Part shown: positions 1 to 64,000 of the stretch, one piece after another
Numbering within the stretch: position 1 is the stretch's first letter
How the letters are laid out: each line of letters starts with the position of its first letter
NCBI GenBank assembly: GCA_037131105.1
Contig: JBAXRQ010000001.1
Location: 458,263-522,262 of the forward strand
Length of the DNA stretch: 64,000 nt
Source of the DNA: a bacterium
Lineage (GTDB): Bacteria; Patescibacteriota; UBA1384; CAILIB01
Direction of reading: 5' to 3'
Notes under the pieces: model-generated
Database searches by the model: none
What the model saw: only the letters and a program-made list of their open reading frames with translations
What the model was told of the DNA's origin: nothing
Made by a program: the position numbers and the translations under genes

Positions 1-550
1 GTCTTTCCCTGGCGTACAGTCCAGGATCGATAGCATGATAGAGCGGACTGTCTTTCCTGGTGATGGCACGGCTGCGAGACCAATGCCGCATGATCTGGTG
101 ACGGCTGTCAGGGTCATCAAAGGCCTTGCCAAATCCCGCTGGAGTCAACAGGAGGGATTCTGCCTTCTCTGTCTGAAACCTTCTCATTATGCAGTTGATG
201 AGGAGGTTCAGGGTTCGACGCGGGTTTGAGGACTGTCGCTGAGGAAGTCGCTTCGCTATTTCGGCCAGCAGCTCGTCTGCTTTTTGATAGCTTATTAACG
301 TGGTGACGACTTGCCGTATGTGCCCTCTATTCAAAAGAAAAAGGCATATTCCGGTTGCGTCGCGAAACGAAATATCCTGCGCATTGAGCGCTCCTCGTGG
401 TCTTTCACATACGAACCAGGCACGTCTCTTTAGTTTTTCATCCACGGCCCACTCCTTCTCTGCCTCATGGCATTTCTGTTGGCAAGCACCATTGCTTGCA
501 GATTGGACGGTACAGAAAGTGCCATGATCTGTCAATCGCTGTGCGCCCTT
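1..550 (-). CDS. Partial CDS of unknown function; its C-terminus lies beyond the window start. Minus-strand reading frame open for about 183 codons from position 550 down to 1.
   Basis: I checked the plus-strand triplets at positions 2,5,8,... up to 550 by hand and found no tta/cta/tca, so the minus frame has no stop. The stop that opens the frame is TGA, read as complement 553-551. Candidate starts are TTG at 535, GTG at 445 or ATG at 187. The ORF track omits it because there is no stop within the window. It conflicts with the short plus-strand ORFs at 35-229 and 300-527. Confidence 0.35.
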
Positions 551-603
551 TCATGTTGGCTGCTGGCACTATATAATAAGCTCAAGCTAACCAAAGGAGG
601 GGG
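549..603 (+). promoter_or_regulatory. Putative promoter and RBS of the transketolase operon. Proposed -35 is TTTCAT at 549-554, a 17-nt spacer, -10 TATAAT at 572-577, and RBS AAAGGAGG at 594-601 ahead of a GTG start at 606.
   Basis: Motifs read directly from the sequence. The spacing fits a sigma70-type promoter, and the strong Shine-Dalgarno sits 5 nt before the GTG. Confidence 0.4.
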
Positions 604-605
604 AC

Positions 606-1478
606 GTGACTACCAAGCAACTGGAGCTTCGGGCTCTGGCTATCCGTGAGGATATTATTACGATGCTTCAGGAGGCAGGATCCGGCCATACTGCCGGACC
701 TTTGGGGATGGCAGACGTCTATGCTGCTTTGTATTTCCATGTACTCCACCACGATCCTAAAAACACTGAGCTGCCTGACCGCGACCGCTTGGTCCTTTCC
801 TGCGGTCACACCTGTCCTGTACGGTATGCGGCAATGGCCGAGGCCGGCTACTTCCCCCGTAAGGAACTGTTGACCCTGCGCAAACTGGGAACCCGCTTAC
901 AAGGTCATCCCCACAACCTCACCCTTCCTGGTACTGAGACCTCCTCTGGTCCCCTTGGACAGGGACTTTCTCAGGCTGTCGGCATGGCCCTGGCCGCCCG
1001 TATGGACAAGGAAAAATGGAGAACCTACGCCATAGTTAGCGACGGTGAGCATCAGGAAGGCCAGATCTGGGAGGCCGTCATGTTCGCCGGAAATCGTGGG
1101 CTAGGAAACCTTACCGCCATTCTTGATCGCAACTATATCCAGATCGACGGTCCTACTGAGACGGTGATGCCGCTGGAGCCTTTGGCGGATAAGTACCGTG
1201 CTTTCAACTGGCATGTCATTGAGGTAGACGGACATAACATTCCTCAGATCATCGAGGCCTGCGACCAGGCCAAGGCGGTGGCAGACCGGCCTACCATGAT
1301 TATTGCCCATACCATCCCCGGCAAAGGTGTGGACTATATGGAGTACGACTTCCATTGGCATGGCGCCCCTCCCGGAATCTCTGACATCGCCGGGTCACCA
1401 CCTAAGGAGCAGCAGGCCAAGATCGCCCTGGCAGAGCTTCGTACCCTCAAGCGCACCATAATGAGCGAACATGAGTAA
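606..1478 (+). CDS. tkt: Transketolase, N-terminal (TPP-binding) subunit; split tkt.
   Basis: 290 aa. Contains GSGHTAGPLGMADV, the GHT..P motif and GDGE..EGQIWEA, typical of the transketolase N-terminal section. GTG start. Overlaps the next ORF by 8 nt. Confidence 0.9.
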   Translation: MTTKQLELRALAIREDIITMLQEAGSGHTAGPLGMADVYAALYFHVLHHDPKNTELPDRDRLVLSCGHTCPVRYAAMAEAGYFPRKELLTLRKLGTRLQGHPHNLTLPGTETSSGPLGQGLSQAVGMALAARMDKEKWRTYAIVSDGEHQEGQIWEAVMFAGNRGLGNLTAILDRNYIQIDGPTETVMPLEPLADKYRAFNWHVIEVDGHNIPQIIEACDQAKAVADRPTMIIAHTIPGKGVDYMEYDFHWHGAPPGISDIAGSPPKEQQAKIALAELRTLKRTIMSEHE

Positions 1479-2448
1479 TACCGTAGTCCCTTGGACCAAG
1501 AAATTGGATGAGCCGGAGATGCTGCCTACCCGCAACGGGTTTGGTGAAGGGCTAGTTGAGGCTGGTAAAGATCGTAACGTGGTTGCGCTCTGTGCTGATC
1601 TGACTGAGTCTATTCGTATCGAGGCTTTTGCAAAAGCATACCCAGAGCAGTTTGTAGAGATAGGGGTGGCCGAGCAGAATATGATGGGTATAGCCGCTGG
1701 CTTGGCACTTTCCGGGAAAATTCCCTTTGTCGCCAGTTATGCTGTCTTTAACCCCGGCCGCAACTGGGATCAGCTGCGCGTCTCAGTCGCTTATTCCCAG
1801 GCTAACGTAAAGGTCATTGGCGCCCATGCCGGCCTTTCGGTCGGTCCTGACGGGGCTACCCACCAGGCTTTGGAGGATATTGCTATTACCCGGGTGCTGC
1901 CCGGCCTTGTAGTCATAGCTCCCACCGACATCCACGAGGCCCGCAAGGTGGTCAAGGCCGTGGTTGACTACAAAGGGCCGGTTTATATTCGTTTCGGGCG
2001 TGACAAGGTACCTACGATCACTACCGCGGATACTCCCTTTGTCATCGGCAAGGCTAATCTCTTCAGAGCTGGCAAGGACATTACTATCTGTGCTAACGGC
2101 GCCATTGTCTACGAAGCCTTGAAAGCTGCCGAAATGCTGGCCAAAAAGAAGATCTCTGCCGAAGTGTTGGCAGTGCCTACCATAAAGCCTCTAGATGAAA
2201 CGGCCATTCTTAGCTCGGTTAAAAAAACTGGAGGCATGGTCACGGCCGAGGAAGCCCAGATAAACGGGGGGTTGGGCAGTGCCATCGCTGAGCTACTAGG
2301 AGAGAAGCATCCTGTGCCCATGGAACGTATAGGAGTGAAGGATACTTTTGGTGAGTCAGGTACAGCCGGCGAACTGATGGACAGGTATGGCCTGCGCTCC
2401 ACCGATATCTATGAAGCAGCGCTCAGGGTCGTAGCTCGTAAGTCTTAA
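1471..2448 (+). CDS. tkt: Transketolase, C-terminal (pyrimidine-binding plus C-terminal domain) subunit.
   Basis: 325 aa. Contains VEIGVAEQNMMGIAAGLA and FGESG, typical of the transketolase C-terminal section. Translationally coupled to the N-terminal subunit. Confidence 0.9.
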   Translation: MSNTVVPWTKKLDEPEMLPTRNGFGEGLVEAGKDRNVVALCADLTESIRIEAFAKAYPEQFVEIGVAEQNMMGIAAGLALSGKIPFVASYAVFNPGRNWDQLRVSVAYSQANVKVIGAHAGLSVGPDGATHQALEDIAITRVLPGLVVIAPTDIHEARKVVKAVVDYKGPVYIRFGRDKVPTITTADTPFVIGKANLFRAGKDITICANGAIVYEALKAAEMLAKKKISAEVLAVPTIKPLDETAILSSVKKTGGMVTAEEAQINGGLGSAIAELLGEKHPVPMERIGVKDTFGESGTAGELMDRYGLRSTDIYEAALRVVARKS

Positions 2449-2450
2449 GT

Positions 2451-3221
2451 ATGCTGCTTCCCGTTACCACCCTTCTGGCTAGGTCTCGTCGCGCCAAGCG
2501 CCTAGCACCCTATATCCAGGTCTCGACTCTTGAAGTCCTGGAAGGGGCTCTCCTTGCAGCGCGTCAGGAAAAACGGGATGTCATCATTGAGCTGAACCTG
2601 GAAAAAGCCACTCTTGACCATGTGGTCTTTGTGGCCACGGCTACTTCGCTCTGTGCCAGTCATCCGTCGGCGGTTGGATTGGTCCTGGCGGTACGGGCGC
2701 ATGCATCGGAGATTGAGATGGTACTGCGTCTAGGGGTACCGTCTATTCGCCCGGTATTTCCCAAAGACACGTCGCTGCCAGAACGGACCGAGTTCATCGC
2801 TTGGTTTACCAGTCAGGCCAGCCAGTACGGCATAGAGGTCGGCGCCAGCTTCTCAAGGGTGATGGGTGGAGATGAAGTACGTCACCTCTGCGACTCATCT
2901 AGTGCCTCATTTGTCGTTATGCCGGTTCGAGAAGAACAGAGAAGTCGCCGTACCTTGGTGCCGGCTGCCCTCAAGGACCTCGGGAGAGGGGCTACCGTGC
3001 CTGTGGTGGCCGATGAGGAGATGCTTACCAGTCTCCACCTGACGTCGCTACGCAAGGCAGGAATCTGCGGTCTTTTTCTGGGTGAGACCCTTGAGAAGTC
3101 CTATACTGCAGGGGTACGGGCTGGACTACGTGACCGTATGGTCACTGACCCTTCCAGCTATCAGAGAAAGGGAATGCTTGCCGTCAAGAACACCGTTATC
3201 CATTACCTACAAGCCGCTTAA
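2451..3221 (+). CDS. Class II (FbaA/GatY-like) aldolase-fold protein with degenerate metal-binding residues; possible pseudo-enzyme.
   Basis: 256 aa. From memory it aligns along its length with class II fructose/tagatose-bisphosphate aldolases, for example KAGICGLFLGETL against KLGICKINVATEL. The HLDHG, GxAHG and LHGxSG histidine positions read VLAVRAH, VMPVREEQ and VVADEEM. Confidence 0.45.
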   Translation: MLLPVTTLLARSRRAKRLAPYIQVSTLEVLEGALLAARQEKRDVIIELNLEKATLDHVVFVATATSLCASHPSAVGLVLAVRAHASEIEMVLRLGVPSIRPVFPKDTSLPERTEFIAWFTSQASQYGIEVGASFSRVMGGDEVRHLCDSSSASFVVMPVREEQRSRRTLVPAALKDLGRGATVPVVADEEMLTSLHLTSLRKAGICGLFLGETLEKSYTAGVRAGLRDRMVTDPSSYQRKGMLAVKNTVIHYLQAA

Positions 3222-3230
3222 CCGCACAGT

Positions 3231-4244
3231 ATGTTTGACATGATATCTATCGGCGACACCATGCAGGACGTTTTCCTGGAGATGGACCCCGCCAATGCGC
3301 ACCTGCACACCTTCCGCAAGGAGTCTGAGGAACTTTGTTTTACCTTTGCCGATAAGATCCCGGTTAAGGCCAAGCATGACCTTATCGGGGGTAACTCGGC
3401 CAATGCTGCCGTGGCTTTCGCCCGGCTTGGCTTCAAGACCGGCTTTTATACCCATGTGGGTGATGACGAGCAGGGAAAGCGACTTATTGCCGACCTGAAG
3501 GGCAATGATGTGCATGACGACTATATCGTCGTAGATGAGGGTAAGGAGTCGAATTACAACACGGTGATAAACCTTGAGGCCGAGCGCACTATCCTTATCT
3601 ACCATGTCCACCGTCACTTCGTACTACCAAAGCTTGAAGCTGCCAAGTGGATCTACCTTTCTTCGATGGGGGAGGGATTTGAGAAGATTTTCCCTGATCT
3701 TATTAAGTATGTCGACGAGCACAAGGTGAACCTTTGCTACCAGCCGGGGACCTTCCAGCTCAAATACGGCGCTGAGAAGACCAAGGCACTTCTTGAGAAG
3801 ACTAAGATCTTCTTCGTCAACAAGGAGGAGGCCGAGCTCTATACTGGTATTCCTAAGACCGATAACTTCCGTAAGCTACTTGACGGTATTTTGAAAATGG
3901 GTCCGGAGATCGTGGTGATCACTGACGGACGCATGGGCGCTTACGTCTCTGACGGCCGGGAATATCTCTGGCTGGGTATCATTGAAAAGGCTCCACGCGT
4001 TGAGGCTACGGGGTGTGGTGACAGCTTCTCATCTGCTTTTGCCGCGGCTATGGCTTCTGGGGAGACTCTGGCCGAAGCTCTACGTTGGGGCCAGTGCGAG
4101 GCAAGCTCGGTGATCGGGAAGATTGGTCCTCAGCCGGGTCTCCTGTTCAATAAGCAGATCAAGCACCTCCTGGATGAATATCCCCAGCTCCAGGCAGTCT
4201 CCCTGGACGAGAACGGCCGCCCGATCAATGGGCATAACGTCTAG
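3231..4244 (+). CDS. PfkB-family carbohydrate or nucleoside kinase (ribokinase-like).
   Basis: 337 aa. C-terminal ATGCGDSFSSAFAAAMASG...LRWGQCEASSVIGKIG matches the PfkB anion-hole/GD motif. N-terminal substrate-lid region is present. Confidence 0.7.
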   Translation: MFDMISIGDTMQDVFLEMDPANAHLHTFRKESEELCFTFADKIPVKAKHDLIGGNSANAAVAFARLGFKTGFYTHVGDDEQGKRLIADLKGNDVHDDYIVVDEGKESNYNTVINLEAERTILIYHVHRHFVLPKLEAAKWIYLSSMGEGFEKIFPDLIKYVDEHKVNLCYQPGTFQLKYGAEKTKALLEKTKIFFVNKEEAELYTGIPKTDNFRKLLDGILKMGPEIVVITDGRMGAYVSDGREYLWLGIIEKAPRVEATGCGDSFSSAFAAAMASGETLAEALRWGQCEASSVIGKIGPQPGLLFNKQIKHLLDEYPQLQAVSLDENGRPINGHNV

Positions 4245-4249
4245 AGTCT

Positions 4250-5218
4250 ATGGCGCGGCCACGTATAGTAGTCACCAGGGCGATACCTGAGAGCGGCATC
4301 AAGCTGCTTGAACAAGACTTTGATGTGCAGGTGTATAGGGGGGAGGGAGTGATGGATAAGGCTCAGCTGTGTGAGTTTGTGAAAGGAGCTGAGGTTATCG
4401 TTAGTCTACTTACCGATCCTATCGATGGCGAGGTACTGGACGCGGCAGGTCCTCAGCTAAAGGCGGTAGCTCAGTATACGGTAGGGTATGACAATATTGA
4501 CCTGGAAGCAGCTAAGGCGCGATCTGTGATAGTGACTCATACTGCCGGCACCTTATCGGCCACAGCGGTGGCTGAACTGGCACTGGGCGGATTGCTGGCA
4601 GTTGCACGTCATACCGTGCAGGCAGATGCGTATATGCGGTCTGGTGCTTATAAGTATTGGGACCCGAGTATTTTTCTTGGTCAGCAGCTGACGGGAAAGA
4701 CGGTAGGTATCATTGGTACTGGTCAGATAGGCTCTTTGTTCGCCACCATGTGCCACCATGTCTTCAGGGCGAAGATACTGTATACCGATATGGTCTCGAA
4801 TCTCTCACTAGAAAAATCCTTGGGAGCGATGAAGGTGTCCAAAGAAGAGTTACTTGCTCGTGCTGATGTAGTATCGCTTCATGTGCCACTGCTTGCTAGC
4901 ACTCGTCATCTTATTGGTGAAGGGGAGCTGCAGCAGATGAAGAAAACAGCCATTTTGATCAATACATCCAGAGGACCAGTAGTAGATGAGGGCGCCCTAG
5001 TGCGCGCATTGCAGAACCGCGAGATATTCGGTGCCTGCTTAGACGTGTACGAATCCGAGCCTGACCCTGCCGAAGGACTTGCGGCTTTGGACAATGTGGT
5101 GCTAACTCCTCATATTGCCTCTGCCACTGAGACTACTCGTACGGCCATGGCAGAGTGTGTAGTTCGTAATATCAAGGCGGTTCTTGCTGGTGAAACCCCT
5201 CCCGACCTTGTCAGGTAA
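4250..5218 (+). CDS. D-isomer-specific 2-hydroxyacid dehydrogenase (glyoxylate/hydroxypyruvate reductase or glycerate dehydrogenase-like).
   Basis: 322 aa. Has the GIIGTGQIGSLFA Rossmann motif, LHVPL...TRHLIGEGEL, and a catalytic R-E-H arrangement (INTSRG...; TPHIAS). Confidence 0.8.
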   Translation: MARPRIVVTRAIPESGIKLLEQDFDVQVYRGEGVMDKAQLCEFVKGAEVIVSLLTDPIDGEVLDAAGPQLKAVAQYTVGYDNIDLEAAKARSVIVTHTAGTLSATAVAELALGGLLAVARHTVQADAYMRSGAYKYWDPSIFLGQQLTGKTVGIIGTGQIGSLFATMCHHVFRAKILYTDMVSNLSLEKSLGAMKVSKEELLARADVVSLHVPLLASTRHLIGEGELQQMKKTAILINTSRGPVVDEGALVRALQNREIFGACLDVYESEPDPAEGLAALDNVVLTPHIASATETTRTAMAECVVRNIKAVLAGETPPDLVR

Positions 5219-5259
5219 TGACTCAAATTAGTAGTTACGGTAGCTTTAAATAGTATGTT

Positions 5260-5316
5260 CCAATCTGTTGTCAATCCGCCAATCTGTTGACAGGTGGGGC
5301 ATAGATTGGCAATAAT
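5260..5316 (+). promoter_or_regulatory. Promoter with repeated operator-like motifs upstream of the small ORF at 5369. Two direct repeats of CCAATCTGTTG(T/A)CA at 5260-5273 and 5279-5292, an inverted partial copy AGATTGG at 5303-5309, -35 TTGACA at 5287-5292, and an A/T-rich -10 at 5310-5316.
   Basis: Repeats and the TTGACA box read directly. The second repeat contains the -35 hexamer. RBS AGGAG at 5359-5363 lies before the ATG at 5369. Confidence 0.45.
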
Positions 5317-5368
5317 CAAGCCACTAAACCAGTAACCGTCCGCCATCTGGCGGAAGAACAGGAGCATA

Positions 5369-5572
5369 ATGGCATTCGCCTACAAGAACTCCAAGGATCA
5401 GGAATACTTCCTGCACTCCAAGGAAGTTACCCTGAAGGGTGGTCGCAAGCAGGTAATTTATTACTTCGCTCGCGCCATCAACGCTGAGTTCGCTCTTGAC
5501 GCTGTTCCCGCTGACCGTATGGTCTCCGAGAACCCTCGCACCGGTTTGCCTCTTCTGAAGAAGAAGGCCTAG
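5369..5572 (+). CDS. Small, basic, conserved-looking protein of unknown function (67 aa), likely highly expressed.
   Basis: AGGAG RBS 5 nt upstream. Own promoter with repeats. Followed by two consecutive hairpins, the second with a U-tract. No family recognised from memory. Confidence 0.55.
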   Translation: MAFAYKNSKDQEYFLHSKEVTLKGGRKQVIYYFARAINAEFALDAVPADRMVSENPRTGLPLLKKKA

Positions 5573-5575
5573 TAC

Positions 5576-5619
5576 TTCTCTCTGCGAGAGAAAAAGAGAG
5601 TCTTCGGACTCTCTTTTTC
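5576..5619 (+). terminator. Tandem stem-loops forming a rho-independent terminator.
   Basis: First hairpin TTCTCTCtgcGAGAGAA at 5576-5592. Second hairpin AGAGAGTCttcgGACTCTCT at 5595-5614, followed by TTTTT. Confidence 0.7.
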
Positions 5620-5677
5620 GTGGTATCACCCTGGTAGTGGGTTTTGGGATGCCTGCGCACTCTGCTACACTGGTGAC

Positions 5678-7141
5678 ATGAAACGCTCAGAGCTCTTCTT
5701 TTCGGTGTTGCTGATCCCGGTAGACTATCTGGCCCTATTGGTGGCCTTTCTTCTTTCCTATGTACTGCGGGACAGCTTCTCGCCAGTTTCTCCTACAAAT
5801 CTTGCCGGAGTGGCTGACCGACTTCAGTACAATCCTGATACGGCCCTGGTCATCTCTCAGTCTCAATATCTGCACTACCTGTATTTTATTATTCCAGGGA
5901 TGCTGGTGGCATTTGCCTTGGTCGGTCTTTACGGTATCAGAGTCAATTACTCCTGGTTTACCCGGGCCTTGCGCATATTGATAGGGGTTTCCGTAGGGGA
6001 GTGCTTTATTCTGTTGTTGTTTCTGTTGAGGAAGGACTTCTTTCTGCCTCGCTCAACGGTGCTGTATAGCTGGGCGCTGGGAACACTATTTGTCATAGCT
6101 GCTAGGCTGATAGTACTTGGAGCACAACGCTTTCTCTATAGGTTCAATATAGGCGCGGTACGCGTGGCCGTAGTGGGTGACGATAAGGCTGCCAAGCGGG
6201 TAGGGGAGCAGTTGGGGAAGGGAAAGGCCGCCTCCTATCGGTTGGTACGTCAGTTTGCCAGCCTGCCTGTCGCCCAACTTGCCCGACACGTCACCCGAGA
6301 GGAGATGGATCAGCTGGTAGTCGCAAGCGGCAGCTACTCAAACGATGATCTGATCGAGCTTCGCAGCATTTGTCTTGAAGCCCATGTTGCCTTTAGCTTT
6401 GTGCCTTCATTGCTTTCGGCATTGCAGAGCAGTAGTTTTACTGTGCAAAATATTGCCGACGTCCCCATGATTGAGGTAAGTCCCACGCCTCTTGAGGGAT
6501 GGGGGAGAGTACTCAAGCGTCTTTCCGACCTCATCGGTGGTACGCTGCTGCTGATTTTATTCTCACCGCTCATGCTGCTTGTGGCTATTTCCATTAAGCT
6601 ACTTTCACCGGGTCCCCTGATATACCGTCACAGGCGCCTCGGTCGTAACGGTACGGAGATTAAGGTCTGGAAGTTCCGTAGTATGTATTGGAAATACTGC
6701 ACGGGGGTAGGTACCGACGGCGACCGGAGTTTTGAAGAGCTGCTGGCTACTGACCCCAAGCTGGCTATTGAGTGGGAGCAGAGCCATAAGCTGAAGAACG
6801 ATCCTCGTATAAGCATCCCTGGAAGATTCCTGCGACGTACCAGCCTTGATGAGCTCCCCCAGCTGTTCAATGTCCTGTCGGGCTCGCTCAGCTTGGTCGG
6901 TCCCCGGCCAATCGTGGAAGAGGAGATCCGTAAGTACGGCAAGTACGCAGGCCTGCTGTTCTCGGTCCGACCGGGTATGACCGGTCTTTGGCAGATTAGC
7001 GGACGTAATGACACTACCTATATCGAGCGAGTCGGGCTGGATGTTACATATATTGAGCATTGGAACCTGCTTCGCGATATAGGGATTATGCTTCGCACTA
7101 TTTTGGTGCTGGTGGGACCGCGCAAGGACGGGGCTTATTAA
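5678..7141 (+). CDS. Undecaprenyl-phosphate sugar phosphotransferase (WbaP/WcaJ-type bacterial sugar transferase) with N-terminal TM segments.
   Basis: 487 aa. C-terminal domain has PGMTGLWQISGRND and LSLVGPRP, hallmark motifs of the bacterial sugar-transferase family. Hydrophobic N-terminus. Confidence 0.85.
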   Translation: MKRSELFFSVLLIPVDYLALLVAFLLSYVLRDSFSPVSPTNLAGVADRLQYNPDTALVISQSQYLHYLYFIIPGMLVAFALVGLYGIRVNYSWFTRALRILIGVSVGECFILLLFLLRKDFFLPRSTVLYSWALGTLFVIAARLIVLGAQRFLYRFNIGAVRVAVVGDDKAAKRVGEQLGKGKAASYRLVRQFASLPVAQLARHVTREEMDQLVVASGSYSNDDLIELRSICLEAHVAFSFVPSLLSALQSSSFTVQNIADVPMIEVSPTPLEGWGRVLKRLSDLIGGTLLLILFSPLMLLVAISIKLLSPGPLIYRHRRLGRNGTEIKVWKFRSMYWKYCTGVGTDGDRSFEELLATDPKLAIEWEQSHKLKNDPRISIPGRFLRRTSLDELPQLFNVLSGSLSLVGPRPIVEEEIRKYGKYAGLLFSVRPGMTGLWQISGRNDTTYIERVGLDVTYIEHWNLLRDIGIMLRTILVLVGPRKDGAY

Positions 7142-7159
7142 TTCTTTACACCACACCCT

Positions 7160-8230
7160 ATGAAAACTATTGCTTTGGTACAGGACTGGTTGACGGGATT
7201 TGCCGGGGGTGAGCAGGTGCTGCTTGCCCTTCATGAGATGTATCCGGACGCGCCGATCTACACCAGTCTCTATGCCCCTGAGAAGGTGCCCCAGTTTGCC
7301 AATGCTACGGTGATTCCGTCCTATCTTCAGAAGGTCCCAGGACTACTCACCAGGCATCAGACGGCCATTCCTCTTATGCCGCTTGCCTTTGAGTCTTTTG
7401 ACCTTAAGGGCTTTGACGTGGTGATTTCAGTCGGCGGCGGACTATCTAAGGGGGTGATCACCCAGCCTGACCAGACCCATATCAGCTACTGCCATACCCC
7501 TATGCGGTACCTCTGGCACATCGGAGGTGACTCCCGCGCCTCAGGCAGCTGGTTGAAGTCGCAGGCCGCCCACAAGCTGAGGATTTGGGACGTTGTCTCG
7601 GCCAGCCGGGTTGACCGATTCCTGGCTAACTCCCAGACCGTAGCTGATCGCATTGCCAAGATCTATCGGCAGGACGCCACCGTGGTATATCCGCCGGTCA
7701 ATACGTCGCGCTTTCATGTGGCCACAGACAAGCCAGGGGATTATTTCCTGAGTGTGGGCCGGTTGATCAGTTACAAGAGGGTGGACCTGGCGGTTGAGGC
7801 ATGTATCAAGACCAAACAGCCTCTTAAGATCGCCGGTACCGGACCTGAATCCGATAGCCTGAAAGCCATGGCTAAGAACGCCCCGTGGATAGAGTTCCTC
7901 GGACGTGTACCCGATGCCGAACTTGAAGGCCTCTATCAAGGAGCCCGGGCCTTCATTTTTCCGGCTGAAGAAGACTTCGGCATAGTGCCGGTAGAGGCCA
8001 TGAGCGTCGGCCGGCCGGTGATCGCCTTCGGCAAGGGAGGGGCCACTGAAAGTGTGGTGGAAGGAGTCTCGGGTACGTTCTTTGACAAGCAGGAGGGCGA
8101 CAGCCTTGGCGAGAAGTTGACTGCGTTCAAGGATGCTGACTGGGATCCCGCTGCCATCCGCCAACAGGCAGAGCGTTTTGACGTAGAACTATTTAAGAAA
8201 ACCATGAAGGAAATCGTGGATGCTGCCTAA
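7160..8230 (+). CDS. Glycosyltransferase, family 4 (GT-B, group 1).
   Basis: 356 aa. EDFGIVPVEAMSVGRPVIA matches the E-x7-E GT4 motif region. Confidence 0.8.
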   Translation: MKTIALVQDWLTGFAGGEQVLLALHEMYPDAPIYTSLYAPEKVPQFANATVIPSYLQKVPGLLTRHQTAIPLMPLAFESFDLKGFDVVISVGGGLSKGVITQPDQTHISYCHTPMRYLWHIGGDSRASGSWLKSQAAHKLRIWDVVSASRVDRFLANSQTVADRIAKIYRQDATVVYPPVNTSRFHVATDKPGDYFLSVGRLISYKRVDLAVEACIKTKQPLKIAGTGPESDSLKAMAKNAPWIEFLGRVPDAELEGLYQGARAFIFPAEEDFGIVPVEAMSVGRPVIAFGKGGATESVVEGVSGTFFDKQEGDSLGEKLTAFKDADWDPAAIRQQAERFDVELFKKTMKEIVDAA

Positions 8231-8307
8231 GACTTGTATTCGGTATCTGTTCGGTATATACTGATGTGGTGAAGGGCGTATTTCCCTTCCAGTAGCTCCT
8301 GTGCTAG

Positions 8308-10443
<2,136 letters not shown>

Positions 10444-10458
10444 CCTCTACTTCATATT

Positions 10459-13053
10459 ATGGCAACACCTGAAAACGACAACATGGAACCAGAGGACCAG
10501 ATCAACCCTGAGGAGGTAGAGCAAAGCGATGCCACAACGCCTGACGACATTGTGCCTACCAACCTGACCATCACCTCTACCGAGGCGTTGCACGTTGAAG
10601 GGGTCGGTCTGGTGCAGGGACGTGACATTATCGAAGAGATGCAGAAATCATACATGGACTATGCCATGTCGGTTATTGTCGCCCGCGCCCTTCCCGACGC
10701 CCGTGACGGTATGAAGCCTATTCATCGTCGCATCCTGTTTGCCATGAACGAGATGGGTCTGCGCCACAACGTGAAGTACCAGAAGTCCGCCCAAACGGTT
10801 GGACAGGTAATGGGTTTCTACCACCCGCACGGTGACGCTGCCATTTATATGTCCCTGGTTCGTATGGCGCAGCCGTTCTCGATGAGTCACACCATGATCG
10901 ATGGCCAAGGTAACTTCGGTTCCATCGACGGTGACTCCGCGGCTGCCATGCGCTACACCGAGTCCCGCATGTCCAAGATCTCCAGCGAGATGCTGGTGGA
11001 TATCGACAAGGACACGGTTCCTTTCGTGGATACCTACGACGGTTCCCGCAAGGAGCCCACCGTCTTGCCTACCCGAGTGCCAAACCTGTTACTCAACGGC
11101 GGTATCGGTATTGCCGTCGGTATGGCCACCAATATCCCTCCGCACAACCTCAGTGAGCTATGTGACGGTGTGGTGGCCCTGATCGACAGGCCTGAGTCTA
11201 CGGTTACCGATCTTATGGAGCATGTGAAGGGTCCTGACTTCCCTACCAAGGCGGAGATCTATGCCGGCACAGGCCTGCATGACGCCTACACCACCGGCCG
11301 CGGTAAGTTCACCATTCGTTCGGTTGCCGACATCGAGGAGCGTAAGGGCGGTTTCCGCATTATCGTTACTGAGTTGCCATATATGGTGAACAAGGCCGAG
11401 ATGATCAAGCACATGGCTGACCTGGTCAAGGACAAGAAGATCGACGGCATCACCGATATCCGCGACGAATCCAACCGCGAGGGTATCCGGGTGGTCATCG
11501 AGCTTCGCGCCAACTCCTATCCAAAGAAGGTGCTGAATAGGCTCTACGAGCTGACCTCCCTGCAGATCTCCTACCACGTGAATATGCTGGCTCTGGTCAA
11601 TGAGATCGAGCCTCGCGTCATCAGTTTGAAGGAAGCACTGGAAGAATTCATCAAGCACCGCCAGATAGTGGTCCGCCGCCGCACCGAGTATGACCTGGCC
11701 CGGGCCCAGGAGCGCGCTCACATCCTGCAAGGTCTGCTTATCGCCCTCGACAACATCGACGAGGTGGTGCGCATCATCCGAGCAGCCAAGAATCGTGAGG
11801 ATGCCCGTACCGATCTGATGGCCAAGTTTAAGCTATCAGAGCTGCAGAGCAATGCCATCCTGGACATGCGCCTCTCCTCCCTGGTTGGTCTGGAACGTCA
11901 GCGCCTACAGGATGAGTACGACGAGAAGATGAAGTTCATTGCCTATTGCGAAGACCTGTTGGCCCACGAAGAGAAGATCCTGGCTCTCATCCGCGAGGAG
12001 ACCCTGGCCATCAAGGACCAGTTTGGCATCCCTCGTAGAACCCGGATCATTGCTGCTGACATCAAGGGCTTCACTGCCGAGGACCTTATTCCTAACGAAG
12101 AGGTACTGATCTCGATTACCAAGACCAACTACGTCAAGCGGGTCCAGCGTGACACCTATCGCAGCCAGGGGCGTGGGGGTAAGGGCGTCGTGGGCATGAA
12201 CACCAAGGATGAGGACGAGGTGGCCTACTTGCTTTCGGCCATGACCCATGACTCTATCTACTTCTTTACTGACCAAGGAAAGCTGTATAAGACCGCGGTC
12301 TATGAGATCCCAGCGGCTACCCGTCAGTCCAAGGGCCAATCGATAGTCAACATCATCCAGATCGGCCAGGATGAGAAGGTGACTGCCGTGCTCACCCTGC
12401 CTCGCGCCCTGGAAAACGGCGAAGGCTACTTTATCATGGGTACCATCGATGGCACCATCAAGAAGACCGAGATCAAGGCCTATGCCAATGTCAGGAAGAA
12501 CGGCATTATCGCTATCAACCTTGCCAAGGGTAATACCCTGAGTTGGGTACGTCCTTCTACTGGCCAAGACAATGTCATTATGGTCACCTCAAAGGCTCAG
12601 GCCATTATCTTCAAAGAGGCCGACGTGCGACCTACCGGCCGTAGTGCCGCCGGAGTACGAGGTGTGAAGCTTCGTCCTGATGACATGGTTGTCTCTATGG
12701 ACGTGTTGAATGAGCAGCAGCTCAAGAAGGCGGACCTGCTAGTAGTGTTTGAGAACGGCTTCGGTAAGCGTAGCGCCCTTGAGCATTTCGACATCCAGAA
12801 TCGAGGAGGAATGGGTATTAAGGCAGCTGCGGTAACGCCACGGGTAGGCAACGTCGTCTATGCTGCTGTGGTAGAGGATGAGGGGCATGAGCTGATGATG
12901 ATCTCCTCGAAGGGCACTATTCTTAAAACCTCTCTGAAGTCGGTAAAGCGACTAGGAAGAGTGACCCAGGGAGTGACACTTATGCGCCTGGGAAGCGGAG
13001 ACAAAGTAGCCTCAGCCACCCTGCTGGCCGAGAAGGAAGAAGGTGGAGAGTAA
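10459..13053 (+). CDS. gyrA: DNA gyrase subunit A.
   Basis: 864 aa. Contains the [13 protein letters not shown]...RDGMKP QRDR-region motifs, the catalytic Tyr region (AAAMRYTE), and C-terminal beta-pinwheel repeats. Confidence 0.95.
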
Positions 13054-13657
13054 GTCTCAAGGATCTGCCGAGTTACTCGATACCGTAGCTTTCTTAGTGT
13101 CTGTGGTCACCAGTCCCTATCTGGTATGTGCGGCATTCACAATCTGGATACTCAGCTGTTATGCAACAAGCTTTCTTCAGTTTGTGGGGCTGGCTGGATC
13201 GTTTCTATCCCTCGCAGTCGCATTTCCTTTGGGGTTTGTACTCCTAGGCATATGGCAGGGAAAGTATACTGACATTCATGTCGCCATACGGTCCCAGCGG
13301 GAAGAGGTGTTCACGGTTGCCACCTGTAGTGTGGGGGTACTGTCGCTATTGTATTATCTGGAAGGGGTCAGTCTTCCCATAGTCGCTCTCGCCGTTAGCC
13401 TGTTCGTTAACGGAATGGTGTTTTGGATTATTTCCATGCGGTGGAAGATAAGTGTTCATACAGCAGCTCTTACCCAGGGGGCCATTGCTGGGGCGCTGCT
13501 GGTTACTCCCTGGGCCCTGCTATGGCTGCTTGCAATACCGGCAGTGGCGTGGGCGCGCCTGCGCCGCAACAGGCATACGCTCATCCAGGTCATCGCTGGC
13601 GTAGTGGCGGTAGGTGTCCTGACTCCCGCAGTGTTCTGGGGTCTTGGTGCGCTTTAG
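13043..13657 (+). CDS. Integral membrane protein, possibly PAP2-superfamily (phosphatidic-acid or undecaprenyl-PP phosphatase-like).
   Basis: 204 aa with about 6 hydrophobic segments. SVHTAAL and RLRRNRHTLIQ resemble degenerate PAP2 motifs 2 and 3. Overlaps the gyrA stop by 11 nt. Confidence 0.35.
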   Translation: MESKSQGSAELLDTVAFLVSVVTSPYLVCAAFTIWILSCYATSFLQFVGLAGSFLSLAVAFPLGFVLLGIWQGKYTDIHVAIRSQREEVFTVATCSVGVLSLLYYLEGVSLPIVALAVSLFVNGMVFWIISMRWKISVHTAALTQGAIAGALLVTPWALLWLLAIPAVAWARLRRNRHTLIQVIAGVVAVGVLTPAVFWGLGAL

Positions 13658-13803
13658 TCTGGCAAGGTTCCCAGTTCAGTCCTGATGTGGTATAAGTGAA
13701 GAAGTCATCTCAGAACTCCATTCCCAACTGCAGCTGTCGCTGTTCAGCCGTAAGGGGGTTCTGTACTGACTTCTCAGCTGCACATCCTTAGTCCGATCTT
13801 CCC

Positions 13804-15585
13804 ATGCCCGAACAGACCCCTATCACTCTCCCTGCGGTACTTACTGTCAGCCAGCTGGCGGAATTTCTGGGTCAGCCCGTTACTGCGGTAATCGGAAAGC
13901 TGATGGGTTTTGGCGTACTCGCGACTATCAATGAGGACATTGACTTCGATACGGCGGCCATCGTGGCCGACGACTTTGGGGTAGAGGTGGTTCGCCAGGT
14001 CACGGCCGGCCCGGTATCAAGTGTTGTGATAGCTGAGGGCGTAGATCTTGAAAATCGGCCTCCGGTAGTCACTATCATGGGCCACGTTGACCACGGAAAG
14101 ACCACCTTGCTGGATACTATCCGCAAGACCAGTGTGGCCGCTGGCGAAGCAGGAGGCATTACTCAGCATATCAGCTCATATCAGATTGAGATCTCACCCA
14201 AGCAGGGCGGGGAAAAGCGCCTAATCACCTTTTTGGATACTCCTGGTCACTCGGCTTTTGAAGCTATGCGTCGCCACGGAGCTCAGATCACCGACCTGGT
14301 AGTATTGGTTGTCGCAGCTGACGATGGTGTGAAGCCGCAGACAGTTGAAGCTATAAACCACGCTAAGGCCATGAAGGTGCCGCTTATGGTGGCTATCAAC
14401 AAGATCGACAAGCCTGACGCCGACATAGAGCGCGTGAAGGGCGAGCTTGCTGAACACGACCTGGTGCCAGAAGAGTGGGGAGGCAAGACGGTGGTAGTTC
14501 CTATCTCGGCTGCCAAGGATACCGGCATCGACGATCTTCTTGAAGTAGTACTTCTGTCTACTGACCTGCGCGACCTCAAGGCAAACTTCAAGGCCCCTGC
14601 GGTAGGTGTAGTCATTGAGTCTCACCTGCAGCCCGGTATCGGTCCCGTAGCCACCTTGCTTATCCAAAACGGTACTCTGAGAACGGGTGACTACGTGGCT
14701 CTGGGCGAAGTGACTGGCAAGGTGCGTACTCTGACCGACCACCGCGGCAAACGTCTCCAGGCTGCCGGCCCTTCCACTCCCGTAGAGATCAGTGGACTTT
14801 CCGCCGTTCCAAACTTTGGTGAGCAACTAGCGGTATTTTCTACTGAAAAGGACTCCAAAGAATCCGCCCGCCAGTTTAGCCGGGGAATTACCGCCAAACG
14901 GGCCATCTCAGCTCTTTCTGCTTCTGCTGCCCAAGGTACCCAGAAGGAAGGTCAGAAGAATATCCTCAACCTTATCGTCAAGGCAGATACCAACGGCTCG
15001 CTGGAAGCGATCCGTGACACTCTGCGCACCATGAAGAATGACGACGTCGAGGTGCGCGTGGTGTCTGACGGCGTCGGCGATATCTCTGAGGGAGACGTTA
15101 CTACGGCTGTAGCCTCACGAGCGATTATCGTCGGTTTCCAGGTCCGTCTTCCCGCTGTGATTAAGCTTCTGGCTGATCGTGAGCATATTCCGGTCACCCT
15201 CTACTCAGTAGTCTATGAGCTCTTCGATAGTATCCGGGAAGTACTTACCGGCCTTATGCCGATGATCACCATTGAGAAGACGCTAGGCACCCTTAAGGTA
15301 TTGGCTCGCTTCCGGGACAATCGTAAGAACGTAGTCCTAGGAGGTAGTGTTGAGAGTGGAAGTCTTTCACCTAAGCAGCTGGCACGGGTCGTGCGTGGCA
15401 AGGAGGTAGTGTCAGAGGGTAAGGTGGAGACCGTTCGTCGCGGTAAGGACGAGGTCCGTTCGGTCCAGGCAGGTTCCCAGTGCGGTATCGAACTCACACT
15501 AGCAAAGAGCGAGCTTGAGGTCGCCGTCAACGATGAGGTGGTTACCTTTATCCGGGAAGAAGAACGAAAGTCCCTCGGATTGTAG
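13804..15585 (+). CDS. infB: Translation initiation factor IF-2 (short form).
   Basis: 593 aa. G-domain motifs [17 protein letters not shown] and NKID, followed by the C-terminal beta-barrel domains. Confidence 0.95.
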
Positions 15586-15656
15586 TTTTAAAAGTACTTG
15601 TGGGTTGCTCTTTTTCGAGTATTCACTTATAGTAAGGAAGTCCAATTATCCGTAAG

Positions 15657-16670
15657 GTGCTGCGCCAGGGCAAACTGTGGCACACCCCAGGGGGATTTAT
15701 TCCAATCTTAAGTACTGAGCCTCCCAGTCGCACACGACTGATCCAGGCCTCTATTAAGCGGAACTTCCGGTACGCGAAACGAAACACACCTCGAACTCTC
15801 TACCGAGCAGGTATTTCATTACTAGCTCTGGTGGCTGTCTTCAGATACACGCCTGACCTGCAGGCCTTCTCAAGCAGCCGGGAAGAGTCGCTCAGCCAAC
15901 GTCAGAGGGAGCAGACCCTTCAAGTGGTGGGTTCCATGATCTCACTGATTACGCTTGAGCCTGTTCGCCAACCCAGCTTGGCCGCAGTCAGTCCGATTGT
16001 CGTTCCTGTGCCGGCACAGCCTACTACTTATACGGTGGCAGCAGGGGAGTCACTTTCGGCCATTGCTGATAGTGTGGGTTTGAAAAACGGTAGCTTACTG
16101 CTGGCCAATCCCCAGATCAATGACGCACAGATTATCCATGTGGGTGACGTACTTACTGTTCCGGCAGCGGATGCCTCAGCTGACGACCTGGCGCGGTTAG
16201 CGAGTGCACAGCGGAAGAAACAGCAAAGCGTCGCCTTGGCTGCCGAGGCCGCTACAGCGAAAGTAGCAGCTGTCTCCACTCCGCCGAAAAGCACTGGTTC
16301 TCATTCGGGCTCCTATGCACTGCCTATCCACTATAAGGAACTGTCCCAGGGCTTTAGCAGCTGGCACCCAGGAGTAGATCTAGCAGCGGATGTCGGTACT
16401 ATGGTTGTTGCTTCGCATGCAGGCTGCATTATCCAGGAGTCTGACGGTTGGAACGGTGGCTATGGTAGAATGATTATGCTCGACCACGGTGACGGCACTT
16501 CATCTTTGTATGCTCACTTGAGTGCCTTTGTGGCAGTCAGCGGGCAGTGCGTAACGGCGGGCCAGGTTATCGCCCACTCAGGCAATACTGGACGCTCGAC
16601 CGGACCCCACCTCCATTTTGAAATCAGAAAGAACGGTATTCAACTAGATCCCACACCTTATGTTCATTGA
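15657..16670 (+). CDS. LysM-domain M23 metallopeptidase (peptidoglycan endopeptidase), membrane-anchored.
   Basis: 337 aa. LysM motif YTVAAGESLSAIADSVG...GDVLTVP. M23 motifs HPGVDLAA and GNTGRSTGPHLHFEI. The true start may be an internal Met. Confidence 0.8.
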   Translation: MLRQGKLWHTPGGFIPILSTEPPSRTRLIQASIKRNFRYAKRNTPRTLYRAGISLLALVAVFRYTPDLQAFSSSREESLSQRQREQTLQVVGSMISLITLEPVRQPSLAAVSPIVVPVPAQPTTYTVAAGESLSAIADSVGLKNGSLLLANPQINDAQIIHVGDVLTVPAADASADDLARLASAQRKKQQSVALAAEAATAKVAAVSTPPKSTGSHSGSYALPIHYKELSQGFSSWHPGVDLAADVGTMVVASHAGCIIQESDGWNGGYGRMIMLDHGDGTSSLYAHLSAFVAVSGQCVTAGQVIAHSGNTGRSTGPHLHFEIRKNGIQLDPTPYVH

Positions 16671-17673
16671 TGAGAAGGAATTAGAGATCCAGGCAGGCAG
16701 AGGCGGCGACGGTGTCGCCCTTTTTAGACGTGAGATCTATGTCCCCAAGGGAGGCCCTGACGGAGGCGATGGTGGACGGGGCGGAGACGTCATCATTGAG
16801 GGGCGCGCCAATATGCACGCTCTTTCTCATCTATCTGCAATTGATAGGCTGAAGGCTGAGAACGGTGAGAAGGGAGGTCACAAGACCTCCACAGGCCGCT
16901 CGGGTGAGGACAGTATGATTTTGGTTCCGCTCGGAACCGTAGTAGAGCAGTGGATCCCAGAGACAGAGACCTGGAAGCAGATTGGTGAGCTAGTAGAAGA
17001 AGGTCAGTCCATGGTTGTGGCTACCGGTGGAAACGGCGGCTGGGGTAACTGGCATTTCAAATCGTCTGTCCAGCAGGCTCCCGATCGCTGGAACCCAGGT
17101 CTTGAAGGCGATAAGATGCGCCTCCGCTTGGTACTGAAGCTTATTGCTGACATCGGACTAGTTGGACTGCCGAATGCCGGTAAGTCTACCTTCTTGGCCA
17201 GTGTCTCGGCGGCCCAGCCGAAGGTTGCCAACTATCCCTTTACTACCCTCGAGCCCCAGCTGGGGGTTGCCGAGGTAGGAACTGGTGAAGACAGGACTCA
17301 GCTGGTCATTGCCGACCTGCCTGGGCTCATTGAAGGCGCTAGCCAGGGCAAGGGCCTCGGTGCCGTGTTCCTTAAACATGTTGAGCGCACCCATCGCATA
17401 CTTCACCTGATAGACTCTTCAGCTACTACTGAAGAGATACTTCATAATTACCGGGTCATACGTACCGAGCTTGAAACCTGGTCACCGGTGCTGCTGGCTA
17501 AGCAGGAGACCATCGTGCTGACCAAGATCGAACTAATTGATCCCGAGGAGCTCGCCGAGAAGATTACATCACTGAAAACGTCCATTGGCAAGCCTGTTCA
17601 TGCCATTTCAGCTGCCGCTCACAAGGGCGTTAAGGAATTGTTGACAGAGTGCGCCAAAGACGTTATAGTGTAA
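16660..17673 (+). CDS. obg: GTPase Obg/CgtA.
   Basis: 337 aa. Obg-fold N-terminus (GGDGG repeats) followed by a G domain (GLPNAGKST, DLPGLIEGAS). Confidence 0.9.
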   Translation: MFIDEKELEIQAGRGGDGVALFRREIYVPKGGPDGGDGGRGGDVIIEGRANMHALSHLSAIDRLKAENGEKGGHKTSTGRSGEDSMILVPLGTVVEQWIPETETWKQIGELVEEGQSMVVATGGNGGWGNWHFKSSVQQAPDRWNPGLEGDKMRLRLVLKLIADIGLVGLPNAGKSTFLASVSAAQPKVANYPFTTLEPQLGVAEVGTGEDRTQLVIADLPGLIEGASQGKGLGAVFLKHVERTHRILHLIDSSATTEEILHNYRVIRTELETWSPVLLAKQETIVLTKIELIDPEELAEKITSLKTSIGKPVHAISAAAHKGVKELLTECAKDVIV

Positions 17674-17769
17674 ACACATATTCTGTTAGTTCTCTGTGTC
17701 GCCTAGCGCTACCAGGTCCAGTAGGTTGTAGAGAACACAACTATCTACTATCCGTAATGCTGGTTAGCT

Positions 17770-20700
17770 ATGGCAATCCACGCGACTCGTCGTGTCTTCG
17801 GTCGTAAGACCACTCAGATTCCTCTGCCGAACCTTATTGAGGTGCAGCTTGATTCCTATACCTGGTTCCTCTCTGAGGGTATCCGGGAGCTTTTGGATGA
17901 ACTGAATCCTATTGAGGACTTTACCTCAAAGAACCTGACTCTGGAGTTTAAGGAGTTTTCCTTCGAGGACCCTAAGCTTACCGCTGAGGAGTCCCGTGAG
18001 AAGAAGCTTACTTACAAGGCCCTCCTGAAGGTCCGCGCCATCCTGACCAACAAGGTCACCGGCGAGATCAAGGAGAACGACGTCTACATGGGTGAGTTCC
18101 CTATGATGACCAAGAACGGTACCTTTATCATCAATGGTATCGAGCGCGTCGTGGTCTCCCAGATCGTCCGTTCCTACGGTGTACTGTTCACCGGTGAGCC
18201 GGCTCCTGACCGGACTCTGTTCGGTGCCAAGCTGATTCCTGCCCGCGGTGCCTGGCTTGAGTTCGAGACCTCCAGCCGCGATGTAATCTCGGTGAAGATC
18301 GACCGAAAGCGTCGCATCCCGGTTACCACCCTGCTGCGAAGCCTGGGATATGGTACCACTGAGGAGATCATGCAGCTGTTTGCCGATGTCGACACCAATC
18401 CAGACCACAGGTACATCGAGACCACCCTTGAGAAGGATCCTGCCGAGAACAAGGTTGAGGGTTTTGTAGAGGTATACAAGCGTATTCGTCCCGGAGATCT
18501 AGCTACTCCTGAGAACGCCCAGGCTTTCATTGAGGCGATCTTCTACTCCCCGAAGCGCTATGACCTAGGCAAGGTAGGCCGTTACAAGCTGAACAAGCGC
18601 CTTGGCCTTGATATTCCCAATAATGTCGACAACCGTGTACTGCGTCCAGCTGACATCATTGAGATCGTCAAGGAGATCATCATCCTGAATAACACCAAGA
18701 ACTCCCAGCCTGACGACATCGACGACCTCCAGAACCGCCGCGTCCGTGCCGTCGGTGAGTTGGTCCAGAGTCGTGTCCGCGTCGGTATGCTGCGCCTTGA
18801 GCGCATCATCCGCGACCGTATGAGTGTTACCGACCTGGAGACGGTTACCCCTTCCCAGCTGGTCAATGCCCGCCCGGTAGCCGCTGCTCTGCAGGAGTTC
18901 TTCCTGTCCTCGCAGCTGTCCCAGTTCATGAACCAGACCAACCCTATCGCTGAGCTTGAGCACAAGCGCTGCCTTACTGCTACTGGTCAGGGTGGATTGT
19001 CCCGCGAGCGTGCTGGCTTCGAGGTTCGCGACGTGCATCCTTCCCACTACGGCCGCATGTGTCCTATTGAGACCCCTGAAGGTCCTAACATTGGTCTGGT
19101 GCAGTATCTGGCTTCCTACGCCAAGATCAACGAGTACGGCTTCATTGAGACCCCGTACCGTACCGTTGTCCAGAAGGAAGGTCAGTTGCCACAGGTTACT
19201 GGGGAGATCACCTATATGGATGCCTCAGAAGAGGAAAAACATATCATCGCTCCGGCTTCTGCCATTGTTGATGAGAAGGGCTTCCTGACTGAGACCCGCA
19301 CCGCCGTCCGTAAGTTCGGTCACCCCGACATCGAGTTGGTAGGGAAGATCGACTACATGGACGTATCCCCCCAGCAGACCTTCTCCATCACTACGAACCT
19401 TATTCCTGGACTTGAGCAGGACGATGCTGCTCGTTCTTCGATGGGATCGAACATGCAACGCCAGGCTGTACCTACCATCCGTCCTGACTCTCCTGTAGTT
19501 GGTACCGGTATGGAAGGCGACGCTGCCCGTGACTCGGGCCAGGTCATTTTCTCAGCCGTTGACGGTGAGGTGACTTCGGTTGCCGCCGACCGTGTTCTGG
19601 TAAAGGACGTTAAGAACTCCCTGCACGAGTATCGTCTGGAGAAATTTATCCGTTCAAACCAGGGCACCCTTATCAGCCAGACCCCGAGCGTAAGCGTCGG
19701 TGAGAAGGTGAAGAAGGGTGAGATTATTGCTGACTCTTCAGCTACTGACCAGGGTGAACTAGCCCTGGGGCAGAACGTGTTCGTAGCGTTCATGTCGTGG
19801 GAAGGGTACAACTTCGAGGACGCTATCATCATCTCTGATCGTCTGGTCAAGGCTGACCGCTACACCTCGATTCATATTGAGAAGTATACTATCGAAGTTC
19901 GTGACACTAAGCTTGGTCCAGAGCAGCTGACCCGCGACATTCCGAATGTCGGTGAGGAAGCTCTCCGAAACCTAGACGAGACCGGTATCATCCGTATCGG
20001 TGCTGAGATCGAGTCAGGTGACATCATGGTCGGTAAGATCTCTCCCAAGGGCGAGACCGAGCTGACCGCTGAGGAGCGCCTGCTGCGTGCCGTCTTCGGT
20101 GAGAAGTCCAAGGAAGTGCGTGACTCGTCCCTGCGTTTGCCTCACGGTGAGCGTGGTAAGGTCATCGGCATCAAGATTTTCTCCAAGGACAATGGCGATG
20201 AGCTCTCCACTGGTGTCTATCAGTCGGTTGAGATCACTGTAGCCCAGCTCCGCAAGATCTCGGTAGGTGACAAGCTGGCTGGACGTCACGGAAACAAGGG
20301 AGTTATCTCCATCATCGTTCCTGTGGAAGACATGCCGTACATGCCTGACGGTACCCCTATCGATATGATCCTGAACCCACTTGGTGTGGTAGGACGTATG
20401 AACCTGGGACAGATCATGGAGACTACCCTCGGGTGGGCTGCCAGTGTCCAGGGCTACAAGGCAGCCGTACCTATCTTCGGCGGACTGACCGAGGAGATGA
20501 TCCGGGCTGAACTTAAGAAGGCGGGTCTTCCTGAGGACGGTAAGTCCATCCTCTACGACGGCAAGACCGGACAGGCCTATGACAACCCGATCACCGTCGG
20601 TGTGAACTACATGCTGAAGCTCTCCCACCTGGTGGACGACAAGATGCATGCCCGTTCCGTCGGTCCATACTCGATGATCACCCAGCAGCCGCTTGGTGGT

Positions 20701-21174
20701 AAAGCCCAGATGGGTGGACAGCGTTTCGGTGAGATGGAAGTATGGGCACTTGAGGCCTACGGCGCCGCCCACACCCTCCAGGAGATGCTTACCATCAAGT
20801 CTGACGATACCGTCGGCCGTTCAAAGGCCTACGAGTCGATCATCCGTGGCGGCGTCATCCAGAAGCCATCCATCCCCGAGTCTTTCAACGTTCTTGTCCG
20901 TGAGCTGCAAGGCCTCGGTCTGGAAGTGAAGCTGCTGACCGAAGAGGGAGAGGTGGAGCCGGTAGACAAGCCGAAGGTTCCCGTTGTTCCTACTATTCAT
21001 ATTCCTACCGACGATGAGATCCTTGATGACGACGAGCTGGAGAGCGACGGCGCCTCCGACGAGTTCGCAGAGGAAAAGGAAGATGAGGAATTGACCGAGT
21101 TCGGGGTTCCCGAGCCGGACATCGAGCCTGACGCCGAGGGGAAAGAAGGTGCGCCCGAGCCGGAAAACGCCTAA
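17770..21174 (+). CDS. rpoB: DNA-directed RNA polymerase subunit beta.
   Basis: 1134 aa, collinear with RpoB motifs. Has a roughly 55-aa acidic C-terminal tail. Confidence 0.97.
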
Positions 21175-21178
21175 CCTA

Positions 21179-24100
21179 ATGCCAGCCATGAATCTATTAG
21201 ATACTACCGAACAGACAAACGACTTCCAGGCTGTACAGCTGCGGGTCGCCAGTCCTGAGGTTATCCTCAGCTGGTCCCATGGTGAGGTGCTGAAGCCGGA
21301 GACCATCAACTACCGTACTCAGAAGCCTGAGCGCGACGGACTATTTTGCGAGAAGATCTTCGGTCCCAGCAAGGACTACGAGTGCTACTGCGGAAAGTAC
21401 AAGAAGATCCGCTACAAGGGGATTATCTGCGACAAGTGTGGTGTCGAAGTCACCAAGTCTAGTGTCCGCCGCGTCCGCATGGGTCACATCGACCTGGCGG
21501 TTCCGGTTGCCCACATCTGGTATGTCCAGGGTGTGCCTTCCATCCTTGGAATGCTGCTCGACATGTCGGTGTCAGACCTTGAGAAGATCGTCTACTTTGC
21601 CGCTTATGTGGTGCTGGAAGTGGATGAGAGCATCCGTTCCACCGCTCTTGAGCAGCTCGAGGGTGAATACCAGGACGGTCGCAAGCAGCTCCTAGGTGGC
21701 AAGACCGCTACTGAGGTGTCTGGCGACGATCTGCTCCGCCTGCAGCAGCTTGAGGGCAATTACAAGGAGGCCAAGACTGAGCTGGAGCGTATTTCCGCCT
21801 GCCAGGTTATCTCTGAACTTACCTATCATGAGCTTTCTATTCGCTACGGCTCCCTGATTAAGGTGAGCATCGGTGCTGAGGCCATCAAGGACCTACTAAA
21901 GAACGTCAAGATCGAAGAGGGTATCGAGCGTTTGAATGCTGAATCTCACACTGCAAGCGTCCTGAACCGCCGCAAGGTGATCCGTCGCCTGAAGCTGTTT
22001 ACTGACCTGCAGAAGGCCAAGACGGACCCTGAGTCCCTGGTATTTACCCGTCTTCCCGTGATCCCACCGGACCTGCGACCTATGGTGCAGCTTGATGGTG
22101 GTCGCTTTGCCGCCTCAGACCTGAACGACCTGTACCGTCGCGTCCTGAACCGGAACAACCGTCTGAAGAAGCTTCTGAACAGCGGCGCACCTGAGGTGAT
22201 CACCCGCAACGAGAAGCGAATGCTTCAGGAAGCGGTTGACGCCCTTATCGACAACAACGCCCGCCGTGGCAAGGCTGCCGCACCTGCAGGCGCTAAGCGC
22301 AAGCTGAAGAGTCTTTCCGACATGCTGCGTGGTAAGCAGGGCCGTTTCCGTCAGAACCTACTCGGTAAGCGCGTCGACTATTCCGGTCGTTCAGTTATCG
22401 TAGTAGGTCCTAATCTTAAACTTGACCAGTGTGGTCTGCCTAAGATGATGGCCCTTGAGCTGTTCAAGCCGTTCGTGATCGGCAAGCTGATCAGCGGTGG
22501 CTACGTGCACAACGTAAAGAATGCCAGCCGACTGATTGAACAGGGAGAGACCTTTGTCTGGGACATCCTGGAAGAGATCACTCGTGACCACTACGTGCTC
22601 CTAAACCGTGCTCCTACCCTGCACCGCCTTGGTATCCAGGCCTTCAAGCCGGTACTGATCGAGGGTAAGTCCATCCAGATCCATCCTCTCGTCTGTACTG
22701 CCTACAACGCTGACTTCGACGGTGACCAGATGGCTGTGCATGTGCCTCTTTCCAAGCAGGCACAGGCTGAGGCTGCCAACATTATGAGTGCTTCAAAGAA
22801 CCTGCTGAAGCCGGCTTCCGGTGAAGTAGTGGTATCGCCTACCAAGGACATGATCCTGGGCTGCTACTATATGACGGTCGTATTGGACGGTCTAAAGGGC
22901 GAGGGCAAGGTATTCTCTGGCCCGAACGAGACCATTATGGCCTACGAGGACGGCGTGCTGAACCTACGTTCTAAGGTCAAGGTCCAGATAGAGGGTGAAA
23001 TCCTGGAGACTTCGGTCGGACAGGTGCTCTTCAACCAGATTGTTCCAGAGGAGCTCGGTTACCAGACCGCTACCCAGGACAAGAAGACCATGGCCAAGCT
23101 TATCGCCCGCAGCTTCCGTGAACTCGGTACCGAGCGTACCGCCCAGTTCGTGGATGATCTGAAGAATATTGGCTTCAAGTACGCTGAGTTCTCAGGTGTA
23201 ACCTTCTCTCTTTCAGACATCGTAGTTCCTAAGGAGAAGGAAGCCGTCATCAAGAAGGCTGAGGTTGAGCTTGAAGAGGTGGACAAGCAGTATCGCCGCG
23301 GTCTTATTACCCGCGACGAGCGCTACATCAAGACGGTTGAGACCTGGTTGGCAGCAAGTCGTGGCCTAGAGAAGGATGTGATGGCTGGCTTCACTGACAC
23401 CAACCCGATCATGACCATCTTCAAGTCGGGTGCCCGCGGCGCCGTCACCAACATCAACCAGATCGCTGGTATGAAGGGACTGGTAGCCAACCCGTCCGGT
23501 GAGATTATCGAAATTCCGATCAAGAACAACTTCAAAGAAGGACTGTCAGTGTTCGAATACTTCGTTTCTACCCACGGCTCACGAAAGGGACGTGCCGACA
23601 CCGCTCTGCGTACTTCTGACGCCGGCTACCTGACTCGTCGTTTGGTAGACGTTGCCCAGGACGTGGTTATTGCCCTGGAAGACTGCGGTAGTAAGGATGG
23701 TATCTTCATTCACAAGACCGACCAGTTGGAGATTGGTGAGCGCTATGAAGACGCCTTGGTAGGCCGCTTCACCTGGGGTGCCCAGGCCGGCGTACCGAGC
23801 GACACCTTGCTGACTGAGGAATTGGCCCAGAAGATCGTGGCTGCCGGACTTGAGAAGGTAGGGGTCCGTACTCCGCTTCACTGCCACGCAAGTTGGGGTA
23901 TCTGCCAGCACTGCTACGGTTACAACCTGGCTACCGGCCTATTGGTTGAGAAGGGTGAGGCCGTAGGTATCATTGCTGCCCAGGCTATCGGTGAGCCTGG
24001 AACCCAGCTGACCATGAAGACCTTCCACATGGGTGGTGTGGCTCAGCACGGTGGAGACATCACCAGCGGTCTGCCTCGAGTAGAAGAGTTGTTTGAAGCT

Positions 24101-24931
24101 CGTTCACCGAAGAGTCCTGCCATAATGGCGGAGCAGGCCGGTATCGTGCATATCAGCGAATCCGGTGAAGAGGTGACCATTACTATTCGTTCTGAGCAGC
24201 CGCAGAAGCGGGTACTGACCATCCCAGAGGGATACGTCATCGCTATTCAAAACGGAGACAAGGTCCAGGAGAAGGATATTATCGCCAGTTCGCCGGAAGG
24301 CCACACGGTTCGCACCACTATCAGTGGTAAGGCTCAGGTGAAGGCAGGTGCGGTGACTATTACCGCCGCTGACAACAACGAAATCAGCTACACGGTTCCT
24401 TCCATCACGCCTATCCAGGTCAAGCACGGCCAGGCAGTCGAGATGGGTCTGCCGCTTACCGAGGGTCACCTCGATCTGCAGCAGCTCTTGCAGCTGACTG
24501 GACGCCAGGGTGTCGAGCGCTATATTATCGCCGAGGTCCAGAAGATCTATTCTTCCCAGGGACAGACGATTAACTACAAGCACATCGAGATCATCGTACG
24601 TCAGATGCTTTCCAAGCTGCAGGTTTCTGACGCAGCTGGTAGCGAGTACATCACCGGTCAGACCATTGACCAGCAGGATTTCTTTGCCGCAAAGCAGGAG
24701 GGGCATATCGTTCAGGCAGATCAGCTGCTACTCGGTATCACCCGCGTATCGCTGAAGACCAAGAGCTTCCTTTCAGCCGCCTCCTTCCAGGAGACAACCT
24801 CGGTTCTTATCGATGCAGCCGTCCAGGCCAAGCGCGACGAGCTCCGTGGCTTGAAAGAAAACGTTATTATTGGTAAGCTGATCCCAGCTGGAACCGGATT
24901 CAACTCTGAAGAAGAACTTTCATTGAATTAG
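21179..24931 (+). CDS. rpoC: DNA-directed RNA polymerase subunit beta-prime.
   Basis: NADFDGDQM catalytic motif and the Zn-binding CxxC...CxxC region near the N-terminus. The ORF track begins at an upstream GTG at 21149 that overlaps rpoB; the ATG at 21179 or 21188 (MPAMNLLD) is more likely the start. Confidence 0.95.
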   Translation: MPAMNLLDTTEQTNDFQAVQLRVASPEVILSWSHGEVLKPETINYRTQKPERDGLFCEKIFGPSKDYECYCGKYKKIRYKGIICDKCGVEVTKSSVRRVRMGHIDLAVPVAHIWYVQGVPSILGMLLDMSVSDLEKIVYFAAYVVLEVDESIRSTALEQLEGEYQDGRKQLLGGKTATEVSGDDLLRLQQLEGNYKEAKTELERISACQVISELTYHELSIRYGSLIKVSIGAEAIKDLLKNVKIEEGIERLNAESHTASVLNRRKVIRRLKLFTDLQKAKTDPESLVFTRLPVIPPDLRPMVQLDGGRFAASDLNDLYRRVLNRNNRLKKLLNSGAPEVITRNEKRMLQEAVDALIDNNARRGKAAAPAGAKRKLKSLSDMLRGKQGRFRQNLLGKRVDYSGRSVIVVGPNLKLDQCGLPKMMALELFKPFVIGKLISGGYVHNVKNASRLIEQGETFVWDILEEITRDHYVLLNRAPTLHRLGIQAFKPVLIEGKSIQIHPLVCTAYNADFDGDQMAVHVPLSKQAQAEAANIMSASKNLLKPASGEVVVSPTKDMILGCYYMTVVLDGLKGEGKVFSGPNETIMAYEDGVLNLRSKVKVQIEGEILETSVGQVLFNQIVPEELGYQTATQDKKTMAKLIARSFRELGTERTAQFVDDLKNIGFKYAEFSGVTFSLSDIVVPKEKEAVIKKAEVELEEVDKQYRRGLITRDERYIKTVETWLAASRGLEKDVMAGFTDTNPIMTIFKSGARGAVTNINQIAGMKGLVANPSGEIIEIPIKNNFKEGLSVFEYFVSTHGSRKGRADTALRTSDAGYLTRRLVDVAQDVVIALEDCGSKDGIFIHKTDQLEIGERYEDALVGRFTWGAQAGVPSDTLLTEELAQKIVAAGLEKVGVRTPLHCHASWGICQHCYGYNLATGLLVEKGEAVGIIAAQAIGEPGTQLTMKTFHMGGVAQHGGDITSGLPRVEELFEARSPKSPAIMAEQAGIVHISESGEEVTITIRSEQPQKRVLTIPEGYVIAIQNGDKVQEKDIIASSPEGHTVRTTISGKAQVKAGAVTITAADNNEISYTVPSITPIQVKHGQAVEMGLPLTEGHLDLQQLLQLTGRQGVERYIIAEVQKIYSSQGQTINYKHIEIIVRQMLSKLQVSDAAGSEYITGQTIDQQDFFAAKQEGHIVQADQLLLGITRVSLKTKSFLSAASFQETTSVLIDAAVQAKRDELRGLKENVIIGKLIPAGTGFNSEEELSLN

Positions 24932-24943
24932 CCTATAAAGACA

Positions 24944-24978
24944 GGTGCCTCTCCCGCCAGGTAGGTGGGGGAGGCACC
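24944..24978 (+). promoter_or_regulatory. Stem-loop between rpoC and rpsL whose 3' arm contains the rpsL Shine-Dalgarno (GGGGGAGG).
   Basis: GGTGCCTCTCCC at 24944-24955 pairs with GGGGGAGGCACC at 24967-24978 with one mismatch or bulge and an 11-nt loop. The in-frame ATG of S12 (MPTINQL) lies at 24986. Confidence 0.5.
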
Positions 24979-24985
24979 GAATGCT

Positions 24986-25393
24986 ATGCCTACGATAAAC
25001 CAACTAGTCCGCAAGGCCCGGGTCACCCCTAAGAAGAAGGTGAACGCTCCCGTGCTGAAGTCCACTTACAACACCTTTAGCCGAAGGCATGTTCCTTTGA
25101 ACTGCCCACAGAAGCGCGGTGTCTGCATCAAGGTGACCACTACCACCCCGAAGAAGCCTAACTCCGCCCAGCGTAAGATTGCCCGTGTGCGTCTTACTAA
25201 TGGTATGGAAGTCACCGCCTACATTCCAGGTGAGGGCCACAACCTGCAGGAGCACTCCGTTGTCCTCGTACGAGGCGGCCGCGTACCCGACCTGCCAGGT
25301 GTCCGTTATCACATCATCCGCGGTAAGCTTGACGCCCAGGGCGTAAAGGACCGCAAGAAGAGCCGTTCCCTCTACGGAACCAAAAAGGCATAG
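24986..25393 (+). CDS. rpsL: 30S ribosomal protein S12.
   Basis: [10 protein letters not shown]...PKKPNSA(Q)RK signature. Start chosen at the internal ATG that follows the SD; the track ORF begins 21 nt upstream at 24965. Confidence 0.95.
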
Positions 25394-25474
25394 TTAGCAT
25401 TTACCAACCAATTACACGAAAGGACCTGGACCGCAGTACCTCTCTCAGGGAACGCACGGCCAGGAACCACTATT

Positions 25475-25948
25475 ATGAGAGGAATTGCCCGACCACAGCG
25501 TCGCCCTGTTGAGCCAGATAAGAAGTACGGATCACTGACCGTCACCAAGTTGGTGAACTACGTGATGCTTGATGGAAAGAAGTCCATCGCCGAGAAGATC
25601 GTCTACGGTGCCTTAGAAGCAGCGGCTGAGAAGCTCTCGGCTGATCCTTTGGACGTGCTTGAGCAGGCCCTGCGCAACGTATCACCTGTTATTGAAGTCC
25701 GTGGCCGTCGTATCGGCGGTGCTAACCTGCAGGTACCTATCGAGGTCGCTAAGCCACGTCGTCTGATGCTGGCTCTGCGTTGGATCCTTACCGCCGCTCG
25801 CGGCGCCAAGGGCAAGCCAATGGCCCAGCGTTTGGCGCAGGAACTGGTTGACGCCTACAACAACGAAGGCGCCGCTATTCGCAAGAAGGACGAGACCCAC
25901 CGTATGGCCGAGGCCAACCGTGCCTTCGCCCATTTCGCCCGCTACTAG
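25475..25948 (+). CDS. rpsG: 30S ribosomal protein S7.
   Basis: 157 aa S7 signature. Confidence 0.95.
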
Positions 25949-26065
25949 ATCTTATCAGAATAATTTTTTGCCTTGCTTTTCGACGCTGAGAGGACGGTGC
26001 GGCTGCAGCGCAGCCTGTAAATCTTCCCACGTTCCGCAGCAAGGAGAAAATGTAAGGAAAAAATT

Positions 26066-28165
26066 ATGCCTCGAGAATACCCCTTAGAAAAAGTACGCAA
26101 CATCGGCATCATTGCCCACATCGACGCCGGTAAGACCACGACTACCGAGCGAGTCTTGTACTATACCGGAAAGGTGCACAAGATCGGCGAGGTGCACGAA
26201 GGTGAAGCCACCATGGACTGGATGGAGCAGGAGCAGGAACGTGGTATTACCATCACCGCTGCCGCCACCACCGCGTTCTGGGCCCCTTCATACCGTCCTA
26301 AGGACATGTATCGCCTGAACATCATTGATACACCAGGCCACGTAGACTTCACCGTCGAAGTGCAGCGCTCGCTGCGCGTTCTGGACGGAGGTGTAGTTGT
26401 TTTTGACGGTGTAGCAGGCGTAGAGCCCCAGTCAGAGACGGTTTGGCGTCAGGCTGATGAGTATAAGGTTCCCCGAATCTGTTTCATCAACAAGCTGGAC
26501 CGTATGGGTGCCGACTTCATGAAGGCCTACCAGTCCATCCTTGACCGCCTGACCCCTAACGCAATCCCAGTTCAGCTGCCTATCGGTACTGAGTCTGATT
26601 TCAAGGGTATCATCGACCTTCTGACCGGCATCACCTACATCTACAAGGATGACATGGGTAAGGAAGTAGACGAGATCGAGGTACCCGCCGAGTACAAGGA
26701 ACAGTATGAGGATTCGCGTACCAAGCTTATCGAGAAGATCGCTGAGCAGGATGACGCCCTGATGGAGAAGTTCTTCGCCGGCGAGGAGCTTACCTTAGAA
26801 GAGCTGCGCTTCGGTATCCGCAAGGGCGCTTTGACCGGCTCCCTGGTTCCTGTACTTTGCGGATCTGCTCTGAAGAACAAGGGGGTGCAGTTCATGCTTG
26901 ATGCCGTCATCGAATACCTTCCTTCACCTATCGACATCCCACCGGTAACCGGCACTGATCCAAAGACCGAGGAGCCTATTATTCGTGAGACCAACGACGA
27001 GGCGCCTTTCTCAGCCTTGGCTTTCAAGATCGCTTCGGATCCGTTCGTGGGTAAGCTTTGTTTCTTCCGGGTCTACTCTGGAAACCTGAAATCCGGCTCG
27101 TACGTATATAACTCGAGCAAGGGCCAGCAGGAGCGTATCGGACGTATCGTTCGTCTGCACGCCAACCACCGCGAAGACGTAGATCAGGTGTTTGCCGGTG
27201 AGATCGCTGCTGCTATCGGTTTGAAGAGCACTACTACCGGTGACACTCTCTGTGACCAGGCCAAGCCGATCAAGCTGGAGACCATCAACTTTGCTGACCC
27301 TGTGATCCAGCAGTCTATCGAGCCTAAGACCAAGGCCGACCAGGAGAAGATGGGCGTCGCTCTTTCCCGCCTGGCTGAAGAAGATCCTACCTTCCGTATG
27401 AGCACCAACCAGGAGACCGGCCAGACTCTGATCGCCGGTATGGGTGAGCTTCACCTTGAGATCATCGTTGACCGTATGAAGCGGGAGTTCAAGGTTGAGG
27501 CAAACGTAGGCCAGCCTCAGGTTGCCTATAAGGAGGCAATCCGCAACGCCGTTAAGGACGTAGAGGGTAAGTTTGTACGCCAGACCGGTGGCCGCGGTCA
27601 GTTCGGTCACGTCGTTATCAATATGGAGCCAGGAGAGCGGGGGACCGGCTATGAGTTCGTCAACAGCGTTGTCGGCGGTATTATTCCCAAGGAATACATC
27701 AAGTCCATCGACGAAGGCATCAAGGAAGCCCTTGATCGCGGCGTACTGGCCGGCTATCCGGTACTAGATGTCAAAGTTACACTCTTTGATGGTAGTTATC
27801 ACGATGTTGACTCCTCAGAAATGGCCTTCAAGATTGCCGGCAGCATGGCCGCCCAGGAGGGTGTGAAGCGAGCCAACCCTGTCATCATGGAACCTATCAT
27901 GAAGGTTGAGATCGTCACTCCTGAAGAGTACTTTGGTGACGTCATGGGCGATATTAACGGTCGCCGCGGACAGATCCAGGGTACCTCAGAGCGCGGCATG
28001 GCCAAGGTCATCGACGCCGACGTTCCGCTTTCCAACATGTTCGGCTACGCAACCACCCTGCGCTCAACCAGCCAGGGCCGTGCCTCCTATACTATGGAGT
28101 TCTCCCACTATGCCGAAGTCCCAAGCAATATTCAGCAGCAGATCATTGAGGGAAAGATAAAATAG
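26066..28165 (+). CDS. fusA: Elongation factor G.
   Basis: 699 aa. [12 protein letters not shown] and DTPGHVDF G-domain motifs, plus domains II-V. Confidence 0.97.
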
Positions 28166-28186
28166 GCTTTCTGAGCTAAAAAAGAG

Positions 28187-28216
28187 CAGGCTCCTCTCGG
28201 GGAGTCTGTTTTTTAA
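28187..28216 (+). terminator. Rho-independent terminator after fusA.
   Basis: CAGGCTCC at 28187-28194 pairs with GGAGTCTG at 28201-28208 (8 bp, includes two G-U pairs), followed by TTTTTTAAT. Confidence 0.6.
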
Positions 28217-28275
28217 TAAGAAGTTAACATTAGTTGGTTATACTGTGAGGCGAACCGTATCCGCTAAGACATCTT

Positions 28276-28968
28276 ATGGAGGTAGTACCCTATACTATTC
28301 GAGAACACTCGGGATATATCATTCATGACACTCCTCCAGAGCGGGGACTGCCGATTCGTAGACTTCAGAGTGAAGGTGGAGAGGTGCTCTCTACCAATGA
28401 GCTACTGCAGATAGCCCTGGGCAACGTCGATGGGATGGAGGAGGGGGTGAGGGAGTACGGCTCCCAGTTCCTTACTACTCTCCATAGTGTGAATGATATA
28501 GTTGAGTCACTCCATACTGACCATCTCCAGGCAACACGTTTATTAGCGATTCTGGCCCTTGGGAAGAGGTTGTACGCTGCTGAGCAAGGTTCGATGGCAC
28601 ATATCAGAGGTATCGAAGATATTTACCACCATTATCGGTCAATGTCTCAGTTGGCTAAGGAGCAGCTGCGGGTAGCCCTGATAAATAGTCGCTACCAGCT
28701 TGTCCATGAGGATACCCTGGCCATAGGTAGTGTCGAATATATGCACATAAGCCCTAGGGACGTGTTCCAGGCGGCTGTTGAGAGGAGGGTTACGGCTATT
28801 GTCTTGGTCCATAATCACCCTAGTGGGGACGCCACCCCTAGTCAGAGCGACAAGGAGTTTACCCAGGAGATTATGGCTGCTGGCAAGCTGCTCGGAATAG
28901 CGCTGCTTGACCATGTAATCATTGGAAGAGAGGGGTACGGCAGCTGTTTGGGGTCCGAAGAACACTAG
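28276..28968 (+). CDS. radC: RadC-family JAB/MPN-domain protein (UPF0758).
   Basis: 230 aa. Contains the JAMM-like motif HNHPSGDATPSQSD...LLDHVII. The N-terminal region is HhH-like. Confidence 0.8.
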   Translation: MEVVPYTIREHSGYIIHDTPPERGLPIRRLQSEGGEVLSTNELLQIALGNVDGMEEGVREYGSQFLTTLHSVNDIVESLHTDHLQATRLLAILALGKRLYAAEQGSMAHIRGIEDIYHHYRSMSQLAKEQLRVALINSRYQLVHEDTLAIGSVEYMHISPRDVFQAAVERRVTAIVLVHNHPSGDATPSQSDKEFTQEIMAAGKLLGIALLDHVIIGREGYGSCLGSEEH

Positions 28969-28993
28969 CTATAGGCCCTAATCTGTACAACAG

Positions 28994-29022
28994 TTGACAA
29001 GGGTAGTCTCTTTCAGTATAGT
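28994..29022 (+). promoter_or_regulatory. Near-consensus sigma70-type promoter upstream of tuf. TTGACA at 28994-28999, a 17-nt spacer, TATAGT at 29017-29022.
   Basis: Hexamers and spacing read directly. RBS AAAGGAG at 29115-29121 lies before the tuf ATG. Confidence 0.6.
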
Positions 29023-29128
29023 CAGGCATGTACGGTAAATTCTTTTTCTAGCCTTCCGGCAGAAAGGGTTTGCATGTTTTTTTGGTAGCATATCTAAAAG
29101 ATCAAGTTTAACCTGAAAGGAGCTCAGT

Positions 29129-30307
<1,179 letters not shown>

Positions 30308-30322
30308 GTCTTGGTACACGTA

Positions 30323-30352
30323 GCTCCGCCCGTCGGGCGGAGTTCGTGTGTT
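30323..30352 (+). terminator. Hairpin plus U-rich tract between tuf and rpsJ, a terminator or attenuator.
   Basis: CTCCGCCCGtcGGGCGGAG followed by TTCGTGTGTT. Confidence 0.5.
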
Positions 30353-30375
30353 AAGAAGAAGGCATAACAAGCATC

Positions 30376-30693
30376 ATGGCAGAAGCTCCCAAGCAGAGAA
30401 TTCGGATTCGCCTTAAGGCCTATGACTATCGAATCATCGATAAGTCAGCTGCTCATATTATTGAGACGGCAGAGCGTACCGGTGCAAAGGTCGTGGGTCC
30501 CATTCCACTTCCTACCGATCGTAAGGTTACTACCTTGCTCCGTAGTCCCCATGTCGACAAGGATTCCCGAGAGCAGTTTGAGATGCGCATTCACAAGCGT
30601 CTTATCGACGTAGTGGAGCCTACTTCTTCGACCATCGACTCCCTTATGAGCCTGGACCTTCCAGCTGGAGTCGACATTGAGATCAAAATGTAA
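30376..30693 (+). CDS. rpsJ: 30S ribosomal protein S10.
   Basis: 105 aa. IRIRLKAYD...SPHVDK signature. Confidence 0.95.
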
Positions 30694-30745
30694 CATTCCC
30701 TAATCCGGTAGAACCTCTGGCCTAGCCCATGTTCGGAAGTATCGT

Positions 30746-31348
30746 ATGACAGCACTACTCGGTATCAAAATCGGCATGACCCAGGTCTTTGACCAGAATG
30801 GTCGTGCAATCCCCGTCACTGCCATTCAGGCTGGTCCTTGTCATGTTACCCAGGTGAAGACCGTTGAAAAGGACGGCTATCAGGCTGTTCAGATCGGCTA
30901 TTCATCTACTCGCAAGGCAAACAAGCCTGAGACTGGTCACACCAAGTCTCTCGACCACACCCCTCGGTACCTCCGCGAGTTTCGCACTGAGGAAGGTGAG
31001 TTTGAAGTCGGACAGACCCTTGACTGCAGCCTGCTTGAGCCAGGAATGCTCCTGCGTCTTACGGGTACTTCAAAGGGTAAGGGATTTGCCGGCGTAATCA
31101 AGCGTCACCACTTCAGCCGCGGTCCTGAGACCCACGGTTCCGATCATCACCGCGCTCCTGGTTCCATCGGTTCAATGTTCCCTCAGCACGTGCTGAAGGG
31201 CCAGAAGATGCCGGGACGCATGGGTAATGACCAGGTTACTGTGCGTAAAGTGAAGCTGGTGGATATTGATCCGACCCAGAACCTTATATTTGTGAAGGGA
31301 CCAGTACCTGGTGTACCGGGAGCCCTGGTCGAGATATCCTCAATGTAA
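30746..31348 (+). CDS. rplC: 50S ribosomal protein L3.
   Basis: 200 aa L3 signature (GKGFAGVIKRH). Confidence 0.95.
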   Translation: MTALLGIKIGMTQVFDQNGRAIPVTAIQAGPCHVTQVKTVEKDGYQAVQIGYSSTRKANKPETGHTKSLDHTPRYLREFRTEEGEFEVGQTLDCSLLEPGMLLRLTGTSKGKGFAGVIKRHHFSRGPETHGSDHHRAPGSIGSMFPQHVLKGQKMPGRMGNDQVTVRKVKLVDIDPTQNLIFVKGPVPGVPGALVEISSM

Positions 31349-31351
31349 CCC

Positions 31352-31990
31352 ATGGCCACATTCAACCTCTACAATATTGCTGGTGAGAAGATCGGAACCG
31401 TCGAGCAGCCGGCGCTGTTTGAGACCCCGGTTGACCAGAAACTGATTCACCGTTACCTGACCTGGGTACGTACCATGCTTCGGCATACCTTGTCGGATAC
31501 CAAGACCCGCGGCGAAGTTCGCGGCGGCGGCAAGAAGCCGTGGCGTCAGAAGGGTACTGGCCGTGCCCGTGTCGGATCCAGCCGTTCGCCAATCTGGCGT
31601 AAGGGTGGTACGGTCTTCGGACCTCTGAAGGCCCGAAACTGGGCTACCAGGCTTCCTCGTACTGAGCGCCGCAAGGCATTGTTCTCGGCTCTGGCCGCAA
31701 AAGCCAAGGCTGACAACATCATCGTGCTGGATGCTTGGATCATGGAAGCTCCAAAGACCCAGGAAGCTGCCGCTGTTCTTGCTAAGCTTCCTATCGAGGC
31801 TGGTAAGAAGATCCTCCACATCAGTCCCGAAGTTAACGCCAACCTATTCCGCTCTACCCGCAACCTTCCTGGTGTCACCTCGAAGACCGTAGCGGCTGCT
31901 AACATCATTGATATCCTCAACCACGACGTGATTGTCCTTACCAAGGATGGTCTGGAGCGTCTTGAGACTCACTTCAGTCCTACACTATGA
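31352..31990 (+). CDS. rplD: 50S ribosomal protein L4.
   Basis: 212 aa. KPWRQKGTGRAR motif. Confidence 0.95.
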   Translation: MATFNLYNIAGEKIGTVEQPALFETPVDQKLIHRYLTWVRTMLRHTLSDTKTRGEVRGGGKKPWRQKGTGRARVGSSRSPIWRKGGTVFGPLKARNWATRLPRTERRKALFSALAAKAKADNIIVLDAWIMEAPKTQEAAAVLAKLPIEAGKKILHISPEVNANLFRSTRNLPGVTSKTVAAANIIDILNHDVIVLTKDGLERLETHFSPTL

Positions 31991-32304
31991 AAGCCCCGAT
32001 CACCCCTCATATCACCGAAAAGAGCTTCCGTATCGCCGATGGCTCTGGTAAGAACGCCTCCGCTTATACCTTCAAGGTAGCTCTCTCCCTTACCAAGGGT
32101 CAGGTTAAAAAGATCGTCGAGCGCGAGTATAAGGTTACTGTCATCGATATCAATATTGTCCGTATTCCCGGGAAGGCACGTCGCTTCAAGGGTATCATGG
32201 GCCGTACCTCAGCTATCAAAAAGGCCTTGGTCACCTTGAAAAAGGGCGACCGTATCCCAGGATTTGAGGCTGAGGACACCAAGTCCGTATCAGATAAGGA
32301 GTAA
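31987..32304 (+). CDS. rplW: 50S ribosomal protein L23.
   Basis: 105 aa L23-like, in operon position. Confidence 0.9.
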
Positions 32305-32306
32305 GT

Positions 32307-33140
32307 ATGGCCCTCCAACACTATAAGCCAACCAGCGACGGCCGACGGGGAATGACCTCCCAGGACTTTGCTATGGTCACTGAAAGTAAGCCAGAGAAGT
32401 CCCTCCTGCGTCCACTGAAGAACAAGGCCGGCCGCAACAGCGGAGGACGCATTACTGTCCGCCATCAGGGAGGCGGAGCCGCCCGTTCCTATCGTTTGAT
32501 TGACTTCAAGCGTGAGAAGGAAGGTGTACTTGCTACCGTTACCTCGATCCAGTACGATCCCAACCGATCCTCTCGTATCGCCCTACTAACCTATGCCGAC
32601 GGCGAGAAGCGCTATATCCTTTCTCCCTTGGAGCTAAAGGTTGGCGATACTATCCAGAATGGTTCTGATGCGCCTATCCGTCCAGGAAACTCTCTGAAAC
32701 TCGCCGACATTCCTCTGGGTCTTACTATTCACAACATCGAGCTTACCCCAGGCCGGGGCGGCCAGCTAGGACGTTCGGCCGGAATTGCGGTCACCCTCTT
32801 GGCTAAAGAAGGAAAATATGCTACCCTAAAGCTTGCAAGCGGAGAGACCCGCAAGGTACTCGTCGAATGCAGGGCTACCGTCGGTCAGCTCGGCAACGTG
32901 CTCCACTCCACAGTGGTCATAGGTAAGGCCGGCCGTCAGCGCCACCTAGGCATTCGTCCTACGGTCCGTGGTAAAGCTATGAACCCGAATGCCCACCCAC
33001 ACGGTGGTGGTGAGGGTAATAACTCCATCGGACTGAAGAAGGGTCCTAAGACCCAGTGGGGAGCTGCTGCTTTGGGCGTAAAGACCCGACGCAAGAAGAA
33101 CCCTACTAAGGTATTTATCGTCAGCAAACGCAAGAAATAA
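32307..33140 (+). CDS. rplB: 50S ribosomal protein L2.
   Basis: 277 aa. GGGEGN and MNP(N)AHPHGGGEG motifs. Confidence 0.97.
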
Positions 33141-33142
33141 CC

Positions 33143-33409
33143 ATGTCACGATCCCTCAAAAAAGGTCCGTACATCGACGAGAGGCTCCTGAAGAAGGTGC
33201 AGGCTTTGAAGACCGGCGACAAAACCGTCATCAACACCTGGAACCGCGCCTGCTCTATCACTCCTGAGATGGTTGGCAAGACCATCGGGGTTCACAACGG
33301 CAAGGTCCACGTACCGGTATTTGTGGTAGAGGACATGGTCGGGCACAAGCTCGGTGAGTTCTCACTGACCCGCAAGTTCCTCAAGCATGGCGGCAAGAAG
33401 GTTAAATAA
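33143..33409 (+). CDS. rpsS: 30S ribosomal protein S19.
   Basis: 88 aa. SRSLKKGPY...GHKLGEF. Confidence 0.95.
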
Positions 33410-33834
33410 TGAGCGCCATGGAAATTACTCACAAAACCAAGAACCTTCGTATCGCTCCTCGCAAGCTTCGTCTTGTGGTAGATAAGATCCGCCACCAGAA
33501 TGCTGAGCAGGCTGTCGGTATCCTTGGCTTGGTTCCAAACCGCGGCGGCGAGCTTATCCAGAAGTCCCTGAAGTCAGCTATCCAGGTGGCTAAGGATAAG
33601 AACCTTGATGCTTCCACTCTGGTTATCCAGCGTGCTTACGCCGATGAGGGTATGACCCTGAAGCGTTTGATCGGCCATTCCCGCGGCCGCATGTCCCGTA
33701 TCTCAAAGAAATACAGCCATCTTTCCATCGTGCTTTCCGGTACCGAGCAGGTACGGGCCCGCCGCAAGCCTGCTAAGGCAGCCGAGCCTGAGGTTACGAC
33801 TGAGACGGCCGAACAAGTGAGTCTAACAGCCTAG
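33409..33834 (+). CDS. rplV: 50S ribosomal protein L22.
   Basis: 141 aa, L22 fold signature, with a C-terminal extension. Confidence 0.9.
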   Translation: MSAMEITHKTKNLRIAPRKLRLVVDKIRHQNAEQAVGILGLVPNRGGELIQKSLKSAIQVAKDKNLDASTLVIQRAYADEGMTLKRLIGHSRGRMSRISKKYSHLSIVLSGTEQVRARRKPAKAAEPEVTTETAEQVSLTA

Positions 33835-33837
33835 TTT

Positions 33838-34530
33838 ATGGGACAGAAAGTCAACCCAATCGGAATCCGGATCGGCTTCAACAAAGGCTGGAACGCCCAC
33901 TGGTTCAGCCAGCGTAATTATGCTGCCAATCTTCAGGAGGACTCCATTATTCGTGAGCTTATCCAGAAGCGTCATCCTAAGTCTGGTATTTCCCAGATTG
34001 AGATCTTCCGCAGTCGTGGTGAGGTCGTGGTAAGCGTGCATACCGCGAAGCCCGGTATTATCATCGGACGCAGCGGTTCTGGCGTACAGGACCTTAAGCT
34101 TAAGCTTGAGAAGGCAGCCTTCAGCCGTATGCTTCACAAGGAGCGTCCTACCCTTCGCCTCAACATCGTTGAACTGAAGTCGCCTGAGCTGAACGCTCAG
34201 GTAGTGGCTGACAACATTGCTGGACAGCTGGAACGCCGCATCTCGGTGAAGCGTGCCATAAAGCAGTCCATCGAGAGGACTATGGAGAAGAAGGCCAAGG
34301 GCATCAAGATCCGGGTAGCTGGTCGACTAGGGGGTTCTGAAATCGCCCGTTCTGAGAATATCTCACAGGGTTCCATCCCTCTGCAGACCATCCGCAGCGA
34401 TATCAGCTACGCCCAGGCCGAAGCCCACACCACCTACGGAATCATCGGAATCAAGGTTTGGATCTATCTGGGGCAGTCGGATGTATTTCCTGTCGCTACC
34501 TCAGCCCGGACCAGTAACCCTAACCGCTAG
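33838..34530 (+). CDS. rpsC: 30S ribosomal protein S3.
   Basis: 230 aa. GQKVNPIG(I)R KH-domain start. Confidence 0.95.
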
Positions 34531-34532
34531 CC

Positions 34533-34952
34533 ATGCTGAGTCCTAAGAAAATGAAATATAGGAAGCCACACCGCGGCCGCATGCCCGGTCAGGCTACCCG
34601 TGGCACAGAAGTGTCCTTCGGTGAGTATGGCCTGCAGGCTCAGAGTAACGGGTGGGTGACCGCCCGCGAGATTGAGGCAGCCCGCCGTGCCATGACCCGT
34701 CACATCAAGCGTGGTGGACAGGTATGGATCCGTATCTTCCCTCAGAAGCCGGTTACCAGCCACGGCAGTGAAAACTCCATGGGTTCCGGTAAGGGTGCCG
34801 TCGACCACTTTGTGTCGGTAGTCCGCAGCGGACGTGTCATCTTCGAGATGGCAGGAGTTTCCGAGGAGCTTGCCAAGGAAGCCATGCGGCTCGCCGCCCA
34901 CAAGCTGTCGATTAAGACTAAATTCGTCACTAAGGAACGGGGTCTCGTATGA
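34533..34952 (+). CDS. rplP: 50S ribosomal protein L16.
   Basis: 139 aa. [11 protein letters not shown] start. Confidence 0.95.
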
Positions 34953-35203
34953 GCGATCACAAGCAAATCATCAAGGGTACCGTGGTACGCCTCAGCAGCG
35001 CCCAGACTATCAAGGTCGCCAGCAAGGTTACCAAGGTTCATCCTCTCTACCGCAAGCGTTACAGCCAGGTCCGTCACTATGTGGCTCATGACCCAGCTGG
35101 GACCGCTCAGGTCGGCGATCTTGTCGTCATCGAGAGCTGCCGTCCAATCAGCAAGCGCAAGCACTGGATCCTCCAGGGTGCCCAGATTGACGCCAAGGCA
35201 TAA
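34949..35203 (+). CDS. rpsQ: 30S ribosomal protein S17.
   Basis: 84 aa. KGTVV...KVTKVHPLY signature. Overlaps rplP by 4 nt, so no rpmC (L29) lies between them. Confidence 0.93.
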
Positions 35204-35245
35204 ATCAGTTACACTAGCAGAAGCGCTTAGAAACGCCCCAGCCAT

Positions 35246-35614
35246 ATGATCCAACCACAGACTATACTTACCGTCGCCGATAATTCCGGAGCTAAGGAGC
35301 TCCTGGTTATTACTGTGCTCGGCGGAGCCGGCCGCGACAGCGCCAGCCTTGGGGATGTGGTGTCGGCTTCGGTTCGCCGGGCTACGCCAGACGGCGCCGT
35401 AAAGAAGAAAGAGGTAGTGAAGGCAGTCATCGCCCGTACTAAGAAGGCGGTTCGTCGAGCCGACGGTTCATCAATCAGGTTTGATGATAACGCCGCCATC
35501 ATTATCGGTGCCGACAAGAACCCTCGCGGCTCCCGTGTCTTCGGACCGGTCGCCCGTGAATTGCACGAGCGAGGCTACTCCAAGATCATCTCACTGGCCC
35601 CTGAGGTCCTTTAA
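35246..35614 (+). CDS. rplN: 50S ribosomal protein L14.
   Basis: 122 aa. [13 protein letters not shown] signature. Confidence 0.95.
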
Positions 35615-35616
35615 TT

Positions 35617-35940
35617 ATGACTATGACTATCAAAAAGGGTGACCAGATCCAGGTTATAGCCGGCCGCGACAAAGGCAAGCGTGGCGTTGTGGAGAAGGTG
35701 ATTGCCGAAACCTCCCGCGTGGTGGTTGGCGGTGTAAACATTCGTAAGCACCACCTGAAGCGTAGTAGTTCACGTCCCCAGGGCGGCATCATCGAGATGC
35801 CAGGTGCTTTCAGCCGTGCCAACGTCATGGTGGTATGTCCTCACTGCAGCAAGCTGACCCGTATTGCCCATACCATTTCCGAACAGTCCAAATTCCGCTC
35901 CTGCATTCATTGCAAGGGTAGTCTCGATAACGCCAAGTAA
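35617..35940 (+). CDS. rplX: 50S ribosomal protein L24 with a Cys4 (CxxC...CxxC) C-terminal region.
   Basis: 107 aa. KOW motif KKGDQIQVIAGRDKGKRG. The C-terminal CPHC...CIHC pair suggests a zinc ribbon. Confidence 0.9.
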   Translation: MTMTIKKGDQIQVIAGRDKGKRGVVEKVIAETSRVVVGGVNIRKHHLKRSSSRPQGGIIEMPGAFSRANVMVVCPHCSKLTRIAHTISEQSKFRSCIHCKGSLDNAK

Positions 35941-36536
35941 TGCACCCATTTCTTACCATCTACAACCAGAAGGCAGTACCAAAGCTCAAAGAGGGCCGTA
36001 CCTATGTCTCCTCTTACCTTATTCCACGAGTGACCAAGGTATCTGTCAACATGGGCGTGGGTGACACCGTTGGAAACGGGAAGGCACTTGAAGAGGTGAG
36101 CGAGTTGATGACCCAGATCACTGGTCAGAAGCCTGCTGTCACCAAGGCCCGCAAGGCTATTGCCGGCTTCAAGATCCGTGAAGCCATGCCAGTCGGTCTG
36201 AAAGTTACCCTCCGTGGAGCCCGTATGAACGACTTCCTTATTAAGCTTTCTCAGGTAGTACTTCCTCGTACCCGCGACTTCCGCGGTTTGGTTCCTACCA
36301 GCGTTACCTCTGACGGCAACCTCAACATCGGTATCCGCGACACCCTGATCTTTCCTGAGGTATCCCAGGGCACCCTTTCCCACGGTCTGCAGGTGACCTT
36401 GGTTTCAAACGCACGCACCCAGGAAGAGGCGAGGATTCTCTATGAGTCCCTCGGATTCGTATTCCAGAGTGCTGAGGAAGCTGCTACCCAGGCGCGCCGG
36501 GGCCGCCGTACCAATACCAACTATAAGCGAAGCTAA
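35940..36536 (+). CDS. rplE: 50S ribosomal protein L5.
   Basis: 198 aa L5 signature. Confidence 0.93.
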
Positions 36537-36538
36537 GT

Positions 36539-36724
36539 ATGGCGCGCAAAGCCCTTATCGTCAAAGCCAACCGGACGCCAAAGTTCAGTACCCGCATTCA
36601 GCGTCGGTGCTGGAAGTGCGGACGCATTCATAGCGTTTATCGTCAGTTCGGCATGTGTCGTCTCTGCCTGCGCGAGGCCATTCACCGCGGAGAAATCCCC
36701 GGTATCAAAAAGGCTTCCTGGTAA
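36539..36724 (+). CDS. rpsN: 30S ribosomal protein S14 type Z (zinc-binding, 61 aa).
   Basis: CWKCGR...CRLC Cys4 motif, short form. Confidence 0.93.
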
Positions 36725-36744
36725 TCTAGAAAAGAACCAATCCC

Positions 36745-37110
36745 ATGGATACTATCGCCAACCTACTCACATCGATTCGTAACGCCGAGATGGCCCGTCT
36801 GCAGACGGTACTGACCCCTACCTCAAAGTTGAGGAAGGCAGTTGCTACTATTCTTCAGAAAGAGGGCTATATCGCTGGCCTTGAAGAGGTGGACGGCAAG
36901 CTGAAGATTACCCTAGGTGCCAAGGGCAAGCGCCACACCTACAAACGGGTAAGTAAGCTGGGCCGCCGCGTCTATGTAGGCGTTGGCAAGATCCCCCTTA
37001 TCCTTGGAGGCAAGGGCATGGTCATTATCTCCACTTCAGAAGGCGTACTGTCCGGCCGTGAGGCCCGCAAGCGCAAGCTCGGTGGCGAGCTGATCTGCGA
37101 AGTCTACTAA
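36745..37110 (+). CDS. rpsH: 30S ribosomal protein S8.
   Basis: 121 aa. DTIANLLTSIRNA start. Confidence 0.93.
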   Translation: MDTIANLLTSIRNAEMARLQTVLTPTSKLRKAVATILQKEGYIAGLEEVDGKLKITLGAKGKRHTYKRVSKLGRRVYVGVGKIPLILGGKGMVIISTSEGVLSGREARKRKLGGELICEVY

Positions 37111-37119
37111 TTCACAGCT

Positions 37120-37653
37120 ATGTCCCGCATTGGAAAGCAACCTATCACCATTCCTTCCGGCATCACCGTCGAGCTTAAGCCCGGCCTGATTGTCGTGAAC
37201 GGCACCAAGGGCACTCTTGAGGTACCGTACTTCGATGGACTTGAGATCACCCTCACTGAAGGCGTCCTTGAGGTCGCATGCGTCGATATGGCTGAGCGTC
37301 CTAAGCAGGGCCTGCAGCGTACTTTGATCCAGAATGCCGTTACCGGCGTAAGTACCGGATGGGACAAGAGCCTTGAGCTGAACGGGGTTGGTATGCGTGC
37401 CGCTATGGCAGGTGCCGGACTCAATCTCAGCCTTGGATTCTCGCACCCTGTGGCCGTTGAGGCTCCTGCCGGTGTTCAGTTCCAGGTTGTGAAGAACGTC
37501 ATCACTGTCTCAGGTACTGATAAGCAGCTGGTAGGTGAGACCGCCGCAAACATTCGCAAGCTGCGCAAGCCTGAGCCTTACAAGGGCAAGGGTATCCGCT
37601 ACGTAGGAGAAGTCGTCCGCCGCAAGGCCGGTAAGACCGGTAAGGCCAAGTAA
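37120..37653 (+). CDS. rplF: 50S ribosomal protein L6.
   Basis: 177 aa. SRIGKQPI start. Confidence 0.95.
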   Translation: MSRIGKQPITIPSGITVELKPGLIVVNGTKGTLEVPYFDGLEITLTEGVLEVACVDMAERPKQGLQRTLIQNAVTGVSTGWDKSLELNGVGMRAAMAGAGLNLSLGFSHPVAVEAPAGVQFQVVKNVITVSGTDKQLVGETAANIRKLRKPEPYKGKGIRYVGEVVRRKAGKTGKAK

Positions 37654-37661
37654 TATCTACC

Positions 37662-38024
37662 ATGTCTACCACCACCCAACAGCATCAGACTCTTCTTCGC
37701 CGCAAGCGCCGCACCCGCGCCGCTCTTTCAGGCTCCATGGAGCTGCCACGCCTAAGCGTCAGCCGCAGTCTTCGTCACATCTCTGCTCAGATTATTGATG
37801 ACAAGAAGGGTGTTACTCTCGTAAGCGCCCATGACATCCAGCTAGATGCCAAGCTTGCCAAGGCCCACAAGACCGAAAAGGCCGCAGCAGTAGGTGCCAA
37901 GCTGGCTGAGCTAGCTACCGGCGCCAAGATCAAGGCCGTGCGCTTTGACCGCGGCGCTTACAAATACCACGGACGGGTAGCGGCATTGGCCGACGCCGCT
38001 CGCAAAGGCGGACTCAAGTTCTAA
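37662..38024 (+). CDS. rplR: 50S ribosomal protein L18.
   Basis: 120 aa L18 signature. Confidence 0.9.
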   Translation: MSTTTQQHQTLLRRKRRTRAALSGSMELPRLSVSRSLRHISAQIIDDKKGVTLVSAHDIQLDAKLAKAHKTEKAAAVGAKLAELATGAKIKAVRFDRGAYKYHGRVAALADAARKGGLKF

Positions 38025-38039
38025 CCGATAAGTCACACT

Positions 38040-38513
38040 ATGGCCCGTTACAATTCCGACAATTCAGCACCCAAGGAAAAACCCGAATTCGAGGAGTCGG
38101 TAGTTCAGGTTGACCGTGTGACCCGCGTTGTGAAAGGCGGCCGCCGCATGCGATTCCGCGCTCTTGTCGTGGTAGGTGATCGCAAAGGACGCGTAGGTGC
38201 CGGTGTCGCAAAGGACAATGAGGTCCAGGGCGCCGTCCAAAAGGCAGTCCTTGCCGCCAAGAAGGCTATGATCAAGGTGCCCCTTACCGAGAACGGCTCT
38301 ATTCCTTACGAGATCACCCAGCACTACGGTGCTTGCCATGTTCTCCTTAAGCCAGCTGCCGAGGGTACTTCTATCATTGCAGGAGGCGGAGTTCGCTCAG
38401 TCGTTACCCTGGCCGGTATTGAGAACATCCTTTCCAAGAGTCTAGGATCCAATAACAAGGTGAACGTAGTCATGGCCACTATTAAGGCCCTGAAGCAGTT
38501 CTCCCAGGAGTAA
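38040..38513 (+). CDS. rpsE: 30S ribosomal protein S5.
   Basis: 157 aa S5 dsRBD and C-terminal domain. Confidence 0.95.
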
Positions 38514-38514
38514 T

Positions 38515-38946
38515 ATGCGTATTCACACCATCACATCTACCAACCCGATCAAGAGCGGACGCCGCGTAGGCCGCGGTATTTCGGCTGGCCAGGGCAAGAC
38601 TGCCGGCCGTGGTACCAAGGGCCAGAAGGCTCGTACCGGAGCTAACAGCAACATCCCTCGTACTTTCGACGGTGGCGCCACCAACTTCGTACAGCGCCTA
38701 CCTAAGCTGAAAGGCTTTACGAGCGCTCGCCTGCGTCCGGTAACCATTAATCTTGCTACCTTGGCTCGTTCCTTTGAGGACAAGGCTGTCATCAGTCTTA
38801 CTTCTCTAGTTGAAAAGGGTATTATTGATGAGCACGCCCTGAAGTCAGGCGTTAAGATTGTCGGCACCAGCGGAAAGATTGAGAAGAGCTTCAAGTACGA
38901 TCTGGAAGATACTCGTCTGCGCATTGCCAAGAGCCTCCAGGCCTAG
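38515..38946 (+). CDS. rplO: 50S ribosomal protein L15.
   Basis: 143 aa. GRGxxxGxGKTxGRG motif. Starts 2 nt after rpsE, so there is no rpmD (L30). Confidence 0.93.
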
Positions 38947-38995
38947 TACCATGGCGAGGAGGGGTGAAGGTTTATAAAGCTAGTTATTCACGCCC

Positions 38996-40288
38996 ATGCC
39001 TCCCTTTTTACGGCCCATCCAGCGTTTCTTCTCGATTCCGGACCTACGACGTCGGTTCTTCATTGTTGTGTCCCTAGTGACGGCAGCCCGTTTGATTGCC
39101 TCTATTCCTATTCCTGGCGCAGACGCTGCTAATATTCGTAGCTTTCTAGATACCAATTCAGCATTTTCTCTGCTGAACGTCTTTACTGGTGGAGGACTGA
39201 TCAACTTCTCCATCGCCTTGATGGGAGTGGGTCCATATATTACCTCCTCTATTATCTTCCAGCTGCTGACCCTGGTGATTCCTTCTTTGGAGTCCTTGAG
39301 CAAGGAGGGTGAGTTCGGCCGTAAGAAGATCAACCAGTACACCCGTATGGCTACCGTCCCTCTGGCCCTTATTCAGGGCTTCGGTACGCTGACCTATCTA
39401 CGTAATGCCCAGATCATCAGTGAGTGGACCCCCTGGCATTTGGCCTTCATGCTTATCATGGCCATGGGCGGAACCTTCCTCTTGGTGTGGATCGGTGAGC
39501 TTATCTCGGAGCAGGGAATTGGAAACGGTATCTCCATTATGATTACCACTGGTATCGTCTCCACCTTCCCGACCCAGATCGAGCGTTCCTTCCAGTTGTA
39601 TTCAGCAGGTATTAGCAGCCAGCAGCTTCTGCAGTTGGTGGGCTTCGTCCTGCTGGCCTCACTTGCCTTGGCCTTTATCATTTTCATGAATGATGGTCAG
39701 CGAAACATTCCGATCAGCTATGCCAAGCGGGTACGGGGTAATCGGGTCTACGGGGGAGTGGACACGCATCTTCCTATCAAGGTAAATGCCTCAGGAGTAA
39801 CCCCGATCATCTTTGCAGTTAGCATGGTACTGTTCCCTTCGATTATTGCCCAGTTCCTCAAGCAGGCCCATTCTTCGCAGGTCCAGCACATTGGAAACGT
39901 GGTTTACGACTTCTTTGCCAACCAGTGGAACTACGCAGCCATCTACTTCTTCCTGGTCATTGCCTTCACCTTCTTCTATACCTTTATTATCTTCCAGCCT
40001 AAGCAGATGGCCGAGAACCTGCAGCGTCAGGGAGGCTTTATCCCTGGTATTCGTCCGGGTCCTGACACCGAGCTATATATTTACAACGTCCTGCAGCGCC
40101 TGACCATTATCGGAGCCCTGTTCCTGGCCCTTATCGCCGTACTTCCCTTCGTCGCTCAGCAGGTGACCAAAGTCCAGACTATCAGTCTCGGCGGCACCAG
40201 TCTGCTCATCGTAGTGGCCGTAGTCTTGGAAATCATGCGCCAGGTCAAGGCTCAGCTGCTTACCCGCACCTACGATACCTATATCTAG
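38996..40288 (+). CDS. secY: Protein translocase subunit SecY.
   Basis: 430 aa, 10 TM helices, SecY motifs. Confidence 0.95.
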   Translation: MPPFLRPIQRFFSIPDLRRRFFIVVSLVTAARLIASIPIPGADAANIRSFLDTNSAFSLLNVFTGGGLINFSIALMGVGPYITSSIIFQLLTLVIPSLESLSKEGEFGRKKINQYTRMATVPLALIQGFGTLTYLRNAQIISEWTPWHLAFMLIMAMGGTFLLVWIGELISEQGIGNGISIMITTGIVSTFPTQIERSFQLYSAGISSQQLLQLVGFVLLASLALAFIIFMNDGQRNIPISYAKRVRGNRVYGGVDTHLPIKVNASGVTPIIFAVSMVLFPSIIAQFLKQAHSSQVQHIGNVVYDFFANQWNYAAIYFFLVIAFTFFYTFIIFQPKQMAENLQRQGGFIPGIRPGPDTELYIYNVLQRLTIIGALFLALIAVLPFVAQQVTKVQTISLGGTSLLIVVAVVLEIMRQVKAQLLTRTYDTYI

Positions 40289-40309
40289 TAGCGCTAGTTA
40301 ATACTCTCA

Positions 40310-40966
40310 ATGTTGCCGAACCTGCACATTCTCGGTATCCAGGGTAGCGGCAAAGGAACTCAGTCCTCCCTTCTGGTTGAGAAATACGGTCTTTCCTATA
40401 TCTCATCAGGAAATCTGTTTAGAGAACGTTCCCAGCAGAATGACGAGTTAGGTCAAATTATCGCCCAGGAGCTTAAGGCTGGCAGACTCTTACCTGATCT
40501 TTTGCTTTTTAGGGTATTAGAGCAGTATCTGGATAAGGGCGCCGTTCATAAGGGGCTTTTGGCAGACGGGGTCATCAGAACGCTTGCACAGTATGAAGGA
40601 CTGGAAGCTACATGGAAGGGTCATTCTCTTGAAGAGCCTTTTCTTATCCATCTTGTTCTCAGTGAGAAAGTGGCCGTTGAGCGCATTCACCAACGTGAGA
40701 AGGATGTAAAAGACCTTTCCAAGGCTGAATACCACAAGACATATAGTGGAAAGCTTGCCCACAGGACTGATGACAACCCCAAGGCTATCCAAGAGCGATT
40801 CGCTCTGTTTCATGAAATGACCACCCCAGTGATCAAACGTTTTGAGGCCTCGGATCGTTGCGTCCATATCTCAGCGGACCGAAGCGTGGAAGAGATCCAT
40901 GCTGACATCTGCCATGAGGTAGAAAAAGCCTATCCTTCCTTATCTCCCATCGATGTCCACCGTTAA
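40310..40966 (+). CDS. adk: Adenylate kinase (short LID, no zinc).
   Basis: 218 aa. P-loop GIQGSGKGTQ, LADGVIRT, R(T)DDNP. Confidence 0.85.
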   Translation: MLPNLHILGIQGSGKGTQSSLLVEKYGLSYISSGNLFRERSQQNDELGQIIAQELKAGRLLPDLLLFRVLEQYLDKGAVHKGLLADGVIRTLAQYEGLEATWKGHSLEEPFLIHLVLSEKVAVERIHQREKDVKDLSKAEYHKTYSGKLAHRTDDNPKAIQERFALFHEMTTPVIKRFEASDRCVHISADRSVEEIHADICHEVEKAYPSLSPIDVHR

Positions 40967-41702
40967 ATCCTCCCAGGACCTGGCCCTGATACGAGTTGCT
41001 GGCCAAAAGCTTGGCCGTATTCTGAGTGTAGCCTCAATGAAGGCAGTAATCGGCATGACCACTTCTGATTTAGACGACATAATCAGTGACCTTATCACGA
41101 CAGAGGACTGTACCGCGTCCTTTCTGGGGTATGACGGTTTTCCACGTAGCTCGTGCCTTTCGATCAACCAACAGGTAGTACATGGCATACCGGGTACACG
41201 AATGCTGGCAGACGGCGATGTGTTGGGTATTGATGTTGGACTCTGGTACAAGGGGATCTGCGTCGACGGGGCTGTCACCATTATCATAGGGCAGGGGAGT
41301 GAGGAGGCTGAGCGCCTGTTAGAGTGCACTAAGCAGGCGTTGTTTGCCGGCATCCGGGCCATTAAGCCGTTTCGTCGGGTAGGTTCGATTAGTCAGGCTA
41401 TACAACAGGTTGCCGAAGAGAACGGCCTGGGCATCGTACGGGCACTTACTGGTCACGGAGTGGGCCATCATGTGCACGAGCCCCCGGAGGTGCCAAATCT
41501 TGGGCGTATAGGCGATGGAGCCTTGCTGAAGCCAGGTATGGTATTGGCAATCGAGCCCATGTTTACCCTGGGAAGTGGAGACGTTCTTACCGAGGTTGAT
41601 GGGTGGGGAATAGTTACGGCAGACGGTAGTCTGGCTGCCCAGTTTGAACACACTGTCATCATCACTGCGCGGGGTGCGGAGATTGTTACACTTCCCGTAT
41701 AG
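40953..41702 (+). CDS. map: Methionine aminopeptidase type I.
   Basis: 249 aa with a pita-bread metal-ligand pattern. Confidence 0.9.
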   Translation: MSTVKSSQDLALIRVAGQKLGRILSVASMKAVIGMTTSDLDDIISDLITTEDCTASFLGYDGFPRSSCLSINQQVVHGIPGTRMLADGDVLGIDVGLWYKGICVDGAVTIIIGQGSEEAERLLECTKQALFAGIRAIKPFRRVGSISQAIQQVAEENGLGIVRALTGHGVGHHVHEPPEVPNLGRIGDGALLKPGMVLAIEPMFTLGSGDVLTEVDGWGIVTADGSLAAQFEHTVIITARGAEIVTLPV

Positions 41703-41740
41703 TCTCCCCCTTGCACTTATCTGGTGGTTCTGGTATGGTT

Positions 41741-41765
41741 GATAGGAACTTCCTTCGGAAGCTTT
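41741..41765 (+). terminator. Hairpin plus T-tract after map.
   Basis: CTTCCttcGGAAG followed by CTTTTG. Confidence 0.4.
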
Positions 41766-41850
41766 TGTAATGCTTCTCGGAGTGTGGCTCGTCTATCAGA
41801 CGCGTCGTGAGGTATCAGCTTATCAGTTACCATCAGGGCCCAGCGCATTC

Positions 41851-42144
41851 ATGGCAAAAGACGTTTTGACTCTACAAGGAGAGGTTACCGAGGCTTTGCC
41901 AAATGCAATGTTCAGGGTTGAGTTGGAGAACGGACTTACTATCCTTGCCCATCTCTCTGGTAAAATGCGGGTCCATTACATTAAGGTCCTGCAAGGTGAC
42001 TGGGTGACTGTAGAGCTGACCCCTTACGACCTCTCAAAGGGTCGGATTATCACCCGGCTCAAGCCGGAGGATGCGCGTCTGCTCAGTCGGACCAAGATGC
42101 AAAAAAGTAACACCCCCTCGAATGAAGGTACGAGCATCAGTTAA
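41851..42144 (+). CDS. infA: Translation initiation factor IF-1 with a roughly 25-aa C-terminal extension.
   Basis: [12 protein letters not shown]...MFRVELENG...GKMR...YDLSKGRI S1-fold signature. Start chosen at the internal ATG at 41851; the track ORF at 41770 has a non-homologous N-terminal extension. The ORF's last 23 nt overlap rpmJ in a different frame. Confidence 0.85.
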
Positions 42145-42238
42145 GAAAATGTGTAGCAAGTGCCGGGTGTTTCGTCGTCACGGTGTTCTTCGTATCGACT
42201 GCGACAGCAACCCCAAGCACAAACAGCGTCAAGGTTAA
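42122..42238 (+). CDS. rpmJ: 50S ribosomal protein L36 (zinc-binding form). Not in the ORF track because it is under 60 aa.
   Basis: My translation is [38 protein letters not shown], 38 aa with a C-x2-C...C...H motif and a TAA stop at 42236-42238. Confidence 0.9.
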
Positions 42239-42247
42239 CCCTATCCT

Positions 42248-42634
42248 ATGCCACGAATTGCCGGTGTAACCATTCCGTCTGAGAAGCGAATTGAGGTCAG
42301 CCTGACCTATGTCTTTGGCGTCGGCCTTCACCGCAGCCAGCAGATCCTTAAAGAGGCTGGTGTCAGTCCCGATATCCGGGCTGGCAAGCTTTCCGAGGGT
42401 GAGCTAGACAAGATTCGCGCCGTTTTGACAACGGTTGGCAAGGTTGAAGGTGATCTACGTCGTGAGATTACCTCGAACATCAAGCGTCTGCGTGACATCG
42501 GCTCGTACGCCGGATCACGACATGCCAAGGGCCTTCCGGTACGTGGTCAGGGTACTAAGACCAATGCCCGCACCCGCAAGGGAAAGAAGATGACGGTAGG
42601 CAGCGGCCGCAAGGGTGCCGCCCAGAAGACCTAA
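42248..42634 (+). CDS. rpsM: 30S ribosomal protein S13.
   Basis: 128 aa. PRIAGV(T)IP start. Confidence 0.95.
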
Positions 42635-42658
42635 ACTACAGCGAAACACCCCAACCTT

Positions 42659-43060
42659 ATGGCTACTACCAAAGCAAAACAGAGCAAAGGCAAAAAGAAG
42701 TCGGTTCGCAAGAACGTCGGACTTGGTATTGTGTATATCCGCTCTACGTTTAACAATACCCAGGTTTCCATGACCGACAGCGTCGGTAACGTACTGGCCT
42801 GGCAGACCTCGGGCGCTAACGGTTTCAAGGGCGCACGCAAATCCACCCCCTACGCCGCCACTCAGGTCACCACTACCCTTCTTGAGAAGATCAAGCCCAT
42901 GGGTATTACCCACGTTGAGGTTCGCGTTGCTGGCGTAGGTAGCGGCCGAGACGCTGCCCTGCGTGCCCTTACTACCAGCGGCATGACCATTCACACTATC
43001 CGAGACCTTACCCCTTTGCCTCACAACGGCTGCCGGCCTCCCAAGGCTCGCCGCGTATAA
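42659..43060 (+). CDS. rpsK: 30S ribosomal protein S11.
   Basis: 133 aa S11 signature. Confidence 0.95.
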   Translation: MATTKAKQSKGKKKSVRKNVGLGIVYIRSTFNNTQVSMTDSVGNVLAWQTSGANGFKGARKSTPYAATQVTTTLLEKIKPMGITHVEVRVAGVGSGRDAALRALTTSGMTIHTIRDLTPLPHNGCRPPKARRV

Positions 43061-43073
43061 CCTATAGTACCCT

Positions 43074-43670
43074 ATGGCTCGATACATTGGACCCAAAATG
43101 AAAATCTCCCGGCGCTTCGGCGTCAAGCTTGGTTTGCGCACCAATGAGGAGGTTGTAACAAAGCGCCCTTACAAGCCAGGTGTACACGGTCCTCGCGGTC
43201 GCCGCGGCCGGGTAAGTGAGTATAGTCTCCAGCTTCAGGAGAAGCAGAAGGCGAAGTATATCTACGGAATCCTAGAAAAGCAGTTCCGTAACTACTATCT
43301 GAAGGCTTCTAAGTCTCAGAACGTCGGTCTTTCCCTGCTGCAGCTGCTCGAGACCCGTTTGGACAGCGTAGTATATAAGTCTGGTTACGCCCTGACCCAG
43401 AACCAGGCTCGGCAGTTCGTCGGTCACGGCCACGTTCAGGTAGACGGCAAGAAGGTGTCCATTCCTTCCTTCCAGGTTATGCCTGGAATGAAGATCTCCG
43501 TTGATTCCCAGTACCGCAAGATGGTAGACGAGCAGCGCGGATTCACTCCTGAGCTACCTGTCTGGCTTCGCCAGGAGGACAAGGGTACCGAGGTACTTGC
43601 CCTGCCTATCCGTGAGCAGATCCCCAGCCTTGTCGACGAGCAGCTCGTCGTCGAGTTTTACTCTCGCTAA
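43074..43670 (+). CDS. rpsD: 30S ribosomal protein S4.
   Basis: 198 aa. MARYIGPK start. Confidence 0.95.
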   Translation: MARYIGPKMKISRRFGVKLGLRTNEEVVTKRPYKPGVHGPRGRRGRVSEYSLQLQEKQKAKYIYGILEKQFRNYYLKASKSQNVGLSLLQLLETRLDSVVYKSGYALTQNQARQFVGHGHVQVDGKKVSIPSFQVMPGMKISVDSQYRKMVDEQRGFTPELPVWLRQEDKGTEVLALPIREQIPSLVDEQLVVEFYSR

Positions 43671-43702
43671 ATCTTATTCATCACTCTAACGAGCACTACG
43701 GT

Positions 43703-44650
43703 ATGGAATATATAAACCTACCCTCCATGACGGTTATCCAGGAGACTGAAGCTTTCGGAAGCTTCAGTATCGAGCCGCTCTTCCCCGGCTACGGTTCCAC
43801 CCTGGGCAACGCCATGCGTCGCGTACTCCTTTCCTCTTTGGAAGGTGCAGCCGTGGACTTTGTGGAGATCGAGGGCGTCCAGCATGAGTTCTCAACCATC
43901 CCCGGCGTCAAAGAGGATGTCATCCAGCTACTATTGAACCTGAAAACATTGCGTTTTAAGCTCAATGAAGAGCGGGCTGAGCTTACCCTTGAAGCCAAGG
44001 GTCCTGGTGCCATTACTGCCGCTAGCTTCGGTTCTACGGCCGACTGCTCGGTAGTAAACACCGACCTGCATATCGCTACCTTAGACAAGGGCGCTACCCT
44101 TTCTATGCGTATCGGCGTCAAGCGCGGCCGCGGCTACGAGCCTGTTGAGAAGAAGGAAGACCGTAGCAAGACCGTCGGCGTTATCACTACCGACAGTATC
44201 TACTCGCCTGTACTGGCAGTCTCCTATAAAGTTGAAAACACCCGCGTCGGTCAGATGACCAACTATGACAAGCTGGTGTTGGATATCACTACTGACGGCA
44301 GTATCGCTCCCGTTGATGCCCTGAAGAAGGCAGCTGTAATCCTTACCGAACAGTACGCCGCTATCGCTCAGCTTCCCGTATCTCCTCTTGAGGCTGACGA
44401 GAGCACTTTTGAGAGCCACGAAGAGATTATTGTTACCGACGACGCCATCGAAATCCTGCACACCCTTGATCCTAAGACTAAGGTAGAGGACGCCGGTCTT
44501 TCCGGCCGTACTGCTCACGCCTTACAGGCTGCAGGTTACAAGACTCTTTCCGGTCTGAAGCGCCTTTCCGATATCAAGCTTCAGAGTATCAAGGGTCTGG
44601 GCGCCAAGGGCGTCGATGAGGTCCGAGCCGTCCTATCCCGCGTTGAGTAA
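43703..44650 (+). CDS. rpoA: DNA-directed RNA polymerase subunit alpha.
   Basis: 315 aa with NTD and CTD. Confidence 0.95.
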   Translation: MEYINLPSMTVIQETEAFGSFSIEPLFPGYGSTLGNAMRRVLLSSLEGAAVDFVEIEGVQHEFSTIPGVKEDVIQLLLNLKTLRFKLNEERAELTLEAKGPGAITAASFGSTADCSVVNTDLHIATLDKGATLSMRIGVKRGRGYEPVEKKEDRSKTVGVITTDSIYSPVLAVSYKVENTRVGQMTNYDKLVLDITTDGSIAPVDALKKAAVILTEQYAAIAQLPVSPLEADESTFESHEEIIVTDDAIEILHTLDPKTKVEDAGLSGRTAHALQAAGYKTLSGLKRLSDIKLQSIKGLGAKGVDEVRAVLSRVE

Positions 44651-44667
44651 GAGAATACTATACTACT

Positions 44668-45105
44668 ATGACTACCCGCAAACTTGGCCGTAAGAAGGAG
44701 CATCGCGAGCGCACCCTGCGCAACCTTGCCACCAGCCTCGTATTATATGAGAAGGTTCAGACTACCGAGGCTAAGGCCAAGGCTGTCATTCCCGTCGTTG
44801 AACGGCTGGTTACCCGTGTCCGTCAGGGAGACCTGGCCGGTATCCGTTACGCCAAGTCGGTCCTGTTCGATACCAATGCCGTTACTAAGCTGTCCGAGGA
44901 CCTCGCCCAGCGGCAGGGTTCCCGTACTAGCGGCTTCGTCCGTATCACCAAGCTGGCACCCCGTCCCGGTGACGGCGCCCCTATGGCTCAGCTTGAGCTT
45001 CTGCTTACCTCCGTTGAGGAAGTGATCGAGAAGACCACCCAGACCAAGGTGCGTGTCCGCAAGGTGGCAAAGAGCACTACCAGCGAACCTGAGAAACAGT
45101 CATGA
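44668..45105 (+). CDS. rplQ: 50S ribosomal protein L17.
   Basis: 145 aa L17 signature. Confidence 0.9.
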   Translation: MTTRKLGRKKEHRERTLRNLATSLVLYEKVQTTEAKAKAVIPVVERLVTRVRQGDLAGIRYAKSVLFDTNAVTKLSEDLAQRQGSRTSGFVRITKLAPRPGDGAPMAQLELLLTSVEEVIEKTTQTKVRVRKVAKSTTSEPEKQS

Positions 45106-45524
45106 AGACCTCCGCCATCCGAAAACATGAGCCTACCTGGCATATCCTTGACGCCAACGAAAAGGTAGTCGGACGTCTGGCCACCAAGGCCGCCGACCTT
45201 CTACGTGGCAAGGGTAAGATTTCCTTTGTCCAGAATATGGACTGCGGTGATCACGTAGTGATCATCAATGCTAAGTCCCTGGTACTTACCGGCAATAAAG
45301 CTCAGGATAAGGCCTATCATCACTACTCCGGCTTTCACGGCGGCCTAAAGACCGTTCTGGCCAAGCAGCTGATAGAGGAAGCGCCTGAGAAGATCATCGA
45401 GTCTGCCGTAAAGGGCATGCTCCCTAAGAACAAGCTTCAGAACGAATGGATGAAGCGCCTGCATGTATACGCCGGCAGCGAGCATCCTCACCAAGCCAAC
45501 GTCGCAGCCTTACCCGTCGAATAG
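45102..45524 (+). CDS. rplM: 50S ribosomal protein L13.
   Basis: 140 aa L13 signature. Confidence 0.93.
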   Translation: MKTSAIRKHEPTWHILDANEKVVGRLATKAADLLRGKGKISFVQNMDCGDHVVIINAKSLVLTGNKAQDKAYHHYSGFHGGLKTVLAKQLIEEAPEKIIESAVKGMLPKNKLQNEWMKRLHVYAGSEHPHQANVAALPVE

Positions 45525-45530
45525 TCACCT

Positions 45531-45920
45531 ATGCCAGAAGCAACCAAAAATAGTTACGTAGCTGCCGTGGGCCGTCGCAAGTCGGCTGTGGCCCAGGTGC
45601 GCCTCATCTCCAAAGGCAGCGGAAAGATCGTTATTAACGAGAAGCCGTTCACCGGCGAGGAGCCTGCCTATGTCGCCCCCCTTAAGCTTGTAGGTAAGTT
45701 TGGCGATCTTGACCTCAGCGTCCACGTAGCCGGAGGCGGAATTCACGGCCAGGCCGATGCCATCCAGCACGGTATTGCCCGTGCCCTACTCAAGATTGAT
45801 GAGGAATTTCGTACCACTTTGAAGAAGGCTGGATTCCTTACCCGCGATCCTCGTGAGAAGGAGCGTAAGAAGCCAGGACTGAAGAGCGCCCGTCGGGCTC
45901 CTCAGTGGTCGAAGCGCTAG
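45531..45920 (+). CDS. rpsI: 30S ribosomal protein S9.
   Basis: 129 aa. GRRKSAVA start, C-terminal ...RRAPQWSKR. Confidence 0.95.
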
Positions 45921-45928
45921 CTTCTTCC

Positions 45929-46252
45929 ATGGATCGAAGTACCCGGGCCGCACGTCTTGCGGATCAAATCAGGGATTATCTGGCCAGCTGGTCGCAGCAG
46001 GACCACCCAGGATACATCTTTTCACTTACTCAGGTCACCCTTACCCCTGATCGCAGTCGTGCGACGGTATGGGTTCAGGTCAGCCAGCCGGATCAGCGTG
46101 ATACCGTGCTGGCTTTTCTGCGAAAGGATGCCTCGAACTACCATCGCAAACTCCTGAAGGCCCTGGCTAAGCAGAACGCCCCCCTGCTTACTTATAAGCT
46201 GGACGACAGCCAGGCTCTCAATAAGCTGTTTGACCAGCTCCTCCAGTCGTAG
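45929..46252 (+). CDS. rbfA: Ribosome-binding factor A-like (KH fold).
   Basis: Pattern R..IR..L..........SLT.V.L..D...A.V.V resembles RbfA. Start taken at the ATG at 45929; the track ORF begins at a GTG at 45905 that overlaps rpsI. Confidence 0.55.
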   Translation: MDRSTRAARLADQIRDYLASWSQQDHPGYIFSLTQVTLTPDRSRATVWVQVSQPDQRDTVLAFLRKDASNYHRKLLKALAKQNAPLLTYKLDDSQALNKLFDQLLQS

Positions 46253-46303
46253 CCGTTGAAGTGAGAATTTGCTATGGTGGGACAGAGGCAGTAACAAGTA
46301 CCA

Positions 46304-46696
46304 ATGCGCGAACGACGGATCCTTTTTGTCCTTATTGCCCTGGGCATACTCAGTTCTGCTGAGCTGTTCGTCATTCTGACCACTATTGCTCCCTCGGGAG
46401 CTGATAAGCAGGTGCTCTGGCTGCTGTTCGTCTGTCTGTTCACATCTGTTTCCATTGGGCTTTCTCTAGTATGGCATCCGGTAAAGCAGACGATTCACCG
46501 GAGCGAGCGTGTCTCCCGTCTCTCGTCGCTTCGCCAAACCGCCCTGATATCCTTAGTACTGACGCTGGTACTGCTTTTCCGCAGCCTTTCCATTTTCAGC
46601 CTATGGGACATTATTCCTCTCGCCATTTCTGCAATCCTCATAGAATTCTTTTTCCAAGCCGATAAGACCTCGCTTACCCCGCATGAATCCGAATGA
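46304..46696 (+). CDS. Small integral membrane protein, unknown function.
   Basis: 130 aa with 4 hydrophobic segments. Confidence 0.5.
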   Translation: MRERRILFVLIALGILSSAELFVILTTIAPSGADKQVLWLLFVCLFTSVSIGLSLVWHPVKQTIHRSERVSRLSSLRQTALISLVLTLVLLFRSLSIFSLWDIIPLAISAILIEFFFQADKTSLTPHESE

Positions 46697-47690
46697 CTAC
46701 CTTTCCACAATTCAAGCTGAAGTATCACGGCGCCTAGCGGCGGGAGAGAGTCCTGACCAGCTGCGTCAGGAGATACTGGGCCGTAAGGGTGAGCTTACTC
46801 TTATTTTAAGAAGTCTTTCGACGTTGCCTCTCGATGAGCGCGCTTCACTTGGCCAGAAGGCCAACCTAGTCAGAGATTCCCTTGAGGTGTTGCTTACCGC
46901 GGCAACAGGATCACAAGCCGTATCGACGGGCGATCTGCCCGATATCACAGTACCTGAGTACCCTGTAGAGCACGGTACTATTCACCCTATCTCCGCCATG
47001 GTGGATGAGTTGGTAGCTATCTTTGAGGACCTTTCATTCGAGGTAGTCGAAGGTAATGAAATTGTCAGTGACCGGGAGAACTTTGAGAATCTCAACATGG
47101 ACAAGGACCATCCGGCCCGAGACGGCCATGACACCTTTTATATCGACCCAACTACGTTGCTACGCACCCAGACCTCTGCCATTCAGGTCAATGAGATGAA
47201 GAAGCGTATGAAGACCGGCCAAATGCCGATCAGAATTATTGCTCCTGGCAAGACCTATCGTCGCGACTCCGACGCTACCCACTCACCCATGTTCCACCAG
47301 CTGGAAGGTCTACTAGTCGATACGCAGACTACGTTCTCTGATCTGAAGGGCATACTGGCTTATGTTGCCCAGCGACTGTTTGGTGATGACGTGGAGACCC
47401 GCTTCCGCACCCATTTCTTCCCGTATACCGAGCCGAGTGCTGAGGTAGACATTCGTTGGAAGAACGGTAACGGGGAGGGAAAGCATATGCAGTGGATCGA
47501 ATGGTTCGGCTGCGGCATGGTGCACCCCAAGGTCCTTGAACGGGCCGGGATCAACCCCAAGGTCTACCAGGGCTGGGCCTTTGGTATCGGCATAGAGCGT
47601 CCTATTATGGTTCGCCACCAGGTACCGGATATGCGCATTTTGTTTGAGAACTCACGGCACTTCCTTGATCAGTTTGGCCAGAACCTATGA
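46683..47690 (+). CDS. pheS: Phenylalanine--tRNA ligase alpha subunit.
   Basis: 335 aa, class II aaRS motifs. Confidence 0.95.
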   Translation: MNPNDYLSTIQAEVSRRLAAGESPDQLRQEILGRKGELTLILRSLSTLPLDERASLGQKANLVRDSLEVLLTAATGSQAVSTGDLPDITVPEYPVEHGTIHPISAMVDELVAIFEDLSFEVVEGNEIVSDRENFENLNMDKDHPARDGHDTFYIDPTTLLRTQTSAIQVNEMKKRMKTGQMPIRIIAPGKTYRRDSDATHSPMFHQLEGLLVDTQTTFSDLKGILAYVAQRLFGDDVETRFRTHFFPYTEPSAEVDIRWKNGNGEGKHMQWIEWFGCGMVHPKVLERAGINPKVYQGWAFGIGIERPIMVRHQVPDMRILFENSRHFLDQFGQNL

Positions 47691-50065
47691 ACATATCCTA
47701 CCGTTGGCTGAAAGAATTCGTACGAACCACCACTACACCAGAAAAGCTGGCTGATGCCCTACGAGTGGCCAGCTGCGAGGTGGAGTCCATTGAATCATGG
47801 TCTGAGAAGCTGAAGGGCCTGGTAGTGGGCAAGGTGCTGACCGTCTCCCCGCATCCAAACGCCGACCGACTTCGCGTGGCCACTGTATTAGTGGGCAAGG
47901 ACACTAAGACCATAGTCTGCGGTGCTCCAAATCTTGCTGAAGGACAGACCGTTGTGGTGGCCTTGCCAGGTGTGACCATCCACCCGGTGAAAGGTGATCC
48001 GTTTACGCTTTCTGAAAGTTCGATCAGAGGCATGAAGTCTGAGGGGATGCTGTGTGCCGCCGAGGAGATAGGGCTGGCCCTGCCTTCCGAAGGCATTCTC
48101 GTACTCGATGAGAGCCTTGTGGCTGGCACTGATTTTGCAAAGGCCGCCGGTCTTGACGACATAGTGCTTGATCTGGAGATTACCCCGAACCGACCTGATT
48201 TGCTTTCCCATATCGGTATTGCCCGCGAGGTTGCGGCGCTTGAAAAGAAAAGTCTAGCCGAGCCGGCCTTAGCCTCGTTCGAGCGCATACTTGACGCCGC
48301 ACCTGCCAAGGTAACTATCGATGATCCGTCACTCTGCTTAAGGTATTCGGCGGTAGTTCTGGAGGGAATTCGTGATGTACCTTCGCCTTTATGGATGCAG
48401 GCACGACTACTTCTCTCGGGTGTGCGTCCTATCAGTGCAGTGGTGGATGTGACCAATTATGTCATGCTTGAGCTTGGCCAGCCTATGCATGCCTTCGATC
48501 TGGACAGACTGGGTGATACGATCTCGGTAAGAAGCTCCCATCGCAATGAGCGTCTGACTACCTTGGACGGTATTGATCGTCAGCTGGAGTCTGGGGACAT
48601 AATGATAACCGGGCAGAAGGGCAAGGCCGTCGCCCTGGCAGGCATTATGGGGGGAGCTACCACTGAGATTAGTAATGGCACAACCCGGGTACTTCTTGAG
48701 TCAGCCTGCTTTGCCGGCGCCCATATTCGACGTACCTCTCGTCGTCTGGGGCTGCGTTCCGAGGCTAGTGGTCGATTTGAAAAAGGCCTCGATCCCGAGC
48801 AAACCGTAGTGGCTCTGAAGCGGGCGGTCTATTTGCTTCAGCAGGTAGCCGACGTGAAGGTAATCGGCGGCCTTATTGATGTCTATCCTGCTAATCAAGA
48901 TGAGCGACCCCGTATTCACCTGACGTTTGCTCGCGTGCAGCAGTTGCTTGGCATCCATATCTCTGCCGCAGAGACAAAGTCCATACTACAGCACCTTGGC
49001 TTCCAGACGCCCTCGCTCACCAAGTCTTCTTTTGACGCCATTCCTCCCAGCTGGAGGCGCGATGTCTCCATACCTGAAGACGTCGTGGAGGAGCTTATCC
49101 GTATCTGGGGTTTCGACCGTCTGCCGGCTGCCCTTCCAAGTGGAGTCATCAAAGCACCGGTACCCAACGCCTATTTCAATGACAAGCGCCGGGCCCGCCG
49201 GGCCTTGGCTGGAGCCGGTCTACATGAGACCGTCCACCTAAGCTTTACCTCACTGCAGACTCTTGAGAAAATGGGCGAACCAGCCTCCTCCTGTGTGAAG
49301 TTAGACTATCCCTTATCGGTTGAGACTGAATACCTGGTCCCCAGTCACTTGCCGCATTTCTTGGAGAATTATGCCGGCACCAATATCAAGGAAACTACCT
49401 ATGGCCTCTTCGAGATAGGACGCGTCTTCCGTGCCCCGCACAGTGAGCAGGAGAGGCTCTCATTGATTCTTCGTGGCAACGACGCTGAGGAGCTGTATAG
49501 AGTAGCCAAGACCGCGCTTCGCCGGCTGCTTGCCGCCCTTGAACGACTTGATGACACCTATGAGCTCGTATCCACCGAAGACGGTCCTTCACAGTTGGTA
49601 GCTGGGAGCGTACTTCAGATCTCAGTAAAAGGAGTCGCAATAGGGTATCTCGGCTTGGTTAAGCCCGAGATCATCTCGGTCTTCAAGATCCGCAGCGGCC
49701 GCACACTTCTCTTTGCTAGTCTGGACCTGGAAAAGCTACTGGCGACTGCCCCTGTACACCTATCGTACCGTCCTGTCTCAGCGTTTCCCGGTATTGAGCG
49801 TGACCTGACTGTTATTGCCCAGCGCTCCATGCCGGCATCTGACCTCTTACGCTTGATCGAGTCAGCTCAGCCTTCAGGAATTGAGAGAAGGCATGAGATA
49901 GTGGGTATCTTTGCTGGAAAACCGCTTGCTGACAACGAGAAGTCCTTTACGGTCCACTTTGAATACTCCTGTCCTGATCGTACCCTAGTAGATGACGAAG
50001 TGAACCAAGACCAGAACATGCTTACTGCTCTTTTGACCGAGAAGCTGAAGGTCAAGGTAGGATAA
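47687..50065 (+). CDS. pheT: Phenylalanine--tRNA ligase beta subunit.
   Basis: 792 aa with tRNA-binding, B3/4 and B5 domains. Confidence 0.95.
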   Translation: MNISYRWLKEFVRTTTTPEKLADALRVASCEVESIESWSEKLKGLVVGKVLTVSPHPNADRLRVATVLVGKDTKTIVCGAPNLAEGQTVVVALPGVTIHPVKGDPFTLSESSIRGMKSEGMLCAAEEIGLALPSEGILVLDESLVAGTDFAKAAGLDDIVLDLEITPNRPDLLSHIGIAREVAALEKKSLAEPALASFERILDAAPAKVTIDDPSLCLRYSAVVLEGIRDVPSPLWMQARLLLSGVRPISAVVDVTNYVMLELGQPMHAFDLDRLGDTISVRSSHRNERLTTLDGIDRQLESGDIMITGQKGKAVALAGIMGGATTEISNGTTRVLLESACFAGAHIRRTSRRLGLRSEASGRFEKGLDPEQTVVALKRAVYLLQQVADVKVIGGLIDVYPANQDERPRIHLTFARVQQLLGIHISAAETKSILQHLGFQTPSLTKSSFDAIPPSWRRDVSIPEDVVEELIRIWGFDRLPAALPSGVIKAPVPNAYFNDKRRARRALAGAGLHETVHLSFTSLQTLEKMGEPASSCVKLDYPLSVETEYLVPSHLPHFLENYAGTNIKETTYGLFEIGRVFRAPHSEQERLSLILRGNDAEELYRVAKTALRRLLAALERLDDTYELVSTEDGPSQLVAGSVLQISVKGVAIGYLGLVKPEIISVFKIRSGRTLLFASLDLEKLLATAPVHLSYRPVSAFPGIERDLTVIAQRSMPASDLLRLIESAQPSGIERRHEIVGIFAGKPLADNEKSFTVHFEYSCPDRTLVDDEVNQDQNMLTALLTEKLKVKVG

Positions 50066-50787
50066 TGGAACGCCTTAACAAAGCCATTGCCGCCAGTGGC
50101 CTCGCTTCCAGGCGTCAAGCCGACGCAATTATCTCAGCAGGTAGGGTCGAGGTTAATGGTGAGATCACTACCGATCTCTCTACTAAAGTTGACCTAGCCA
50201 AGGACAAGGTCCATGTGGATGGTAGGCCGTTGAAGAGTGCCGCTCTGGTGACCTATATCCTTCACAAACCTAAGGGAGTGGTGTGTAGCACGGCTGCCCA
50301 AGGAAAGGGGCGACTCGTAACCGATATGGTACCAAAACAACCACCGGTCAATCCTATTGGCAGGTTGGATAAGGAGACCTCGGGGCTTATTCTGCTTACT
50401 AATGACGGCGCTTTGGCGCACCGTCTCAGCCATCCCTCGTTTGAGCATGCCAAGGAATACCACGTGGTCGCCCGCTGGCAGGCGACCCAGGGTGCCAAGC
50501 CGCTGGACTGGGTGAAAAAAGAGCTGGCAAAAGGGGTGAAGCTAGGTGACGGCTTGGCTAAAACCGACAGTCTCTCAGTGGGATTGCTTCCTGATGGAAG
50601 GCTGGACCTCCGCCTTACTATTCATGAGGGCAGACACCACCAGGTAAGAAGGATGTGTGCCACCCTGGGTCTGGATGTGGTAACATTGGTACGTACCAAA
50701 TATTCCGGCCTCAGCCTGGCAGGTCTTAATCCTGGCCAGTTTAGAGCCCTCACGATAAGTGAAGTCAGACGCCTTCATGCCGCGTAA
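50065..50787 (+). CDS. rRNA pseudouridine synthase (RsuA/RluB family) with S4 domain.
   Basis: 240 aa. S4 start RLNKAIAASGLASRRQAD, catalytic GRLDKETSGLILLTND. Confidence 0.85.
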   Translation: MERLNKAIAASGLASRRQADAIISAGRVEVNGEITTDLSTKVDLAKDKVHVDGRPLKSAALVTYILHKPKGVVCSTAAQGKGRLVTDMVPKQPPVNPIGRLDKETSGLILLTNDGALAHRLSHPSFEHAKEYHVVARWQATQGAKPLDWVKKELAKGVKLGDGLAKTDSLSVGLLPDGRLDLRLTIHEGRHHQVRRMCATLGLDVVTLVRTKYSGLSLAGLNPGQFRALTISEVRRLHAA

Positions 50788-51778
50788 ACGCCTGCTAGCC
50801 ATCCTGGTATCGCTCTACCTGGTTTTTGGTGTGGGTATTGTCGGTATGGCGGCGAAAGTGTGGGCATCCTCATCCCCGACTCTTCACATCTCCGTTCTAG
50901 GGGCATCTTCTGACTCCACGGTCCTTGCTGATGTCTCAGCGGCGCCGATACTTGCCAGCTATCCTACTCTTGATGCAACTTTGCTTCCGAGGATCCTTTC
51001 CAAGGAATATTCGCTGTATGACGTCGACAGTGGCAGGACTCTGGTGAGCAGCCAGATGCTGGACCCGGTTCCCATCGCCAGTACTACCAAGATGATGACC
51101 ATTCACCTTGCCACACGGTATCTGATCCCTTCCGACACGCAGACCGTATCACTGGCCGCCGCCAAGCAGCCGCCGGAGAGTTCTCTTATGGGCATACATA
51201 ACGGCGAGCGAATTACGGTAGAACAGCTTATGTACGGCGCTATGATGGTGTCAGGAAATGATGCCGCCTACGCCTTGGCAGAGCAGAGCGGGGGAGTGCT
51301 GCTGAACAACCAGTCGGCTAGTAGTAGTGAAAAGATCGCCAGATTCGTGGTTGAGATGAATGATGAAGCCAAAGCTCTTGGCATGAGCTCAACCAAATAC
51401 GTCGAACCAGTGGGCATCAATGATGAGGTACGCTCAAATGCTGTTGACCTAGCCAAGCTGGCTAGTATCTGGGTGCGTGACCCTGAGGTTGTAAAGATCA
51501 TAGGTACCCCGACCATCTCATTCAATAGCGACAGCGGGTACCACTATGACATGAAGGACTCTAACCGACTGGTGGCAGATTATCAGTACCAGGGAATAAT
51601 AGGGGGTAAGACCGGCTATACCGATGCAGCCGGGCATTGTTTGGTAAATGTGGCAACAAGAAACGGCCACACGCTGGTAGCCGTCATTCTGCATACTAAT
51701 TCTCAGACTAACGAGGCATCTGCCCTAGAGAGTCGAAAGCTCTTAGATGCTGGGTTCAGCCTTACGCACTGGAATTAG
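50759..51778 (+). CDS. D-alanyl-D-alanine carboxypeptidase (peptidase S11, PBP5/6-like), membrane-anchored.
   Basis: 339 aa with SxxK, SGND and KTG motifs. Confidence 0.85.
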   Translation: MKSDAFMPRKRLLAILVSLYLVFGVGIVGMAAKVWASSSPTLHISVLGASSDSTVLADVSAAPILASYPTLDATLLPRILSKEYSLYDVDSGRTLVSSQMLDPVPIASTTKMMTIHLATRYLIPSDTQTVSLAAAKQPPESSLMGIHNGERITVEQLMYGAMMVSGNDAAYALAEQSGGVLLNNQSASSSEKIARFVVEMNDEAKALGMSSTKYVEPVGINDEVRSNAVDLAKLASIWVRDPEVVKIIGTPTISFNSDSGYHYDMKDSNRLVADYQYQGIIGGKTGYTDAAGHCLVNVATRNGHTLVAVILHTNSQTNEASALESRKLLDAGFSLTHWN

Positions 51779-52467
51779 TCGGTGACTGCTCGCAAAGCAT
51801 TAGCCGCTGCCGCAATCTGAGCAGACTGCTTGCTACTTCCGGTACCTTGTCCCAGCTCCTTTTCGCCGGCATAGACTCCCACCACGAACTGCTTGGCGTG
51901 GTCGGGACCTTCTTCAGATACAATCGTGTAATGTGGGGTGATCGAAAACTGCTCCTGGGTATACTCCTGAAGGCGGCTTTTTGGGTCAATAAATAGCTTC
52001 TGCTCGAGTACGTCGGCCAGACGGCTGATCACGCAACTAGAGATAAAGGTCTGGCAGACGTCGTACCCCTGGTCAAGGTACATGGCGCCTAGCAATGCTT
52101 CAAACGCATTGGCCAGGATAAGGCCCTTGCTCTTGCCGCCACTCTTTTCCTCTCCGTAGGAAAGCATCATGAGCTCGGGGAAATCCAGCTCGAGGGCTAC
52201 CTTTGCAAGTGTCTCTCCCTTTACCAGGGCGCTGCGCCAGTTAGTGAGCTCGCCCTCAGGGTTGGGGTAGTTCTTGTAGAGATGCTCGGTGACTACCAGC
52301 TCAAGAACCGCATCGCCAAGGAATTCAAGGCGTTCGTTATGTCCGAGGGCAAAGCCGCGGTGTTCGTTAAGATAAGAGCGGTGTACGAATACCTGCTGTA
52401 GAAGATCTTTGTCAGTAAAGGTAACCTTGATGCGCTCCTCTAGAGCTGGTAGCAGTTCAGCGCTCAT
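51775..52467 (-). CDS. rnc: Ribonuclease III.
   Basis: 230 aa. ERLEFLGDAVLELVV signature plus a dsRBD. Confidence 0.93.
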   Translation of the reverse strand: MSAELLPALEERIKVTFTDKDLLQQVFVHRSYLNEHRGFALGHNERLEFLGDAVLELVVTEHLYKNYPNPEGELTNWRSALVKGETLAKVALELDFPELMMLSYGEEKSGGKSKGLILANAFEALLGAMYLDQGYDVCQTFISSCVISRLADVLEQKLFIDPKSRLQEYTQEQFSITPHYTIVSEEGPDHAKQFVVGVYAGEKELGQGTGSSKQSAQIAAAANALRAVTD

Positions 52468-52897
52468 CTCGTGGCTTTAGAGTATTCTCATGTTTGCGGT
52501 AAACGAAGCCCAGAACTCCATTAACGAACTTAGAGGAGCTATCGCTGCCGAAGGTCTTGCCTAGCTCGATGGCTTCGTTGATGGATACTCGTGGCGGCAC
52601 GTCTTCTTCAGGATCGTAGAGCATCTCGTACATGGCGACGCGCAGGGTATTCTTGTCCACCCGGGCCACCTGTTCGAGCGGCCACTCTGGGGCGGCCTCT
52701 ACGATAAGAGCGTTGATCTCATCGATGTGTTCAATGACTCCGCTTACCACCTTGTGAACGTAGTCGGCGTCGACGTCCTTGCCGAACTCGTTAATATTTC
52801 TTTCTACTATTTCGTCCAGATTCTCACCACCCCTAAACTCCCACTCGTAGAGCGACTGCATGCAGATCGTCCGGGAGAGGTGGCGGTTTTGGGCCAC
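52457..52897 (-). CDS. nusB: Transcription antitermination factor NusB.
   Basis: 146 aa NusB signature. Confidence 0.9.
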   Translation of the reverse strand: MAQNRHLSRTICMQSLYEWEFRGGENLDEIVERNINEFGKDVDADYVHKVVSGVIEHIDEINALIVEAAPEWPLEQVARVDKNTLRVAMYEMLYDPEEDVPPRVSINEAIELGKTFGSDSSSKFVNGVLGFVYRKHENTLKPRDER

Positions 52898-52907
52898 GTG
52901 GAAAGTG

Positions 52908-53087
52908 TTAGGCCTTCTGGGCTAGTACCTGGCGACCCTTGTACTGGCCGCAGTTCGCGCAGGTTTGGTGCTTGATGACCAATGCCTGGCAGGTAGGGCA
53001 CTTCTGGGTAGCCGGGAGAGTGATTCCGAGGTTGCGGCGGCGGTTGGCGGAACGAACCGGGCTCATCCGCTTCTTTGGCTGTGCCAT
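52908..53087 (-). CDS. rpmF: 50S ribosomal protein L32 (Cys4 zinc-ribbon form). Not in the ORF track because it is under 60 aa.
   Basis: My translation is MAQPKKRMSPVRSANRRRNLGITLPATQKCPTCQALVIKHQTCANCGQYKGRQVLAQKA, 59 aa, with a TAA stop read as complement 52910-52908. Confidence 0.85.
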   Translation of the reverse strand: MAQPKKRMSPVRSANRRRNLGITLPATQKCPTCQALVIKHQTCANCGQYKGRQVLAQKA

Positions 53088-53193
53088 ATCTGGCTGGAGT
53101 TACAATATATCTTGGTTGACTATACCAGATTGGGGCGAAACAGGCAACTGCCGAGGTGGCTTATTACTCTTTCACCTGCTACTATGCTGAATA

Positions 53194-54024
53194 ATGAATA
53201 GAATACGTCTCACTCTTGCCGTTCTTTTCTCTGTAGCCGTTATCGCGGTGGCTTTCTGGGTGATCTCACTGCGGCCTTCTACGCCTCCTAAAGAGGCTAT
53301 GGCCGTAGCCACTGCCTTGACCAGGCTGACGACTCCCACTCCTACTCAAGTACCATCACCGACCTCTTTAGCCATAGTAGAGCTCAAATCGACTCCAATA
53401 CCTAAAGCGACGCCGGTTCCGACTCCTACCTCTCAGCCTACTCCGCTCCCGACTCCGACGCCTCTACCGTCAAGTAAGCTTCTAGTCGTAGCCTTCACCT
53501 CCCAGGCTCCCTTTGCGAAATGGGACGCCCTGCACGAGGATGCCTGCGAGGAGACTAGCCTGATCATGGTACATCACTACCTGTCAGGTAGGCCTTTAGG
53601 TGATAAGACGGCGGTAGACAAGGAGATCACCGACATGGTGGCCTGGGAAGAAGCGCACGGCTACGGCCCGAGCATTACGGCTTCACAGCTCTCAGAGATC
53701 TCCAAGCAGTATCTGGGAGTTTCAACAGGCAGGGTGAAGACTATGAGTTCTATCACTGATATTAAAAGGGAGATCGCAGCTGGCCGCCCGGTTATCATCG
53801 GCATGGCCGGAAAAGTCTTGCCTAACCCGAACTTCAGCAACGGAGGCCCCAACTACCATATGCTGGTGGCAATCGGATATGACGAGACAAGCATTATTAC
53901 CAATGATCCCGGTACCCGCCAGGGTTCACATTTCGCCTACACTTATCAGGCGTTCTTTGACTCAGCCCATGACTGGGTGACAGGGGACATACTCCAGGGA
54001 TCTAAGAACTACTTGGTGTTCTAG
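53194..54024 (+). CDS. Membrane-anchored protein with a Pro/Thr-rich linker and a C39-like (papain-fold) peptidase domain.
   Basis: 276 aa. N-terminal TM, TPxP repeats, then ...ACEETS... and ...HMLVAIGYDE... resembling the Cys/His dyad of YvpB/BtrH-like peptidases. Confidence 0.45.
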   Translation: MNRIRLTLAVLFSVAVIAVAFWVISLRPSTPPKEAMAVATALTRLTTPTPTQVPSPTSLAIVELKSTPIPKATPVPTPTSQPTPLPTPTPLPSSKLLVVAFTSQAPFAKWDALHEDACEETSLIMVHHYLSGRPLGDKTAVDKEITDMVAWEEAHGYGPSITASQLSEISKQYLGVSTGRVKTMSSITDIKREIAAGRPVIIGMAGKVLPNPNFSNGGPNYHMLVAIGYDETSIITNDPGTRQGSHFAYTYQAFFDSAHDWVTGDILQGSKNYLVF

Positions 54025-56439
54025 TTATTGTACGACCAATGATACTAATCGACCTGGGACGATGATCTGCTTGGCGACTTCCTTGCCGGCCAGGTGTTCC
54101 TGGACCTTGGCATCTGCCATGACCAGCTTCATGAGCTCCTCGTCCGAAGTGTCAGCAGGTACGGTCAGTCGAGAGCGCAGCTTTCCATTGATCTGGACAG
54201 GGTAGACTACCTCATCTTCCACGAGGAAATTTTCATCATATGAAGGCCACTCCGCCAGGCTGCAGAGGCCCTTCTCACCCTGCTGAGAGTAAAGCTCCTC
54301 GGTGATATGCGGGGCGAAGGGATTTAGGAGAATAAGTAGGCGGATATACCCGTCCTTGGAGATGGTTTCCAGCTCGGATAAGCTGTTAAGAGCCTCCATC
54401 ATACTGGCTACCGCTGTATTGAACCTGAAACCTTCAATGTCCCCGGTCACCTTCTTGGTCAACTTATGTAGAATGCGGTTCTCGGCGTCGGAAGGAGTCT
54501 CACTGTTGACCTTGGCAGAGAGTCCCCAGATCCGTTCCAGAAACCTACGTACTCCGACAATACCCTTGGTACTCCAGGGCTTCTCAGTGCCGAATGGCCC
54601 CATGAACATCTCATAGGCCCGTAGGGTATCGGCGCCGTACTCGGCTACTACGACGTCGGGATTGATGACGTTGCCCTTGGACTTGGACATCTTGTTGTGG
54701 TCGGGACCCAATATCATGCCCTGGTTCTTCAATGTGGCGAAGGGCTCGCTGAAGGAAAGCAGGCCGGCGTCGAAGAGCACTTTGGTGAAGAAGCGGGCGT
54801 AGAGCAGGTGCATCACGGCATGCTCAGCGCCGCCTACGTACATGTCTACCGGAAGCCATTCCTGTACCAACTCCGAATCAAAGGCCTTGTCAGAGAGACC
54901 GGGCGTTGGAAAACGCAGGAAGTACCAGCTTGAGCAGACGAATCCGTCCAGAGTATCGGTCTCGCGCTGCCATTCCTGACCAGTTTCAGGATCGGTGTAA
55001 CGCTTCCAATCGATGGCCAAGGTAAGAGGTGACTGGCCGGTAGGCAGGAACTGGGCGTCATCAGGAAGTTCAACGGGAAGCTGGTTTTCAGGTATCAGAT
55101 GCTCGCCGCCGTCCTTGTCATAGGCGATGGGAATGGGAGCGCCCCAAAAGCGTTGGCGGGAGACCAGCCAGTCACGCAGACGGAAGGTAACCTTCTTTCG
55201 GGCCAATCCCTTTTCGGCCAGCCACTCTATGATCCGGGGACGTGCTTCCTCCGAAGTAAGGCCGTCAAACTGCTGTGAGTCAAATAGTATGCCCTGGCCG
55301 CTAAAGCAGCATTCCAAGGAGCGGATAGCCTCAGCATCTTTTCCGTCGGAGGGAAGCAAAGTGGCCTTCAGGGGGATGCCCATTCGCTTTGCCAGGGTGA
55401 AGTCACGTTCGTCATGGGCGTCGGCAAAGACAGCGCCGCTGCCATAGTGGCCGAGCACGAAGTCGGCAATCCAGACCGGAATGGCCTCTCCGGTCGCCGG
55501 GTTGGTGGCGTAGGATCCGGTAAACACGCCGGTGATGTCCTTGGCCAGGTCAGTGCGCTCGAGATCGTTCTTGAGAGTTACCGCTTCCAAGTAGGAAGCG
55601 ACGTCATTTTTCTGCCCAGAGGTGGTAAGACTCTCCACCAAGGGATGTTCGGGAGCGATGATAAGGAAGGTCCCACCGAAGAGCGTGTCTATGCGGGTAG
55701 TGAAGACGGTGATGGCCTCAGTATGGCCTACCAAGGGGAAGTCTACTTCAGCGCCTTCCGAGCGACCTATCCAGTTGCGCTGCATGGCCTTGATCTGCTC
55801 AGGCCAGTCCAGCGTGTCCAGATCGTCGATAAGCCTGTCGGCATAGTCGGTGATCTTGAAATACCACTGTTTCAGCTCTCGCTGCACCACCGTAGTGCCA
55901 CAGCGATCGCATTTGCCTCCCACGACTTGCTCATTGGCCAGCACAGTCTGGTCCTTGGGGCACCAGTTGACTAGTCCATTTTTACGGTAAGCCAAGCCAC
56001 GTTCGTACAGCAGCTCGAACAGCCACTGGGTCCAACGGTAATAGGCAGGATCAGATGAGTTCAGCTCCTTGTTCCAGTCATAGCTGATGCCTGTCTGGCT
56101 GAACTGGCGTTTGAACTCTAAGATGTTCTTGGCAGTAGAAAGAGCCGGATGGACACCGCTCTTTATAGCGAAGTTCTCAGCTGGCAGGCCGAACGCGTCC
56201 CAACCCATAGGATGCAGCACCTTCTTGCCCTGCATACGGGCGGCCCGGGCCACCACGTCGGTAGCGGTATAGGGAAGCATGTGGCCCACGTGAAGGCCGG
56301 CACCTGAAGGATAGGGGAAGAAGTCGAGTATGTAGAGCTTCTTGTCGCCCTTCTTAAGGAGGGGCGTCTCAAAGGCGTTCTCGTCATTCCAACGCTTCTG
56401 CCACTTCGGCTCTATCTCCAAATGGTTGTATGCTGCCAC
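54025..56439 (-). CDS. leuS: Leucine--tRNA ligase.
   Basis: 804 aa. HMGH, KMSKS and the CP1 editing domain. Confidence 0.97.
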   Translation of the reverse strand: MAAYNHLEIEPKWQKRWNDENAFETPLLKKGDKKLYILDFFPYPSGAGLHVGHMLPYTATDVVARAARMQGKKVLHPMGWDAFGLPAENFAIKSGVHPALSTAKNILEFKRQFSQTGISYDWNKELNSSDPAYYRWTQWLFELLYERGLAYRKNGLVNWCPKDQTVLANEQVVGGKCDRCGTTVVQRELKQWYFKITDYADRLIDDLDTLDWPEQIKAMQRNWIGRSEGAEVDFPLVGHTEAITVFTTRIDTLFGGTFLIIAPEHPLVESLTTSGQKNDVASYLEAVTLKNDLERTDLAKDITGVFTGSYATNPATGEAIPVWIADFVLGHYGSGAVFADAHDERDFTLAKRMGIPLKATLLPSDGKDAEAIRSLECCFSGQGILFDSQQFDGLTSEEARPRIIEWLAEKGLARKKVTFRLRDWLVSRQRFWGAPIPIAYDKDGGEHLIPENQLPVELPDDAQFLPTGQSPLTLAIDWKRYTDPETGQEWQRETDTLDGFVCSSWYFLRFPTPGLSDKAFDSELVQEWLPVDMYVGGAEHAVMHLLYARFFTKVLFDAGLLSFSEPFATLKNQGMILGPDHNKMSKSKGNVINPDVVVAEYGADTLRAYEMFMGPFGTEKPWSTKGIVGVRRFLERIWGLSAKVNSETPSDAENRILHKLTKKVTGDIEGFRFNTAVASMMEALNSLSELETISKDGYIRLLILLNPFAPHITEELYSQQGEKGLCSLAEWPSYDENFLVEDEVVYPVQINGKLRSRLTVPADTSDEELMKLVMADAKVQEHLAGKEVAKQIIVPGRLVSLVVQ

Positions 56440-56557
56440 ATCAATTCGTTAGGGTTTGCTGCCAGTATAGCAGAAAATTACTCTGTCGGGAGTAGGGAGA
56501 TTGACAGTGGGCCGCTGACTTTTGCATACTGTCTCTGTTCACTAGCTAATCCTCATT

Positions 56558-56956
56558 ATGCGCCAGCCCGCCCTTCGCAAGCTCGACCTCCAGATCCTCT
56601 CTTTGCTCAGCGAGAAGCCCGGACATGGCTACGCACTGCTTCACCGGCATCACCTGACGGATTCCGAAGTCACTTCTTCCCAGATGTACTATGTCCTCCG
56701 CAAGCTGGAAGGACTAGGACTCACCCAGGTAAAGTGTGAGGCCTCCTACAAGGCGCCCGATAAGTCGGTGCATCTGCTTTCCGCCAAAGGTCGAAGGTTC
56801 CTTGAAAGGGACGTTGTCATGCGGATCAAGACGCTTCGTCAGAAGTCGGTCCAGCTCTTTGAGTTATATAAGGAAAACCAGGAGCAGCTGGCAGCAAGTG
56901 ACCGCCTTATGCGTCATCATGCATCCGGTATCCTATCCCGTAGATTGTCTCGATAA
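56558..56956 (+). CDS. PadR-family transcriptional regulator.
   Basis: 132 aa. Winged-helix signature L.ILSLL...GHGYAL......YYVLRKLEGLGL. Confidence 0.7.
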   Translation: MRQPALRKLDLQILSLLSEKPGHGYALLHRHHLTDSEVTSSQMYYVLRKLEGLGLTQVKCEASYKAPDKSVHLLSAKGRRFLERDVVMRIKTLRQKSVQLFELYKENQEQLAASDRLMRHHASGILSRRLSR

Positions 56957-57575
56957 GCTTGCCTCCCGCCGGAGGCAGCTTTCGGCGCAGGCGGTTCATA
57001 TGTACGTCGACCGGGTTGCCCAGGGGGTAGTCTTCGTATCCGCGGATCTCCTCCCAGATCTGCATGCGCGAAAGCACGATGCCACGTCGTCGTATGAGCA
57101 GCCAGAGCAGGTCGAACTCAGACCGGGTCAGTCGTAAGCTCTTCTCTAGGCAGACCGCACTCCGTCTCATGGCGTCGATACGGAAGCTTCTGGTGGTGTG
57201 TGAAGAATCAGGATCCGGCCCAGAACGGTATTCCCGCTGGATGATGCGGTTGGCTAGCTCGGTGAACGAGCACGGCTCTATGAGGCATTCGTCCAACCCA
57301 AGCTCCAAAAGGCGGGCTCGTTGCAGTCCTGACTGGGCCTGAGTAAGTGCCACCATATAGCCGGTGCCTCCCTTTGACTTCCATTCGCGGTAGAAGTGGG
57401 CAGCATCCTCAGGCGAATGCCCGCGCAGCAGTATGGCGGCGTACCTATCGGTCATGGCCAGGTAGAGCGTGCGTTCGGCGGTGTAGGCGAGCTCCGATCG
57501 CAGCCCGCACTGGGAGATGATGCGTTCCAGCGGCTTGCCGGCCTCTGGAGTGGGGGAGTAGATTAGCGTCTTCAT
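56907..57575 (-). CDS. OmpR/PhoB-family winged-helix regulator with a degenerate (pseudo-) receiver domain.
   Basis: 222 aa. C-terminal trans_reg_C motifs LTRSEFDLLWLL, VDVHMNRLRRKL and GIGYR. In the N-terminal receiver-like region the phospho-acceptor position reads AILL rather than D-(L/V)-(I/V)-L-(L/M)-D, and the acidic pocket is missing. The 3' end overlaps the PadR gene convergently by 50 nt. Confidence 0.7.
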   Translation of the reverse strand: MKTLIYSPTPEAGKPLERIISQCGLRSELAYTAERTLYLAMTDRYAAILLRGHSPEDAAHFYREWKSKGGTGYMVALTQAQSGLQRARLLELGLDECLIEPCSFTELANRIIQREYRSGPDPDSSHTTRSFRIDAMRRSAVCLEKSLRLTRSEFDLLWLLIRRRGIVLSRMQIWEEIRGYEDYPLGNPVDVHMNRLRRKLPPAGGKLIETIYGIGYRMHDDA

Positions 57576-57707
57576 GGCGACAGGTTACGAGATATTGGCT
57601 TAACAATAGTGAAGGAATATTAACTCTCAATTAACTTTTGCTTCCTAGGGTTCGGAGGTGGTCATAATGATTTACCAGAAAAGCATTTTGTGATAGGATT
57701 CGGCCAC

Positions 57708-57723
57708 TAGCCTCCTTTAGGGG
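57708..57723 (+). promoter_or_regulatory. Inverted repeat CCTCCtttagGGGAGG in the divergent promoter region upstream of the PlsY-fusion gene. Nearby is the A/T-rich element TATTAACTCTCAATTAAC at 57619-57636.
   Basis: Read directly. Candidate operator for the adjacent PadR or OmpR-like regulators. Confidence 0.3.
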
Positions 57724-57749
57724 AGGTTGAACCTTGCACAATTCGGAAC

Positions 57750-59432
57750 GTGTTCGATGTGCGAAAAAGTGAGAAGATCGTGAATATAGTTGGATTGTAT
57801 GCCGTACTGGCAGGAGTAGTGCTGGGGTCAATTCCTTTCGGAATCATCTTTACTAAGATGCGGGGAGGGACCGACCTGCACAAGAAGGGCTCGGGTAACA
57901 TCGGGGCCACTAACGCCTTTAGATCAGATCCACTGGCCGGGGTACTTACCCTACTTGGGGACTGTCTGAAAGGCTTTGTGCCCTGCTATGTCCTGCATCG
58001 CCAAGGTCTTGATCAGTACGCCTACCTGGCAGCAGCTGGGATAGTCTTCGGAGCCAACTGGTCAATATTTCTGCTCTGCAAGAAAGGTGGGAAAGGCATC
58101 GCCGCCCTTATGGGGGTCGGCCTCGCTCTTCAGCCACTTCTTGCACTGGTAAGCTTCGGGGTGTTTTTATTCCTGGTGCGTATCAGTAAGTATGTTTCAG
58201 TCGGCTCCATCGGTGCTATGGTTGTGGTGACCTGCTGGGGCATATTCCTTCTAGGGGGACACCATAACCCGCAGGGATGGCTCTTACTAGTCGCAGGACC
58301 CCTGGCCATCTGGAAGCATCGTGAGAACATCGACAGACTAACCCACGGTTGTGAGAAGAAGTTTTCCCTTAAGAAGCAGCCGGCGCCGGCTGGACATTGC
58401 CACAGGGTGGCCGGATTCATTATCCATGCCACCACTGATGATCCGGATAAGCTAAAGGAGAAGGCACTGGAGCTGGTCAACGGGAAGCGAAAGGCAGAAT
58501 GGTTAGTCAGGCGCATGCCCGGCTGGCTGATACGATCCTTGTTACCCTTCATTCCGCCCCGGGTAACTGGAAACACCCAGTCGTGGGTAACCATTGCAGA
58601 CGGCAGCAGCATTGAGATGATCTTCGTGTCAGTATATATGACTCCGAAGCAGATGATGCGTTGGCAGGGGCTGGCGGTAAGGAAGATAGTCAAGGCTGCC
58701 TTCATGCTTGAACGCAGGGGTGCCAGCCATATCGGACTGGGAGCCTATACCTCCATTGTTGGTAAGAGGTGGGATATGGGCGCCGGCGACGCGGTGCTGG
58801 TGCGGTTCAGAGAGTTCGGTGGTACGGCGATGATCACCACGGGCAATGCCCTGACGGTCTTTACCGGCATCCATGCCCTAAAGGTTCTTGCTGCTCAGCA
58901 AAGAAAGGACCTTAAGGACTGCAGGGTGGCGTTCGTGGGTCACCGTGGCAACATTGGCACAGTGGGAACCAGGATACTGTGCACCATGGTGCCTGAGGAG
59001 AATCTCATCCTGATAGGAAGAGAGGATTCACAGGAGAGACTGCTCGAAGCCGATTTCATCATCGTCGCCACCAGCAGTGAAGTGCCTCTCGACGAACGCT
59101 ACGTAAAGAAGGGAGCCTGCATCGTCGACCTTTCACGTCCTCGGCAGACCGAGAAGATGGAAGGGTGCACGGTGGTGGAGGGTGGCGTCATTACGGGTGC
59201 AGAAGGTACCTATATCGCCATTCCCCATAACCTGGATACAAATGAAATGCATGCCTGTACGGCTGAGACAGCGCTTGAGTGTGTGATGGGAAGCAAGGAA
59301 AGCCACGTGGGACCGATCGACCCGAACTACGCCATGAGGATAGGTCGGGCCATGGGCACACAGGGTTTGAGTATCAGTCGTCTTCGAGGCGCCGATGACG
59401 GGGCCTACCAAGGAGGTGAGAACAGTGGATAG
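57750..59432 (+). CDS. plsY: Fusion protein: glycerol-3-phosphate acyltransferase PlsY (about residues 1-205) joined to a C-terminal domain of about 350 aa resembling the cyanobacterial acyl-ACP reductase (AAR) family.
   Basis: PlsY motifs GSGNIGATN, DCLKG, KGGKGIAA and HRENIDRL. Compared from memory with S. elongatus AAR, the C-terminal domain matches along its length: GFIIHATT vs GLIGHLTS; LGAYTSIV vs LGGFTSII; ITTGNALT vs FTTGNTHT; Rossmann VAFVGHRGNIGT vs VAVVGATGDIGS; EADFIIVATS vs EADFIVWVAS; EMHACTAETALECVMG vs QMFACFAEAMLLEFEG. GTG start. The true start may be the GTG at 57780. Confidence 0.7.
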   Translation: MFDVRKSEKIVNIVGLYAVLAGVVLGSIPFGIIFTKMRGGTDLHKKGSGNIGATNAFRSDPLAGVLTLLGDCLKGFVPCYVLHRQGLDQYAYLAAAGIVFGANWSIFLLCKKGGKGIAALMGVGLALQPLLALVSFGVFLFLVRISKYVSVGSIGAMVVVTCWGIFLLGGHHNPQGWLLLVAGPLAIWKHRENIDRLTHGCEKKFSLKKQPAPAGHCHRVAGFIIHATTDDPDKLKEKALELVNGKRKAEWLVRRMPGWLIRSLLPFIPPRVTGNTQSWVTIADGSSIEMIFVSVYMTPKQMMRWQGLAVRKIVKAAFMLERRGASHIGLGAYTSIVGKRWDMGAGDAVLVRFREFGGTAMITTGNALTVFTGIHALKVLAAQQRKDLKDCRVAFVGHRGNIGTVGTRILCTMVPEENLILIGREDSQERLLEADFIIVATSSEVPLDERYVKKGACIVDLSRPRQTEKMEGCTVVEGGVITGAEGTYIAIPHNLDTNEMHACTAETALECVMGSKESHVGPIDPNYAMRIGRAMGTQGLSISRLRGADDGAYQGGENSG

Positions 59433-60450
59433 ACGTGATAGAAGGGTCCTAGTCATAGGAAAGAACTTTGGGGGAGCTATCGCTACTCTTCTCGTGAAGA
59501 ATGGCGTCGATGTCACCCTGCCCTATAGACCAGGGGGAAAGCTTCGTCCTGTCGACGATGTGCTGGCGCGAAACCTGCATACGCCGACCCTTGAAGACTT
59601 TTTTGCTACTGAGCACCGTCGGTTTGACTTCTGTGTCATTGCAACGCCGATGGCAGATCTAGTCGGTGTCGCAGAGAAGCTCAAGAAGACGAATGTGGAA
59701 ATAGGGACGTTTGTCCTGGTCCAAAAGGCTATGGACGAGGCGATGCGCGGTCCTTATGCCGTGGCGAGCGAGGTACTACCTGGTGCTGAGATCATACTCT
59801 GTACGGGCGCCGCCTTTGCTGGTGACCTGGCAAACGGCTGCTATACCCGCATGCTACTGACGCATAGGGAGGGCCACTGCAAGCCTGCAGAGGATTTTGC
59901 ACGCCTATTTGCCGGAGGCCATATCCAATGGCACTACTATGACAACTTCGAGGTGGTGACCGTTTGCAATACAGTGAGGACGGTAACATCTTATCTGCTT
60001 GGGGCGGTCACCCAGTACTTAAGAGAAGTTGGTCTGGCCAATGAGACTACCTTGGCAAACGTCGTAGCCTCAATACAGGGCGAGGGCGTCGAGATAGTTC
60101 ATGCCTTGCTTCCTAAGCTTGATCCGACCTTCTTTCGTTCAAAGATCGGTTGGATTATGCTTGCAGACATGGGTTTGTGTCAGAGCTCTACTAGCCGGAA
60201 CCGTGCAGCGGGTGAAGATGACGTGATGAGACACTTCCATGGGAGTCGTGCCGGTAGGGACCTGGGTGTCGTGGAGGCCCTCGCAAATACGGGCGTGGTA
60301 GCTCAAGGCCTGGAAAGGCGTCCCGGTGACTGGATGGAACAGTTTCCCTATACAGCATCCGGCTATTTGTTCCGGATAGGTACTTATAGCATCGAGGATG
60401 CTGCCAGGAAGATCTTCAAAAGGATTCAAGGTGATGACTATGGGTCATGA
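59395..60450 (+). CDS. Highly divergent NAD(P)H-dependent glycerol-3-phosphate dehydrogenase (GpsA) homologue.
   Basis: Compared from memory with E. coli GpsA, similarity runs along the length: VLVIGKNFGGAIATLLVKNG vs VIGAGSYGTALAITLARNG; DPTFF...ADMGLCQSSTSRNR vs [26 protein letters not shown]. The GxGxxG motif is altered to GKNFGG, and the GGAVKNV catalytic Lys region reads CNTVRTV. The probable start is the GTG at 59425, preceded by AAGGAGG, which overlaps the upstream gene by 8 nt. Confidence 0.55.
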   Translation: MTGPTKEVRTVDRRDRRVLVIGKNFGGAIATLLVKNGVDVTLPYRPGGKLRPVDDVLARNLHTPTLEDFFATEHRRFDFCVIATPMADLVGVAEKLKKTNVEIGTFVLVQKAMDEAMRGPYAVASEVLPGAEIILCTGAAFAGDLANGCYTRMLLTHREGHCKPAEDFARLFAGGHIQWHYYDNFEVVTVCNTVRTVTSYLLGAVTQYLREVGLANETTLANVVASIQGEGVEIVHALLPKLDPTFFRSKIGWIMLADMGLCQSSTSRNRAAGEDDVMRHFHGSRAGRDLGVVEALANTGVVAQGLERRPGDWMEQFPYTASGYLFRIGTYSIEDAARKIFKRIQGDDYGS

Positions 60451-60582
60451 AGATGTGAAAGAGAAAAGGGAGGTGATTACGCCCCCGGGTATATTCCCGG
60501 GGGCACACTTGTTTTACAGGGGTATACTCGCGTTGCTTGAAACCAGTTATACTATTATCGAACGCACCACTAATTCCTCCCT

Positions 60583-61374
60583 ATGAGCGATACCGATCAC
60601 CTTCATAAGCAGCTTGCCGAAAAGGATGCCGAGATAGCCGAACTTAAGGCTGAGGCCCAGGAGAACAAACGCCTGCGCGAACTGGACGAAATGAAGAGCA
60701 CCTTTGTCTCCACCGCCTCCCACCAGCTTCGTACCCCGCTTTCAGTCATCAAGTGGGTGCTGTCAGTACTGGAGTCAGATACCGAGATCAAGAAGAACCC
60801 CAGCAGCAGTCAGATGGTCAGTCAGGCCTCCCAAGGCGTGGATCGCATCGTGGACGTGGTAAACGACCTTCTGAATCTGACAAGAATCAAGGACGGCCGT
60901 CTTCCCTTCAATGCTGAGCCCACCGAACCCAGCGTGCTACTGGAACAGTCGGCCAAGGAGCGCGAGGCCCTGGCAGCCAGTCGGGAGATTGCTTACTCCT
61001 TCAAGATCGAGCCGAACATGCCCAAGTGCCAGCTTGACCCCATCCTGGTGAAAGAGGCCATGCGCAACCTGCTTAATAATGCCTTTGACTATAGTGGCGA
61101 AAAGGGGAAGGTCTCAGTCACCGCCGCGGTAAAGGATGACGACCTTACTATCGTTGTTACAAACACCGGGCCCGGCATCCTCAAGGAGGAGCATGAGAAG
61201 ATCTTTGAGCCGTTCTTCAGATCACCCAAGGCCCTGCAGCTGCATCCCGACGGCAGTGGACTAGGCTTATACCTTACCAAGGCTATCGTCACTGAGCACG
61301 GTGGCACTGTCAGCTTTACCAGCGAGCCGGATAAGGAGACTGTCTTTACGGTGAGTTTCCCCATGAAGAAATAG
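60583..61374 (+). CDS. Cytoplasmic histidine kinase with no sensor or TM domain.
   Basis: 263 aa. A short N-terminal coiled coil, the H-box STASHQLRTPL, and HATPase_c N, G1 and G2 boxes (NLLNNAFDYS, GSGLGLYL). Confidence 0.8.
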   Translation: MSDTDHLHKQLAEKDAEIAELKAEAQENKRLRELDEMKSTFVSTASHQLRTPLSVIKWVLSVLESDTEIKKNPSSSQMVSQASQGVDRIVDVVNDLLNLTRIKDGRLPFNAEPTEPSVLLEQSAKEREALAASREIAYSFKIEPNMPKCQLDPILVKEAMRNLLNNAFDYSGEKGKVSVTAAVKDDDLTIVVTNTGPGILKEEHEKIFEPFFRSPKALQLHPDGSGLGLYLTKAIVTEHGGTVSFTSEPDKETVFTVSFPMKK

Positions 61375-61387
61375 GTCCTGGGAAACG

Positions 61388-61421
61388 AAAAAGGCTCCCA
61401 CGCTTTCGCGGGAGCCTTTTT
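61388..61421. terminator. Bidirectional rho-independent terminator between convergent genes.
   Basis: AAAAAGGCTCCCACGCtttcGCGGGAGCCTTTTT, a stem flanked by an A-tract and a T-tract. Confidence 0.75.
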
Positions 61422-61434
61422 ACTGTTCACCGGC

Positions 61435-61977
61435 TTAGTACCAGTGTTTGTTCTGCCAGAACTTCCAAGCGTGTGCGGGGGTACCGTACCGATCGGAAAT
61501 ATAGTCCATCATCCAGGTAAGCTGACCCGTGACAGACTTGTCAGGGATCTTCGAACAAGGAAGGGCCTGGCCCAGTCCGCAGGCACCGGAAGACCGGTTG
61601 ACAGCGTTCGGGTTCCAGCCTGACTCATGCTGCACGATGGCAGAGAAAGCCTTAAACTGGCCTTGGCCGAACTTAGCGGCCACCATCTTCTCAGCGAACT
61701 GCGAGATGGTCTGGGGGGTGGAGTGGGCCTTCGGAGTGTTATCCACTACCACTGTGTTCAGGGTAATGGGATCTACCGAAAGCGGTTCCACCTGGTTGGT
61801 TACAAGTTGTAGGTCCGTCGATATAATCGACTGGCTAATCCGCTGAACAACCGGGGAGGTAGTCGATGCGGCTGCCTGGACGGTGGTCTTCGGTACTGCG
61901 GCAAGTATAATTGCCAACAGAACCGGAGTGGTTTTGTTCATGAGGCGGATAGTACCATATATGGACCAAAATGTCAA
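61435..61977 (-). CDS. Secreted lysozyme-like or transglycosylase-like domain protein.
   Basis: 180 aa. Signal peptide, then HESGWNPNAVNRSSGACGLGQ, similar to the ESGGNPNAVN.SSGA.GL.Q motif of lysozyme-like/Apf-type cell-wall hydrolases. Confidence 0.45.
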   Translation of the reverse strand: MTFWSIYGTIRLMNKTTPVLLAIILAAVPKTTVQAAASTTSPVVQRISQSIISTDLQLVTNQVEPLSVDPITLNTVVVDNTPKAHSTPQTISQFAEKMVAAKFGQGQFKAFSAIVQHESGWNPNAVNRSSGACGLGQALPCSKIPDKSVTGQLTWMMDYISDRYGTPAHAWKFWQNKHWY

Positions 61978-62081
61978 CCATTCAAGGCCTCAGGAGCTAA
62001 TAAATGTACTTCTCCTACTTCTCCTACTTGTCCTTGCTGGCTGTGCTGTGTATAGTTACTGAAAACACGTAACAGAGTCAT

Positions 62082-62489
62082 ATGCACAAGCAGTCCATAG
62101 TTCCGCTTCTGTACGGGTACATTGTCTGCCTGGTTTCGATTATTACTTTTTTGGTCGGCATCTCGATGGCAGGTAGAGCAATCCTTAGCTATCAGAATCC
62201 TCTGAGATCCTACTCCTGCTGCTCATCAGGCGATGTGACTTCCTTTGACACCTATAAGTCGACCTATCCGGTCCAGTATTCATCTACCGGTGTCGCCAAG
62301 ACAGCGCCCTCTGACGCTGATCTGCAGCGTCAGTATGAGCAGGCGCGCCAGGACCGTATCGACAATGGTAAATTCCAGGCATCCCAGGACGGGTTGAACG
62401 GGGCACTACTTATCCTGGCCGCTGTGCTTCTCTTCGGATTTCACTGGCGCTGGCTGGCCAAGCAGCAGAAGCTGCAGGTCACTGTCTAG
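62082..62489 (+). CDS. Small membrane protein (2 TM), unknown function.
   Basis: 135 aa with hydrophobic N- and C-termini. Confidence 0.4.
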   Translation: MHKQSIVPLLYGYIVCLVSIITFLVGISMAGRAILSYQNPLRSYSCCSSGDVTSFDTYKSTYPVQYSSTGVAKTAPSDADLQRQYEQARQDRIDNGKFQASQDGLNGALLILAAVLLFGFHWRWLAKQQKLQVTV

Positions 62490-62642
62490 ATTCCTGGCCC
62501 ACATAGGTATAAGCCCACTCAAACCTGGTAGACGCATGGCAATCTAGTGAGGATAAAACAGGTTATTGCAAAAAGTAACCCGGGTTAAAGATGAGTTGAC
62601 GGCTGCACCATCAGGGAGTACTCTTACGCCAGACTTGAAAGG

Positions 62643-63293
62643 GTGATTGCTTTGCAAACATATAGAGTACATATTTGGGCTACAGCCTGCGGACTAGTGA
62701 ATTCAGCCTCAGTAGCAGATCGGGAACAACTCTTGGAAGAAGTAAGCTCAAAACTGCGGCAGCGGATTTTCCGTAAAGTAGCGTACTTTAACGTTGCCAG
62801 TTACTTCATGCCCCCCGAACAAAGTCACTGGCAGGAAGCACTTAACTTTCTGGGTATACGCGGTTGGCCACTGGAAATAGTTACCGTATGTACCCCCGCT
62901 GAAACGGTGCACACGCTCCTCAAGTCGGCAGATGTTATCTATATTGAAGGCGGCAACCCCTCCTTCTTAATGTGGTGGTTGGAGAGGAACAACTTGACCG
63001 AGGCACTGCGCGAAAAAATTCTCAGTGGCACCCCCACTATTGGCGCTTCTGCCGGAGCCATGGTTCTGGGGCAAAGTGTAGCCATTAGCAAACTTGGCAA
63101 GCCCTGGGCTCAACCACTTCCAGTACGCAACAATATGAGTGGACTGGGAATTCTACCTGAAAGCATTTGGCCTCACTACGGACGTAAGTGGTGGCATCCG
63201 GCGCTTCGACCCCTGGCTAGGACAATGTCAAGATCACCAGTCTTACGCCTCCGTGATGGAGAGTTCCATTATTACAACTCCGTCACCCTCTAG
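62643..63293 (+). CDS. Peptidase S51 family (peptidase E or cyanophycinase-like).
   Basis: 216 aa. Contains IYIEGGN and the catalytic GASAGAMVLG (GxSAG) motif. Confidence 0.55.
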   Translation: MIALQTYRVHIWATACGLVNSASVADREQLLEEVSSKLRQRIFRKVAYFNVASYFMPPEQSHWQEALNFLGIRGWPLEIVTVCTPAETVHTLLKSADVIYIEGGNPSFLMWWLERNNLTEALREKILSGTPTIGASAGAMVLGQSVAISKLGKPWAQPLPVRNNMSGLGILPESIWPHYGRKWWHPALRPLARTMSRSPVLRLRDGEFHYYNSVTL

Positions 63294-63302
63294 TCACAAT
63301 TT

Positions 63303-63337
63303 AAAAAGCAGCCATCCGTAAGGGTGTGCTGCTTTTT
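63303..63337. terminator. Bidirectional terminator hairpin between convergent genes.
   Basis: AAAAAGCAGC at 63303-63312, a 15-nt loop, then GCTGCTTTTT at 63328-63337, a perfect 10-bp stem. Confidence 0.7.
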
Positions 63338-63351
63338 GATTATCCTCCTTT

Positions 63352-63612
63352 TCATGGTCTACGCCTCGAATCCCGATTGGGGTTAATGGCTCCACAGTTG
63401 CGACAACCCCAGTTGAGATTGTCGTCCCAAAGATTACTACTTCCACACTTACCACATCTTCCGGTATGCGCCCCTCTCGGCTGAGATGATGCCGAAGAAT
63501 TCGGCTTCGTCGTAGGTTTTCGGCCATTGATCTGGCCACAGGAGTAGCATCCACCCTGGGCGTTATCATCCCAGGTATTGGTACTCCGACAAAGGCAGCA
63601 GGGAATCCCCAT
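63352..63612 (-). CDS. Tandem double zinc-ribbon mini-protein (two repeats of C-x2-C-x12-C-x2-C with a conserved WDDN).
   Basis: 86 aa. CCLCRSTNTWDDNAQGGCYSCGQIN and CGKCGSSNLWDDNLNWGCRNCGAIN. Confidence 0.5.
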   Translation of the reverse strand: MGIPCCLCRSTNTWDDNAQGGCYSCGQINGRKPTTKPNSSASSQPRGAHTGRCGKCGSSNLWDDNLNWGCRNCGAINPNRDSRRRP

Positions 63613-63620
63613 TTCTCACC

Positions 63621-63998
63621 TCACTTTTTCCAAATTTCCCAAAAGCGCTTCCCTTTGTCAGCACTAACAGCTTTCCCTTTAACAACAATGGGCACGGAAG
63701 TAACCGGTACCCACTTCCCATTCACCAGCTGGGTAAAGCGAACTTTGGCTTTAGGATTGCCACAGTCCAGAAAGATTTCCACCTTCTGTCCAGTTTTCTT
63801 TTGGCAGGTGGCGATCAACCTCACAACACCGGGAGCTTTGATACTTAATCCCGAGAGAACCACTGCCTGTACTTTTGTGGTCACAAATCCGTTAACCATC
63901 TGGTCAAACCATTGCTGGCTTTGGACATCCGAACCAAGGATACTCCGTTGAACAGCTTCATTACCCTTGGTAAGATCTTCCCCAGGCAAAGTCGCCAT
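63621..63998 (-). CDS. Hypothetical protein. Start codon lies 3 nt from the window edge, so the true N-terminus may be beyond the window.
   Basis: 125 aa ORF upstream of the zinc-ribbon gene and on the same strand; probably an operon. Confidence 0.35.
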   Translation of the reverse strand: MATLPGEDLTKGNEAVQRSILGSDVQSQQWFDQMVNGFVTTKVQAVVLSGLSIKAPGVVRLIATCQKKTGQKVEIFLDCGNPKAKVRFTQLVNGKWVPVTSVPIVVKGKAVSADKGKRFWEIWKK

Positions 63999-64000
63999 TT

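Follow-up and report, generated by a model that had tools for sequence, protein, structure and literature searches.

Two genes stand in tandem on the forward strand of the window, the whole 64-kb stretch of DNA that was analysed, and the second of them is the subject of this work. Annotated in GenBank as a hypothetical protein, it is a 341-aa ORF running from a GTG at 59425 to a TGA at 60450; its frame is open from an ATG at 59395, and the GTG is the start chosen in both the JGI and the NCBI gene calls. The gene in front of it, 560 aa long, joins a PlsY to an acyl-ACP-reductase-like (AAR-like) domain. The junction was read correctly in an earlier note on this DNA, which had pointed to a perfect AAGGAGG ahead of the GTG and to an overlap of 8 nt with the stop of the fusion gene. 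Past the second gene lies a hairpin that is the probable end of a two-gene operon. The features are:

57750..59432, + strand: upstream gene, PlsY (~aa 24-197) fused to an AAR-like domain (~aa 234-555), whose catalytic Cys503 is encoded at 59256-59258
59410..59416, + strand: Shine-Dalgarno sequence AAGGAGG, 8 nt before the GTG and within the 3′ end of the upstream gene
59425..60450, + strand: GpsA-like gene of the clade that we call R-type, identified by ORF and gene calls, family profile, hhalign and AF2/Foldseek
59425..59432, + strand: overlap of 8 nt between the GTG start and the upstream stop (TAG, 59430-59432), indicative of translational coupling
60481..60514, + strand: terminator-like hairpin, a 9-bp all-GC stem with a T-rich tail, 31 nt past the stop

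Homology and predicted fold

Taken alone, the protein is almost mute. A phmmer search of the PDB returned no match at E<=10, and the only protein that a word-indexed search of 5.8 billion brought back was the window protein itself. Pfam gave no PF07479 match and only 21.6 bits for PF01210, under the gathering threshold of 23.1, whilst the best NCBIfam GpsA score, 25.5 bits, fell far below the cut-off of 202. Its identity to canonical bacterial GpsA is only 17-19%, it forms the longest branch in the family tree, and it is the sole member of its clade missed by the canonical GpsA HMM. Exhaustive HMMER searching recovered about 20 relatives (a family of 21-22 members) at ~30% identity, and an independent metagenome yielded a protein identical to the window sequence. 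Searching with an alignment of six sequences for related loci yielded one genome locus, in a Saccharibacteria MAG, and four metagenome loci; the word-indexed search, repeated with the family alignment, brought up two clade members together with canonical GpsAs among the 8000 candidates scored.

The family speaks more clearly than its member. Its profile (A1) matches four solved glycerol-3-phosphate dehydrogenases (G3PDHs) over their full length, with E values from 1.6e-35 to 5.7e-26: Coxiella GpsA (3k96, the 1.6e-35), Thermotoga (1z82), Leishmania (1evy) and Archaeoglobus (1txg). Comparison with canonical GpsA by hhalign gave a probability of 99.94% and an E of 1e-36 over 325 columns, which bears out the collinearity with GpsA perceived from the sequence at first sight. 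The best NCBIfam match is a GpsA model for all 21 members (best E 4.7e-29), with the GpsA cut-off reached by none of them. The AF2 model of the window protein (pLDDT 89, pTM 0.89) shows a two-domain layout, an N-terminal Rossmann domain and a C-terminal helical 6PGDH-like domain, and its first 26 Foldseek matches in the PDB are all G3PDHs, at TM 0.66-0.75 (about 0.7); the next class, the ketopantoate reductases, stands at about 0.52. The profile-profile search and the structural model that the earlier note had proposed as checks thus both lead to GpsA.

These results bear on the idea that the protein is another oxidoreductase of the 6PGDH fold, of the ketopantoate reductase, 3-hydroxyacid or opine dehydrogenase type, and merely resembles GpsA. 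Ketopantoate reductase (PanE/ApbA) does share the Rossmann and helical C-terminal domains, weak Pfam ApbA matches occur in 16 of the 21 members, and ketopantoate reductases are found among the PDB matches. These matches, however, lie mostly over the N-terminal Rossmann part (E 1e-8), whereas those to GpsA are full-length and more than 25 orders of magnitude stronger; the structural similarity is 0.7 against 0.5; and the protein carries the ADL motif and the SRN phosphate clamp specific to GpsA, the latter absent from PanE/ApbA. We regard this reading as highly improbable.

With about 20 homologues, a confidently predicted fold and conserved synteny, the gene is genuine and no chance ORF. It is a real, very divergent member of a deep R-type clade within the NAD(P)H-dependent GpsA superfamily. 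The clade is small, its active site is rebuilt, it is seen in tiny-genome (CPR-like) bacteria, and our literature searches found no description of it.

A rebuilt active site

The residues on which the argument turns are these:

59458..59475, + strand: degenerate dinucleotide-binding motif GKNFGG (G12 to G17), with Asn where GxGxxG has its second Gly and a loop that is one residue short of the family's GAGGFG
59725..59727, + strand: K101, invariant in the family and matching K120 of human GPD1 and K125 of Leishmania (proton donor/oxyanion hole)
59977..59982, + strand: R185-T186 in place of canonical K204-N205 (KN to RT), Arg in 22/22 members
60166..60201, + strand: the block D248...C252...S257-R258-N259, ADMGLCQSSTSRN, where D248 corresponds to D260 and R258/N259 to the R269/N270 phosphate clamp, and T264 is missing

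The residue-level reference is the eukaryotic cytosolic enzyme (human GPD1, 6e90; Leishmania, 1evy), which has the same catalytic architecture. The largest mutational penalties in human GPDH fall on four residues, with costs of 9.1 kcal/mol for R269A, 6.5 for D260G, 5.6 for N270A and 5.3 for K120A, and K204, the cation in the oxyanion hole, costs 3.1 kcal/mol when replaced by Ala (PMC9119304). Equivalents of the first four are retained by the clade: K101 and D248 align with Leishmania K125 and D263, D248 is conserved in at least 90% of members, and the S257-R258-N259 of the Arg269-Asn270 phosphodianion clamp is near-invariant. The earlier note had suggested checking these residues in homologues, and K101, D248, R258 and N259 come out as invariant or nearly so. 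It had also hesitated between a genuine G3P dehydrogenase and a paralogue with changed function; since the four most costly residues are kept, the former is favoured, with activity here a prediction from these residues. An enzyme of inverted stereochemistry, forming glycerol-1-phosphate, was set aside on the position of the clamp and of the Lys-Asp pair that binds the C1 hydroxyl, which are the canonical ones and would fit the usual product.

What has changed has changed throughout the clade. The position of K204 is Arg in 22/22 members and Lys in 9/9 canonical sequences, so that the CNTVRTV noticed early on where canonical GpsA reads GGAVKNV (R185 at 59977-59979) is a trait of the subfamily and not the decay of one fast-evolving gene. 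The replacement keeps the charge and changes the identity of the residue. N205 has become Thr in most members and T264 is missing in 22/22, where the clade reads ADLxLC against canonical DLxxT(C/A), the Thr lying in a stretch that is inserted with respect to the clade profile. The block DP.TF/G.GDL..T/SRNR described in the earlier note is there in part: S257-R258-N259-R260 is present, and of G.GDL..T, which reads LADMGLC here, the Asp remains and the Thr is gone. Mapped on the eukaryotic enzyme, the phosphodianion clamp falls on R258/N259 and the cationic oxyanion hole on K101/R185; the differences are the second cation, Lys there and Arg here, and the hydrogen-bond chain K120-D260-T264-K204, which lacks its Thr link here. 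Compared to bacterial GpsA (EC 1.1.1.94; Coxiella 3k96, Thermotoga 1z82), the clade has the same length, two-domain fold and collinear motifs, the equivalents of K(120), D(260) and R-N(269/270), and a genomic link to G3P acylation, whilst canonical GxGxWG, (T/A)KG, SGPSFA, KN and EG become GAGGFG, QKG, TGAAFA, RT and E-(A/S/C), and the Thr of LTC is absent. With Arg for K204 in every member and with N205 and T264 altered or lost, the substrate or the kinetics may not be those of the studied enzymes.

The window copy is the most derived of the clade, reading GKNFGG, as had been recognized from the outset, in a loop with Asn for the second Gly of GxGxxG and the two outer Gly intact, and QKA where the family has QKG. 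It may therefore be a slower enzyme or one with altered cofactor binding. Could it even be a decaying or catalytically dead remnant of the clade in this organism? The longest branch, the two lost glycines and the failure of the canonical HMM on this member only would agree with that, as would its derived partner, whose PlsY has Ala in place of the acyl-phosphate-binding His92 and whose AAR domain carries a deletion of ~28 aa. On the other hand, the frame is intact, with a perfect Shine-Dalgarno sequence, a conserved 8-nt coupling and a terminator; every family-invariant residue is present; the fold is predicted confidently; the identical protein recurs in the independent metagenome; and the motif variant is not unique, as a second member, P0046, has the similar GTRFGG (a GxRFGG-type form). 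A pseudoenzyme is, in our judgement, quite unlikely.

Gene order and the PlsY fusion partner

Both halves of the upstream gene are recognizable, the PlsY by Pfam PF02660 (1.2e-38) and the remainder by matches to TIGR04058 and the PigE N-terminus. The A4 profile matches AAR 6jzq at E 2e-58, and the invariant Cys falls on C294. The partner thus includes a complete AAR homologue, and the compact two-gene module of G3P synthesis and acylation that the earlier note had drawn is borne out in its pairing with PlsY but comprises three functions and not two. No description of PlsY-AAR fusions was found in literature searches.

The order plsY, AAR-like (with its catalytic Cys) and gpsA-like recurs in 8 of 10 distinct loci, with PlsY and AAR fused (the window and L011) or separate. 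The start of the gpsA-like gene overlaps the stop of the AAR-like gene in 6 of the 8 module loci, by 1 to 11 nt (8 nt in the window, L007 and L009; 11, 4 and 1 nt in L018, L019 and L011, respectively), and motifs resembling a Shine-Dalgarno sequence lie within the 3′ end of the upstream gene at five junctions (the window, L006, L007, L009 and L011). Both the translational coupling and the functional pairing with PlsY proposed earlier gain support from these overlaps and from the gene order shared by seven other loci. Within the 64-kb window there is no other GpsA-like ORF, canonical GpsA included, and no plsX adjoins plsY. A supposed Rosetta-stone fusion of PlsY and GpsA, P0030, has after its PlsY no more of a canonical GpsA than ~35 N-terminal residues; it is probably a miscalled neighbour pair and was therefore left out of the evidence.

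The neighbourhood also lends itself to a different reading, in which the protein is a specialised paralogue. Rather than a housekeeping supplier of G3P it would be the AAR-like enzyme's own redox partner, cycling NAD(P)(H) with it (e.g., with aldehyde oxidation driving the reduction of DHAP, or the other way round), or else an enzyme acting on another small phospho-ketone or alcohol. In the module loci the gene always comes directly after the AAR-like gene, mostly overlapping it, and in none of them does it directly follow plsY; the remodelling of the active site runs through the clade (K204R, T264 lost, N205T mostly, SGPSFA to TGAAFA, EG to E-A/S/C); and no member reaches a curated GpsA cut-off. 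Yet the conserved phosphate clamp and K-D pair fit DHAP/G3P itself; PlsY-AAR fusions in Armatimonadota occur, and presumably work, with no gpsA-like neighbour; and in the Saccharibacteria-type loci members of the same clade stand alone among the housekeeping genes ychF, rpsF and ssb, by analogy the setting expected for an ordinary gpsA. We consider the specialised paralogue possible, and clearly the less probable reading.

Predicted role and the source of acyl-phosphate

Most likely, then, the gene still reduces dihydroxyacetone phosphate to sn-glycerol-3-phosphate, and we predict, with reasonable though by no means full confidence, from homology, fold, residues and context, an NAD(P)H-dependent DHAP reductase feeding PlsY. 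The two-domain GpsA fold is retained in the model, and so are the Arg-Asn clamp and the Lys-Asp pair, which would hold and polarise DHAP; Arg would supply the cation at the second position of the oxyanion hole in place of Lys. Co-transcribed and translationally coupled with the PlsY-AAR-like fusion, in a layout conserved across divergent small-genome bacteria, the enzyme would hand its G3P to PlsY, so that the operon would encode PlsY plus the supplier of its glycerol-phosphate substrate, with the AAR-like domain probably supplying the acyl one. Against this count the lost second Gly of the window's GxGxxG, its QKA for QKG, the failure of every curated threshold, and a PlsY partner without its acyl-phosphate-binding His92.

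The PlsX/PlsY/GpsA pathway of lysophosphatidate synthesis, the Firmicutes paradigm, likewise has PlsY and a G3P-forming dehydrogenase in one pathway, here in one operon; the difference is an AAR homologue with a catalytic Cys between plsY and the gpsA-like gene, and no adjoining plsX. CPR bacteria have been reported with PlsY and PlsC and without PlsX or ACP, which leaves the origin of their acyl-phosphate open. Probst et al. 2020 (PMC7242380) asked how the PlsX-less among them obtain it. It is tempting to speculate that the operon is a self-contained lysophosphatidate synthase, independent of PlsX and ACP, though we think this rather unlikely as a whole. An acyl-Cys503 intermediate would arise in the AAR-like domain, either from a fatty aldehyde taken up by scavenging, with reduction of NAD(P)+, or from an acyl thioester; phosphorolysis in the manner of GAPDH/ASADH would release it as acyl-phosphate straight to the fused PlsY; and the coupled R-type GpsA would spend the NAD(P)H in turning DHAP into G3P. 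The net conversion, of aldehyde and DHAP to lysophosphatidate, would be redox-neutral.

For this CPR-like bacterium, a hypothetical protein becomes very probably, by prediction, the G3P-forming step of phospholipid synthesis. For the family, a GpsA subclade with Arg where all studied enzymes use Lys204 offers a natural test case for the model of a ‘cationic oxyanion hole’ in GPDH catalysis. The AAR-like partner, possibly the source of acyl-phosphate in PlsX-less CPR bacteria, is a more interesting lead than the gene itself: the lysophosphatidate-synthase operon, if real, would answer how these bacteria come by their acyl-phosphate, and the conserved module of plsY, AAR-like and gpsA-like genes offers a concrete, clonable candidate for its origin.

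Homology to glycerol-3-phosphate dehydrogenase

Taken on its own, the window protein is at the edge of detection as GpsA: its match to Pfam NAD_Gly3P_dh_N (E 2.4e-4, 21.6 bits) falls short of the gathering threshold (23.1), the highest score from an NCBIfam GpsA model is 25.5 bits where 202 is required, phmmer returned no match in the PDB, and a word-indexed search of 5.8 billion proteins matched the protein to itself only. When 1.84 billion cluster representatives were scanned exhaustively with HMMER, 24 matched, about 20 of them full-length (325-386 aa, roughly 30% identity), and these were aligned (alignment A1). The A1 profile gives full-length matches to G3P dehydrogenases of known structure, namely Coxiella GpsA 3k96 (E 1.6e-35), Thermotoga 1z82 (2e-27), Leishmania 1evy (4e-26) and Archaeoglobus 1txg (6e-26), and hhalign pairs the clade with an alignment of canonical GpsAs at 99.94% probability (E 1e-36, 325 columns). 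From A1, AlphaFold2 predicts a structure with high confidence (pLDDT 89, pTM 0.89); compared with the PDB by Foldseek, this model has G3P dehydrogenases alone among its 26 best matches (TM 0.66-0.75). These results settle the homology to GpsA, and the outcome that the earlier note named as refuting, a profile search without any significant GpsA or 6PGD-fold match, did not occur. Ketopantoate reductases come next, at a TM of about 0.52 and a profile E-value of about 1e-8, chiefly over the N-terminal Rossmann part, and some other reductase of the 6PGDH fold is very improbable.

Active site of the R-type clade

The window protein and its divergent relatives form the R-type clade, with Arg at the position of human K204. 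Residues were mapped by HMMER alignment to Leishmania GPDH, with positions obtained by counting (K125, K210, D263, T267, R274), and compared by aligning 22 clade members together with nine canonical GpsAs.

Active-site residues (human GPD1; Leishmania; window protein; state in the clade)
K120; K125; K101; invariant
D260; D263; D248; conserved in at least 90%
R269/N270; R274/N275; R258/N259; near-invariant
K204; K210; R185; Arg in 22/22, Lys in 9/9 canonical
N205; N211; T186; Thr in most members
T264; T267; no counterpart; ADLxLC, canonical GDLxxTC

In human GPDH the transition-state stabilisation lost on mutation is 9.1 kcal/mol for R269A, 6.5 for D260G, 5.6 for N270A, 5.3 for K120A, 3.1 for K204A and 2.5 for Q295A; K120 and K204 are the two cations of the oxyanion hole, and N205 and T264 merely support the network (PMC9119304). 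Of the residues that this mutagenesis ranks highest (R269, D260, N270, K120 and K204), the clade retains the first four, the most important, and has another cation in place of the fifth; two second-shell residues are lost. The invariant positions of A1, moreover, fall on the active-site motifs of GpsA. Both findings speak for a functional DHAP/G3P site maintained by selection and against a decayed one. The earlier note had left the choice between a genuine G3P dehydrogenase and a paralogue of changed function; the former is favoured, with the refinement that the variant active site is clade-wide. Further differences are GAGGFG, QKG, TGAAFA and VVE-(A/S/C) in the clade, where canonical GpsAs have GxGxWG, (T/A)KG, SGPSFA and AEG. 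In a neighbour-joining tree the clade stands apart from the canonical sample, and no member reaches the NCBIfam GpsA cut-off, GpsA being the best-matching model in 21/21.

The window protein has the longest branch in that tree (mean identity 26% to clade members, 17% to canonical GpsAs) and is the only member missed by a canonical-GpsA HMM at E<1e-3. Of the motifs first read in it, GKNFGG (residues 12-17), CNTVRTV (containing R185) and SRNR (257-260) were all confirmed. GKNFGG is without the second Gly of GxGxxG, and its loop has one residue fewer than that of the family (a relative, P0046, has GTRFGG); QKA and CTGAAFA replace the family's QKG and FTGAAFA. These changes could weaken dinucleotide binding; that the gene is a dead remnant in its host seems improbable.

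The operon and the PlsY fusion partner

Features of the operon and its borders
57750-59432, +, fusion gene of PlsY and an acyl-ACP-reductase-like (AAR-like) domain, 560 aa, stop TAG 59430-59432
about 58410-59411, +, AAR-like part of the fusion
59410-59416, +, Shine-Dalgarno AAGGAGG, 8 nt 5' of GTG 59425
59425-60450, +, gpsA-like gene, 341 aa
60481-60514, perfect 9-bp hairpin, all G+C (GCCCCCGGG/CCCGGGGGC), with T-rich tail, 31 nt 3' of the gpsA-like stop

JGI and NCBI gene calls both start the gene at GTG 59425 (MEI6477907.1, 'hypothetical protein WCO52_02875 [bacterium]'); ATG 59395, from which an ORF of 59395-60450 had been noted, is an in-frame upstream codon. The coordinates bear out the GTG start behind a perfect AAGGAGG and the 8-nt overlap with the fusion gene. 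The hairpin is likely an intrinsic terminator, and since it follows the gpsA-like stop, the two genes look like a two-gene operon; the ORF of 50-62 aa that was called over it (60398-60586) is probably no real gene. Regulators lie on both flanks: a PadR-like gene (56558-56956, +), an OmpR-type response regulator (56907-57575, -) and, just 3' of the operon, a small soluble HisKA/HATPase histidine kinase (60583-61374); a histidine kinase also lies about 5 kb upstream of plsY at locus L007.

The fusion begins with PlsY (PF02660, E 1.2e-38, aa 24-197), and its second domain matches TIGR04058 (acyl-ACP reductase) and the N-terminal reductase region of PigE. Against Synechococcus elongatus AAR (6jzq), the A4 profile of that domain gives E 2e-58 over residues 45-335. 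The catalytic Cys294 of AAR aligns with an A4-invariant Cys (window C503 in HACTAE, nt 59256-59258), and the domain counts as a complete homologue of the cyanobacterial enzyme, catalytic Cys included. At about 59010-59050 the window copy is without some 28 nucleotide-binding-domain residues (between LILIGREDSQ and ERLLEADF) present in 8/8 aligned relatives. Its PlsY domain has Ala (GANWS, 58050-58064) at the position of Aquifex His92, a 97.8% conserved acyl-phosphate-binding residue whose H92A mutant keeps about 17% activity (PMC5700162); Gly-His is kept in all 10 other PlsY sequences aligned, five of them from module loci and five from unrelated fusions.

The order plsY, AAR-like, gpsA-like recurs at L006, L007 (= L017), L009/L010, L011/L012 (a PlsY-AAR fusion, like the window's), L019 and L020, and in part at L018, whose contig breaks off within the AAR-like gene; the module is present at 8 of 10 distinct loci. 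The AAR-like and gpsA-like genes overlap by 8 nt (window, L007, L009), 11 nt (L018), 4 nt (L019) or 1 nt (L011), or are separated by a short gap (L006, L020), and Shine-Dalgarno-like motifs lie within the 3' end of the upstream gene at the five junctions inspected (window, L006, L007, L009, L011). The operon of three functions is thus conserved, and the earlier reading of a GpsA-like gene tied to the PlsY fusion is supported by profiles, fold and operon alike; the pairing with PlsY in a proposed two-gene module of G3P synthesis and acylation is likewise supported, the AAR-like domain adding a third function. Two lineages, L013/L015 (from a MAG titled Candidatus Saccharibacteria) and L016, have an R-type gene outside the module, between ychF and rpsF-ssb. 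PlsY-AAR, fused or as adjacent genes, recurs on CPR-like contigs, and Armatimonadota also carry such fusions (26-29% identity), with no gpsA-like neighbour. At the Armatimonadota loci L001, L002 and L004 the fusion gene is flanked by conserved unknowns without Pfam annotation, two of about 180 aa upstream and one of about 650 aa downstream, which may be additional components of that system.

Proposed function of the module

Sequences and model show the fold of the protein, the conservation of its substrate-binding residues and of the operon, and the translational coupling of the genes. The window protein is probably a DHAP reductase, which would use NAD(P)H to make sn-G3P for PlsY to acylate with acyl-phosphate, the operon thus joining PlsY to the supplier of its glycerol-phosphate substrate. 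Canonical gpsA, plsX, plsC and fab genes were looked for within the 64-kb window and none was found. Its remaining content is housekeeping (gyrAB, infB, obg, rpoBC, a ribosomal-protein operon, pheST, leuS), with S5 (38040-38513) directly followed by L15 (38515-38946) and no L30 gene between. Taken with the 949-kb source contig and the Saccharibacteria relative, this would fit a CPR/Patescibacteria-like organism. The window opens, at 606-5218, with a compact sugar-phosphate cluster that could supply DHAP to the GpsA-like enzyme: a transketolase split into two genes for its N- and C-terminal halves, an ORF weakly resembling class-II aldolases, a PfkB kinase and a D-2-hydroxyacid dehydrogenase.

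Given the AAR-like neighbour and the altered K204 position, the protein might instead have specialised as redox partner to the AAR-like enzyme, or act on an altered substrate, which we think rather unlikely. CPR genomes are reported to have PlsY and PlsC and to be without PlsX and ACP machinery, and the origin of their acyl-phosphate has been asked (Probst et al. 2020, PMC7242380). As it has the thioester-forming Cys and is fused to or overlaps plsY, the AAR homologue is a natural, possible candidate for the acyl-phosphate source in PlsX-less bacteria. Phosphorolysis of an acyl-Cys is established chemistry in GAPDH and aspartate-semialdehyde dehydrogenase, and in the same way an acyl-Cys of the AAR-like domain would yield acyl-phosphate; if a fatty aldehyde were oxidised to form this intermediate, the coupled GpsA-like enzyme could use up the NAD(P)H set free. 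This route is speculation by analogy, to which we give little weight. The literature searched gave no description of the R-type clade or of the PlsY-AAR fusion.
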